This document shows, one piece after another, positions 1-64,000 of a DNA stretch of 64,000 nt. Numbering within the stretch: position 1 is the first letter of the stretch; the number at the start of each line of letters is the position of its first letter. Below the pieces are notes generated by a model that was not told where the DNA came from, did not search any database, and saw only the letters and a program-made list of their open reading frames with translations. The DNA comes from Entomortierella parvispora E1425 (Eukaryota > Fungi > Mortierellomycota), in contig BQFW01000001.1 of the NCBI GenBank assembly GCA_020891255.1, forward strand, positions 1,674,001 to 1,738,000, written 5' to 3'. A program made the translations under genes and the position numbers.

Positions 1-3000
1 TCGGACAAGTTAATACCCATCATGGTATCATCCGCTCCAGCGCCATTTTCGCTTAGCAAACTCATCCGTGGTTTGGTGGGCGTCAAGAAGGGGGCTGAAG
101 GAGATCCTGCTTCGCGCGTGGAGGATCCTTCTGGTGTCCGGAGGCTGCCAGACAATCGACGGTATTCTGCCTGTCTAGTTTGAGCGACTCTCTGAAGAAG
201 AGATTTCATATCGCTAGAGAAACGACGATCCTCGTCACGGATCTTGGGAGGTGATTCTGTCATGAGGTCGTCAATCCCGTCTGCCCGAGGAAAATCGACA
301 TCCTCCATCTCGACATTCTTGGGTGTGGCAGAGCCCAGTCTGGAGCGGAGAATTTCGTTCTCCTCACCCAGTTCAATGATTTTGGCCGCCAAATCCTCAA
401 AATACATCTTTGCCTGCTTTTGACGTTCCTCGTAGTTCTCTCTCTCTGACTGAAACCGTTCGTACGCCTTCAAGAGTTCTAAATAATATACACAAAATGT
501 ATTAGGCACCATTCTTTGGAGGGGAGAATTTCCCAACTTCAAGATATATAGCATGAAAGAAAATGTAGAGGGCATTACCAACATGTTTTGCAAGCTCTGC
601 AGAGACCTTAAACACCTCTAGATGTCGTTTTGTGGACAGAAAGGAGGAACGGGTCCAATCAGTTAGTATTTTATACCGCGTTTTCAGTCCAACATCTTTT
701 ACTCTTTGTCTTACCAGGGTGAAAGTCCAGCTGCTTCTTCAAACCGGCGATTTCCTCCAACAGGGCCGCTTTCTCGGCTTGAAGTCCTGCATTGGTGTCT
801 CCTTTACGATGTGATGCCAGTGCACTCTCCTTGAACTTGACAACAAGTTGAGCCGATTGAAATTGTTTCTCACGAGCCTTGCAGGCTTCTTCCAACAAAC
901 TCGACCTTGCAATCTCGGCAGCGTGTTCGGCCTGCTCCTGTCGAAGGCGTCCAAGAGTTTCCAAGTAAGTCCTCGTTGTGATAGTCGATACGTGGCCTAA
1001 GGAGAGTGGTTATGAATAGTGAATACTTGTACTAAGAGAGGGCAGCTTTTGTGTATCTTATTTTCCACTGCCTCACTTCATTTCTGAATGAGAAAAGCGA
1101 TGGCATAAGATCTTACCTCCTCCCGACGTCCTCTCGACCTCCAGCTCTGCCTTGAGTCTTTGGATTTCGGCCTGGAGTTCATTCACATTTCCTTGAATAT
1201 CTTCGTTCACAACGGCCTTGTTCTTGATCATCTTTGCGCGCTGAGCAAATCGAAGGGTGCTCAAGGTTTCCTGATAGCAAAGAGCAGAGGGCGAGATATT
1301 GGCGACAATAAATGTGTTTGAGTTGCCTCCCAATGAATCCTTGAGCAGGAACGTCAACCGACTGTCGCGGTAGTGCTATTTGCAAAAAAGAGCGGGAGAA
1401 GGAAAGAATGAAGAAAGGTATCATCCTGTCAGAACTTTTCCTCAAAACCCTTTCGTGGTGCTCTTTTTTTCTGCTTTTGTCCTTGTTCTCCATACCACGT
1501 GACGGGAATGGCCGCCCGCAATTTCGCCCAGGGCATTGATGACAGAACCAAGGCAGAGGAGACTCCGGTTGATGCTTCCTGCCTCCTTCAGTCGCAATCC
1601 CTCTGTATTGGCCAGTTTCTGCCGTTCCGATCCAGCCAAGTCCACGAGGTTGAATCTGGACTCTCGAATGTGGTTGACGCCATCCGAGAGTATCATGGAC
1701 TGAATTGTCAGTGTCAGCACTGTATGTGATCGACTGGATTCTCGGTTCATGGCGGTGGCGCTGGTGTGGCGGTTGGCGGCTCCTTGTTCAAACATCTAAA
1801 GAAAAAAATCCATTGTGGACCAGCTTTGTTAGAATCCTTTTTCTCCCGGTAAATTGACCCCTGGCAGTTGCGAAACAAAAATCAAGCCATACTTTGTATG
1901 CGTCCTTTGGGTTGTGAATGGATTCCTCGGTAACACCATCAACATAGACCCCACGCTTAATATCCTCTCGTGTTGCCCGTGCCGTTGTCGAGTTGTCCAG
2001 CAAGTCATAAATAGATTCGTTATAGCTAGATGCAAGACGGGATAATCGTCAAAGATTGTTTTAGAGATGTGCACGAATGAGATGGCCGATATCCCTCGTA
2101 TAAAACAACTGTTCTTACATCTCGATATACGATGCTTTGCAGAGGTACTTCACAGACGAAACCATCCGCTCTTCCTTTGCAATGAGCTCGAACACTAAGT
2201 AGTTGGAGGAGGAAATGGAATATCTCGGGTCAGTAGGTTATTTCCGATGGACTGCCCATCCTCGTCAAAGCAAGAGAATCAAGTCACTCTTCACTTACGG
2301 TACTCCAAGCATCGAGGAATAATACCTCGCTCCTTGTGGTTACCCACACTCGCCATGTTGGACGGTCCTTGCATGGTATATGTTTTTCCACTTCCTGTTT
2401 GGCCATACGCAAAAATAGTCTAAAAAGCCGATTGAAGTTTGGACGGGGTCAGCGAGTCGTTCATTACTCCATAGTTCCTTCCTTATTCAGCATGTCCAGA
2501 TTCCATGAGCTGCTTCTTACGCCGTTGTAGCCCTTGACACATTGCTCAACAATGGATTTCCCTACATCGCTGATAGAGGAGCATTGGAGAAAGGTCGAAA
2601 ATAAGTAAACGAGGGGTTCGTTGCGCATCTGTCTTGATCATGAAGGAGACTAAAAAAAAAAAAGATTCCTACTTGAAAACTTGTTCCTGAGTCGTATCTT
2701 CGCCTCCAACACAATCGTATGTATACGTGTCATTCTTGTATCCCGATCCAACAATGATATGACTAGAGCAAGAGAACGGGGTGTGTTGTGTTAACGCTTC
2801 ATCTCTGGGGTCAAAAAAAAAAAAAGCCTTGTCCACTCTTTGCTTCCAAGATGTTTCGATTTACTTGGGTGGTTGCGCTAGGATCGTGGTCGAGGGGGAT
2901 TGTTGTGACTGACTGCCTTGGCTGGACTGTTGGCTCCCGTTGGTGGCTGCTTCGTACGCTATTTGTTCTCGCTCATTCGGCGGTCTGACTCTCACATAGA

Positions 3001-3123
3001 CCTTGACATGCTCCGAGGCACCTGCCCAAACGGCGCTATATTCGAGAGAAAAGAAAAGGTATGTGAACAGGATGATGCATGGTAAGAGGACCGACCTTGT
3101 GACATTAGATTAGATGTGTCCAT
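1..3123 (-). CDS. KIF15: Kinesin-12 (KIF15/KLP2-like) motor protein, multi-exon, 3' part runs off the window start; start codon uncertain
   Basis: Spliced translation gives [29 protein letters not shown] (P-loop), [10 protein letters not shown] (switch I), [11 protein letters not shown] (switch II), [21 protein letters not shown] and [40 protein letters not shown], the last closely resembling the KIF15 neck; coiled-coil exons follow. GT-AG introns seen. Confidence 0.9.
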
Positions 3124-3678
3124 TCTCCGAGAAAACAAATAAATAAGAATTGTACCCTGATTCCATGATTGCAGAAGAGTTGACACAAAAGAGTCGATTC
3201 GTCATAAAATGAGTGTCCACAAGCAAAGATGAAGAAAGAACAATTGAAGAGTTGTTTTCGTTAGCAGAGAGGTCCTGATGAAGGATGAACAGACATGTCC
3301 AGTCGAGTGTGCTGCGCCCAAGGGTACCTGGTGCGGGAGTCAGGAGCATTGAAAAAGGCGGTGAGGGATGTGATGCAACTGGGGTGCCAATGAAGAAAGG
3401 TGTGGGGATGGAGTAAAAGTGGAGACGGGGGTTCGATGCAGCCACTGATGAGGATGAGAATGCAGATGGATGGGTGGATGGATGGATGGATGGATGTGTG
3501 GATGGATGGGATGATGTGAGTGAGGCGGGAGGGATGTTCTCCCAAACAATGATCAGGCTCTCTCACAACAACAAACCGCGCGAAAGCATCGAGCAAAAAA
3601 ATAAAAAAAAGTCGCGTCGCAGCACGCGTCTCCTGTTGGGTGGCTTGGCTTGGTTCAGTTTTATTCCTTCTTGTGCCT

Positions 3679-3757
3679 TCACATCATCCCTTGCCACGAC
3701 GACGGTTGAAAGTCGTTGTGAAAGCTAAAGTCGACCCGTTGGCTTACAGCCGACTGG

Positions 3758-3821
<64 letters not shown>

Positions 3822-4453
3822 CCATGTGTAACCCTTGGCCGAGACGATTATGTTTCGTATGGGTATCCTCGGCCTCAGTCTGCTCCATCAACGCCTGGAT
3901 TTGATCCGCGTTCAGGGCTTCATCCTGTCTATGACCATGGCCTACCAGATCTCCAGTGTCCGCCGTAGCTGGCATGAACATGGCTGGCGTTTGGGATAAC
4001 ATCCCTCCTCCATGGAAGTCAGAGTTCATCATCCCACCAAATAAGGACGCAGTGTCTGATCCCAACATGCCACTGTTAATGTTGCCATCACCTTGCAGAC
4101 TGACATTGCTCTGCATCGAGTTCTGCGTCATATTGTGGAAGGGGTCCATGGCACCGCTTTGAGACAACGCGCCACTGGTAGAATTCTCACCGGCTGAGCC
4201 AATATTGCCCCAGAATGTTGGCTGAGAATCACTCGTTGGCATCATAGTCATCGCGTTTGGGTGAAATTGCGCTGAAGAAGGCTGGTGTTGATAGTCCTGG
4301 TGGAGTTGCGGCTCCATTGGTGTTTGCTCCATAGCGTCTTGACCATGAATAAACGATCCGGAATTTCGTGAGGGCTGTTGATGGTGGTGTTGCTGCTGCT
4401 CGTGTTGTTGATACATATGTTGATGTGCCTGCTGCTGTTGTTGCTGCTGTTGT

Positions 4454-4485
<32 letters not shown>

Positions 4486-7400
4486 TTGTTGTTGTTGTTG
4501 ATGCTGCTGCTGGAATTGTTGTTGCTGCTGTTGCTGCATGTTGAATGTCTGGAAGACCTGGTCCGCGGAACTTATTTGACACTGAGTGTCAGGGATCGCA
4601 GTTAGGGCTCGCGGCTGATTCAAGATGGCTGTCGACGTCTGGTACTGATTGAGGCTCTCCACCACTAACGGCCCTCCAAACGGACCAATGAACTGAGACA
4701 CCTTTTGAATCTTGCCAGGATGTGCGCAATTACCATCGTCGTCCGGCTCCAAGATCGAGGGACTAGGGGACAAGGAAGAGGCCGATTGCGTCTGAAGCAA
4801 ATACCTGCTCGGTTGGAACCGTAATAACTCGTCGTGGCCCATCTGACTGTGTCGTTTTCGGTGTTGACTTGGGATATTCTTCAGTGGCCGCGCCAACGGC
4901 GACATGGCGGTACTCCCTCGAACCTTGGCTCGCTCTTCACGTCCAATTTTGACTAGATGACTTAAAGGACGATCATCTCCTCCTTTGGGGATCGGGTTAT
5001 GTGGATGGCCAGCGGCACACGATCGACCTAACGCAATTTTGTTGCGCTTGGCAATCGCCATGCTCTTGATCGCAGTCGCGCAGATGTGCACCGTAGACTC
5101 GCTCAGTCCTTTAACAGAGTGCATGAACTCGTCAAAGAATGTCAGGATGCAGTTGATGTTTTGCTCGTCAATGTTGGCTCGAGGTGAAGAGTAATATTCG
5201 CGGAAAAATTGTACCAAATAGTCAAAGTTGGCGACCGACTCCTCCGCAACCTGAGCATCCTCTGACTTCATGTACATGACCTGGATCCGGATGGCGTTAG
5301 TCATGGCGTATTCAGGTACTCCATTCACTTCAAACGTCCTGGAATAGGTCCTGATGATGACTCTGGAAATATCCGTGATCTTCGAGGCGGCCTTTAAGCA
5401 AATATCCCGTGAGCGAGAGTGCAAATGCTGATGCTCTGGGGATGAGAGGTACGGTTTGTGGAGCAAGATCAGAGTGGATTCGTACAGCATTTGTGCCACA
5501 CCTAAGTATTAACAAAAATTCTTGTCAGGTCTCCAAGAACATCAAAATCTCTGATTTGCCAGCGCGTGACTATTCCGGACTCACCTCCTCTGGCATTGAA
5601 CATTGCGTGAGGATCGTCTTCCTTCACGTCAAAGCTAAACTGTAGTGCTGCCGGGAGTTGAAGCTGCCACTGAATGAGTTGTTGTTCGTAATTCTTAGGC
5701 AGGCTTCCTGGCACCATATCCTGCACTTCCGTCGAGTTGAAAATGTATCGCTTTACATTCCTGAAGATGCGCCAGAGTTTGCAAATGTGCACAAGGAACA
5801 ATGTGTTTGAGTATTCCTCTTCGCCCTCTGCTGATGTGGGGACCAACAGTGAAACGTCAATCTCATTGTCATCGAGTAAGGGCCGCCTTCCTGTGACGCT
5901 GGCTGTCGAGCTATCAATGGCGTAGACGCACCAAAATACTCTCTTCCTGGTTTCTTGGACTTGTTTGTCGGGAATCCAGCGGTCACATTTACGATGGAGT
6001 CCCAAATCTGAGGCCATGAGAATAGCCTGCTGAACGTAGTGGTGACCCCAACCAGAAATCTTTGGATACTGAGACAAAAGTAAGAGCCCTTGAACGGTCG
6101 AGACCCTCGGGATGCCAATGCAATAATCCAAAACCATCCTTGCACGTTCAAAAAAGGGTGTCGCCAAAGTCTTTTTATCATTGGGATCGCTGTAGCAGGA
6201 CGCATGTTGATAGTCCCCTGTCAACGCAGCAGCCATGAAAACACTGTTCAGCAAGAAAATGCTCTGTGGTTCATAGCGATCTTCCAGTGCCTGAAGCAGC
6301 GTAGTTTTTTGGATCATTGGTAAAAAGACATGGTAGTGCTAAGGCATGTAAATTGACAATGATGAGATTTCCAATTCAAAATGGCGAGAGCAACTTTCTT
6401 CACAGAGTAGGCGCTCTTACCGTATAATAAATATCGAATAGAGCATCAATCACCTCGACAGGTGGCATGACGAACCCTTCGGGTGGGATGTCGATATCCA
6501 GCGAATTATGAACGTCGAATGAGATTTCCTCATCCCAAAACTTGTTTTGATCTGTCGAGGTAAAAAGCATGGTTCCTTTCCCTAGATACATTGAGGCGTC
6601 AAAGAGGCGCAGCTTGTCCATGGTGTCGGCTAGATCGCCTACATTGTCATCGTACTCGTCACCGCTGCCCTCCTGTTCAGTTGACTTTAACGAGCGCTCT
6701 ATTGAAGATGTGGGTGACTTTACTACTGTTGAAGGCTATACCCATAGAGGACAATGTCAATCGTTATTGTACAAATCCACTATGAACATGATTTTTAGGA
6801 GAGATATGCATCCATCAAAAGCCTACCCTGGATATTGGCGTTTGAGCGACAGTATCATATGCGTCTAGCTTGGGCGGTTTGTACAAGGGTGTCAGAGTAC
6901 TTGAATCTCCGGACTGTGGTGGCGATAATGAAGAAGAAGAAGCACGATGAGGTTGCTACAGGTGATGTTAGCGCCAGATTCCCTAATGCTTCTTTGCGCC
7001 CCTCGGTGTCTTTCCTTACCATTGGAACACTCCCATTGCCTTGGCTCCAAGGTCGTGGAGCTGTCTGAGAACCATCGTCAGTACCTGGTACAACGGCCCA
7101 GTCTTTGTCGTCTGAGAGACGCGTGTGCTGATGGGGGTTCGCACTCCCTGTTGATGCTGGAGACGCTGATCCCTGTAGAGTTTTAGAGGCTGCTTCCACG
7201 ATGGGTACTTGGCCGTGAGAGGGCATGACACTGTTTAGGAGCTGTTCCATTTGATTGAGTCGTTCCGTGTAGGCAGACTCTATCGTCTCCAGACGCGCCT
7301 CTAGGATTTCCACTTCGGACTGAGACTTTTGAGACTTTTTGCGTCGAGGAGCAGGCGTTTTCCCGAGCAAGAACGTACACTCCAGTAGTCCTGCATAGAT

Positions 7401-7757
7401 GCAGGGTCCACAGGTGGGGCTAGCCTGGTCGCACTTTGTCTACAAGATGAACAATAAAAGGGAACAGCGTCAGTTGAGGCTGTGGGTACTTTCGAATAAG
7501 GTAATTTTTGGCTCCTTTTTGATTGTTTGTTTGTTACGCCCAATTCTCCTGGGTCTCTCTCGCTGACTGTCGACTGCGCGCAACAGTCGTGCGAGGGGAT
7601 CCACAAGTGCTACTCATAGCGGCGACATCCCGATGCTGTGCTACTCTGTTACCAACCAAGCACCCGTCCTTACCTTTCTACGACGGCATTGATCGCAACC
7701 GATGGTGGCGGGAGCTTTTTTCTTTTTCGGCTCCACAGCTGCTGACGGCTGATCCAT
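3679..7757 (-). CDS. Zn(II)2Cys6 fungal transcription factor with fungal-specific TF middle domain and polyQ C-terminus
   Basis: Exon 1 MDQPSAAVEPKKKKAPATIGCDQCRRRK (7757-7674) spliced to TKCDQASPTCGPCIYAGLLEC gives CX2CX6CX6CX2CX7C; the middle region has STVQGLLLLS, AILMASDLGLHR, ETRKRVFWCVYAID; polyQ tracts in ORF 3679-5499. Confidence 0.93.
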
Positions 7758-8152
7758 GGCAATGATGAAAGGTGTCTAAAATATGTTGGTCTACACAGTG
7801 GTGAGGTAGGTGGTTGACGGTCTTTTGTTTGTTCTAGGCGAGGACAGCAGTAAAGGATTGAAGTATGAGTAGGTAGGTTGACAGCAACGCCTTCAACAAA
7901 AGAAAAGATGAGCTTAATGAGAAGAAGAAAAGAAGGAAAGGCTCTCGGACATGCAAGGACCGGGTGACTTACCGATGGCGGGAATGGTAAGCGACAACAA
8001 AAGGCCTGGGGGTCCAAGGGATTGGGGTAGGTGGATAGGGGCTTTTTGAGTGGACAATCGGGAGTGACTGGGGAAGAGAGAAGGTGCACAGGAGGGACAG
8101 GATAGCAACGAAGAGAAGGCAGACACAGGTGTAGAGGTGTATATAGGGAGTA

Positions 8153-8304
8153 TGACTGACTGACTGACTGACTGACTGACTGACTGACTGACTGACTGAC
8201 TGAATGGATGGATGGATGGAATGATTGAATGAATGGACTGACGGACTGACTGAATGAACAGGCAAATGAACGGGCAAATGAAATGAACGAGACAGGTTCA
8301 ATGC

Positions 8305-8335
<31 letters not shown>
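8153..8335. repeat. Compound microsatellite: about 12x TGAC, then TGGA/TGAA-like units, then about 7x CAGA
   Basis: Read directly in the intergenic region between the Zn2Cys6 gene and the small Cys-rich ORF. Confidence 0.9.
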
Positions 8336-8794
8336 TCAGCAGAAAGAGGCGAAAGAAGAAAGGAAAGAGAACGGGCGCTGATTGGCTGGGCTGGCGGTGT
8401 CTGTCAGACTGGATTTGCATATCCTTCTGTTCTCTAGTCTCCCTCCTCGCGCGTTGCTTTGCTTTGCCTTGCCTTGCCTTGCCTTGCATGATGGACGAGC
8501 TCGTTTTCTTCTCTCCTCTCCTCTCCTCTCGCTTTGCCAGACGTGGGTGACCTCGTTGCCTTGTCTTCTTGTCTCTTCTCGCTGTGCTTTGCCCTGCTGG
8601 CTGCTGGACGTGACCTCGTTGTCTTCTCTTTCTTCTTTTCCTCTTTTCCTCTTCCTCTCTTTCCTCTCTTTCCTCTCTTTCCTCTCTCTCTTTCTTGTCT
8701 CTTCACTTCATCTCTTTCATCTTCGCCACTCTTCCCCTTCCTTCCTGCTGCCTTTCCCTCTTCCCTCTCCTCGTTTTCTCTTACAAGAACCAAC

Positions 8795-8965
8795 ATGTGC
8801 GCCGAGATTGACGTGACCTTCTCCTGCAACCACTCTGTCGTCCGAAAGGAAGTCTGCGAGGCCAGTCGCAGGAACCGCGGCGTTTGCCCCCATGCTGCCA
8901 CCATGGGCACCGCTTACTCTGCCACACGCGTCAACCAAAGGTGCCCCAACTGCGAGCGTCGCTAG
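8795..8965 (+). CDS. Small Cys/His-rich protein (56 aa), putative metal-binding microprotein
   Basis: MCAEIDVTFSCNHSVVRKEVCEASRRNRGVCPHAATMGTAYSATRVNQRCPNCERR*; good start context (caacATG), C-ending codon bias, pyrimidine-rich leader upstream, MC..CxH..C..C..CxxC pattern. Confidence 0.6.
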   Translation: MCAEIDVTFSCNHSVVRKEVCEASRRNRGVCPHAATMGTAYSATRVNQRCPNCERR

Positions 8966-9009
8966 TGGGCATGGGAGCAGACCTCTTCTCTCGTTGTCTC
9001 GACGTCTGG

Positions 9010-9045
<36 letters not shown>

Positions 9046-9253
9046 AACAGAGCGTTCCCTTTTACGCGAAATCCCCCTTCTACGATGACGATGGATGAAT
9101 GGGCCCCAACACAGCTCAGCTGTTTTGTTCAATAAAAAAATCTCAAAGGTCAAGCTACAACTGCTCTGCATCTACGACAAGCGCGTTTTTGGGTTTGTAT
9201 CTGCCTGCAATTGGCAGGCCGATGAATTTCATTTGTTTCTTTTCTTGAGCAAG

Positions 9254-12200
9254 CTACAACACTGCAGGTGTCCGGTCTCCTTTTGAAAGGTTCTTGGGCA
9301 CAAACTTTCGCCTCACTTTCTGGAAGGCTCTTGAGGAAGAGATGGGTCTTGTCTTTTGGCCTTGGTGTGAAGACAGTAACCTTTCTATTCTCTCGAGCTG
9401 TCGCTCCATCCTGTCCATTCGAGCAGAATCATCGGGCGGCGGAGGTGCCAACAACAGAGCTTGGCTCTGTTCGTATTGTTGCCACTCTTCCTCTGTCATT
9501 TCATGCACCTCTTCATGCGCCTGCACCTCTGCTCCCACGGGCTCTGACATCGTGGTGGTCACAGTCTCTTGCATCCCTGCTTCTTCTTCCCTTTGTGGTT
9601 CTTGAACCTTGCTTCGCCATGGGTCGAAATCTGTCGACTTGAAGCCGTCGTAACCAAAGGTCTCTTCAACTGTTCTCGTCTTTAAATCCACCAAATCGTT
9701 CTTGTCCACTCTATCCGCCCCATCTTCCTCATCGCTCTTTTCTTCGTTTCTCAATGGATCGTCCTTCATGTCCCAGCGTGCCTTGTACTCTAGAACTCTA
9801 GCTTCTGTTAGACAATAACAGATTTCCTTTGGAAAGATGTCATACTTCTCTCGCAGTCCTGAAAGTGAGCGAGGAAAAGAAATCAGAGGTTAAACAAATG
9901 AACCTGGGAAATGGTGCCGGCACCACTATGAATCAATCGCTCGCCATCCTAGGAGGACACCTCAAACGGATGGTTCTCTTCTTTGGACGTCATGGATTAC
10001 CTGGAATATGATAGGACATGTTCTCGGCGCTCTCGATGTACCAAAGTCGGTTTTCGAGAAAAACCAAGTGCCATGTTGTGTCGCTGGTGTTGAAGGCCAC
10101 ATTGATGAGCGCTACCAACAGGCGAGGTCATGGTAAGCACCCGATCTTCAAAGAAAGTGCCCTGCATACGGAGGTATAACAGTGACGTGAAGAACTATCT
10201 TACCAATCAGGACGTTCAGCATGAGGATTACCGTGAAGAACAAGTAGATAATCATCATGGTATGGAATGCATAGTTGTCCTCAAGAAAATCGTCTTGGAT
10301 CGGGTCGTACTTGCCGCCCTAGTAACGGATAAGGAGAATGATGAGAAATCGCACCTTCGGAGGTAAACGGCCTGTCTTTTTTTTTCTTTTTCTTTTTCTT
10401 TTTCTTTTTCTTTACCATAAAGAAAAAAGTGGCCGAGAAAGCTTCATAAGGGTTGGCAGGAAATCCGGTCGAGGGGGTCGGACAAGGTTCCTGGACGCAT
10501 CCTCGAAGGAGATGTGACAGAGCAAGCGTGAACGCCAGTATACCCACTAAAAAGATGATAAAGAACACGCGGATTTTGCTAAAGATCTGGACAATGACTG
10601 TCACGAACTGGCACACGGCTCTATTCACACGAAGTTCAAACAGCTGGTATCGGATGAACAAGTCCAACGAAAGTGGGGAAAGATGAAGATTAGAAACGTG
10701 TCCATATAAAAAAAAAATCCTTTGCTCGTATTGCGCAACCAACAAGCGTAAGGAGAGATGTGGATTACCAAATGAAGAGCGATGAAGAGGATGGAAAAGC
10801 TGAAAAGCCATGAATACGGCCCGCGCGGATTCTGAGAGGGGTCGTCATTAGTCGATGTACGCAAGTGGAACTGATTGATACAACCGCCTAGTGGGAGCGC
10901 AAACACGACCACATCGACGAGATTGTAGAGCAGAGATCTAGACATGCCGCTCGTACCGTTAGTTTCCATGTTCTTTGACTGTTGTAGATGCGTGGATATC
11001 AAAGTTGGTCAGAACTTGCTCTTACCGAACGTATCGGCGCGGATTGTGTAAAACTTGCGAGAGCTCCAAAAGCAAAAACAAGATTGACATGCCCGCAATC
11101 ACACCGAACAGCGCCGTGGACATATGAGCATCGTCGATCTGAAGAACAACAACGATAATGACCAGAAGGTAGTAGAAGCACTGAAGCATGAAACGGGTAA
11201 GCCAGGTATAAAATCCAAGAGTATACCTAGGGTCATGGCGGCAAGTGGGTTAATGAACCGTTCAAGACCCAGACTCGCGGAACGACTCTATGGCTGGGTC
11301 AAGGTTATTCTTTACCATTTGTACGAGATCAAGGCTGCCACTGCTAGGTTGTCAAAGGCGTCCAGGGGGAAGTCATGGCTCTTGATTTTGCGTTCTCGCC
11401 AAGGGCTGAGCCTGTAGATGGCAACAAAGACCGACATCTTGATCCAATAAAACACAGACGGGGGCACACCAGCTGGAAATGACGTCTTTGTGGGCTTGGC
11501 GGGCTCTCCGGTATCTGTCCAGATCACATTAAAAGTAGCAGAAAAGATCTCGTGCAAAAAAGTATCATTGCCTGGATCCTTAACGAGTTGTCTCTTCCCC
11601 AATGACTCTAGCTGTAAAATAGGTTCTTGGCATTTGAACAAAGGTCGAGGGTTGGGCTTCCAAAACATGGGTCGAAACTCTGGTGGGTGAATCAAAGCAT
11701 GGCGCTCCATGATGAAAGATCTAGAGGGAACAGGGACAAAGGCCATTCGATGCAAGGTTGACTTTGCCACCTCCGAGTGTGGTGATTTCTTGTCCAGAAG
11801 AGTGGGCAGACATGCAGCGACCGATGCCAAAAAATGGGTGCTTTGATCCTCCTTTGCTTTTTGCAGACAATAGTTCCAGAAGAGCCTGAATGCCTTCATG
11901 TGGATTGCGTCCGTTTTGGCCCTGTCGAGCAAAAACTCCGTTGGGTTGAATCCTGTCCTCAATTGTGGTATCCACCGTCCGTCCGGGAGAGTCAGGATTT
12001 TCTCTAACAGCTGGTCACGTCTGAGAGAATATTTACACAGCAGCTCCATCGTTGTCATCTCAGCGGTGTCTGTGATAACCATCTCGCTTGTTTTGCTCTG
12101 TTGGGAAGTAGGCCGATTAATGTGTCTATTGAGATAATTGACATGTAGGTGAAAATCCTCGTGTGTTGTCCAAGACGGCATCACCGGGAGGGGTTGTCTC

Positions 12201-14998
12201 AGCGAAAACAGGGATTTGAATTGGCACCGTGGATGAGCCACATAGAGTCGTCCATGTGGGCATTGCTTTATCAACTTGCACGGCTTGCCGTTGAAGTATT
12301 CTTGACGGTCATGGTACTTGTTGTGTTTCGGAAGACCCCCTTCTTCTTCTTGGTAGTGAATCGAGATCAACATAGGATCTTCTGACACTGTTGCTGGCAT
12401 CTGAAGGACTTCAATGTCATCACTATCAATCACAACCAACGACTGGTCTTTGGGAGAAAACGTTGTAGCGCTACCAAGACTTAAACCAGGAAGTAAAGTT
12501 GTCCGAGATGTGCCCCAGTTGTCGGAAATAGTGAGGGCTAGCCCGCGTTTATCAGGATCGAGCTTGACCTTCTCGATCTTGAAGCGGAGACCAATCTCGT
12601 CATCTTCATACGTCAGGATGTTATCCTTCACCTCCTCTAGATTGGCCAGGCACTCGTCGTTACAAGGATTGGGCTTCCACAGGTTCGGACCAAGTAAAGA
12701 GTTGTCATTCACTATCGATTCAAAATTTGAGTTGTTTTCTGTCATGTGCACTACAGCAGCTTGGAGTCCGGGATCACGCAGTCGATACGTCTCAGTCAAA
12801 TCCTCGCCATCAAGGACGCTGCCTTTGTCGGTATGAAATTGCTCATGCCTCCCATTCACAGGCCGAATGGCACTAGAACGATATTTGATTGCCAGCCGCG
12901 CGCCTGTTGCTGAACAATATGATACTATAGAGTCTTGCCTGGTTTCCAGGAGAAACGCGGCGTCCTTGGAGAGGGCTATAGTACTCATCATATCCCAGTG
13001 ATGGCGGTCAGTCTTGATAATGCACTGGACCCGACCAGTGTCAATATTCCAGACAGAGATGCTTTTGTCGCTTTCATCTCGACTGAGAAAGAGCCGCCCT
13101 TGAATGGATCGCAGATTGTTCACGGTAACCGTCCAGATGTGCTTCCAGGGTCCTTGAACGCTGAAAATTTTGACGCAGTCCTTTGTCAGAATCAATATCC
13201 TCTCTTCCTCTGGATCGTAGTGTTCGCGGCCCTTTGCCCCGCTATGGAAGGTTGCGGCTCCATCCAGGTCCTCGTTTTTCAAGGCGTCGAGGTTGGTCGA
13301 GCTCCTAAGCTTTAACGGTTGGTTTGAGAGAGTGGCACTCGCTGGGTTGATCTCAAACACCTTCAACATCTGGTCTTCGTCGTAGAGGGCGACTTGCTTT
13401 CCATCCCACGATATTGAAAGCCACGGAATGGTGCTGCTTTGAAGGACGATTGTTTGCGAGATGGCACAGGGCCTTGCTGAACGGTTGCGCAGGCCAGTTA
13501 CCGATTGTTGTAAATTCGGTATCTCCTGAGTCATATTGTTCAAGTCCCAAATCTCGAGAATTGTGGATCTGTATGTGACCAGATAGTTACCACTTTCAGA
13601 GATTGCGTAGGCCGAAGTGTCTGCCTGGCTCTGATTAATCTTGAGATCGACACTCCACTTCCAGCGCGGGCGATGGATTCGAGCAGTGGCGTCTACAGGA
13701 TCATAGGGTCATAAGGAATTCAATTCACGTTTTTTTTTTTTTTTTGCGCATCAGTCAATTTCTTCAACACGATACCTGTTACCCAATCCCTTGTTCCTTC
13801 TGGATGTAATTCCAAGTGGTGGAGATAGATTACCCTAGGTTGAAAGTTTCCAGACACAGGCTTGAGAGTAAAGTCGATCCTCCATTGAAACGAGCGATTC
13901 CCCGGCGACTCAAACTTTAGGAGACTATCAAATTTCCAAAGCAAAGTACCTTTCTCGCCATCACGAACTAAGAGAAAAGAGGGATGCGGGGGAAATATTG
14001 AGATGGTCAGATATTCACTTGAATAAGAAGCCACAGGCAGTCATATTTCATTCAATTGCTTCACTGAACCAGGCTGTTCGTACACATCTCATCTAAAGAC
14101 TCGGCCTCAATCACCTAAACACAATGTCCATGAACGCTTCTCCCGTAAGTCTTGATGTTGATGTTGCTTTTCAAAAAAGATATCCCAGCTTCCATCCAAC
14201 GATAAACAAAGCTCTCTTTGCAACTAACCTCACAATTGTTATGAAACTGGATGGTGATCATCTCAATGTCGGGAATGCACAAGTTTTGGGAGGTGGACAC
14301 TCCTATGACCACTTCGTACTTTTGCTCATGGTCCAAACCATCAACGTCCACCTGTCCCTGGTTCATAAATCAGCGCAACTGGTAAGATTTACCATTCCCG
14401 GAAACAAAGAGCGAGGGACGTGCTGCAACTTACAGACACCGCCTGGAAGCGATCGACAGCCACCGCAGATGATCCACTATTAGCAATTAGGATAGAACGT
14501 CAGCGTGTTGCTTCAAAAATAAGAATGGTCATGCATCTCTCTGGTTCGATGGCTCGTGCGACGCTCTCTTAGTTACACTGTGGTGCATTCTAGCTGAATT
14601 AATCTGGTTCTGTCTATCGATGCAGGATAACAGAACCCAATGGTTCTGTCCATCGATACAAGACGAAAGAACCGACGGACTGTGGATTGAAACAAACGAA
14701 AGAGTTGAAGTTAGACCGGCCAGGCAGACTTCAGTCTACACATTGTAAGGAGCTTTAGACCAGACCAGACTCCTTGTCAGGACTCACAATAACTTGAGCT
14801 CGACCCTTGGGAGACGCTCTCGTCGTTAATGTCAATGGCACTCGGCTGATCGGAAGGCGGCTGAATGGTGAGGGCCTCGACTTGACTATCACTATTGTCG
14901 CCGGGGCCATCATCCCTGAGCGGATCAGGCAGCGGATTGGCAGATGGTGCGGACGCGTCTTCGTCTATGACAATGACGGTCGATACTGGCCGGGACAT
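9254..14998 (-). CDS. WD40-like repeat + TRP-like (ion transport domain) channel protein, multi-exon; 5' exons approximate
   Basis: Large exon 11312-13600 with WD40-like repeats (LEIWDL, WDGKQVALY, ISVWNIDTG); transmembrane exons (WYTLGFYTWLTRFMLQCFYYLLV; YNLVDVVVFALP; LFELRVNRAVCQFVTVIVQIFSKIRVFF; pore-like FSATFFFM/AGKYDPI; MMIIYLFFTVILMLNVLIALINVAF) and post-S6 TRP-like WHLVFLENRLWYIESAENMSY; frames join at GT-AG introns. Confidence 0.8.
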
Positions 14999-15321
14999 GT
15001 TAGTGAGCTAGGCAAGACAAGAAACGGATAGAAAATGAAGGAAGGAAGGTAATAGCCGAAGGAGAAGGGAAAGAATAAAAAGGACAAAAGAGCACATCCG
15101 GTCAAGAAAGGAAGCCTCAGACGGCCCCTAAACTCAGTGGCAAGGCAAGGCAAAGCAAATCAAATCTTCATTTTTTTTTTTTGTCTTTTCATAGCCACAC
15201 GTTTGACTGCACGATGTTTTGGCAAAGCTGCAGTCCGAGCCCATCTCCCTTTCTTTCTTTTGTCTGGTCTGTCTTTTTCTTTGTTCCCACACTGCACCCC
15301 ACCGCTCCCGCAAAAGACACA

Positions 15322-17211
15322 ATGGCCAGCTCCCAGACTTGAGCTGCTCAACGCCCAGTCCCTGCTACGTCCCAACAAACAAAGAGCCGCGGATGACAAC
15401 ATCCAACTCGGCAGTGGCTATAACCAGATTTCGGATGAACTCAGCAAGAATAAGCTCGATTCTGCCAACTTTGATGCCATCGAAACCATCTACTTTGACA
15501 ACAATGTCGAGTACAGCTCTTCGGAGTCAAAGTGCAACCAAGGATCGACACGCCATGCCGATGGCTCTCTTGATGTCAAACTTGTTCCCTTCTCTGCTCA
15601 AGTGGCCACCTCATACAAGGACAAAAGGGAACTTGACATTGGTCACGCGAAGATGCGTCGTGAAGAAACGATGCGAACGAATCCGACTGAAGCACGACTG
15701 TCATTGGGACGATGCCTCGATTGGTGACTACGGCACTGCGTATTTCTCAGATATTTACTATGGTGGGGTCTTCACCATTGAGATGGAGACGCAGTTGAAT
15801 GATACCGTGGATAAAATAGATATCCAGGGAGAAGTCACTGCAGGATATGGTGGCCAATTATGGGCGAAAGCCAACGCCCGTTTTAACAAAGAAGACTCAC
15901 AGGACTCCAACGTTTCTTTGAGGTGCAAAGGGAGGGGGTTTTTTTAATCTAACAAATGAGTGCTTCACACTAGAGAGTGCTTGACCGCATCAAATGCGAA
16001 TGCCTAGAAGACGTGGTCACAGGTGAAAGGATGCTCTGGGAGGCAGCTGATAAAGTGGGGATCATTGCCTTTGGGAGGGAAAGCGTTGGCAAAAGTCGAC
16101 ATCCAAAACATATTTTTCCTGTCCATCGTCTGATAACCACGGTACTCGGAAGGCAATTGAGAAGATCTACATTCTGGAGAACAAGAACCGTGTAGGGCTT
16201 TACGACACCCCAGATCTGAGTCCGAGCTATTTAAAAAACTCTGAACAAAACGCTGAATATCTAGTCGAGAGACTGCCAAAGGGAAAACACCTTAAAGTGT
16301 GTCTGGTGGGAAGAGCCGGGTTCAGTGGTATCAATGCCATTTCGGCGATAGGACTGCTCTTCAAATATCTTGCTAGCAAGTCGTATGGCTACGGATCCGT
16401 ACTCAGTTCGGGAAATGGCCCTGTCAAGGTAACGGTGATCGTCAACATGTATGATGGAGAGTACCTCGACCGGTTGACGGCCACCGATTTCAGAGAGATG
16501 TACCAAGCTATTGTCAAATCAATTTCAGTCCACAAAGTGCGTTTTACAATTCAGCAAATGATTACTGTTGCGGAATCGCTGGCATCAACAGCGGACCGCC
16601 TTGTGGAACTCGTCAACAGCGAGGCCGAGACAAAAGAGTTGAAGTTCAGACCTCCTTCCGCTCGGGAGTTTGATCCTGCCCTCAAAGCCATGCCCTTATC
16701 AAACGAAAGCATTGTGTATGTGGATCAGGCTTCTTTCTTCCTGAGGTGTCTTGCGCCAAATCCTGTTGACTTGACAATTCCTCTTCACTTGGGAATTGCG
16801 TTGACGATTGCTGGGCTTAGAATCAAACAGAGATTAAAGTCAATTGACCATGAGCCGACCGCCGAAAGGATAATCCCAGTGTACGTTATAGAAGCAAACG
16901 GTAATGCTCTCTTCCATTTCAAAGAATAGTCCCCGCAGCCTGCAGAATAAAAAAAGCTAGTATCAAACTATCTAGTTTCCATCGAGTACAGGGCACAAAA
17001 GCTGCGTAGGATACCTGGCGCGACTGAAGAGGACATTGCTTCCATTCACAGGCTGGATTGGAAGAGCAAGAGCCAGACCTATGGCGATCGATGTCCATGT
17101 ACAATTCCTGTCAACAGGATGAGGTCTACGTCAACTGAATCGACAAACCTCAATCAAATGCTCTCCAGACACGTCAAGAAGAAGAAAAAAAAAAAGTACG
17201 ATGATGTGTGA
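15322..17211 (+). pseudogene. Frameshifted gene with an N-terminal MACPF/CDC-like pore-forming region and a degenerate P-loop GTPase-like region
   Basis: ATG in strong context at 15322 reads MASSQT* but an adjacent frame continues LELLNAQSLL..QLGSGYN; another frame carries YGTAYFSDIYYGG (MACPF signature Y/W-G-T/S-H-F/Y-X6-GG with H>A); later IIAFGRESVGKS(T) and YDTPD lie in different frames. A putative last exon (intron about 16901-16975) ends at TGA 17209-17211. Confidence 0.55.
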
Positions 17212-17227
17212 AAGAGATCTATATTTT

Positions 17228-19030
17228 TTATGAGCGGCTCTTCTCCTGCTTGGACTTTTTGGCCGTATGGAGTTCCATCTCTTCTGCATACCGCTGCTTA
17301 TCCTGGGCCGCCTTCTTTTCCCATGGCCTTTTGTCCGCCTCAGACATCTCGGCCCACATCTTGGCCGCTACCTTTGGGATGGCCTCATTAGGATACTGCT
17401 CTCGGATCTTGGCGCTTTCACTGGATCGAAAGTAGAGAAAGGAACCAATGGGGTGCTTAGGGGCACCAGGCTCCTTGGCTTTCTTCTTGTTCCCGCGACC
17501 CTTGGTTCCCTTGCCGTTGATGGCCACGTCTCCACCCTGGTGACTGTTGTTGCCATCGTGAAGACCATTGCTAGCTGTAGCGTCCATACTGCCGGGTCGG
17601 ATGTTGTGGTTGTTGTTATTGTTGTTGTTGACCGGAGCATTCATAGGGGTCATCACCGGTGGCTGAGAGATGGCCTGCACATTGATATTGTTGTTGCTGT
17701 TGCTGTTGTTGTGGGCGTTCGCTCCGCCATGTCGACCAGCTCCTGCTTTCCCTGTGCTTGTATGGGAGGGTATCGATGAAGTCGCGGGTGTGGCTACGGG
17801 TGCTGATGGCGCAGTCGTAGTGGTAGTCGTGGGGGTCGATGACCCTTGTCCCGAAGCTGAGGATCCCGTTGCAGAGGAATTAGTACCGCTCCCAGCGCCA
17901 CTGCTGCTACTGCCAACGCGACGACGATGAGCACCCGAAGCTGCGATCTGGGCTTTGCTTCGACGGGAGTAGACATAGTTTGGATTCTCCTCCATGAAGC
18001 TCTTCTTGATGATCGCCGCCTTCTTGGTATATTCCGATTTCATCTCTGGGGTCATCTTGGCCCATTTTTGACCAATTGCCTGTGAAATCTCACTGACGGT
18101 CAAATTGGCATTCTCGAGCAAGAGCTTGTGGCGCATCTCCTGATTAAAGATCAAGTACGAGTTCATGGGCCGCCTAGGTCGGTTGGGATCCAGACCTGTG
18201 CTGGGGGTATAGCTAGTACCTGTCTCAACCTGCCACACAAGAGATTTTCATAATGTAATGTTAATCACCAAGTTCAAAACAAAAAAAAACCTCCCTCCCT
18301 CCCTCAACAGCTATGGCGCTGGCTTCCACATTCATCAACACTTACAGGGGCAGCAGCCGCCTTGGCCTTCTTGGCAGCACCTTGATCAGCTTCTGCAGCA
18401 GCTCGCTTTTTCGACATTCGAGTGTACACGTAGTCTGGGTTGGTTCGGTTGAACAGATCCTTGATATCCTTTGCGCGATCGGTATAAGTACTCTTTCGCT
18501 CCTATAGTTCAAAGGAAAAGAAAAGAAAAAAAGGAGTAATTGTTAGAATCCGTCAACGAGTAAATGCCTCTGGGCATCATTCATCCAAGTCAATCATAAA
18601 ACTTACAGCTGACATCTCCTGCCATTCCTCTCCAAGACGCTTACTGAGAGCAGCGGTCTTAAGTTCAGGATAGAGTTTCTGAAGCTCAGGGCGGCGAACA
18701 CTCGAGAAGACCAAGAAAGCATTTGGAGGCCGTTTTGGTTTCCCAGAAGGATGCACGCCAGGTACCGATAGGGGCAACGCAACAGGTGGCGGGTTGTAGT
18801 ACTGATGCGACTGCTGCTGTTGCTGTTGAGCTTGAGCCTGCAACTGTGGCTGCTGTTGTTGCTGCTGGTGCTGTTGTTGCTGAGGTGTCTGGATCTGCTG
18901 TGTGCCAGAGGGCTGCGATGGATTAGAGCCGGGCATCTGCTGGCGCTGTATTTGGTGCTGCCTCAAAAGCGCCTGTTGCTGCTGCTGTTGTTGCAATTGA
19001 AGCTGGTGCATCTGCGATGGAGGCTGCTGT

Positions 19031-19062
<32 letters not shown>

Positions 19063-19114
19063 TTGCATCTGAGCCTGAAGCTGCTGCTGCTGCTGCAACA
19101 TCTGCGCTTGAGCT

Positions 19115-19147
<33 letters not shown>

Positions 19148-19756
19148 AGTTGCTGCTGAGCCTGTTGCTGTTGTTGCTGCTGAGCCTGTTGTTGCTGAAG
19201 CTGCTGACGTTGCTGTTGCTGCTGCTGTTTCGTCAGTTTCTGGGAGGACGTGGGGGGTAGGGCAGGCATCACGGTTCGCGCCAATGGTGTAGCCATATTC
19301 AGATCAGGAACTACGACCGGCGCCACTTCCTCTGGCACCTTCTTTTTTCTTCCTCGTCCTTTGCCCTTGGGCCTATCAGTGTCCGTACCAAGCGCAGGGG
19401 TCAAGATTGGTGCGGTTACTGAGTGGGTTGGTGGGAGTGAGACAGGCTGGGAGACAGGCTGCGCAAAGGTGCGAGGCGTTACATCCATGCTTTCGTGTCT
19501 TTGGTGTCTAAGAGACTGCTGCTGCAAAGGCGGCTGTACCAAAGGCTGGTGTTGTTGCTGTTGCTGCTGCTGCGCCTGCTGCTGATGTTGCTGATGTTGC
19601 TGGTGTTGCTGAGGATGCTGTTGTTGCTGTTGGTGTTGTTGATTTGGTTGATACTGATGCACACCATGCTGCTGCTGTTGCTGCTGATGCTGTTGCTGTT
19701 GTTGCTGTTGTTGCTGTTGCTGCTGCTGCTGCTGCTGCTGTTGTTGTTGTTGATGG

Positions 19757-19797
<41 letters not shown>

Positions 19798-21794
19798 GAG
19801 TTGGTTCTGGAGCATTTGAGGTTGCGAGGGCTGATGCTGCTGAAAACTTGGGTATTGCTGTTGGTGTTGAGCCAAAGAAGCAGGTGTCAAAGAGTTGCTG
19901 TACATTCGGTTGTGTCCACTCATGGCAGTCGAGTCCATGCCTCCGTATGCGGTTGGGGAAGGCATTGGTTGTGCAATATTTACAGCTTGCCGTCCTGCCT
20001 CCGGTGATGGCACATTATCCATGCTGATCTTGGTATTCTTTTTGCTTTGAGCAGCCGACTTCTTTGGCATTGCGGTCTTTGGCATTTTCGATTGCTTCTT
20101 CTTAGGGTCCAGCTCGAGCGCCACCGCCTTTGGAGGAGGCAACTGAGGTGACTCCTTGGGTGTGATAACAGACTGGCTAGGAGGTGTCGACTGTTGGTGG
20201 TGTTGATTGTGCGACTGAGGCTGTGGAAGAATAGCATGGGGTGATGGATACTGCTGTTGGGGCGACTGTTGCGTCGAGTGGTATGAGTATGGCGACTGAG
20301 GCAATGGCTGCTGAAGATGCCGTGAAGGTTGTTGTTGCTGCTGCTGCTGCTGCTGTTGCTGTTGCTGAGGGTGGGAGGGGTTATTTCCAGCCAGACTAGC
20401 TCCAAGCATGATGTCGCTCTTGATGCCCATGGCCGAGGTGGCAGCCCTCTGGTCATACGCAGACAAGGGCTGGTTTTGTGGTATCGCTGCAGAATTATTT
20501 CCCAAAATATGACTATTGGACCCAGATCGGACATCGTGTTGAAGTCGATTAGGAGCAACAGGGTTGGGTCCAGGTCTTGAAGGCTGGTATCGGCTGATTG
20601 GCTGCATTTGATTTCCATGTGGTGTCCCATTCAGAGGAGAATAGACCTCCAGCGGACTACTTCCTTCATTTGACAGCAAGTTTCCTCCCTATATTAACAG
20701 GACAATACGATTAGTTCAGGAAATATAGAAGGGCAGACATCTGTTCGCACATATTTCTCCAAAAGACCGAAGAATGTTACCTCGTCCTCTGCACCATATG
20801 CATTTCGTAGGTTGGAGATATTGGGCATTCCAAAATTGTTTGCCGAACCAAAGTTAGAGTTTGGTCCAGTAGAAAGCGGCTGATCCAAGTAACCACGACC
20901 TCCTAATGAGTTAACGCCACCGAGCGGGGTTGAGGGTTTAAGCCCTGGTCCCGACAATCCAGGCTGAGTGGGTGTCTGTTGTTGACGTGGAAGCTGTGAA
21001 GCTGGAGATACGACGGCAGGCGAAAACCCATGCGATCCTCCTTGGTGACTTGATGGGTGGTGGGAATTATAGGCCGCCTGCTGTTGCTGCTGTGGTTGCT
21101 GTTGTTGTTGTTGCTGTACTGGGGCCTGCTGTGCCTAAAGAAGATTATAAAAATAGAAATGTCAATCAATCGGTAAATCAATTTTTTTCTGCGCCATGGC
21201 TCTGGAGGGCCTCGGTAAATGTTGAATACCGCTACTTACTCGAATATGAGCAGGTGCCTGGCTGTGAGGTGGAAACAAAAAGGCCTGGTGTTGAAGCTGT
21301 GGTGGTGGCTGTTGCTGCTGCTGTTGTGGCTGCGTTGGTTGAGAATATTGCGAAAGTGAGAGCGAAGCTTGCGAGGCCGAGTGATGTGGTTGAGGTTGGG
21401 GTTGTGCCATGATGTGAGAGAGCTGTCCATTGGGGTGAGTCTGACCAAAACCTGCCATATCTGTTGGGTTGCTCCAGGTCCCGCTTGACATGTTTCCGTA
21501 CGGCAGCCCACTGCTTTGACGAGCATCCCTGTTGTCAAACTTGTAGCTGTTTGTGGCAATGTTACTCAGACCAAAGGCATTGTTGTTATTGTTGCCACTG
21601 TTGCTGTTGGCATTGTGGTGCAAATGAGCAGCGTACTGCTGTTGTTGCTGCTGACTGTTGTGAAGACCCGAAATCTGGTTGGTAGCTCCTGGACCCGCGC
21701 CAGTATTGTTATTCGCCTGTTGAGGATGTGGTGCATATGGTCGCGCGGCAGCAGAGCCAAACGGTCCGTGCGGATTGTGGCTGTGATATGCCAT
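17228..21794 (-). CDS. PolyQ-rich transcription/chromatin factor with three HMG boxes
   Basis: HMG1 KPKRPPNAFLVFSSVRR..LSKRLGEEWQEMSA|ERK..NPDYVY; HMG2 RPRRPMNSYLIFNQEMR..ISQAIGQKW..NPNYVY; HMG3 APKHPIGSFLYF..VAAKMWAEMSEADKRPWEKKAAQDKQRY; upstream Q/N/H-rich exons join in frame from ATG 21794. Confidence 0.88.
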
Positions 21795-24700
21795 TGAAGA
21801 ATTGAATTACAAGTGTACCTGTAAATGGGAATAAAACAAAACGAAGGAGGTGAGCAAAGCAACGCACTAAAAAACATCCACTGCGCCTTGTTGACGATTT
21901 CATGTCAGGGGGAAGATGATGTTCCAGAAGCCCGAACACACACAGAGACAGAGAGAAAGAAAGAAGACACACGCACGCTCTGGGACAGCATAGGACGATG
22001 TTAACGGTACAACCGTTTGGTTTGAGCTTCCCTCCCAGATTCTCTTGTAGAAAAACAGAGACGACATAAACAACAACACAGCAAATTTTGACATGTCCCT
22101 GTTATTAGATAACAAAGAAGGGGCTTCAAGGGCAGTAACCATGTCAACAGCACGTGTCGACAAGGAGATCGGCAACCGCAAAAGCTGTTGAACCGACTGC
22201 GGTGTCAATTGAATTTAAGGTGGCAGAGGTCAGACGTCGCAAGACGATGGGCTGGGGCTGCAGATTGAGAGAGAGCGAGAAGTAAAGCCCATCCCATCCC
22301 CTCCTAACTGCACATAGGGGGCGCCATGCTCTCTCTCTCTCTCGCTCTCGCTCTTTCCCTGTCCTGTGCTCGATTTTCCCAAAGAAAAAAATATTGTTCA
22401 ATTCAACAGCCGAGGCCAGTGAGGCCGATACGCCGACGACAGTCCTTGTTCACAGCCCCAAACAAAGCTCAAAGGCGAAGAAAGAGCGTACACTGCGACC
22501 GAGGAACACACACAAGAACACCCAACAGAATCGGCCGAGATACCATGACTCGGTCAGGGGGTGCACACGAAAGACACCAAAAAAAAAAAAAAAAAAAAAA
22601 GGACTTACGCAACGGGGTAAAAATGAGTTCCTGGGAAGTGTACGTTTTGGCTGTGCGAAAATGGGAATGGTAGCGATTTGGCAGCGATGAGGATGATGAC
22701 GATGCAGAGGAGAATAGATGATGCAGGCGTAGCGATTGGGATGGCGACTATTGATGGATGAGCATGGGTGGGGTATGGTTAGTCAGTAGCAGGGAGAGGG
22801 GCGCGCGGGAGTGCAATGTAGACTCTCAACACAGCATGAAGCCTCGAGGAGGGAGGGATGGAAGGGCAATGCCAATCCGTGATTGGTGGTGATGGGAGGG
22901 AGGGTTTGTTCTTTGTTTGTTGGCAGCCAAGGACCAAGGAGTGCCATGCAAAAAAAGGAGTGAGTGAAAGTCAAGTCAGTTACCGTCAAGTCAGTCCTCA
23001 GTCAGTCAGTCAGTCAGTCAGTCTTTCAGTCGAAAAGAATAAAAAGGAAGAGTGAATAGGAATGAGAAGATGGCGGCCGTGATTGAATAAGGGATGGAGC
23101 AACAGTTGAAGTGAAGGAGGTGTTTCTTCTTTGCTTGGCTCACTTTCTTTCGCTGGTCTCCTCTCTCTCTCTCTCTCTCGCTCTCTCTCCCCTTCTCGCC
23201 CCCCGTCTCGCCTCGACGCAATTCAATGGAGTAAACAACACGCCAGACACACAGCCAATCACAGCAAGGACGTCACGCCGCCGTGTCTAAGCCACCGGTT
23301 TCGGCTCTGTTCTATTCAATGCCTTCTTCGGGCATGGAACCAAAAGAACAATGAATACTGTAGGTCCCTGCGCCGCGTCTTGTTGTTCTTGTTGTTGTTG
23401 TTGTTGTTGTTGTTGTTCTTTCTCGAAAGGATACCATCACGGTGTACATGTACAGCATCTGTCAACGTCCTGTTTCCTGTTGGATGACGAAAATGTCGTT
23501 CCTGTCCTACTGTTTGTTCATCTTGGCTTTGCAAACGTCCCCTCTCGCAGTGTGGACAGATTGTGTCGCTTGAGGCTAGCTCTTCTTGTTTTATGTTACC
23601 GAAATCTCGACCTTGGATCCAGGTCCGGGCCTAGCTAGATCTGGAGAGCAATAGCTGCCCTCGGCTGTGACGCAAATCCCCTTCCTTCACCCCCCACACT
23701 CGTTCTTTCTTGTTCTTCCGCTCATTGCAAGGATTATTAGGCCACAATGCATCAACCCTGTTTTTAGTAGATTGGAACGCGATATGTAGGAGGCTTTTCG
23801 CAATCCGTTCAGAGACTATGAGCAGATCAGTGCTGAATCACAAAACGAAAAGAGCGCGTTAAAACGGGGAAGGTCAAAGTGGGGAATGAGGCCAAGAAAA
23901 AAAAAAAAAAGTGTGCCCCGGCGATCGGGCTTCAGATCTCAGATCTCAGAGAGAGTTTATCGTAATCATTGTTCATTTTTACTTTAATGTTCCACGCGAA
24001 TTGCTCCTGAACATGTCCACTCAATGGGCAGGCTCCCCAATTCTCCACTTGTTCCTTTCTATTGGTTTGCAACACTTCCTTCTGTCGATCACATCTCGAG
24101 GCTTTTAAATGAGATTGAGAGTTTCGTGCAACTTTGCTCGCACCGTTTCAACAGCAGCGATCGAACAACAACAAACAAAAAAGAAAAAAAGAAAAAGATT
24201 AAATAATAATAATCAAAAAAAAAAAATTGAAAGGTGAGCCGGGCCCTCTTCTTGAACTCATTACCGCCACCTCCAAGAAGGTCCCTTTTTTCCCTTCTTT
24301 TGCGGTCTGGCGAAATGACACCAGTGCACAGTGTAACAAACAACTGCCTCACTTTCAGGATTTTTTCCCTTTTTTTTTTATTTTACAATGGTATGTAGTT
24401 CCGTACGTTAAATGGAGACATTATGATGCAAGAGAAAGAGCTGGGGTATAAGGATTGACTATGTACAGGAGGAGGCGAAGGCACCTTGGTTGCAATAAAG
24501 CTATGTATGTACAACAGAGCTTCAAAAAAAGAAAAACTGGTCGAGACCATGCCTTAATTAAAGATTGAACTGGCAAGAACTGGGTTGCTCGAGGGACAAT
24601 GGTCCGATGAACTTGTCACTTGTCATCTGTACCATCACAACAAAAAATTCAGGACCCTGCCCATTTCTCGCTACAAAGGGGAGATTGATATCAGTTGCCT

Positions 24701-24921
24701 CGCGATATGAGGATGGGATAGTGGTGTTGGGTGGGGCTGGGGACCGATCGCACCTCCCTCTTGATCGTTTGTTCTTTTTTGTGGGTCGCTGATGGCCTTG
24801 GTCGTTCCAAAAGGAATATCGGGAAAGTGGAACTTTGAGAAAGGGCCATGATCCCGTGCCGACCGAAAACAAGGGAAAAAGGGCAGATCGGTGTCATCAA
24901 GAACAGGCCCCGGCCAGCCCT

Positions 24922-25665
24922 TCATCCCGTGGCGAGTTCTGACGTTGACGGCAGACCCACAGCCTGCTCGATCGCCAATCGAAGCTTTGGAAGAGCAATT
25001 GGTTTACTGACGCAGTCAGCCATGCCAACCTGGCGGTAGATTTCTTGTTCTGCAGGGCTGTCGCTGGTCGTCACTGCAATAATGGGAACTTTTCGATTTT
25101 GTTCCAGGATCAAATACTCGGTTGACGCGCTGTGGCGGATCGCCTCTGTGGTTTGAATGCCAGTCAGAACGGGCATGTCAATGTCCATGAGGATGAGATC
25201 AACATTGTCAATGCACAACCGCTCTAATGCTGCTGGTCCTGAGGACATGACGGCCGTCAAATGGACAGTGTCGGCAAAATTGCACTCGAGCATACGAGAA
25301 AGAATAGCGAGGTTGATAGAGTTGTCGTCGACGATCATGACGCGGAGTCGACGTGGTGGCTGCTCTTGCAGCGGGCAGTCCGGCAGGGCAGGGCGACCTC
25401 CGTGGATACTGCCCATGCTCATTGTTGGTGAGGGGGGTGAGCTTGGAGGGGTGATGGACGACATGGGAAGGGATGTTGTTGAAGTCAGAGAAGTGGGTGA
25501 AGAAGTGGAAGAGTGCGAGGAGGAACAAGAGGAAGAGGAAGAAGAGACTGAAAGGCGGGAGAATAGAGACGAGGTCATGGTGGCTGAGCGCGGTAACGGC
25601 GTGGAGGAGGAACGATGACACGAGTGAGGGTGGAGTATATCAGACCAAGTCGAGGAGCAGAGCAT
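24922..25665 (-). CDS. Stand-alone response regulator (receiver domain) with Ser-rich N-terminus, apparently intronless
   Basis: RVMIVDDNSIN, LILMDIDMP (phospho-acceptor Asp), PIIAVTT, DCVSKP: all canonical receiver residues are present and there is no output domain. Confidence 0.9.
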   Translation of the reverse strand: MLCSSTWSDILHPHSCHRSSSTPLPRSATMTSSLFSRLSVSSSSSSCSSSHSSTSSPTSLTSTTSLPMSSITPPSSPPSPTMSMGSIHGGRPALPDCPLQEQPPRRLRVMIVDDNSINLAILSRMLECNFADTVHLTAVMSSGPAALERLCIDNVDLILMDIDMPVLTGIQTTEAIRHSASTEYLILEQNRKVPIIAVTTSDSPAEQEIYRQVGMADCVSKPIALPKLRLAIEQAVGLPSTSELATG

Positions 25666-26405
25666 GGCTTTGAGGACGGATGAAGAAAGGAACGAAAAAA
25701 AAGAGTACAGGGTGGCGCTTTTTTATACCACGTTCATCAGGGCGAGGGCGTGTGAGCGAATGACGAGGGTTTGGTGCAGCTGGCCGTTGCGTCGTTGGGA
25801 GCAATAATGTAATCGTTCTATAAACAATAAATGAGGGTAATGCTCCCGCGATGAATGGAATAACAGGTCCGAGCCAGGAGAAGAGGGGTGAGGGAGTCAA
25901 TGAAAGGACGCAAAGAGCAGGAAAAGAGGGGACCAAACAGGGTACCAGGGGTCCCTTTATATCCAAAAACGGCGGGATGTGGGACGGACAGACAATCTTT
26001 GCACGACTGAATAGCCCGCATTTCAATCGTGGCCCTCAAGGGAAGGAACGACAGGAAGGCAGATTTGAACTCAATTCCTGCGCATCTGCCCTGAAATCTC
26101 GCCTACATGTCATCGGGAAAGGTGCAGTTGCGACTGTGCGGTCATCTTTCTTGTGTTATCGTGATTGATGGAACAAACCAGAAGTGGTGCGTGGTGCTCT
26201 CGGGCCATCGGGTTTTGCCCTTCTTGCCAAAGAATTATTTCCTCTTGCTACTGTATTTACAACATTGTTCATTACATCAACTTCCTCAGTTGCACGGGCG
26301 CCTGGCTGTTACTGATATAACCTCTTGCTGATTTTTGGTTATTCTTGCTCTCTCCCTCTCTCCTTTTGATCCTGCTACCTTGTAATCCACTTGCCTGCAC
26401 ATCAA

Positions 26406-26493
26406 CAGCAGACAGCAGACAGCAGACAGCAGACAGCAGACAGCAGACAGCAGACAGCAGACAGCAGACAGCAGACAGCAGACAGCAGACAGC
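26406..26493. repeat. Perfect heptanucleotide tandem repeat (CAGCAGA), about 12.5 copies
   Basis: Directly visible; intergenic, upstream of the response regulator gene. Confidence 0.95.
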
Positions 26494-27383
26494 GGTTCGC
26501 ACTCAATAGAACAATTAAAAAGAGAAAACCCAGGCAGAAGGTTCAAAAACTCACACCACACAGGGACCTGGTTTGAGAAAACCTTATTGTGGGAAAGTCA
26601 GGGAACAAGGCACAAAGAGCGGTGCATCTGCCGATCCGACTCTTTGCGGCCTCTCCTGCGTGTCTTGAACTCATTCTTCGCGCCGTTTTCTGACATTGGG
26701 TAGGGGACAAATGGCGGCAATCTTTAGGTTGGCCCTTTTGTCTCGCTTCTTTTTTGTCTCTTGCATGAATGGTCCAAAGGCCCAATACCTTATAAACGAG
26801 GTGCAATGCTTACGGTAATGTCAATATCTACAGCACGCGGACCGTTTCGCTCCGCTCTGAGGACCTTGGATGGCCCACTGGACTCCAGTTTGTCTTGGTT
26901 TTGTTGGCCAAAGTTGACATGATAAATCCTCCATGGATTGGCCGCGGTCTCAACTGACCAAACCTGGGACCCGCCCCTGCTGATCTCAGGCTATGTTCCC
27001 AAGGACCAGGAACTAAAAGCTCCGATATGGAAACGATTTAGCAAACACGTTTTGCCATTGGCGCAAGCGGCCAGTCTCAGACTCAGGACTCTTGTTGGTT
27101 CCTGAAGAAACTCCCGGTGCAAACGGTGTATCGTGCTTTTTTTTTCTTATTTTCTTTGTTCCACCTTCCAACGATTTTCAATCGCGATCGGCCATTTATT
27201 GATTGCACTATACTTGCAGCGCGCGATTTGGATCAAGATATGCACCAACAGAGTTCGACTGCTTCCAAGGGAGTGACATGTCCAGAAATGTTGTTTTTTT
27301 TATTGGGTATACACAGCTCTCCTAATCTAACTCCTCTTTTTCTTAGTCCCCGACAGGAGATGCTCGAACTTTGCATTTCGGTC

Positions 27384-28275
27384 TCAAGGCCTTGGATGCA
27401 CGTTCTCGATGAACAAGGTAGGCCTTCCTCCCCAGGCCATGATGTTTCCTGGAGGATCGTACTCGCAGATATAGATTGAATATCCGGAGCACCTCCGTAT
27501 CGCGCAACCCACGCTCCTCGTCGATGCCCACACAACTTGAGTGAAATGACCTGAGGAAGGAGAGCAAACATTTAACAACGACGCTAAACAGACGATGATG
27601 AAATTATGACCAGGTAGTTTAGAGCATCTCACCAGTCTGTCCAGAAAAGCCCGGGTTATTGTAATTGTAAAACCGCACTTCATCGTACCAGGCCTTGATA
27701 GCAGCTGGAAAGTCGTTATACCCATAAGCTAAATTTTCACCAAACTGTCGCAGCAGGCATGAAAGAGACGGTATCAATATTTGAAATATGAACGAGAGCC
27801 CTCAAAAGTCCTCTTCCTGCTCCACATTCCCCGCTTTTTCATATCTCTCACTCACCTTGCCACCACTGTGGCGGAATACACAATTCTGAGTACTGTAAAG
27901 ATAGGAATTGGCAAATGCGGCCGCGTCATTGTTCCACGTCAGCGGAGGTGAACCATGAAGAGCTCGATAGTCATTGTGGGCTCTAAGGATAGCGTCTTGC
28001 TCGTCCCAATTGAGTGATGTGGCTGAGAGGTCGGCGGGGATCTTGGGGGTATCCTCAGCCGCAAGCTTTGGCATTTCGCCGTGCTGTCTGTATGCCTCGT
28101 ACTGAGTGCTGGTGATGGAGATGTACTGCCCTCGACCCGCCTTCATGAACGCGACAGGGTCGGCCAACCTTGGCTCCGAGAAATCGTCTAACTCTGAGAT
28201 TTTTTCAGTGGCCTGAGCACGAGCAAGGGCTGTGCACAGCAAAAGGATGGTGCAAAAGGTTGATTTGAGATACAT
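27384..28275 (-). CDS. Secreted CAP/SCP/PR-1 (PRY-like) protein, 3 exons
   Basis: Signal peptide [20 protein letters not shown]; [27 protein letters not shown]|[38 protein letters not shown]. Confidence 0.93.
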
Positions 28276-28738
28276 TGTGCAAGAGGTGGCGTGAAAAGTG
28301 GCGTGAAGAACAAACCTGGAGGATGCTTTGGGACGAACGAGGTTTATAACCACCAACAGTCGCCTCAGCCATGATGTCTAGATTCTGAAGCGAGGCATGT
28401 TGCGTTGCACCAGGGTCTTTGCCAACACTTTGCCAACACTTTGCAAGTTAGCGGGAAAGAGAACTTTGATCATGCACTAGGATTTTCTACAGGACAGCGA
28501 AGGAGTCGTAAGGAAAAGAAGGGATGCCAACATGCGCCACCCCTGCCTTGGCAAAGACGAGAACTGGAACAAAATCTATGCAGAATGTTGTCGCGACCTA
28601 CCCTACAGGAATCAGGTGACCGTGTCCGCCTGCTGCGCGCTCAGCCCAACGCCCAACGGCAAAATAAGATGTGGCGCAATTCTCGTTCTTTCTCTCTCAT
28701 TTACTGTCACCTTTCACTCATTCGCTAATCGTGGAAGA

Positions 28739-29900
28739 ATGGCAGCATCAATAGCATCAATGTCATCTAGACTAGGACGTCAGCTCACATTTGGATGGAG
28801 ACATGCAGGAGCTTCAAGCAGGCGATCCCAGATTAGACGAAGCGCGTCCCATTACTCTCAGCATTCAGGCTTTGCAACAACTTTCTTGTGCAGGAGTGAT
28901 TCTGGTGTCCAAACACCATCAGAGCCTCAAGACTTCAATTGTGAAGCTATCAAGTATGACCGTGCTTTCTTGGATTTTGTCCGCAAGAGGCTTCTGGATC
29001 CACACGACACGAGCGCGTACTTTAAGCACTGCAAGGTAGAACCGGTGCGCCAGGCAGCCGTGTTCATGGTATGATGATACATTTTCTACGCCTGGCAATG
29101 ATCGAGGAGAAGTGAGCCTGAAACGACGAACACCCATGCTGCCCTACAACATATAGCCTCTTTGCATCCACAACGGTGTTCCCAGTGTCCTGTTCACAAT
29201 TCGCGCCGGCCATATGAGAAACCATAAAGGAGAAGTCAGGCAAGCAAACAACACCAAGATATTTTCACCGACACATTGATGCAATTGGAATACTTGGACA
29301 AGAAACTAATAGCTATCCCTTTCGACTGTTTAGCTTCCCTGGAGGAAAACGTGACCCCTCTGACAAGACGATACTGGAGACGGCTCTACGGGAAATGCAG
29401 GAGGAGATCTCTATATCGCCTGAACAGGTGGAAGTCTTGGGAGAATACTCGGCTATGCCTAGCAAAGGTTGCACGATGAAAGTACATCCGTTCGTAGGAT
29501 TCATCAAGGAGCCGATCGAAGACATCTCACTCGTGAAACACAACGAGAGTGAGGTGCAAAAAGTCTTTACTGTCCCGATCAAAGATCTAGTAAGCCCAGA
29601 AAAGCGCTCTATGGTTCAATTCCGGAACTCCAAGTTCTTGTACCCTGTATGGAAAGTAGAGGAGGAGAATATCACTATCTGGGGGTTGACCGCCTTCATT
29701 TTAGATGGTAAGTAAATTTCGTTTCTGAGAGGGAAAAAAAATGAAACGAGACTTGCGCTCAGATCTTGACTTGTTGTTTGATTCTTCCGTTAGGTATCCT
29801 CAGGTGTATTGCTAAAGAGGGGCCTACTCAGTTTCAAGAGATACCAGAAGGCTCCAAGGTTGATCAATATCGCCCCGCAAAGCCCTCCGCGTTTGTTTAA
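28739..29900 (+). CDS. Nudix hydrolase, CoA pyrophosphatase (NUDT8/PCD1-like), probable mitochondrial targeting peptide
   Basis: RQAAVFM|PLC..VLFTIRAGHMRNHKGEVS|FPGGKRD..ETALREMQEEI (Nudix box) and IWGLTAFIL; Arg/Ser-rich N-terminus. Confidence 0.9.
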
Positions 29901-30117
29901 CAGCATTAAACAGCATAGAGTATGCATTTTTCAATTCATGGTGCACCTACGATGGTGCGTTCAATCACGTGATTTAATCCGCACCGCACCATCCCTGAGA
30001 ATTGTCGCTGACGTACCCAGACCACTCGCCCGCAGCACGACCACATACATACTTTTTGGCAATCGCCTCTTTTTACCATCTTTTCATTCGTCCACCAACA
30101 CACAATTCATCGACATC

Positions 30118-32510
30118 ATGCCACCAGCCAACACCATCAAAGGTAGCCAGGATGGACAGGATTGCAATGTCAGGAAAGCATCAACGTGACGCTCGAAGTA
30201 TCAATTACTGATCACTGCTTTTCTTTTGTCGCGCATCAGTCAACGTGAAGTGGAGCGGCAAGAAGTTTGACGACCTCGAGCTCAACCTGGACGAGCCTGG
30301 CCTCGTCTTCAAAGCCCAGCTGTTTGCCTTGACTGGAGTGGAGCCTGATAGACAAAAAATTATCGCCAAGGGCGGGATGCTCAAGGTGAGGATCGATCTA
30401 CAGATCTACTTCCCTATACGTAGTTATTTTCGCGTGTGAGAAGGCTAACCTGGCGTGATTTTGCTGACCATGTAGGACGACACTGACATGAACAAGCTTG
30501 GATTGAAGAACGTAAGTAAAGCAGGATTACATCCGGTGTACCGATCTGACACAGCTATGATACGGATCTCTCACAAACTGATTCTGTGTACTCATTTGTA
30601 CTCATATAGGGCCACAACTTCATGGTACATATAATTATGATTACAGGATATCATGGACGCATGGATAGCTTATATCTTGTTTTGACCTGGCTTGTCGATA
30701 GATGATGGGTACAGCTGGAGAACTTCCCAAGGCACCAGAAAAGAAGATCCTTTTCGCGGAGGATATGACCGAGGCGACCTTGAACAAGGCGGTAAGATAT
30801 ACGTTTCATGGATCAATTTAGTATGTCAAGGAACATGGACCTAATTCACTGGATTTTTTTTTTCTGTTTTTATATAGATGGATATTCCCGTCGGTTTGAT
30901 CAACATGGGAAACACCTGTTATATGGTACATCTCATTGCCTGTGGTGAACATTTTCTTTCAGACCAAGAGTTTCCAAACGAGCTGGCTCATTTATTAACG
31001 GAACTGTTATCTGGATTAGAACGCTACTCTCCAATGTCTTCGTGTTGTTCCAGAGTTGATCCAGGACCTTCAAAAGTACTCTGGAGGAACCGATAATTTG
31101 GACTCCAGAAGTAACATGACGGCGTCTTTGAGAGACCTGTACCGACAACTCAATGCATCCGGCCATGGAGTGATGCCTGTTCAATTTCTTTCAGTAAGGA
31201 GCTAATAGGAGATCCTCAAAACATGAGCATTAGTTCTACCCGATACTTACATCCGATTGATTGTCATATCCATAGTACTTGAGAAAAGCATTTCCCCAGT
31301 TCTCACAGCAAGGCAATGATGGCGTTTGGGCGCAGCAGGATGCAGAGGAGTGCTGGAGTCAGCTCATTTCGGCGCTGAAAACCAAACTTCCCGTTCACGC
31401 CGAGGGACAGCAGAATGTGATTTCTCAATTCATGGAAGGCGAATTCACAACTACGTAAGTCCACAGCCGTATGAGTAGTAAACAAATGACCCCCCCCCCA
31501 CGCAGTTATTGACATTGACATTGGCATTGTTATAGCCTCAAATGCGATGAATCACCAGAAGAGACTGCCGTTGTTACCAAGGAGAAGTTTGCCAAGTTGG
31601 ATTGCCACATTACCATCGGTTTGTGACTGAAAATGGCTGAGATAATACTGTGGGATACCCATTTTTGATTGCCATCTAATATCCTTTGCCATGTATGGAA
31701 CATTAGACGTCAACTACCTTCACAACGGAATCTTGCATTCTTTGGACCAGAAAATCGAAAAGAACTCCGAGTCACTTGGTCGCTCTGCTGTGTACTCCAA
31801 GACTCAACGTGTTTCGAGATTGCCAGCGTATTTGACCGTGAACTTTGTCCGGTTCTTCTGGAAGGAGACGGAACGCGTTAAGGCCAAGATCCTGCGTAAG
31901 GTCAAATTCCCTTTCGAGTTGGACGCGTCCCAGTTCTGTACACCGGATCTCCAGGCAAAATTGACAAACACAAAGCTCAAGTTGAGGGAGCTGGACAATG
32001 CTGAGACAGCACTGAAGAGACGTCATCGTCTGGATAAGGAGTCTGGACGCATGGAGACTGACGAAGTTTCGGAAGAACAAAAGGCTGTTCAGGCTGCCCA
32101 GGAAGCCTTGGAAGGCTCTCTGGATCCAGAACTTGTCAAGGACGTGGGATGCAACCCTTCTGGTCAGTACGAGCTCGCTGCGGTTTTAACTCATATTGGA
32201 CGAACCGCCGATTCTGGACATTACATTGGGTGGGCTCGTAAGGGTGATACGGATGACTGGTACAAGTATGATGATGACAAGGTCTCGCCAGTTTCCAAGG
32301 AAGACATCATGAAGCTCGATGGAGGAGGTAACACCATTGTTTTGAATGTTGGGCAGCGACAAGATGTTTAGGGGCATCAACCTTTTTCCATTTACTTACC
32401 ATCCATCGATATGTTCCTGTCACGGTTCAATAGGAGATTTCCATGTTGCTTACTTGGCACTTTACCGCTCGAGATCTTTCAAAGTCAAGTCCGTCAGCAA
32501 AAAGGACTAG
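30118..32510 (+). CDS. UBP6: Ubiquitin carboxyl-terminal hydrolase with N-terminal UBL domain (UBP6/USP14), multi-exon
   Basis: VNVKWSGKKF..FKAQLFALTGVEPDRQKI..KGGMLK; PVGLINMGNTCY (Cys box); FSQQ..AQQDAEECW; LTHIGRTADSGHYIGW (His box); WYKYDDDKVS; GG|GDFHVAYLALY. Confidence 0.95.
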
Positions 32511-32698
32511 TGCTGAACATTGATAGCAGCAGTTTATTGTCACTGTCCATAATGCAAGCAACATAGAGAGCGATAGGTGTGAGAATATATCTGTGGTATT
32601 AATTTGAAAGTGAACTAATGATGCTGTTGAGTAGACTTTGATTCAACTTCACGAGTTGGCAGGACAGGCATGTCTCCCATAAAAAAACACACGGTTGT

Positions 32699-33932
32699 TC
32701 AGTTATGATTTTGGAGAAGCTGCTTCAGGTCAGGAACAAGTGTATCGGCGTCATGCTGATCCTAAAAGACGACAGAGTAGTATGGAGTTTCAATGTCGGC
32801 ACAATGAGTTGACGAGGAGATAAGAAGGCGATTGAAGGCGGATCCTTACCTCGACGTTTCCCGCTATTAGCACGGTGCCTTCGTTGATGGCATTCATCAT
32901 GTCCTGCAAAGTAGCCTCAGTTTCCATTTTCATCTTGACAGCTGTTATTTGAAAAGAGTTTTAGGCAAAGAGTAAGGGGAAACGCGACCACAGACACCAT
33001 GCACATTTTCATTTCTCGTCATCGCAGGCTTACCAAGCTCTGCCAGGGCTTGAGACATCTGGGCTGTATGTTCCTGGCCAATGTTTTCCACTGCTGCTCC
33101 CAACATCTCCAAGTCTCCGTTGAAACCCATCTGTGTTAAAATTTGGATATGGTCAAATTTTGTTGAACCCAGGGATGCTGTACCGAGGGAGTGTAGCTGT
33201 GTAGGAACCTTACCTGGAAATCGTCTGAGGCTGAACGAAGAGTCATTACCAGGGCTGCCGTATCCTCCGCGGATCCTAGGAACCGCTTTTGAATCCTCTC
33301 CCTTTCCCCCACCCTAACACAAAAATAACATACATAAACTGTTTGCAGCCGTCTCTTCCTTTGGCCCGAGAAAGTACCCTGGAGATTCCTTACATGGTTT
33401 CGTCAGAAACAGAGAACCGAGCCTGTAAGCTCTTTGATAACTCGGCCATGTCATCCATCAGCTTTTGTGCATCCGATACCATCTCTGCAGATTTCTTGCG
33501 GTTGTCTCCTCTTCCCTTGGTGGGTTTGGACGCCGTGGATATGACCTTGGACCGTTCTGAGGATGAGGCTTCTCCAGTCGTACTCTTGCGGATGACTTTT
33601 TGGGGCTTGGCTTTCAGTTGCTGTCCTACGGCTCTTCCAGCCGAAGGCTTTTGAGTAGCTAACAAAAAGGTAGAAAACAGGGCGCTCAAGACTCAGACAC
33701 TAGGAACTCTCCCAGATTGACAACTAAAGACTGATGATCTCTTACGTTTCTTGCTTTCGCGACCTTTGATTCTCGAGGATAGGGTGGGTGTTGGATCGGC
33801 CTTCGTCTCTGTGTCAGTCACGATGGTGGACATGGATGTGCTGGCCACAGAGAGCTCTGAGAGATCCTGGGAGATGGGGGTGTTGGCTCTCGCCCTTCTC
33901 GAAGTCTTGGAATGCTTCGGCTGCTTAGGCAT
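32699..33932 (-). CDS. Hypothetical protein (basic low-complexity N-terminus, helical C-terminus), multi-exon
   Basis: ORF segments MPKQPKHSK.., KPSAGRAVGQ..FSVSDET, GFNGDLEML..QALAEL|AVKMKMETEATLQDMM..GNVE|DQHDADTLVPDLKQLLQNHN*; the last exons join in frame at GT-AG introns; no family recognised. Confidence 0.65.
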
Positions 33933-34109
33933 TGTGTTTGTGTTGAGAATGCTCCTTGGAGTGCTCTTTGTCGAAGGGAACAGGAGCAGCGACAGGAGAG
34001 AAGGAGAAAAGTCCAAAAAGAAACAGTGATCTCTCCCCCCCCCCCTCGATCACTCTTCGTTGTGTGTCTCATCATAAAAAATAAAAAGTAGTTTATTGTG
34101 CACTGTGTG

Positions 34110-34753
34110 TCATGACCGGAGAGACAGGATGAGGTGAAGGACCGATCCGTCCTGAATTCCGCAGTCTGTCAACGTTCTCGCGTTGTTCTGGCACGCACCC
34201 CCTTCAAACACGACCGTCCTCAGCTGCTTGTCTTCCCCAGTCCTCTCTGCAAAGATCAGACGCTGGGACATGGGTGGGATGCCCTGCGATCGCTCCACAA
34301 GGTCTTTGATGGCCTCGATCGTGTCTGTGGGCTCGACTGGGCCGATTTGGATGGTCTTGCCAGTGAGTGTTTTGACAATTACCTGCATGCAGATAGAAAA
34401 GGGGAGTCCGAAAGAGAGAAAGATGAAAGAGGCTGTGGTGGGTTGAAGAGGAAAGGAAAGTAAAGGAAAAAAAGTTCATTGGGAGTGCAGGCACAAAGTG
34501 GCAGTGCAGAGCTGTGGATCACAACGCTGCGGACTCCATGGACAAGGTGAACTGTTGCTCCACTGCCCATGTTGGAGTCCACAAAGGTCTCTTCATCTCT
34601 GAGCAATCTTCCGGCAAAGACCATATGCAAAGACTTGGGAGGCAAACCTGTGACCTCCCCGACTTTGTTCTTGAGGAATTCAATTGTGTCATTCCGCTGA
34701 AGGTCATCAAAGGTAATGAGTTGTCCTTTGAGTGTTTTGACACTAACTTGCAT
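34110..34753 (-). CDS. Two tandem divergent ubiquitin-like domains (one spliced gene or two small genes), neither ending in di-Gly
   Basis: Unit 1 [46 protein letters not shown]; unit 2 [56 protein letters not shown]. Confidence 0.75.
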
Positions 34754-35003
34754 CTATCAAAAAGAGGGGAAAGAGGACGGAGTGAGGATAGAAGCAAGAA
34801 ATAGAAATTGTTAAATCGTGGGAGATTCTCCCAATTGGACCTTGGCCACAAGGGGTTTTGAGGGGTTTGTGATTTGCCAAACAGTTTGGACACAAAAGTA
34901 CAAACGACAGGTTGCTTTTTTATTGTGTTTATTATGGTATTAAGATGAGAATATGATGCTGAACATCCGTAATGAGGATGACTAAGAGAGGTTGATGGGC
35001 AGC

Positions 35004-36172
35004 TTAGATCATGGCGGCGAAGGCACCGGCAAGGGCAGCGACAGCAGCGAAGACCTTGGGGACAGACACGAAAGAGGCGGCAGAGCCAGTGGGCTGGGAG
35101 CCGGCAGGGGCGGAGGTGGAGGTGGTAGGGGCAGGAGCCAAGAAACCGGGCTCGGTACCGTTGAGTAAAGGAGCGTTCTCCATGGTAATGTTGTTGTTGG
35201 TGATGCCGGCGGCCTTGGCAACGACCTCAAAGACATTGTTGACGGTGGAGTTGGTATCCTGGCGACCGAGGTTACCCAAGTCCCAGTTGGCCTCAACGGT
35301 CGAGAGAATGGAGTAATGAGTGTAGAAGGTAGAGTCGGTGGTGTTCTTGAGGTCAGCAATGACATCTCCGAGCAACAAGGTGTAGACACGGTTCTCAATA
35401 TCGTAGGTATCAGACTCATCGAAGGTAAGCACGACCAAGGTGTTGTTGATGAACGACTTGTTCTCCAACAGAGGAGGCAAGAAGGACTTCAACCACGCGG
35501 AGGCATAAGCAACAGTGGTGTTGTGTCCGTCGTTGAGCATGTTGGGGGTATAGAACGAGTAGTTGGGCAAATCATTGTTGCTAAGATCGGTAGCAAGCTG
35601 AGTGGCGGGCACAATGTTGCTGCAACGGGTGGTGTTCAACGCAACTGAGTCGTAGATGATGAAGGGGTTGTGCTTGCGGAAGTACAGGGCGTCGCTCTCG
35701 AAGCCCTGGTAGCAAACAGAGGGGAGGTCCTCCTGGTAAGCCTTCCAGGTGAGGTTCTTCTTCTCCAAGAGATCAACGACAGTGGTGTAGTTGGCAGGGA
35801 TGGAGTGGAAGTTATCGTCGTTCAAACCAAAGTAGTCACCACCGGAAACGGCAATGTAGTTGGGCTCGGAAGGATGAGTAACACCATAGTAGTTATCCAA
35901 GAGGACAGCCTGGTCAGCAAAGGAGGTGAGGTTGGCGTCCTGAGCAGCTTTGACAAAGTCCTGAAGGTTCAAAGCAGGCAAAGGTAGAAGGGGGGAAGGT
36001 CAGTCGTATGGCAAGATACCAGGTACAGTTGACTGTTGTTCTTCACCAATTGTGTCCAACTTACGGTGTTCTCAAGGTAGATGATGAAGATGTGGTCAAA
36101 GATCTTTCCCTTGGTGGCCTGGGCAGCAGCAGCGGCAATGCAGGCCAAGGAAACAATAGACTTGAGGAGCAT
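35004..36172 (-). CDS. Secreted/GPI-anchored acid phosphatase (phosphoesterase family), 2 exons
   Basis: Signal peptide MLLKSIVSLACIAAAAAQA; FDHIFIIYLENT|DF; THPSEPNYIA, RKHNPF, PNMLNDGH, LTFDE, FYTHYSILSTVEANW; S/T-rich stalk and hydrophobic C-terminal tail. Confidence 0.93.
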
Positions 36173-38216
36173 GGTAATGACGATGGTTGTGGTGAAAGGT
36201 GGACGAGGTAGAAAAGAGAAGACTTGCTTGAGTGATTTTTTTTTGGGAAGGAAGAGGTCGGTGTCTTTATACCCAGTCCAAAGACGGTTAACGCGAGAAT
36301 GCAAATCATACTGCGCGTGGAGAAGACGGGTACATGTTTCGATGGTCTTTCCAGGAAGGCGAGTTGGGCGGAAAAATGCTTCCATTTCGGGCGCAGAGTT
36401 CATTGAATAGCGAGAAGCAACATGCCTTTCTGCCACTTAACATCAAAGACACTACCACATGGGAGTACAGAGACCGTTAAACCAAGACCGCACACCCAAT
36501 GACAACGGCGAAGAATGCTCAGACAGGCGATCAGGGTGGAGCAACTCTTTGGAGTGTTCTCTTTCTTCAATTCAATAGATGTCACTGTTTTTTTCTTCTG
36601 CAAGGCGATGAGCAAAAGCATGGTAGCTCAATCAAACACAGAGGAAAATGACCCAGTGAAGGGAGATTCAATCCCCACGAGCACACTCGGACTAGCAGAT
36701 CGCTACTGACAAATGATCGAGAGGATGCAAAAGCCCGCCACAGTATTGGTCCGAGGCTCTCACACCTGGAAATGGAAAACAAAGGGGAGAAGGATCAAGA
36801 GTGGGGGCAAAAGAGGCAAAAAAACGGGTGATGGGCTTGAACGTTGAATATCCGCCCAGCCCAGCTCCGTTACTGTCAGTCCAAGTGGATAGATCCAATT
36901 TTAAAGAGGCAATTGCAGTCCGAGGAATATCGGACAAGCGGAGAAAGAAATCAGCAGAGCCAAGGGCAGGATTACCCATCCACAGGCAAGGACAGGACCC
37001 GCGTGGAAGTCAATGCGAGAAGTTGCAGCCAATCATTCGCAGTTGCTCCTGTTCCCCCTCACGTTGGTTGGGTTAGCATATGGGTGAAAGGGGTGATAGG
37101 GCGGCCACAACCCAAGTGAACACGAAACTAATATTTTGCTCACGCCCACCACCAGTGCATCATTGTGAGCCCGAAGCAAGGGTGCCGTGTGAACCAGTGC
37201 GAGTGAGCAATTCGGCAACGTTGTCCGTTCGGTGGATTTTGGGGATGCTCATTTAACCAAATCAGAATCTCCCATAGGTCGACGGACCGTCTGTGCAAAT
37301 ACTCTTTGCACCGGGGGCCCGCCTTCGGATAAACAGCAATGGCACTTTCAATCTCACCTTTGTGTTTTGGTTTACTTTGCAAACTCACAGAGACGAAAGG
37401 TACAAAAAAGTCGCCCCGGTTCCCATCGCGTTGGTCCTGCAGCCAATCCCTTTGAAGAACTCACCCCCATGGCAGGGAGAGATCTCGGTACAGGGCTGTG
37501 TTTCTCGGTTTCGGGCAAACTTTGAGTGTAATTGAGCTTTTGAGCTTTGTTCTTTCAGAAGAGAACGAACGAAATCCACCTCGCCGCTTCATGCCTTTTG
37601 CGCTCGAGCTCAAAAGTCCAACAGTGCAATCGCACGCCATAAATATTCAAAGGCAGATGAAGGGCGCAATTAAAAAGGTACATGTACAGGAAAGGGCATG
37701 TGCTTGCTGTTGGACAAGTCCCTCATCACACAAGAGATCGCGGAGCTGAGAAAGGGCATGTAAGAAGAGGATACATATTCGACAGTTCATTGTATTCGCC
37801 TCACACAAGACAAAGTCGTGGTGTCGTTCCGATCGAGCACGTTCAATGGACGAGCCAATGCTCTTTCGCAGAGTGCACAATCGTGGGCAAAAAAAAAAAA
37901 GACCTCCTTTCAAATTTTATCCGGGAAACACCTCTCATTTTCGTTCCTTCTTTCCGTACGATATTTCTCACCATTGCATCGACTCTCAAAGTGTCGAGTC
38001 TTGGATTCTCTTAAAAGACGAGTTGTGTTTCTTATCAGATCCATCCCGCCTCTTGCTCTTTTGTTTCCTCCCTTGGGCATCCTCTCTCCTTCCTTTGTCT
38101 GTGCCACCTCGTTTATCAGATTCACTCAACCCCGACTCCTCCTCCTCCCCTTCTTCATCCTCCTCTTCCTCTCCTCCTCCCTGTCACAACCGCACGACCT
38201 CATACACATCCCACTA

Positions 38217-40159
38217 ATGTCTTCAGAAAAGCCTACAGTCGAGAGGCGGTCCTACCGCAAGATCATCATCGGGGGTGTTGTCGCTGCTGTCATCGCACTG
38301 GCACTAATCTTTGGTCTTGTGTTCGGCCTTCGACACCACAAGTCGGCGGGCCCCGACACGGAGTCCTTTGCTGAACCCTGGAACAATGCTTCGCAGTTCC
38401 TTCTCAGCAAGAACTTCACCATCACAAAGACCCCCACCACTCGTTACTATGAGTGGAATATTAGCCAGCAAACCATCGCTCCCGATGGTCTTGAACGTCC
38501 CATGCTGCTTGTGAACGGTAAGAAGGGTGACTTTTCACGGTAGTTTAGAAGTTTCGGGTCGGATGGTACTCGTATTAAACTCTGGCTTCTCATAGGCATG
38601 TTCCCCGGACCTCTGGTCGAGGCCAACACTGGTGACCAGATCGTTGTCAAGGTCACGAACAGCATGGTCAACGGCACTACTATCCATTGGCACGGCATGT
38701 ACCAGAACGGTAGGTTTTATTGACCGTTTGATACTCCTTTCTCGCAATATCAATCTTGAGCGACGCACTTATTTCATCTCCATCACTACTCGTGTGATCT
38801 CTTCGCTATTCAGGCACGAATTGGATGGATGGAACTATGGGTGTGACGCAGTGCGCAATCCCCCCTGGTCAATCCTTTACATACAACTACACTGTGGCCA
38901 ACCAGTGGGGAACATACTGGTGGCACGCACATGCTGCATCGCAGTACATCGATGGTATTGTTGGCCCACTGATCATCCACAGCCCCGATGAGCCCTACTT
39001 GGACCAGTATGATGAGGATATCATCATGATGGTCAGCGACTACTATCACACCGACTCTGGCGCCTTGGTTGCCTGGTACCTGAGTGCCGACAGTCAGGGT
39101 ACTGAACCTGTTCCTGACAACGGTCTTATCAACGGTCTCAACACTTTTAACTGCTCCGGAGATGCCAATGCTCTGTTCCCTACTGGGTTCAAATGCAGTG
39201 ATGGAGCACCCCTTGCCTCGTTCGACTTCAAGGCCGGCCTGACCTACAGAGTCCGAATCATCAACTCTGGTTCTTTTGCTGACTTCCAGTTCTCGATCGA
39301 TGACCACATGCTGACAGTCATCGAGGCCGATGGTATTGACATGCAGCCCGTTGCTGTTCAGCGTCTCCCTATTCATGTCGCTCAACGTTACTCTGTCCTG
39401 GTCCATGCGAACCAGACGGTCGGCAATTACTATGTCCGGGCTACGATGAACACCAACTGCTTCAACACCCCTAACCCGGCGTTGAATCCGAATGTTCAGG
39501 GTGTCATCCATTACGAAGGTGCACCCGTCACCCAGGACTTTAACTCTACTGACTGGACTACCTCTAGCTGGTCCGCTATCTGTATCGATCTGGCCTTGGA
39601 TATGCTTCACCCTTACGCTGCTCAGGCAGCACCAACCCCCGATGTTTCGTACGAGATCAACTTTGCATTCGAGACTATCAACCAAGCAGGAATCAACCTT
39701 GCTTATGTGAACAACACCTCTTGGTCTCCTCTCATGACCGATGCGACCTTGTTCCAGGCTCAGAGAGGAGTCACACTCTTTGATGCCTCGCAGCTGATCG
39801 TGACACTCAATAGCACCAATGTCGTCGAGCTGATCTTGAACAACTATGATGAAGGTTCTCATCCTTTCCATTTCCACGGCCATACATTCTCCGTTCTGGG
39901 ATGGGGTGGTGGAAGCTACATCCCTGGAAAGACTGTCCTGGAGTTGGACAACCCATTGAGACGTGATACCATCACGATTCCTTCCTTTGGATGGACCGTG
40001 GTCCGGTTCGTCAACGATAACCCAGGCTTGTGGACCCTCCATTGCCACATCGACTGGCACATGGAAGCGGGTTTGTTGATGCAGTTCGAGTCCTTGCCCG
40101 AACAGATCAAGAAGTTCCAGATCCCCTCTGAACTCACCGCCATGTGCGGAGCAAAGTAA
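38217..40159 (+). CDS. Multicopper oxidase (laccase-like) with N-terminal signal anchor, 3 exons
   Basis: All four Cu-binding motifs: TTIHWHG, YWWHAH, HPFHFHGH, HCHIDWHMEAGL; N-terminal hydrophobic segment IIIGGVVAAVIALALIFGLVFGL preceded by basic residues. Confidence 0.95.
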
Positions 40160-40562
40160 ATACCCATAATTAATAAACATAAGCATCATCAAACATCATC
40201 CGCTGTTGCAAACAAACCGGAGATCTATTCCTATGCTATTCGAATATGTCCCTCTCCCTGTCTTTCTTTTTTTATTTTTTTTTATTTATGTACATATATT
40301 GCTTGCTGAGGTCAGAGCAGCCGAGATGGTTAAGACGTTGACCCACATATTAGTGTATTGTGCTATCTTTGAGGGTCGACTAGGAAGCTCAGTTAAGCAT
40401 GGGCGGAGCAAGTGAGAGGTATTTCTCGACTCGCGCAATGACGGGAGCCATCATGGACGTCTTCTGCCTTTCATCACATGATCATGTTCATTTAGGCTCG
40501 CCTGGGGAGGAAGAACGGATCGTTTCATTCTTCCCTTCTGCCCCTCAAATAATTCTAAGACC

Positions 40563-41464
40563 ATGCCACGGAGGACAACCACCACTCGCGCCCGAGAACG
40601 AGCGGTAGATGAAGCCAAAAGTCCCTCGTCTCCCTACGACAGCCAACTCAGGTAGAGCCCCTGTTGCACAATCTAGAGTTATAGAGTCTTTTGCCATATG
40701 GCCATCCTAACGGGGTTTCCTCTCGATCAACGGAGAAGTGACGAGGAGGGCCTGAATGACAGCGACGCCGTGATGAATGAAGATTGCAATGAGAGCGATG
40801 ATGACGACAAAGGTGTCCAGATCCAGATCCAGGCTCTACAAGGTATAGTGGCTTGCTCTCTCCCTCTCCGTTGGAGAGCTGGCACAAAAGTGGTGGCAAA
40901 TATTTCTGAGCCTGACCAGAGCCTTCCCTAGAGAAACTGAAAAGGAAAAGGACCCAAGAAGCCAGCAAGGCTATTCAAGATACCAAGAACTTCATGCTAC
41001 GATCCGAGACTCAGGTAGAGGCTTTGCAGACCAAGCAAAATGAGCAAATGTATGTCTTGACCTCAAAATGTTGGCCACGAAACGTGCAAGTGAAGTGCCA
41101 ATGACCCATTCGACCTCTGCTTTGCGTGGTACAGCTCTGAGTGCATCAACAAACACCGTGACAAGATTATACAACTCGAGAATGACAGAAAAAAGTGCGT
41201 CGAGGGAATTGAGGAAGCCAAAAACACATTCAAGGTACGTATAGAGATGCCTCCAATTTCATTTTTCCTCGGCCGTATTACTGATGAAATTTTGTCCACA
41301 TGGTACAATAGACCTGCGCGGACCAGTCATTGAAAAGGATATCGGAGCTCCTCCGATCAGAACACATTGCCCGCATCCAATTTTCAAACAGCTATGTAGA
41401 AAGGGCATCTCGTCTATCAGAATCTTCGGTTGTTCAACACAGATCAGAGAATCTCGGACTCTAA
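40563..41464 (+). CDS. Hypothetical coiled-coil protein, multi-exon; 5' end uncertain (ATG 40563 or 40698)
   Basis: Exons join in frame: acidic DEEGLNDSD..QALQ|EKLKRKRTQEASKAIQD..QNEQI|SECINKHRDKIIQLENDRKK..NTFK|TCADQSLKRISELL..ENLGL*; canonical GT-AG boundaries. Confidence 0.6.
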
Positions 41465-41496
41465 ACTTGTAAAACTCGCTGATTAAAACTGCCTGT

Positions 41497-43280
41497 TTAT
41501 TTTACAAGATCTATGGTATTTGATAATGAGGCGTCTTTTGATGCATCTGTCTGACTTCCCTCCTCCCGTGCCCACTCTGGCAATTCAGTTTCAAATGACC
41601 ATCCATTCGCTTGGTACCTCCATGCATGAAGGTACATGATTCTCTTCTCTGGTTCTGGGTCCAGTCTTGATGCCAATCCACAAATCTTGCAAAACTCTGC
41701 CTGCTGTGTTGATTCGCCTGCGCCAGATATGGTGCTGCTTGTGGAAGCATGAGTGGAGGAAGATGCTGCGGCCAGCGCGTTATCGTTTTCGTCGTCGAGT
41801 TCAGTTTGCTCCAGTAGCTTTTGGACAAGGACTTTTTCCATCTCATCCGTGATACCACCCTTTCCATTTTCCTGTCCCCAGATTTCCTTGTTGTGGTAGA
41901 GAGGGTCATTGGTGATGGGATATCCAAGCCACTGGAGATGGACTCGGATCTGATGGGTCCGGCCAGTGATAGGCCGAGCGAGGACAACCGAGGTGTTGGT
42001 CTTTGGATCATAGCGTAAGAGTTCAAAGATGGTCGAGCATGCTTTTCCTTCTGGGTGAACAGTGTTCAGGGTCAACTTGAATGAGGCCACATGGATTGGT
42101 TCATGGCACTCTGTTATCCCACTATTTTTCAAAGAAATAAAGTGGGGAGCTTTTGAGCATCATAGAGGCGACATTTTGCTTTCTGTAAGAAAAAGGACAA
42201 CACGAGTCTCCTTACCTGGGGAACTGTCCGACGACTTTGCAAACGTACTCCTTCTTGATTTCGCATTTTTGCATCATTAGCTCAAACTCGCGCGCTTTCT
42301 TGACTGAAAGTGCGATGATCATTAGGCCAGACGTGAGTCGATCTAACCGATTGACGGCTAGTAAAAGAGGCAAGATTGAAAAAAAAAAAAAAAAAAAGAG
42401 TTAGAATACTGGTTCGGATCCAGATCGGAGTAAATTAGTAAGAGTGCAGAGCTGGAGTAAAGTCACCTACGATAAAGATCCGTGTATCCCTGTTCTTTCA
42501 TCAAGATATGAAGGACGGTATTGTGTCGATAGCGTCCACTGGGATGAACAGGAATGCTGCTTGGTTTGTCTACAATGATAACTCCGTCGTCTTTCCGGAC
42601 GACCTTAACAAGCAGGTTGGCCACCGGGGGCTCATGCCGATGAATCGCATGGGCAACAATGTCGCTGTTCTTGATGATGTATTCCTTGTCCACAGTCTCG
42701 CCGTTGATTTGCACCCGCCCATCCTTGATCGCACGTTCGTAAAATTCATTGTCCCGATCCCGAAACTCTGTATTGAAAACCTCGATCAAGGAACGGCCCA
42801 GCCAGCGGCCCTTTGCATAGGTTTGATATTTGAAGAAATAAGGGTGGATCTTGCGGAGGTCTAATGTGGCAGATCCAGGGACATCTTGATTAGAAATGAA
42901 TTATTGGGAACAAGGTGCCAGGATCGATCACACATGTAGTCTTGCATAGCTTTACCGTTCTCAAAATAATATTGTGCATCCTTAAGATCATCCTCGGGTT
43001 TTACGAGATCGACGCGCTTTTTCTGTTTCTTGGGCTGCGGGCCTCCCTTTGCATAGTGACCGTGCTTGGATTCCTTGTGTCTTTTGGATCCAATGTGGAC
43101 AACGCCAGTCTCCAACTGTGGCGCTTCGACGACAGGGGTTTCCTCTATCGACGGAGCCACAGGATTGTTGCTTTCGTCCCGCTGTTCTGCACTGGAGTTC
43201 CCATCTATGACAAAAGATGGTACAGGTGAATCCTGGTTGCCACTGCTGCCGCTGCTGCTGTCCTGATGAGAAGTTGACAT
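41497..43280 (-). CDS. RluA-family pseudouridine synthase (Rib2/Pus8/Pus9-like) with S4-like domain, multi-exon
   Basis: YAKGRWLGR, IIVDKPSSIPVHPSGRYRHNT, NRLDRLTSG (catalytic Asp), PITGRTHQIRVHLQWLGYPITNDPLY. Confidence 0.93.
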
Positions 43281-43676
43281 TGCTGATCAATGCCAGTTGA
43301 CCAATGAACGGATTCGAGAGAAGTGTGTGCATCGCCCAAAATGAGAGTTGTTAAAAAAACGTGACTGTGACTGTCGATGTCGTGAAGGAATCGAATAGGA
43401 TCGTGTGGACTGTGGACGGGAGTGCTTCCTTGCAGGCGAAGGCTCTCTTTGTGTGTTTGAGTGTGCAGCATCGCTACGGAGAGTGCGGGCCCCCTGTTCG
43501 ACTGGGTGGAGAACAAGAGAAACTGCTTACAGGGAGATAGAGAAGGAGGGATAGGACGACATGTAAATAGCAAGAGAAAGAGCAGGGACGAGGAAGAACG
43601 AGCAAGTGGCTGAGACGCGACACGGACACGACCAGCGCGCGCCAGGAGATTGCTCAAAGGCACCAAGAGATAAGAC

Positions 43677-43970
43677 GAAGAGAGAGAGAGAGAGATGGAA
43701 ACAGCTGGATCCAGACAGAAAAGCCAGGTTGCTGGCTCAGACCAGACCAGGCCAGACCAGACCAGACCAAACCAGACGAGAAAGAGGAAAAGAGAACGAA
43801 GGACAAGACGAGACGCGCTTGCCTCCTTTTGGGAAACATGAAAATGAAAATGAAAATGAACAAACACAGTCGATCGCACCATGGTCCGTTCCTCTGTCGT
43901 ATGTATGTTGTGTATCTGTCATCCTTTCTCGCTCTCTCTCTCTCTCTCTCTCTCTTGCTGTTGCTCTGTG

Positions 43971-44008
<38 letters not shown>

Positions 44009-44010
44009 TC
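43677..44010. repeat. Microsatellite mosaic: (GA)n, (ACCAG)n, (TGAAAA)n and (CT)n in the divergent intergenic region
   Basis: Directly visible between the pseudouridine synthase and LAMTOR1-like starts. Confidence 0.85.
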
Positions 44011-44229
44011 CCTCTCTTACTCTCTTGCCTCGTCCTCTCGTTTGTTCGTTCCTCCTCTTTGTCCTTCTCGCTCTGTCTCTGCTCTGCCTTTGTCTGTGCA
44101 CTATCGCTGTCCATCCTCACTTGACCCGCGCCTTTCATCCATTCGCCTCTCTGCTCCATCTCTTTTCAGCTCATTTTCATCTCTTCACATCCCATCTCAC
44201 CACATCTCTTCCAAGAAACATTTTCACAA

Positions 44230-46939
44230 ATGGGTTGCTGTGGAAGCAAGCATTCGACCGATGGCCAGGTAAACAATCTCTGTCCTCGATCACTCCCCGA
44301 CCATCCCTCGCTCATGTTGCCCCTTTTGAACTCGGGCCCCTTTTCCCTCTCTCCCGCTCGTCGCCAATGGACAACACCAATGTATTTAACGCAAAGCCCG
44401 AACGGTCATGGCGCCTCGTCGCAGGGACCCTTGTGATTTCAAAATGCGTCGAGGAGCCCCAACAACAAGGGGCGGGCTGTAAACGGCGCAGCCCACTTTG
44501 ATCCAACGCCGTCCCTTTTGCCTAGTCTTTTGGACAGGCCTCGACAGCAGCACTGAATACGAACCACCCCTCACAGTACGCTAGAAGATACACAGGCAGG
44601 ACCTTCCCTGATGGTTCTTGTATATTGACTGCCAACACAGGACCGAGGGGAACGGAAGAGGATCAGCCCATGCTATCCTCTTTTTCTCTTGCCACACTCC
44701 TGACACCACTCCTCCTGACCATATACCTGTCTTTCTCTCTCCCTCTTCCTGAATGTCATCCCTAATAGGATGAGAGCCAACGTTTGTTGGATGGCAGCAA
44801 CGATCCTCTCGGATACGGGTAAGGAAAAGAAAACAGGAATCAATTTGCTCCTGGTCTGTGTGTGTTTCCTGCTCTGTCCATGTACTCCTGTGCATGTGTG
44901 CTGGGACAGACAGGCGGTTTATTTGCGCTGGTCCCTCTTCTCTTTTGAACGATTGGTTGTTCACCGAGTACATGCATGCATAACGAGAGTCCTGAAGGAC
45001 AACAAGGACTGTGGAAGCACAATCAGATTGGATTCAACCCTCCTACAATACCTTTTTTTTTTTTTTCTCGTACCTCCAACCTTTCATCCCACCATGTCCC
45101 ACGGATGAAATGCTCTCCGCAGGCAAACTTTTGCCTCTCAGCTCAGTGGGTACATGAAGAAGAAAGGGAGAGAGAAACAGAGAGAAGGAGGCTTGGTGTG
45201 CGCCATTTTTTTTCCTTCTGTTTCCACTTGTAACATGCGCGTCGGAGACTGTTTCCTCCCCTGCTTTGACCTTTTTTTCTCTATGCAACGCGTGTTACAA
45301 ATGCGATGCCGATGATTCAAACGGATCAAAGGTATCGCTTCCGTCCTTCTCGACCTTCGTGAAGAAGCAGTGCAAGGTTTGAGCCGTTGACGAACGCGGC
45401 CGAGAGACATTTGGCGGGAAAAAAAGTCAAGAAGAGTCTAGATTTGTTTTTCATTGTTTTTTGGAGGGAAGACAACTGCTTGCGTGTCATTGTTTTTGAG
45501 CTTGTCATCGCCCTCCAATTTGTGTTGCGTCGTATGCCTCCTCGGAGGTTTAGATCAGCGACTTTGAGGATGACCAAAGCTACGATCGAGTTCGGGGGCC
45601 CATCTCACCCGCTATTGCGTCCCTAGCTTTGTTGGCAGGACATCTACTAGGGTCCCGACTTTGTCCAACTGCAAACTCTTTGCTCTCTGATATGAACAGT
45701 GGGGGACAAAAAAAAAAGGACATTCCGCGCTCCTGGTGGCCGATTGGGATGCCAATGTTTACAGTCGCTCAATGTTTTGTTATTTTTGCATTTGTGCCAT
45801 CAGTTGAGCAGCGCTCGTTCCCCGCATCTGTGTTTTTATGTTTCCATTCTTGCAAAAAGAAAGCGTGGGGTCATTTTCAGGGACTCCCGACTCGACTGCG
45901 TCCTTCCAAGTATCGCTCTTTAGAGGCAGGGGGCTACGGATAAATTTTGAATCGCTTGGACCATCATCCTCTAACAATGTTCGACTTGACGTTGCTTTAC
46001 TTAGCCCAACAAGGATGGTGTCTGCGACACAAGAGCTGAATCAAGTTCGGGAACTCGAGTCACTTCAAAAGATTGTGGAGAGGACTGCAGGGTAAGTTGT
46101 TCTTGGCAATCCTGTGGTGCCACAGGGCTTGTTGCCCTTGGCGATTTGGACTGTGGATATGGTTGGTCACGATCAGGTCATACCTATCGGACTCGGGATG
46201 TGCAACGCCACACCCTCCCCTATTGTTGTGCGCATGAGCTATGACTGGATTATTTCCTTTTCGATTAGTCAAGAGTCAGTCGAGGATGACTGACCTTTGC
46301 CATGACATGGCCAATGTCCTGACCTTATTCAATTCCCCCTTTTTTAGAAATCTTATCGACATCCCGTCGACATTTCATCTTGAGAGACTTCAACAGCAGG
46401 AAGCGGAAACGCGATCAAATGAGTATCTCTCTGCATTGAACACAGTCAAGTTGCCAGAACAGACCCTTCGCAAGTTGTCAAGCATGACGTCTGTCAATGT
46501 CAAATCGTCCTCTGGCGTTGATCTTCCAGGATTGAGTGAGGTTCTTGAGCAGGCCGTTGGATTGAAGGGATCACTCTATAACAATGGCTGCGGACTTGGA
46601 GCACCACGTGAGCGGACATCCACCTCTTCAGGAAGCTCTGTTAAAGCACCCTCCGTGCGAGAAGTCCTTGCCGAAAAGACTGTCGACCCCAAGACAGTGG
46701 GTTGGGTAAGACGATGCAATGATCTTTTGTACAACTCAGTCGACATAGTATTTGTTCCGCATGCGTTATCATCATTTTCTGACTAATTTTTTTTTTTTAT
46801 TTTTCCTATTTTTTGAAAAACTGTGCTGTTACCCTAGATGGCGAATGTGATGGGAGAGCTGCAGCAGGCCACAGAGTCCATGGATGTGGAAGATGTTGGC
46901 GACCTTATTGTCACCCTTTCACCTCCCGTTGTGCGCTAA
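44230..46939 (+). CDS. LAMTOR1: Ragulator/EGO complex anchor LAMTOR1/Ego1(Meh1)-like; link between exon 1 and downstream exons unresolved
   Basis: Exon 1 MGCCGSKHSTDGQ|GTAAAC (myristoylation/palmitoylation motif); spliced ELESLQKIVERTAG|NLIDIPSTFHLERLQQQEAETRSNEY resembles the LAMTOR1 core; last exon MANVMGELQQATESMDVEDVGDLIVTL resembles its C-terminal strand. Confidence 0.7.
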
Positions 46940-47875
46940 TGGGCCTTGCGTCGCTCTAATTGGCGCGCGTCCTTCCTTTTGCATCCCCATAATCATTATT
47001 CTTATCTTTGCCTCTTGACGCCCCTCTTTTTTTTTCTTTCTTCCTTGCATGCATCCATTTCTCTTCCTTTTTTGTGTAAGTAATTTATCTTTCTTGACCT
47101 CTGTCCATATTATCTCATCCTCACCCTCTTGCCTGTCCTCCTCATATATTCTTCTTCCTCCCTGGCAACCAACCTTCCTTTTTTTCTTTTCCACCAAAGC
47201 TTCATACGTTTCACCGTCCTTTTCATCATCGCTGGAACGAGATCATCCTCCATGGTACGAAGCTTTCCTCCTCTTCAGCCTATAGGCCCCTATCCTTTTT
47301 CAAAAAGACCAAAAAAAACCTAGCTTCACCTGCCCCCTATTTGACCACCACTGTACATACCCCTTGCTCCTTGCCCTCTTCTCCTCCTCCTCCTTCCTTT
47401 AATGACCTTCCAACATCTTGTTTCCTATCCTTGCTAACGATTCACCTTCAGAAAAAAAACGGAATAACGAGGGCCATAGTGAGAAGAAAATAAAATATAT
47501 CCCAGTGATGATCTCTGTGAATCCATGTCCTGATTGACCATGTTGTAAGCGAGTCCGGGTTTATTTTCTGTACGAAAAGAAATAGGGAATTGCCAAAAAG
47601 AAAAAAAACAAAGTGAATGAAAAAAAAACGTAGGAGCTATCGATCGATAAGAAGGAAGGGGGAAAGAGATCGAGAGCTGGATAACTGGAGGTGAGGGAGA
47701 GTTAGGTAGGTAGGCGGGGCAAGAGAATCGCCGAAAACGCAACTAAGAATACTGATAACGACGGCAGCAAAAGGGCGACAGAAACAAACAATAAAGGAGG
47801 AACTGGTCAGATATGTAAAGAGTATATGGGAGTAGATGAAAAAAGAGATAGATGTCAAAGAGCCGATTTGGCCAC

Positions 47876-49632
47876 TCAGGAGATGGTACAGCATCCTGAA
47901 GACTGTTTCGAGAACGGATCCGAAGCTGCTTGACCCCACAGACTGGGCAAGAGCGTGTCCTTTGTGCTCGTCACAAACTTGATCAGACTAAAAAAATATG
48001 CAAGGAGAAGAATGGGGGTGGTGGTGTGGGGGAGGGGGGTTAGTGAAACGCGTCTCTGCTTGGGGACGGATTTCTGGGGCCATTTTTCTTTTCTTACCTC
48101 TGACTGGCCTCCGAGACCGAGATACGTCGCATCTCGAGTTGCTCCTTCAAACGCTGGTTATGTTCCAAGAACCGCTTGAGCTTGACATCCGATACGCTGG
48201 AGGACCCAAGTCCCAGTCCAGCGTTGGTTCCTGTTGCAGCGCCTGTTGTCGATGTCGTTGTACCTGTGGCCGATCCTGTGGCCAGGCCACTGGTTCCATT
48301 CAAGGACGCGGAATGTGTCGTAGTCATAGTAGTCGTTGCCGACGAAGAAGATGTAGAGCTGGCGGTGGTCTGTCCATGACCAGATCCAGTGCCGCTGCTC
48401 AACGAAGGCGATCGCAAATGAAGTTCGTTGTTATTGTCGTTGCTAGAGTTATTGAACATGTTGGTGTGGCCACCTCCAGCTACTTGACTCATGATGGGCG
48501 TAGCCATTGGCGTTGAGATGGGACTGGTAGACATGATCTTGTTTTGATGGCTATTGTGTTGAAGAACTTGCTGCTCTGATGGCACCGGCGAGTTGCTCGA
48601 TTTCTTTTGTGCTGTCTGAACGATGGTGGTGGCAGAAAGTTCAAGGTGGGCAGGACCAAGGTCTTCCTTGGGTTTATGACCTTCGGATAAGGAAGATGAA
48701 GACAACGGGGACTGAGAGGAGGATAGATCGAACGCGAGAGCTGGTAATAAATGTGATTGAGTGGAGGCAGCAGTTGCGGTCGCTGTGACGCTCGAGGTCG
48801 TATTGGCGGGCCGTGGCGGTAAACTCGATGGTGGAGATGTGAAATTGGTGTCTTGAGTAACAGCCAGAAGAGGCAAAGTTGTCAATGATGAAGACAGAGA
48901 TGAAGGCAAGGAGGGGGAAGTGGAAACGCCAGAGGGAATCAGGGGAAGATCCTTTTCTTCCTTGTTATACTCAAGTGGCGTTGTGGTTGCTGTTGCAGCG
49001 TCTGTTGAAGTCGTCAAGGAAGGGGTGGCGATGGTGGTGGCGGTGATGGTAGAGCTTGTACTTTGAAGGATCGATAAACGCTTGATCTTGGTGTGGGAAG
49101 GTCTTTGTTCGAAAAAGGTCTTTTTGTCCAAAAGACTGTCTGATGAATGCGACCCATTATTGTAGTGCGCCGATCGTGAGCCCGTCAAGGATTCAACAAG
49201 AGGTGCGGTGGAGACCACGGGAGCAACATTCGCGGAAGTAAAGACACGCGTGTGAGCGTGAGCGTGAGCAGGAAGATGAGGCGTAGCGAACAGAGAGACA
49301 GATGCATGTTGGGAAGCATGCATGGCATCAGATTCATGAGCAAAGGATAGTTCGTCCAAGGGTTCCGATATCGCCAAAGATTCAGCCGCAGTCACCGATG
49401 CATTCGTGTTAAGATGAATCGGCAGGAGGTTAGATGATCCAGTAACAACATCCGCCATAGTACCAGTCGACATTGACGGCGGCAGAGGATCGGATGGTGG
49501 ATGCAAAGGCGGCAGCGGTGAGTTCGAGGAGTTATGTTTAGCGAGGGACGGAACCGCGGTAGATTCAGAGACAAACGAAGAAAGGGTGGAGGGAGGGATG
49601 GAGAGGAGTGTTGGGTTAGTTTCTACGTTCAT
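47876..49632 (-). CDS. Heterotrimeric G-protein gamma subunit with a very long Ser/Thr-rich N-terminal extension, 2 coding exons
   Basis: SDVKLKRFLEHNQRLKEQLEMRRISVSEASQS|LIKFVTSTKDTLLPSLWG..DPFSKQSSGCCTIS*: GGL-type domain with a CCaaX end like yeast Ste18 (CCTLM); about 480 aa of open low-complexity frame upstream. Confidence 0.85.
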
Positions 49633-51725
49633 GGCGGTGGGCCAGTTGTTTTCAATGCGGGGTACTCAAAAAGACGATCGGAGGAAAGGACAGTGGAGGG
49701 GGTCAATAAGAACAAAGATGTAAAGATGCAAGCAGTCAAGAGCGTCCATCGCCTTTCAGCAGGGACACTCTTCTGGCACGTGTAGTCCAATTGCGACAAA
49801 GGACATTGTGGAGCTCATCTGGCTCTGGGTCCCAGAGCCTACTCTGCCTGATAGGAAGGACAGTGGCACGATCCAGAAAAATATCCCATCCCTTGATGCA
49901 GACGAGAAAAAGTCCAGGAGGTCTCTGAGCAATCAGTGTCCTCTGAATCACAATATGAAAACGAGTGAAATAAAGTGCCAAAAAAAAGAGTGAAGTCGTG
50001 CCCGCCCTTCCTTGAACTGTGAGATCGTCAAAAGAAACTGAAGAAACTGAAGAAACACGGGAACAAAATGGGCCCGTGTAGTTGTTCGGGGATAGTCCCT
50101 TTTCTCCAAGAATGTATGAGAACGGCAGGATAATCGTGGGCTCGGTATCGTAGATGAGTTCATGGAGGTTACCTCTATCCTGTTTCTTTGTGGAACTTAC
50201 CGAGAGCTGTGGGGCTAGATGGAGATGGTGTTGGAGTGAACAAGGGCTGCGAGTAAAAAGTGGATTGTAAAGGGAAGAGAGAAGAGACAACGTAAAGTGA
50301 TGAACCTAGGAATGGAGAAGCGTCCAAGGATGAAACGAACGGTTAATGGGGGGTATGCAGGACAGTCAAAGGAGACGAAGGGGAAAAGGGGAAAGGGGTG
50401 AGGACTTGGGCATCATTGTCCTCCCATCTTTGCTGAGCCAGAGCGCCCAGAATTACATTATGATCCAGGGGATGCAATATGCAACTCCAAATAGGGCTCA
50501 GACCCCAAAACGTGGCCCATGCTCGTGTTGTTGGTTGCAATCAATTTTTTTTTTTTTGCCGTTGTCGTTGTGCATAGGTGTGCGAATCCCTTTTTTTTTT
50601 TTTTTGGTACTGTTGTTGTTGACGTTGAATTTGAGCAATGGCCAACCCACGAGATGAGGGTAACAGTACCGTACAGTACAGCAAAAAGGAAAAAAAACAG
50701 AGAACAAGTAAAAGAAAATAAGGAGTTGTTGTTGGAAGAGCTCCAAACAAGGGGAGGTCCAAGGACACAATGGATGCAATGTAATGCAAGGACACGGGGT
50801 TGACGAGCGACGGTGGGTTAGCTGTCCCGGTCGTCGATGAGGAACCCACTAGCAGTGGTCAGGAGATCGGGATGATGGATTGCATATCACTGTCGTGCGG
50901 CGCCACCGCCTCTGCCAGTAAAGAGGCGTTTTTGAAGATGGACTCTCTGGGCATGTCCTGGAGTGCAACCGCAATCAATGGCCTACATTTGTTCTTGCTA
51001 AACTGCAGATCTACAAAAAAACAAAACAAAAAAAACACCCTATCCCGGGCGGCTGGATCATGTTTTGTTCAGGGGCCACATATTCTTCTGACAGTCTTTG
51101 CTCTCCCTCTCTCTCTCCCAGCGTGCGCAATATCAGCAGCAACAACAGTAGTACAACAAAGGACAAGAATTGGTCAGGATAAAAAGGCCCAAACACGGAG
51201 GTTTAAAAGAGGGAAGACAATGCAAAGCATCAACGACGAAAAAAAAAAAAGTCAACCACTACAAGGGAAAACACAACCAACGGCTATTCTGGAGGATATG
51301 GCCAAGAACCTGGCCGTTGAGTTGTCGTCCAGACTGTTTCCTTTGATGTCGTCCTCGCTCAACGAGCTGCCACAAACAGAAAAGGATCAAAGCGAGTCGC
51401 AAATGTCAAGGTAGGAGGCCGGTCCTATTCCGAGAAGAGGGCCTCTGCTACAAAATGCAAAGTTTGACAATACTCACCTCGGCTAAAGAACAAACGTAAA
51501 AGACCAGTTCGTTCTCGCGAGAGGAATGCAATGGAGTAGAAGGAAATGGAGTAGAGGGATGAATGAGGCGGTGGAATGCGAAAGGAATGGCGTGAATGGA
51601 GAGGACACAAGGAAAGGCAGAAGAAGAGGGGCAAAAGTAAAGACGAGAGGGGGAAAGGAAAGGGCAAGGAGGGAGCGATGTGCTGTGATGGGGAAGGCGG
51701 ATGCAGAGCTGATGTCCCTTTTCTT

Positions 51726-51766
<41 letters not shown>

Positions 51767-52548
51767 TGCTCGTCGCTCTCTTGCCTCTTCTCGCTCTGTG
51801 TGTTTGTGTGTCTCCCTCCCTCGCCATCCCTCTCCCTCTGCCTGCGTGTATTGTCTGTTGAATTGAACGGTTTCCTTCCACCACCTTCTTACTGCCAATC
51901 GACAACTCTAGCAAAGGAAAGACAACAAATCCACATGGAAAAAATATCCCTCTCTCCCCTCTTCTCGAGTGCCCGCCACCACAACACGGTCAACTAATAT
52001 GTCGCTCCGTAGATGTGATCGTCTCTTGAGAAAAAGGCGCATATCGTCGATCAAGAAAGACGCGCTGAAAGTAGTCGTTCAACTTATCCAACGACATATC
52101 ATATCGCTGGCGCTTAGATGCCTCCGCCCTGTCGAGAAAATAGTAAAAATAACATCTCCTTGAAAAAAAAAAAAGGTACAGCTCTTGTTAGTCTATCTCG
52201 ACACCTTCGAGTAGTAGTCCACTACAAGGGTGGTTGCTCTTATTTGCGGAGAGGAAGGACACTTGATGATGTTTGTTCTATGCACTATATATTTTTTTTT
52301 TTCGCGTGGAGCTGTGAAAACTGCAGACAAAAGAAACGAGCTTCTAAATGAAATACAAAAAGGGAAAAAACTGCACAATCCTCAAAAACTGCAGAAACGC
52401 ACCAAAGAAACAAAAGGACAATGGATGTGCTAACAAAAATAGTATCAAGAATCATTCATGCAGAAAGTGAGGTGAACATAAAAAAGTATATGCAAGAGAT
52501 GCGAAATGCGTGGGGATTGTGAGGGCGGGCGCAAACACATGTGTCCAA

Positions 52549-55500
52549 TCATTCGCGCTTCGATCCACTATGGTGATGATGATTGCTGAACGCAAGAGCC
52601 GGGTTGTTGGTTCCCGAGTTGGCCTTCATAAGTCGAGGTGTCGACTGCGTAATAGTTTTGATCGCGTCCAAAATGGACTCGCTTGTCGACCGAGAAGACA
52701 TCTCGGTCAGGAGTGTTGAAGTAGACAGCTGCTGGCCACCTCCTACAGCTCCCTCTCCTCCTCCTTCGGTCATAACCCCTAATCCAGACAGTCCTACAAA
52801 CCCCCCGCCAGGAGAAGAGATCGATGAGGATGAAGATAGAGAGGATGAGCGGGACCAGGCATCAAAGGAAGGGGTCGTGGTTGTAGTCGTAGCAATACTT
52901 GTCGCTGGAGAAGACGGCACTGCTGATAAGGTCGACATAGCTGATGTTGTCGTCAATGAAGTTGCCTTGGTCATCATGAGCGGTAAACTAAGTCGAGGCA
53001 GGCTGCCGCTTCGTTGTCTGTAGTTGAGCCTGCTTTTCGACGGTACTGCTGCCATCGCTGCTTTACCCTCACCGTCACCGCCCCCCAGTGCCTCTTTCAA
53101 ATGATGTAAGGTTGGACTCGAAGCAGAGGAGGGGAAAGAGGATGGTGGCTGTGAGGACGAGGAATTTTTTCGATCGACCGAACTCTGGTCAACGGCAAGT
53201 TTTTGGAGACCAGAGGTCAGAGATGGAAATGCATATGAAATCGCTCCAAGAGGCAGTCGAGGCATCACTGCAGGAGAGGCGGCCGTAATCGAAGAAGAGG
53301 TAAATGAAGAAAACCCAGAGAGACTCAACGACCGCCCGTTATGGTGATGGTGATGATGCTGAGCATGGGGCATTGGTTTCCAAGAGCCTGACGAGCTTGC
53401 AGATAAGAGCGAAGCCATGCCGAGTCGTTGACTGGGGGTACTGGTACTCAAGGCCTTCATCGATTTGGTGCCCGTTGGAGACCCTGATTTAGCAGTCGAG
53501 GAAGTTGTTGTTGCAGTGGAAGACACAACTGGATGGTTAACCACGGCCGCGTACGATGAGCTTGTCGTCACCGGAGAGCGTGTTGGGGTAATAGGGAGGG
53601 CCTTTTGGCCAGTTTGAATAGTTAGCGCAGGCACAGTGGTCGTAGAACAGGGCGCAGCAACAGCTGCCCAAGACACGCTTTGGCCACCGGTGTTAGAGTC
53701 TTTTGAGGCTATGGTTGGTGAATCCGAAGAGGAGGACAACGCTGGGAACTCTGAGGAGCCGTCCCCATGGGATACTGAAGACTCCTTGACATCGAGTGCT
53801 TCGATTTCGGACTCCAATTTGCGACTCTCTGGGCCCATGATTTTCACAGGAGAATCGGTCGCAGATTCCGTTGTCGACATGTCTTGTTCACGCTCGATTT
53901 TCGCCATGGTGGTGGCCACTGCCGAGGAAGTAGGCACAGATAGTTCGGCTGTTTGTACGACGATAGGAGCCATCCATCCGACAAGATCTTCAGGGCAGGA
54001 CGCCATTCCCGCCACATGCAGCACCATAGCTTTTTGTCTCTCGGTAAATGCCGGTGTCAAAATAGCACAACGCACCATCCGATTCAAGAGCGTCGGGTGG
54101 ATGGTATTGTACTCCTTTCCAAGATGCATCCGTAGTGACTCGATCGACAACTTGAGGAGCTCGAAAATGTGGTCCCTATGCAACGGTGGCACTCGATGGT
54201 GTTGGTGCCAAGGATACTTTGCCAAAATTGACAAGATGTTCTCGAACGGCCGTTCTGCGCACTTTCTGGAAAAGTGCAACTTGTAGTTACGGCAGACCAC
54301 CAGTAAAGCATTGATCTCCTCCCGGGTGACAAATGGTGGTGTCAATGCCGGTACCATGGTGGTAGTAGTGGCTGATGATGGCATTACTGTCGACTGCCCA
54401 CCTTCTGGTCGACTCGATACAGCATTCTCAGATGATTCGCCTTGGATCAAAGGCTCTCCATCCTGGAACTCTCCAATCCACTTTGGAAAGATGGAGCGCA
54501 TCAGCTCATCCTGACTAGACAACTCCACTGTCACCAAGCGACCCTTTAGAACCTTCAAATTGCGGGTCTGGGCTACTTTCCCGGCCTGCTGACTAGTAAC
54601 CGCCAACTCTACAAAAGCAGAGTTAAAGGTCTTGCCTGTGGCTCGGTCCATGAGAATGTGGACATTTTGCGAGAGAAGATGCTCTGGAGGAACAGGGAAT
54701 CCGTTCAAAAATCCCTGTATATCTTGCAAGGAAACATCCCAAGGAATCTATAAAAAAACGTTGAATATATATTAGCTCACGATATGCTGTTGTAGCAAGT
54801 TAGATCGACCGAATGTCCTTACATTTGTAACTCGAATGACAGCCCATTGAATGGCCTCAGTTCTTGGAGTTGAAGGAGGCACAAAAGGAGGCAGATTGGG
54901 CATCGGTGGAAACGAGAGTATAGTGGCACTGTTGGTTGGAGGGGTCGACCCTGCGCCGTTGTAATATACTGTTGGAGTAGACGAGCGGCTATTGTCGTAT
55001 GCAATACTTGATCGTCTCGCTGCTGGATGGGGTGCATCGGCATGGCGCATCGACTCATAAGGGTGTTCCGCCAAAGCAGGCGTGGACAATGAGGTGGTGA
55101 TGGTGGACATTGTGACAATAGCGTTGGCCACACCAGGAGCCCTAGAATCGCGCCAAAAGCCTGCCGGCGGTCCTGTCATAGCTTGACGTCCTCCTGCTGT
55201 AATGTTGCCAACTCTGTGGTCTTCCTTCAATTCCATGGAATCACGATCGGTCGTCGATACAGCTGTCCCGGTAGACGACTGATATTTCGCTCCAAATTGA
55301 TTGACAGAGCTTCGACGCTGCTGCAGTTGCTGTGAAGAATGGAAGTATCCAGGTGGGGTACGTTGCTGTGTATACGAACTGTTAATCCCACTCGGGCCGG
55401 CACTCAGTGAAGGATCAAGATGGAGTGACGAGGAACGCTCCACAGTCGGCGCAGAGGATGTGCCATAGCTTGCCCCATGCGCCAGGAATGTAGGGGCATA

Positions 55501-58500
55501 CTGACGACCGTAATGGTAAGTGCCATCAACAAACTCTTCCTGCAGGAAGCTTTCTGAACCTCTCCGATTTTGTGTCGAAGACAATGGCGACGAAAGGCGC
55601 TGGTGTTGTTGACGTGCGGGCGGTGGTAAAGAGAGATGACGCTGCTGTTTATGTGAAAGATCCACGTTTCCTGGAATCAAATACGACCGAGAAAGATGCG
55701 GCCCAACACTCGGATTGTTGTCGGTAGGTCCTATTCCATGGGCACAAAATGGACATGGGGGGATCGCGTTCTGGAAAAGTCGCATTGATCGATGCTTCTC
55801 ATGTTGGTGACACACGTTGCAGATCCTACCCGTAGTAAAAAGGCAAACAAAGACAAGTTTAGTCAGTCACCGTCCACTGCATACCGCGCGCGTTCAGTTG
55901 TGCCTTCTTCATTACCTGTGTCCACATGCTCCCAGTGGTACGGTTGAGGGTTGGACACCACATAGTCCACACATCATATACCCCGTCAAGTCTACATTAG
56001 ACTCGTTGCCCGACACTGCAGCAAAGTGTGGATGAAGACTAGACAACTGCCGGCCATCTCCAGATCCTTGTCCTACCATTCCTGCGGATCTATAGTCGAG
56101 CTCCTCTTCAAGACTGGAAAGAGAATGGTCTCTTCGCATCTCTTGTCCATCTCGAAGGTCATGAGGAAAAGTGGGGGGGCCTGCCTGCGGATGTGGATGG
56201 TTAAGACCCCCGCTGCTGCCACCCCCTCCAAATCCATCTAGAGGACTTGTGGATCGTGTAGACGCGCTGGAGGCCGAGGCCTGGGAAGAGACCGAAGCCG
56301 CCACTGCTACTGTGACTGCAGAAGGCGCCGCTCCTATAGATGAATTGCTGGAGAGTCGATAAATCGATGCAAGCGACAGGTAATCCAAGTCGGTTGAAGG
56401 GGCAAAGTCCTGAAGAACAGACTCGGAATTACGACGCTGTTGTCCCATCAGACTCAGTCCAGAAAACGATGATGAGGAAGGCATCACCTTTTTTGACTTC
56501 TCTGAACCCGAAGACGACATCCAAAGATCGAATCCTGGAACAAACCCCCCATGCTGAACCGTACCCTGAGACGATACTGTTGACAGTGAAGTCAAGGATG
56601 AGGAGGCTGTGATGGTAGTGTCGTCCTCCTCAGATCGGCCCATATCTGAGAAGCTAGTTGTGCTAGTGCTAGTGCTTGCGCTGAAGGGCCTCTGCGACGG
56701 AGGACGATGCTTTTGGGCATTCTGATCCAAAGGACTAGGGTCGAATCGACCATAACCATCGTCTCTTCCTTGAAGCGAATGGTCGTCGGTGTTCATTTTG
56801 AGAGTCATGGGGGGTTGAATAGGGTTGGGCAAGACACGGCTGCTTCTTCTGCTGGAAGTGAAGGAAGGGGGTGGATGTGGGGGCTGCTGCTGGGATGAAA
56901 ATCTCTGGCTCGCCTCACCGTCATTCTCATATGAGGTGCTATCATAAAAAGTTGCAAAAGAGGAATCACGATCTTCATCAGGGACGCCTCGATCCCCCGT
57001 CGTAGCAGTCAGATCCCAGGCCAGGGATGAAGCTTGAGGGACAGGGAAAGAAACAGTGTCGTAGAGGGTTCCTGGGAGGACCGTTGACTGAACAATGGAG
57101 GAACACACGCCGTTGCAGGAGGAAGGGAAAGAGCAAATGTAAGAAGACGTTAGTGGAATCGAATAAGGTGCACGCACTGATCACGTCAAAAGACGCGGAT
57201 GGCGAAAGGCGGATGCGGAGGCACAGTGCAGAATCATGGTAGGGCATTGAAGGGCCATGGTCATGACAGCGGGCAGAGAGAGGCGAGGCACTATGCAACG
57301 CAGCGCATTCTGCTAGTTGCTCCAGGGGGTGAGTAACCACTCTGCTGGACAGCCACAGTCGCAGGAAGCACTGCATTGCTGGACCCTTTCGTTTTCCTCT
57401 TCTTCCGGTGGAAACTACTGCGCGTGGGAATTATCGAAGACCACAATGGCAAACAGCACAGGGGTGAACCAAAAAAAAAAGAGACGGAGAAAGACTGAAG
57501 AGTCTTGGACTCTCTTTGGCCTCAACTTTCCTCGCTCTAGACAACCAGAAGAAGACGAACAATGACCCCTCCTCCCTTTCTCCCTCTCCACCTTATCACC
57601 CACTTTTAATAGAAAAAGGGATAGGGCAAACAAAAAAAGGGGATGTGAACGAACAGTGGTTGAACGAGTTGAAGAAGATACCCACCCCACCCAGAGGAAA
57701 AACAAAAGATGCCCAAGATGGCCTCATCCCTTCGGTGCAGAGCTCTCTGTGTTCCCATCAGTCAACATCCAAACCACTTTTTTTGCTGTTGGTGGCAAGG
57801 CAAGGGGTGGGTAACAATATCTGATAAACTACAATGCTCCGAGCAGTAGGTAGAGCATCAAAGAGAACGGGGGTGAGATGGGGAGAAACAAGGGGACAGA
57901 CGATCCTTTCTTACCTGGTCCCATGAACTATTTCTATCGCCGCCACCACCGCCACTGAAGCTGCAGAGCGGGAGATGGGACATGGATGCTCGTCGGCCAA
58001 ACGTGTCGTTGAGGGCATTCCCAGTGGAAAGTAAATGGCTGTTTCCTGGACGAGGATGACCCGGATGCTGAGGAGGTAGATGAAGGTGTGTTCTTGAAGT
58101 CTGAATTTCACCGCATAGATTCGAGGAGGATGCGGAAATCAAGGACGAGCTATGATGCTGGAGATTCGACTGTGCAGAACCAGGGCCATGCTTGTCCCAG
58201 TTCGAGGGCGTTGATCCATGATGAGGAGATTGTACCTGATCTTGACTTTCACGGTGTCCAGCGGCAGAAGAAGGAACTTGTTGCTGCTGCTGCTGCTGCG
58301 ATTGATGCACAGGCGCAAAGTGTTCATAGGTCAACCCCATAGAAGTCCAGTTTGAGAAGTCAACAGTGTGGCGTCTGTGGTCAACCATGGTGGAGAGATG
58401 GCCGGTTGTAAGGAGGTCTTGCTGTGGCTGATAAAACAGAGGTGGGGAGGGGGGTTGTGGTGGTGGAGGACAATCTTCTGGTCTTGTCAGAAGACCAGAT

Positions 58501-58616
58501 CGAAGACTAGTCCCGATCGTACTAGCTGGGGCGCTGGCGGTCGATTGTAGGGAGAAAGATGATGTTGAAAGGAAAAGACTCGGCTTGGATTCGACACTGG
58601 GATCATGCTGGTCCAT
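52549..58616 (-). CDS. RNA-binding protein with C3HC4 RING finger and RRM-like domain; connection of exon 57915-58616 uncertain
   Basis: RING CGLC-X11-CGHR|ICNVC-X18-CPFC spans an intron (about 55914-55829); RRM-like WAVIRVTN|IPWDVSLQDIQGFL..VHILMDRATGKTFNSAFVEL..LKGRLVTVELSSQDELMRSIFPKW followed by a helical region FVTREEI..RPFENILSILAKYPW. Confidence 0.8.
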
Positions 58617-59520
58617 TCCACCAAACTAGATCGAAGCGGCTTCTCTCAATCGACACGCGAGACGATGAGAATATAGAGAAATGAAATGAAAAAGAGGAGA
58701 GACTGTCGCGTTTTTTTTCTCTGCCTTCAGAAAACAAATTGGGGAGGGATGAGGAGAGAAAGGGAAAAGAAAGAAGAAAAGAGGAAAAAGGGTTGTTGAA
58801 GGAAGAGAAATATCTCCTTGGGTCAGCCTGTCGCCTGAGAGGGTCTTTGGCCTTGTTTATGTTTGTTGCGATCGTCCCGAACAGGGAGACGGTGGAGTGC
58901 CGTTAGGTTGAATGTCAATCTTGACCAGGTCTCCAAGAGAGATGCTATCTTGTGTCTGTGCTTGTCCAACAAACCACGGTTTTTCTGGAAGGAAGATCAA
59001 GGTGAAAGGGAGCTAGTGAAGGTAAAACGTTGAGCGAATGGAACGACTTCAACTGCAGTACAGTAGCGAACTGGAGGGGGGGTAAAAGGAGGGAAAGACG
59101 ATGAAGATGACAAAAAAAAAAAAAAAAGACGAAGAGTCAATGAATTTGTAATTTTTGCAAGGAAAGGACAGTAAGCGGCTTTTCTTTAAACATACTTGCA
59201 GACGTTCTTGCGGCCGTTGTTTGGAGTGGAGCTACGATATTATTTGTTCCTTGAGCATCAAGAAAACAAAGCAAAGGATGGAATGATGACAAAGAAGTGA
59301 ATGGTGCCCAGTGTTGGTTGCAGACTGCACACATTCACACTCGACCAGCAGAATGAATCGGACTGGTCCAAGCCCGGGCAATGGCCAAGCAGCCATCATC
59401 AGCAAACTAGCTCATCCACAAAAAGATGAGACGCAGCGGAGGATTGGGTGAAAGAAAGTATATCAACAAAAGGAAGGAGACGAAAAGAGGAGACAGACAG
59501 GAAGAAGGGGGTGCCACTGC

Positions 59521-59572
59521 ACACACAGAAACACAGACACACAGACACACAGACACACAGACACACACACGC
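59521..59572. repeat. Short (ACACAGAC)n/(CA)n repeat
   Basis: Directly visible in intergenic DNA. Confidence 0.8.
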
Positions 59573-60565
59573 ACATAGCGAGACGGTCAGGAGAAGGAAG
59601 AAAAAGAGCACAATAGCCAGAAGGAGTTGTCAAAAGGCGGCCAAGCACGAGTGGACGGGTTCAGACGGAAAGAAAGAGACGCAAGTTTGCACTTGCATTG
59701 TGTCGTCCGCCTTTGTCGCGCGGCCATATCCCCAAGATCACCGTTTAAAAAAGTTCAGCTGCAAGGAAGGACCCTGAAACACCACATGCTGCGTTCTGCA
59801 CCTATACCGATGTCCAAGTGCGTCTTCGTCGGAAGAATCAGCGATGGCTCGTGTCTTGTCCTTGGACTCCTGTGATCTCCTGCACTTTGGTGGTGGGAAA
59901 GAGCACAAGACAGCGCGTGTTCACACCAGGGCATCCATGAATCTCCCGGAAACCTCCAAAGACCTCCGTTCAAATGCATGGACGTCTTCAACAAAGGACG
60001 CCCTGATTTTTTTTCCTTCCAGTTTTGCTCTGATCCCTTCTTTCTGTAGCTGAAGCGGCATACATGGCACGCTCAGCCGATGTTTCTCTCGTACACTTTC
60101 TCTCTCAAGAGGGGGAGAGGGGCAAAAAATGGCAGTAGCACAGGATTTTTTGTCGTGATCATCGAAATCTCACCCCGCCAGAGGCGCACACGTCAGGATT
60201 TCTTGTAAACACGACATCTCCGTATAGCTATTGAGAGAACGGAGTTGTTTGTTGACCCCGTTGCTTTTCCGAGACGGATCTGGGCTCGCGGGTGATCTGC
60301 ACCGATTCTTTCTCTTTTTTTTCCCTTGTGTTTTATCATGAATCACACCACAACTGAAGTACCAGTCGGGTGCTGGGTCCAAGTATGGAGGAATCACAGA
60401 GTGTTTTATAAATTACAGATGGGTTGAGGGAAACAATTGACAATCGAGGGGTGGATATCGTTACGATTCAAACGTAGGTAGAAGTACAGTCATACGGAGG
60501 GAATGCATGGAGAAAATGAGTATCAAAAGTAGAAGATGGGCTTGACCTTGTGTTCTAGACCGGTT

Positions 60566-62418
60566 CTACAGGTGCATCGACGATTTCTCGTGAGTCGATC
60601 CACTGGGGAGGATAGGTCTGCATGGCCCCTTGAGCGCATCAAAGAACAAATCCCTGATCCGCAGACAATTGTTGCGTCGGCGCATATAAGTCATTGGTCT
60701 GCTAGCAAGGGGCTGAGGCTCATAGCTCTTAACAGCGTCCAGAAGGTCGTTGAATTCCTCGTCAGAATCAACGTTCACATCTTCCTTTTCAGCTAACGGG
60801 GCCTCTGATTCCAAGCGACCAGACTTTTCGTCTTTGACTATCGGAATAGACTTAGGTGTTAGGCATCGTGCAACGTCAAATGTTGCTTACCCAATGCAGG
60901 GTGAAAATAATCAGCATACCTGACACAGGCTTCTTTTGAACTAGCGAAAGTAAAACATCGTAAGGTCTTGAACGGCCCTCTACCGATCTCTTGGATGACA
61001 TTGAGTGGCTTTTGCAAGTTAATGATCGGGCACAGGGTGTGTTTCCAGGGACCATGATCACACCACACTGTTTATCCAGATCCAGAGGCCCCTTGACGCG
61101 GGCAGCAGGCTTGACCTTAGGTGGTTTGGCAACCTTTTGCTTCTTGTCCAAAGGTTTTTTTTCGGTAGTTGAAGACGGTGGAGGCGACATTTCTACAGCG
61201 GATACTGGTGTTTCTGGTTCTTATATTGCAAAAAAAAAAAAAAAAAAAAAAGAAAGAAAAAAAGGTTAGCCTCCAAGATTTCTCTAAAAGAACAAAGATT
61301 GTACAGGAAGGTAGGTGGCTACCTTCCAAAACCACAGAGGTCTTGCGTTTCTTTGACTTTGGGGCATCCAGTTTCTTCTCAAGGTTATCTGTGCGGATCG
61401 CCAGCGGTGGCTCTGCTGGAGTCTCGGCTGCTGGCGCAGCCTTGCACTTCACTACTCTCCCATAAAAGTGTGTACGAGTGAGTCGAAAAGAAAGTGGAGT
61501 GGCGGATAAAAATTTTGACATGGAAGTACCGGAGTGCACTTACATCGATGCTCCTTGAAAGCGCTCGGAATGATAGGCTTATCGCAGCTGTTACAGGTAA
61601 GAACAACAATGTCATCTGAGAGTGGCAAACCGCCGTAGGTCTTCATTTCCTTACTCTCCAGGCGCGAGCTTGTGGGTGTCCGTGGGACCGGAGGCGAAGT
61701 AATTCTCTCTGACAGACCATAACATTCTATTGTTTCAACAAATTAAGTCGTTTAGCTAAAGAGGGAGGTAGGTGATATAAAAGAGGAGAGCCGCCATACT
61801 ACCTTCAGCATCAAGCTGTGACCGAATGCCAGTCCAAGAGGTTGATGAGCGGAGGAGATCATTGTTAACAGGGGTAACGGGAGTGGTGGAAGATCGGGGG
61901 AGTTTCTTCCAACGATCTTGATCGCGAAAGACGGAAATTGTTTGAGGGTTGACCAGTTCTGAGAGAGAGCTGACGGTGTCTGGGCCGAGGAGTGACTGAG
62001 CATTGTTCAGAATCCCTACAGAGGTGCAAGCGTCAAAGGATCAGCTGCTGCATTTTGGGTACACAGATACTGCACGCGAGGAAATAACAAAAATAATATC
62101 GGCGTAAGAGTGAAGGTCCATGCCATGGGAACAATGAAAGCACATACCTGCTTCTGCCAGCTCAATCTCTCGGCGTTGCTCCATGAGCAAGCCAGTCTGC
62201 TTCTCATTCAAGGCCTCCCAACCAGCTAAAAGTCAAAATAAGACAAGTCCGGTCAGTTTTTCAGTTCGTCCGTCAGTCAGCAAGACGCGTCCATGGGGGA
62301 CCATGGAAATACTGCAAAAATAAATATGAGTTGCACCACAAGGCAGTCATCCTCCCCAAAACAGAGAGATTTGCATGAGGGACAGTGGGGCACACGCACC
62401 AGGAGGAGTCCCATTCAT
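60566..62418 (-). CDS. SGF73: SAGA deubiquitination module subunit Sgf73/ataxin-7, multi-exon; start inferred
   Basis: [33 protein letters not shown] (N-terminal zinc finger); SCA7 domain [41 protein letters not shown]; [25 protein letters not shown]. Confidence 0.9.
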
Positions 62419-62589
62419 TGATGGCAGTGTGTTTCAGGGGGGGAGATGATCTTGGATGCTGCCGATGGAATGATGATGATGATGATGAGGTTAATGCAGG
62501 GTCCAGTGCTGTCGACCGAGTCCAGCGAGGCTGTCGATGTGTGGAGATGATGTTGGAAGGTAACTTCCCCAAGTGAAAGAAAAAAAAAT

Positions 62590-62599
62590 GTGACGTCAC
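62590..62599. promoter_or_regulatory. Perfect CRE/ATF-type palindrome GTGACGTCAC about 170 bp upstream of the SGF73 start
   Basis: Sequence match to the bZIP consensus TGACGTCA; function is inferred only. Confidence 0.35.
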
Positions 62600-62695
62600 T
62601 TTTTTTTTTTGTCACGCCACCAAATCCATGTGGCCTGAACAGATCCAAACGATACGAGATTTATTGGTCAATCATCAGGCAACGCAACAGTTGAC

Positions 62696-64000
62696 CTATT
62701 TGCGAGGTGCCATGAGCAACGCTGCGCCGACAGCCGCGGATGCTGCCGTCAACAACTTTGGCCAGATGCGCTGACTATAGGTCTCTTGCAGCCATCCGTC
62801 TATCTGGCCATCGAGACCGCCGTTTCCGAGTTTGGGCTCCTCCGTCAGTTCGAACTGGGTTCGGTTCCTTCCTATATGGCGTCTGACCATCATGTACTGG
62901 AACTCGAGGAATAACGGCTTTCGGATCCGGAGCCACCACGGAAAGTTTGAACTGACCCATAACTCTGCGTACAGGAAGTACATGACCACCGTTCTCAAGA
63001 ACCGATAGGGTCTGCTCATCGTAGGCAGGCCATTGGCCTTCCATAGCTTGGGGCCTAATAGAGATTCGGCCAACGCCATATGAAACTTGAACGGATCCGG
63101 GAGTCCCACCGCGGATAGGACCTCTCTTGGAATAAACAGGGGCTTGGGTGCCATATGCCTCAGCAACGTCGCACACATTTTTCCACTCTCCGTATCAGGG
63201 TCGGAAAGATGGAGTGTGATGGATTCAATGCAGGCATCTGCACGATCTGGTGTTCGGACCGCCCCTAAAATATCATCCACACCCATAATATATCCAACGT
63301 ATCGCCAAAGATGTAGGTAATCTTCACGCTCTTGCGTTGTCATTTGAATGTCCATCCGGGCCTCCATTACCCGCCACATAATATTCGAGAACCCAAACAG
63401 GGTTGCAAGCAGGTCCTCTTGGTTGATGGGTACCCCGTGCTCGTTCATGTCATAGTATTTCGAGTGAGCACGGCTAATCTTGGCCAAACGTGCTCGAACA
63501 CCAGCATGTAGGAACCGGACCTGGACGATCGACTCCCAAGCTGTCCCTGTGCCTGGGAAGAGATACTCGGGTGAATGGACCACATCGAGAACGAATTGCT
63601 GTGTTTCCAACACTCGCTTCTTGGTGCTCTTGCCCGACAAATAGCCGGTTGAATTAAGGACTTTTGTGATCTTGGGGATCACAAATCCACCCGCAAGTGA
63701 AAAGTGCAGCAGTGCATGCGATATGAACAGTGAGTATCGCCTGGTAGGACCCATTGGCGCAGCACACCGAGAACAGTTGCACAAAAATAAAGAGATCGAA
63801 TACAGAGAGAGTAAGCAAAGGCCTTTTTTTCCATTCATTTCTGGCCACAAAGAAATAAAAAACCCTGCATTGCCCACCAAAAATAATGGGTTTGTTTCGT
63901 ATGTACCAGTAGACATCTTGGCCTCGGCGGACTTTGTCCCAATCCACCCAGTCAGGCACAGTCATCAACTGATCCATCAGGAGTCTAGGAGCAGGACTTT
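62696..64000 (-). CDS. ER-bound oxygenase MpaB/DUF2236 (rubber oxygenase-like) protein, 5' part beyond the window end
   Basis: VPDWVDWDKVRRGQDVYW; SLAGGF; TGYL..KRVLETQQFV; SIVQVRFLHAGVRARL; GVPINQEDLLATL; EREDYLHLWRYVGYIMGV; C-terminal hydrophobic tail. Confidence 0.9.

Follow-up and report, generated by a model that had tools for sequence, protein, structure and literature searches.

In animals and plants, MACPF pore-formers and GIMAP/AIG1 GTPases both serve as modules of immunity or cell death. The MACPF fold consists of a bent, four-stranded central beta-sheet and two flanking helical clusters, TMH1 and TMH2. In Perforin-2/MPEG1, a MACPF domain and a membrane anchor near the C-terminus are combined in one polypeptide; MPEG1 is a type I membrane protein of the secretory pathway, with a signal peptide and no GTPase. 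Tail-anchored GIMAPs are composed of a G domain followed by a C-terminal hydrophobic anchor, and we know of no GIMAP with a MACPF domain. We found no single protein described as joining the MACPF and GIMAP/AIG1 modules, and a full-text search of a literature collection that is itself incomplete returned no description of a MACPF-AIG1/GIMAP fusion.

The window, i.e. the entire stretch of 64,000 nt of Entomortierella parvispora E1425 DNA that was analysed, harbours the remains of a gene on its plus strand, at positions 15322-16929. They take the form of four reading-frame pieces that all match one natural protein family. This segment is probably a young, single-copy pseudogene of an undescribed Mortierellaceae family, whose members comprise a MACPF domain, a G domain resembling those of AIG1, GIMAP and Toc34 proteins, and a membrane segment. 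A preliminary description of this DNA had proposed a fungal protein with MACPF and P-loop GTPase moieties, and the complete natural relatives have exactly such an architecture; the C-terminal membrane segment of the family was absent from that description. The features of the locus are the following.

15322-15342, plus strand: remnant start, with an ATG in good context, ASSQT and then a TGA (15340-15342) in frame 1; contains break 1
15341-15631, plus strand: piece A, frame 2, MACPF-like N-terminal part including DDNIQLGSGYN; tblastn E 2e-9
15626-15640, plus strand: break 2, where homology moves from frame 2 to frame 3; adjoins a CAAAAGGG run
15633-15922, plus strand: piece B, frame 3, MACPF-like core; tblastn E 1.5e-22 and 1.9e-27, Pfam MACPF E 0.07-0.1
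15923-15975, plus strand: GT...AG segment of 53 nt, joining frame 3 to frame 2 in phase (phase 2)
15976-16096, plus strand: piece C, frame 2, linker helix and P-loop G1 GRESVGKS at 16073-16096
16094-16100, plus strand: break 3, where homology moves from frame 2 to frame 1 immediately past GKS; adjoins a CAAAAG run
16096-16929, plus strand: piece D, frame 1, 277 codons and a TAG (16927-16929); remaining G domain, eroded hydrophobic segment and tail
16930-17211, plus strand: 3' flank with an 86-codon open frame (16951-17208); outside the gene

Most of the pieces lie where they had first been read. The ATG at 15322 opens frame 1, which the TGA soon closes, and homology continues in frame 2, in agreement with the break initially placed at about 15337. 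Frame 2 is open from 15302 to 15724 and encodes the ELLNAQ...DDNIQLGSGYN piece, as reported; piece A aligns with residues 2-83 of a Mortierella antarctica protein by tblastn and in the alignment. Frame 3, open from 15300 to 15944, carries the MACPF signature YGTAYFSDIYYGG exactly at 15729-15767, the position originally given. Piece B corresponds to residues ~90-186 of the relatives and retains 32 of the 57 positions that are invariant in three of them; its last residues, VSL, align with their VSI(K/N)CRC strand. After the GT...AG segment, frame 2 reads ...VGIIAFGRESVGKS up to 16096. The P-loop piece singled out at the start, IIAFGRESVGKS, finishes at the same nucleotide, with the G1 pattern GxxxxGK(S/T) present as GRESVGKS, and beyond the break frame 1 does carry on for 277 codons that include VGLYDTPD. 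This last frame is open from 16054 to 16926 (291 codons). Piece D reads STSKTYF...VGLYDTPD...IPVYVIE..., with NMYD at the G4 position and the conserved IPVY tail at 16873-16884.

We performed searches with the window pieces taken singly, or with the natural intact relatives as queries. On their own, the pieces gave no significant match in NCBIfam or in PDB sequence searches. They scored 13.2-13.7 bits against Pfam MACPF, below the gathering cut-off of 21.5, and matched neither AIG1 nor MMR_HSR1 of Pfam. A word search with piece D found nothing, in a length window that leaves out full-length relatives. Such weak Pfam matches (E 0.07-0.1), with nothing in NCBIfam or the PDB, are what one would see if the MACPF and P-loop resemblances were chance motifs in non-coding DNA. 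However, when the proteins of the relatives were compared with the window by tblastn, all four pieces were matched colinearly, each in its own frame, with E-values of ~1e-9 to 1e-27 against full-length natural proteins; those of piece D, which was also matched in the HMMER search, ranged from 1.6e-17 to 3.4e-27. The family profile in turn matched the genome at the window locus with an E-value of 6.9e-22. All four pieces match the same natural proteins rather than unrelated ones and are thus not chance occurrences. We thus give practically no credence to the chance reading, which is already refuted.

An exhaustive HMMER search with the 277-aa piece D yielded three true relatives (P0002-P0004). 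Its best match, P0001, was discarded: it is a HAMP-repeat protein, matched spuriously through its repeats. Among the true relatives, P0003 is annotated as a hypothetical protein of M. antarctica and has a length of 641 aa. Searches seeded with P0003 and with the family alignment raised the family to seven members in 5.8 billion protein clusters: one from M. antarctica, two each from Mortierella sp. AD032 and Dissophora ornata, one from a Logan assembly and one from ENA. All named members belong to Mortierellaceae, and several members are cut by contig ends. All are annotated as hypothetical proteins, and a Pfam domain (AIG1) had been precomputed for just one of them. What is listed as a '385-aa protein' from Logan corresponds to exon 2 of a full-length gene with exon 1 just upstream. 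This full-length member is present in the Logan assemblies SRR5213859 (L006, 2228-4240) and SRR5822800 (L007), where a prokaryote-style gene caller split it at the conserved intron into genes of 273 and 385 aa.

No relative was detected in metagenomes, scanned once with piece D and once with the family alignment. Within the 38.9 Mb genome of E. parvispora we found neither an intact paralogue of the family nor any other Pfam MACPF match, and the window shows no synteny with the M. antarctica or AD032 loci. The same genome has 14 AIG1-like matches, eight of them above the Pfam cut-off, which are separate from the MACPF-linked G domain; open-frame clusters of these occur on contigs C13 (669-679 kb), C14 (1548-1557 kb) and C15 (306-310 kb). 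No earlier account of a MACPF-GTPase-anchor architecture was found either, which suggests, as absence of evidence only, that these proteins form an undescribed Mortierellaceae family.

The complete relatives are ~641 residues long and are composed of a MACPF-like domain, a helical linker, a G domain, a hydrophobic segment and an IP[VI]Y tail. According to their hydropathy, their N-termini are hydrophilic and devoid of a signal peptide. The MACPF-like region spans residues ~12-230. Scanned alone, exon 1 of the M. antarctica gene scores 23.6 bits against Pfam MACPF (cut-off 21.5) and is the only one among the members to exceed the cut-off; the score is 13.0 bits for the AD032 copy, and there is no match for the Logan copy. 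The top PDB match of the family profile is the MACPF domain of Toxoplasma perforin-like protein 1 (TgPLP1; 5oup, E 0.014); this profile took in the window pieces, and the alignment covers the signature and the subsequent Gly/Ala/Ser-rich stretch. Protein-language-model neighbours (Atlas) of residues 1-275 are the MACPF_SNTX, Thiol_cytolysin and MACPF clusters, with scores of 0.94-0.95 and 185-194 shared features. The family version of the signature is (F/H/Y)GTAYFSDx3GG, the His of the signature being replaced with Ala in every member, window copy included. AlphaFold2 modelling of the intact M. antarctica protein from a seven-row alignment gave a mean pLDDT of 46, with values below 50 over the MACPF domain, and the MACPF exon alone (six rows) gave a mean of 34; these low values are due to alignments of only six or seven rows. 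The sequence comparisons nevertheless support a MACPF-like identity for the N-terminal domain of the relatives.

The G domains of the relatives harbour the G1 motif GNARAGKS and the G3 motif DTPG. Pfam MMR_HSR1 is matched by six of the seven members and AIG1 by four; the scores of the relatives are 23.8 for MMR_HSR1, against a cut-off of 21.9, and 23.6 for AIG1, thus below its cut-off of 27. The M. antarctica AlphaFold2 model was informative in Foldseek for the G domain only, whose moderately confident part retrieved Toc34, Era, GBP1 and the IRG Irgb6 at E ~1e-5. The structural check suggested beforehand therefore bears out the GTPase half of the proposal, as Toc34, Era and GBP1 were found with the model of an intact relative. 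A Gly/Ala-rich hydrophobic segment of ~45 residues follows in five of six relatives, with 19-residue Kyte-Doolittle maxima of 1.9-2.3, and the proteins terminate 9-30 residues past the conserved IP[VI]Y motif.

The genes of the family have two exons separated by a single conserved phase-2 intron after codon ~272; in AD032, this intron is 110 nt long with the donor AG|GTGAG. The GT...AG segment at 15923-15975 coincides with it in position and phase, and the intron-like segment initially noted at 15923-15973/5 is thus found at the family position. Without its splicing, frame 3 would reach a stop at 15945-15947. The GT at 15923 could be the original donor, if an internal deletion kept the frame, or a cryptic one within what used to be coding sequence. 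The window copy thereby belongs to the family by its colinear homology over the MACPF part, linker, G domain and tail, and by the same intron position and phase. We also considered whether the three breaks might be short introns. This was rejected for break 1, as no GT precedes the frame-1 stop, and for breaks 2 and 3, where homology to the relatives is unbroken to within ~3 residues. Together, these observations leave no room for introns.

The damage to the window copy begins at its start. The only ATG, at 15322, is followed by a stop after six codons in frame 1, and upstream of the MACPF region the homologous frame 2 lacks an ATG. The second break had been placed at about 15705, and homology relocates it to ~15626-15640: the end of piece A, ...SYKDKRE, corresponds to ...SNERKS in the relatives, and the start of piece B, LTLVTRRCVV, to EIYTCRVI. 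At break 3, three residues (QLL) of the helix that follows the P-loop in the relatives are absent. Both of these breaks adjoin CAAAAG, i.e. A4 runs.

Other losses are in frame. The end of exon 1 in the window copy (...NVSL) aligns opposite ...SVSI(K/N)CRC of the relatives, near residue 186, in both the protein and the DNA alignments. The ~82 codons that should follow (positions ~187-269 of the relatives), which encode the last portion of the MACPF domain and some of the linker, are missing, and the linker has ~13 residues fewer than in the relatives. The MACPF domain of the window copy is thus neither complete nor contained within one open reading frame. The DxxG motif of G3 is lost: the window copy has DTPD at 16204-16215, aptly called degenerate from the outset, vs DTPG in all six of the seven relatives that cover the region. 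Two residues of the invariant ANSGN...DHA block are lost. Approximately 25 residues of the hydrophobic segment are gone, and its 19-residue Kyte-Doolittle maximum of 1.48 falls short of the mean of at least 1.6 used as a criterion for membrane segments. Overall, the window copy retains 40 of the 89 family-invariant residues (positions invariant in at least five relatives); the most divergent intact member retains 80 of 124, and the others at least 88%.

Not a single stop is found within the 509 homology-supported codons, which indicates that inactivation was recent. These codons offer 211 possible stop-creating single changes, and the probability of observing no stop would be 0.25 if neutral divergence amounted to 2%, and 0.03 if it amounted to 5%. 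The 27-41% identity of the window copy to its relatives mostly reflects earlier divergence as a gene. The in-frame differences might also be peculiarities of its lineage, in a divergent copy that was once functional, instead of signs of decay.

The lack of stops also fits a gene that is intact in the organism and codes for a divergent but functional member, the three breaks being local assembly indels. The A4 runs next to breaks 2 and 3 are prone to sequencing error and to real slippage alike, and the 20 contigs for 38.9 Mb suggest a long-read assembly. However, at the rate of the locus, three breaks per ~1.6 kb, more than 20 would be expected in the eight ORFs of 406-743 aa of the window, which total ~13.7 kb, and these are all uninterrupted. 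Furthermore, 13 of the 14 AIG1-like matches elsewhere in the genome are open without stops, and the fourteenth has one TAA. The uninterrupted long ORFs and the open AIG1-like genes exclude a general assembly indel problem. Indel errors would also leave unexplained the missing ~82 codons, the three helix residues, the glycine of DTPG and the loss of most of the membrane segment. We consequently regard an intact gene as very improbable. The preliminary description, which had left recent pseudogenization and assembly indels as its two options, argued from small breaks between intact flanks. The intact flanks find support in the long window ORFs; as for the breaks, they are not the sole damage, as in-frame losses have occurred as well. 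With the other ORFs uninterrupted, and with in-frame losses and lost motif residues accompanying the frameshifts, recent pseudogenization is the better of the two options. In the assembled genome, the window copy is unable to make the family protein.

It might instead make something shorter that is used, from the long frame-1 ORF at 16054-16926, whose first ATG is located well inside it, or give rise to a non-coding transcript from a shared divergent promoter. An open frame of 291 codons is unusually long for a dead gene, and the promoter region is common to an upstream gene that appears intact. Against this, the product would be devoid of the P-loop and have a G3 without its glycine. Few of the family-invariant sites are conserved. 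The exact window ORFs that were tried are also absent from a collection of 15 billion proteins, which carries little weight. We hold a used product of this kind to be unlikely, and the window copy, as a recent pseudogene, most likely does nothing.

At its 3' end, the gene stops at 16929 just past IPVY, as the relatives do. A last exon ending at 17211 had been put forward, and by eye one can place an intron at 16901-16975 that keeps the frame and reaches it, but this exon has no homology support. The 16951-17208 frame matches neither the family (tblastn) nor Pfam, and it ends 17 nt short of the stop of a convergent HMG-box gene. We read the 16930-17211 segment as 3' flank and not as part of the gene. 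The convergent gene, at 17228-18238 on the minus strand, has two HMG boxes (E 5e-30) in an ORF of 336 aa, which also contains long low-complexity runs rich in Asn, Thr and Ser. It is followed at 18577-20679, also on the minus strand, by an ORF of 700 aa whose C-terminal end carries an HMG box (E 2e-11). Upstream, a gene in head-to-head orientation has its first exon from ~14998 and comprises an uninterrupted ORF of 743 aa (11312-13543, minus strand). The label of 'WD40/TRP-like channel' given to it previously is unsupported in one Pfam scan, which returned no match at E <= 0.001. Elsewhere in the window, ORFs of 460 aa (38810-40192, minus strand) and 444 aa (38825-40159, plus strand) run antiparallel over the same 1.3 kb, and at most one of them is likely to be a real gene.

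For the intact family only, we infer a role as membrane-anchored pore-formers gated by their G domain in cell death or defence, because of the analogy with GIMAPs, GBP/IRG proteins and fungal NTPase-controlled executors. The intact proteins would be anchored to the cytosolic face of a membrane through their C-terminal segment, and the nucleotide state or the dimerization of the G domain would license oligomerization and insertion of the MACPF domain, so that the proteins might serve as a cell-death or defence device. The patchy presence of the family and its decay in the E. parvispora genome fit the birth-and-death turnover typical of such genes. It is conceivable, if rather doubtful, that the intact relatives represent a new cell-autonomous, membrane-anchored perforin with a GIMAP-like GTP switch, involved in a Mortierella-type cell death or in defence against endobacteria, mycoviruses or non-self hyphae, that evolves by birth and death and of which the window holds a freshly dead copy. 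If these proteins were indeed GTP-gated intracellular pore-formers, they would represent a new mode of control for a perforin-like domain and would extend the emerging view of innate immunity in fungi. The window locus itself is a dead copy, of value because it points to the family and documents its rapid turnover.

Compared with the MACPF/CDC superfamily (PF01823, fungal pleurotolysin B, TgPLP1 5oup and stonustoxin-type PF24674), the family shares the signature, (Y/W)G(T/S)H(F/Y)x6GG in the former and (F/H/Y)GTAYFSDx3GG in the latter. It also has a GxGY(N/H) motif near the start and, after the signature, a Gly/Ala/Ser-rich stretch and a CRCxGG strand, and its Pfam, PDB-profile and language-model matches all indicate this superfamily. 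It differs by the Ala in place of the signature His, the absence of a signal peptide, the shortness of the domain (~230 aa) and its fusion to a G domain and a C-terminal membrane segment; in the window copy, the end of the domain is missing.

With the AIG1/GIMAP/Toc34 GTPases (PF04548 and PF01926), the relatives have in common the G1 GNARAGKS and G3 DTPG motifs, matches in sequence and to the Toc34 structure, and, as in GIMAPs, a G domain followed by a C-terminal hydrophobic anchor. Nevertheless, their AIG1 scores are below the Pfam cut-off and only one relative has an Asp at the G4 position; in the window copy, G3 reads DTPD and the frame breaks after GKS. Like Perforin-2/MPEG1, the family joins a MACPF domain and a near-C-terminal anchor, but it has no signal peptide and its G domain is intercalated between the two. 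Lastly, both the G-domain subfamily and the effector domain differ from those of the GBP/IRG proteins and of the fungal NTPase-controlled executors. The likeness is one of analogy: GBP/IRG proteins couple an NTPase switch to membrane damage, with GBP1 and Irgb6 matching the G domain structurally, and the fungal executors, NLR-like proteins with HeLo-type or other N-terminal membrane-damaging domains, would follow the same switch logic.
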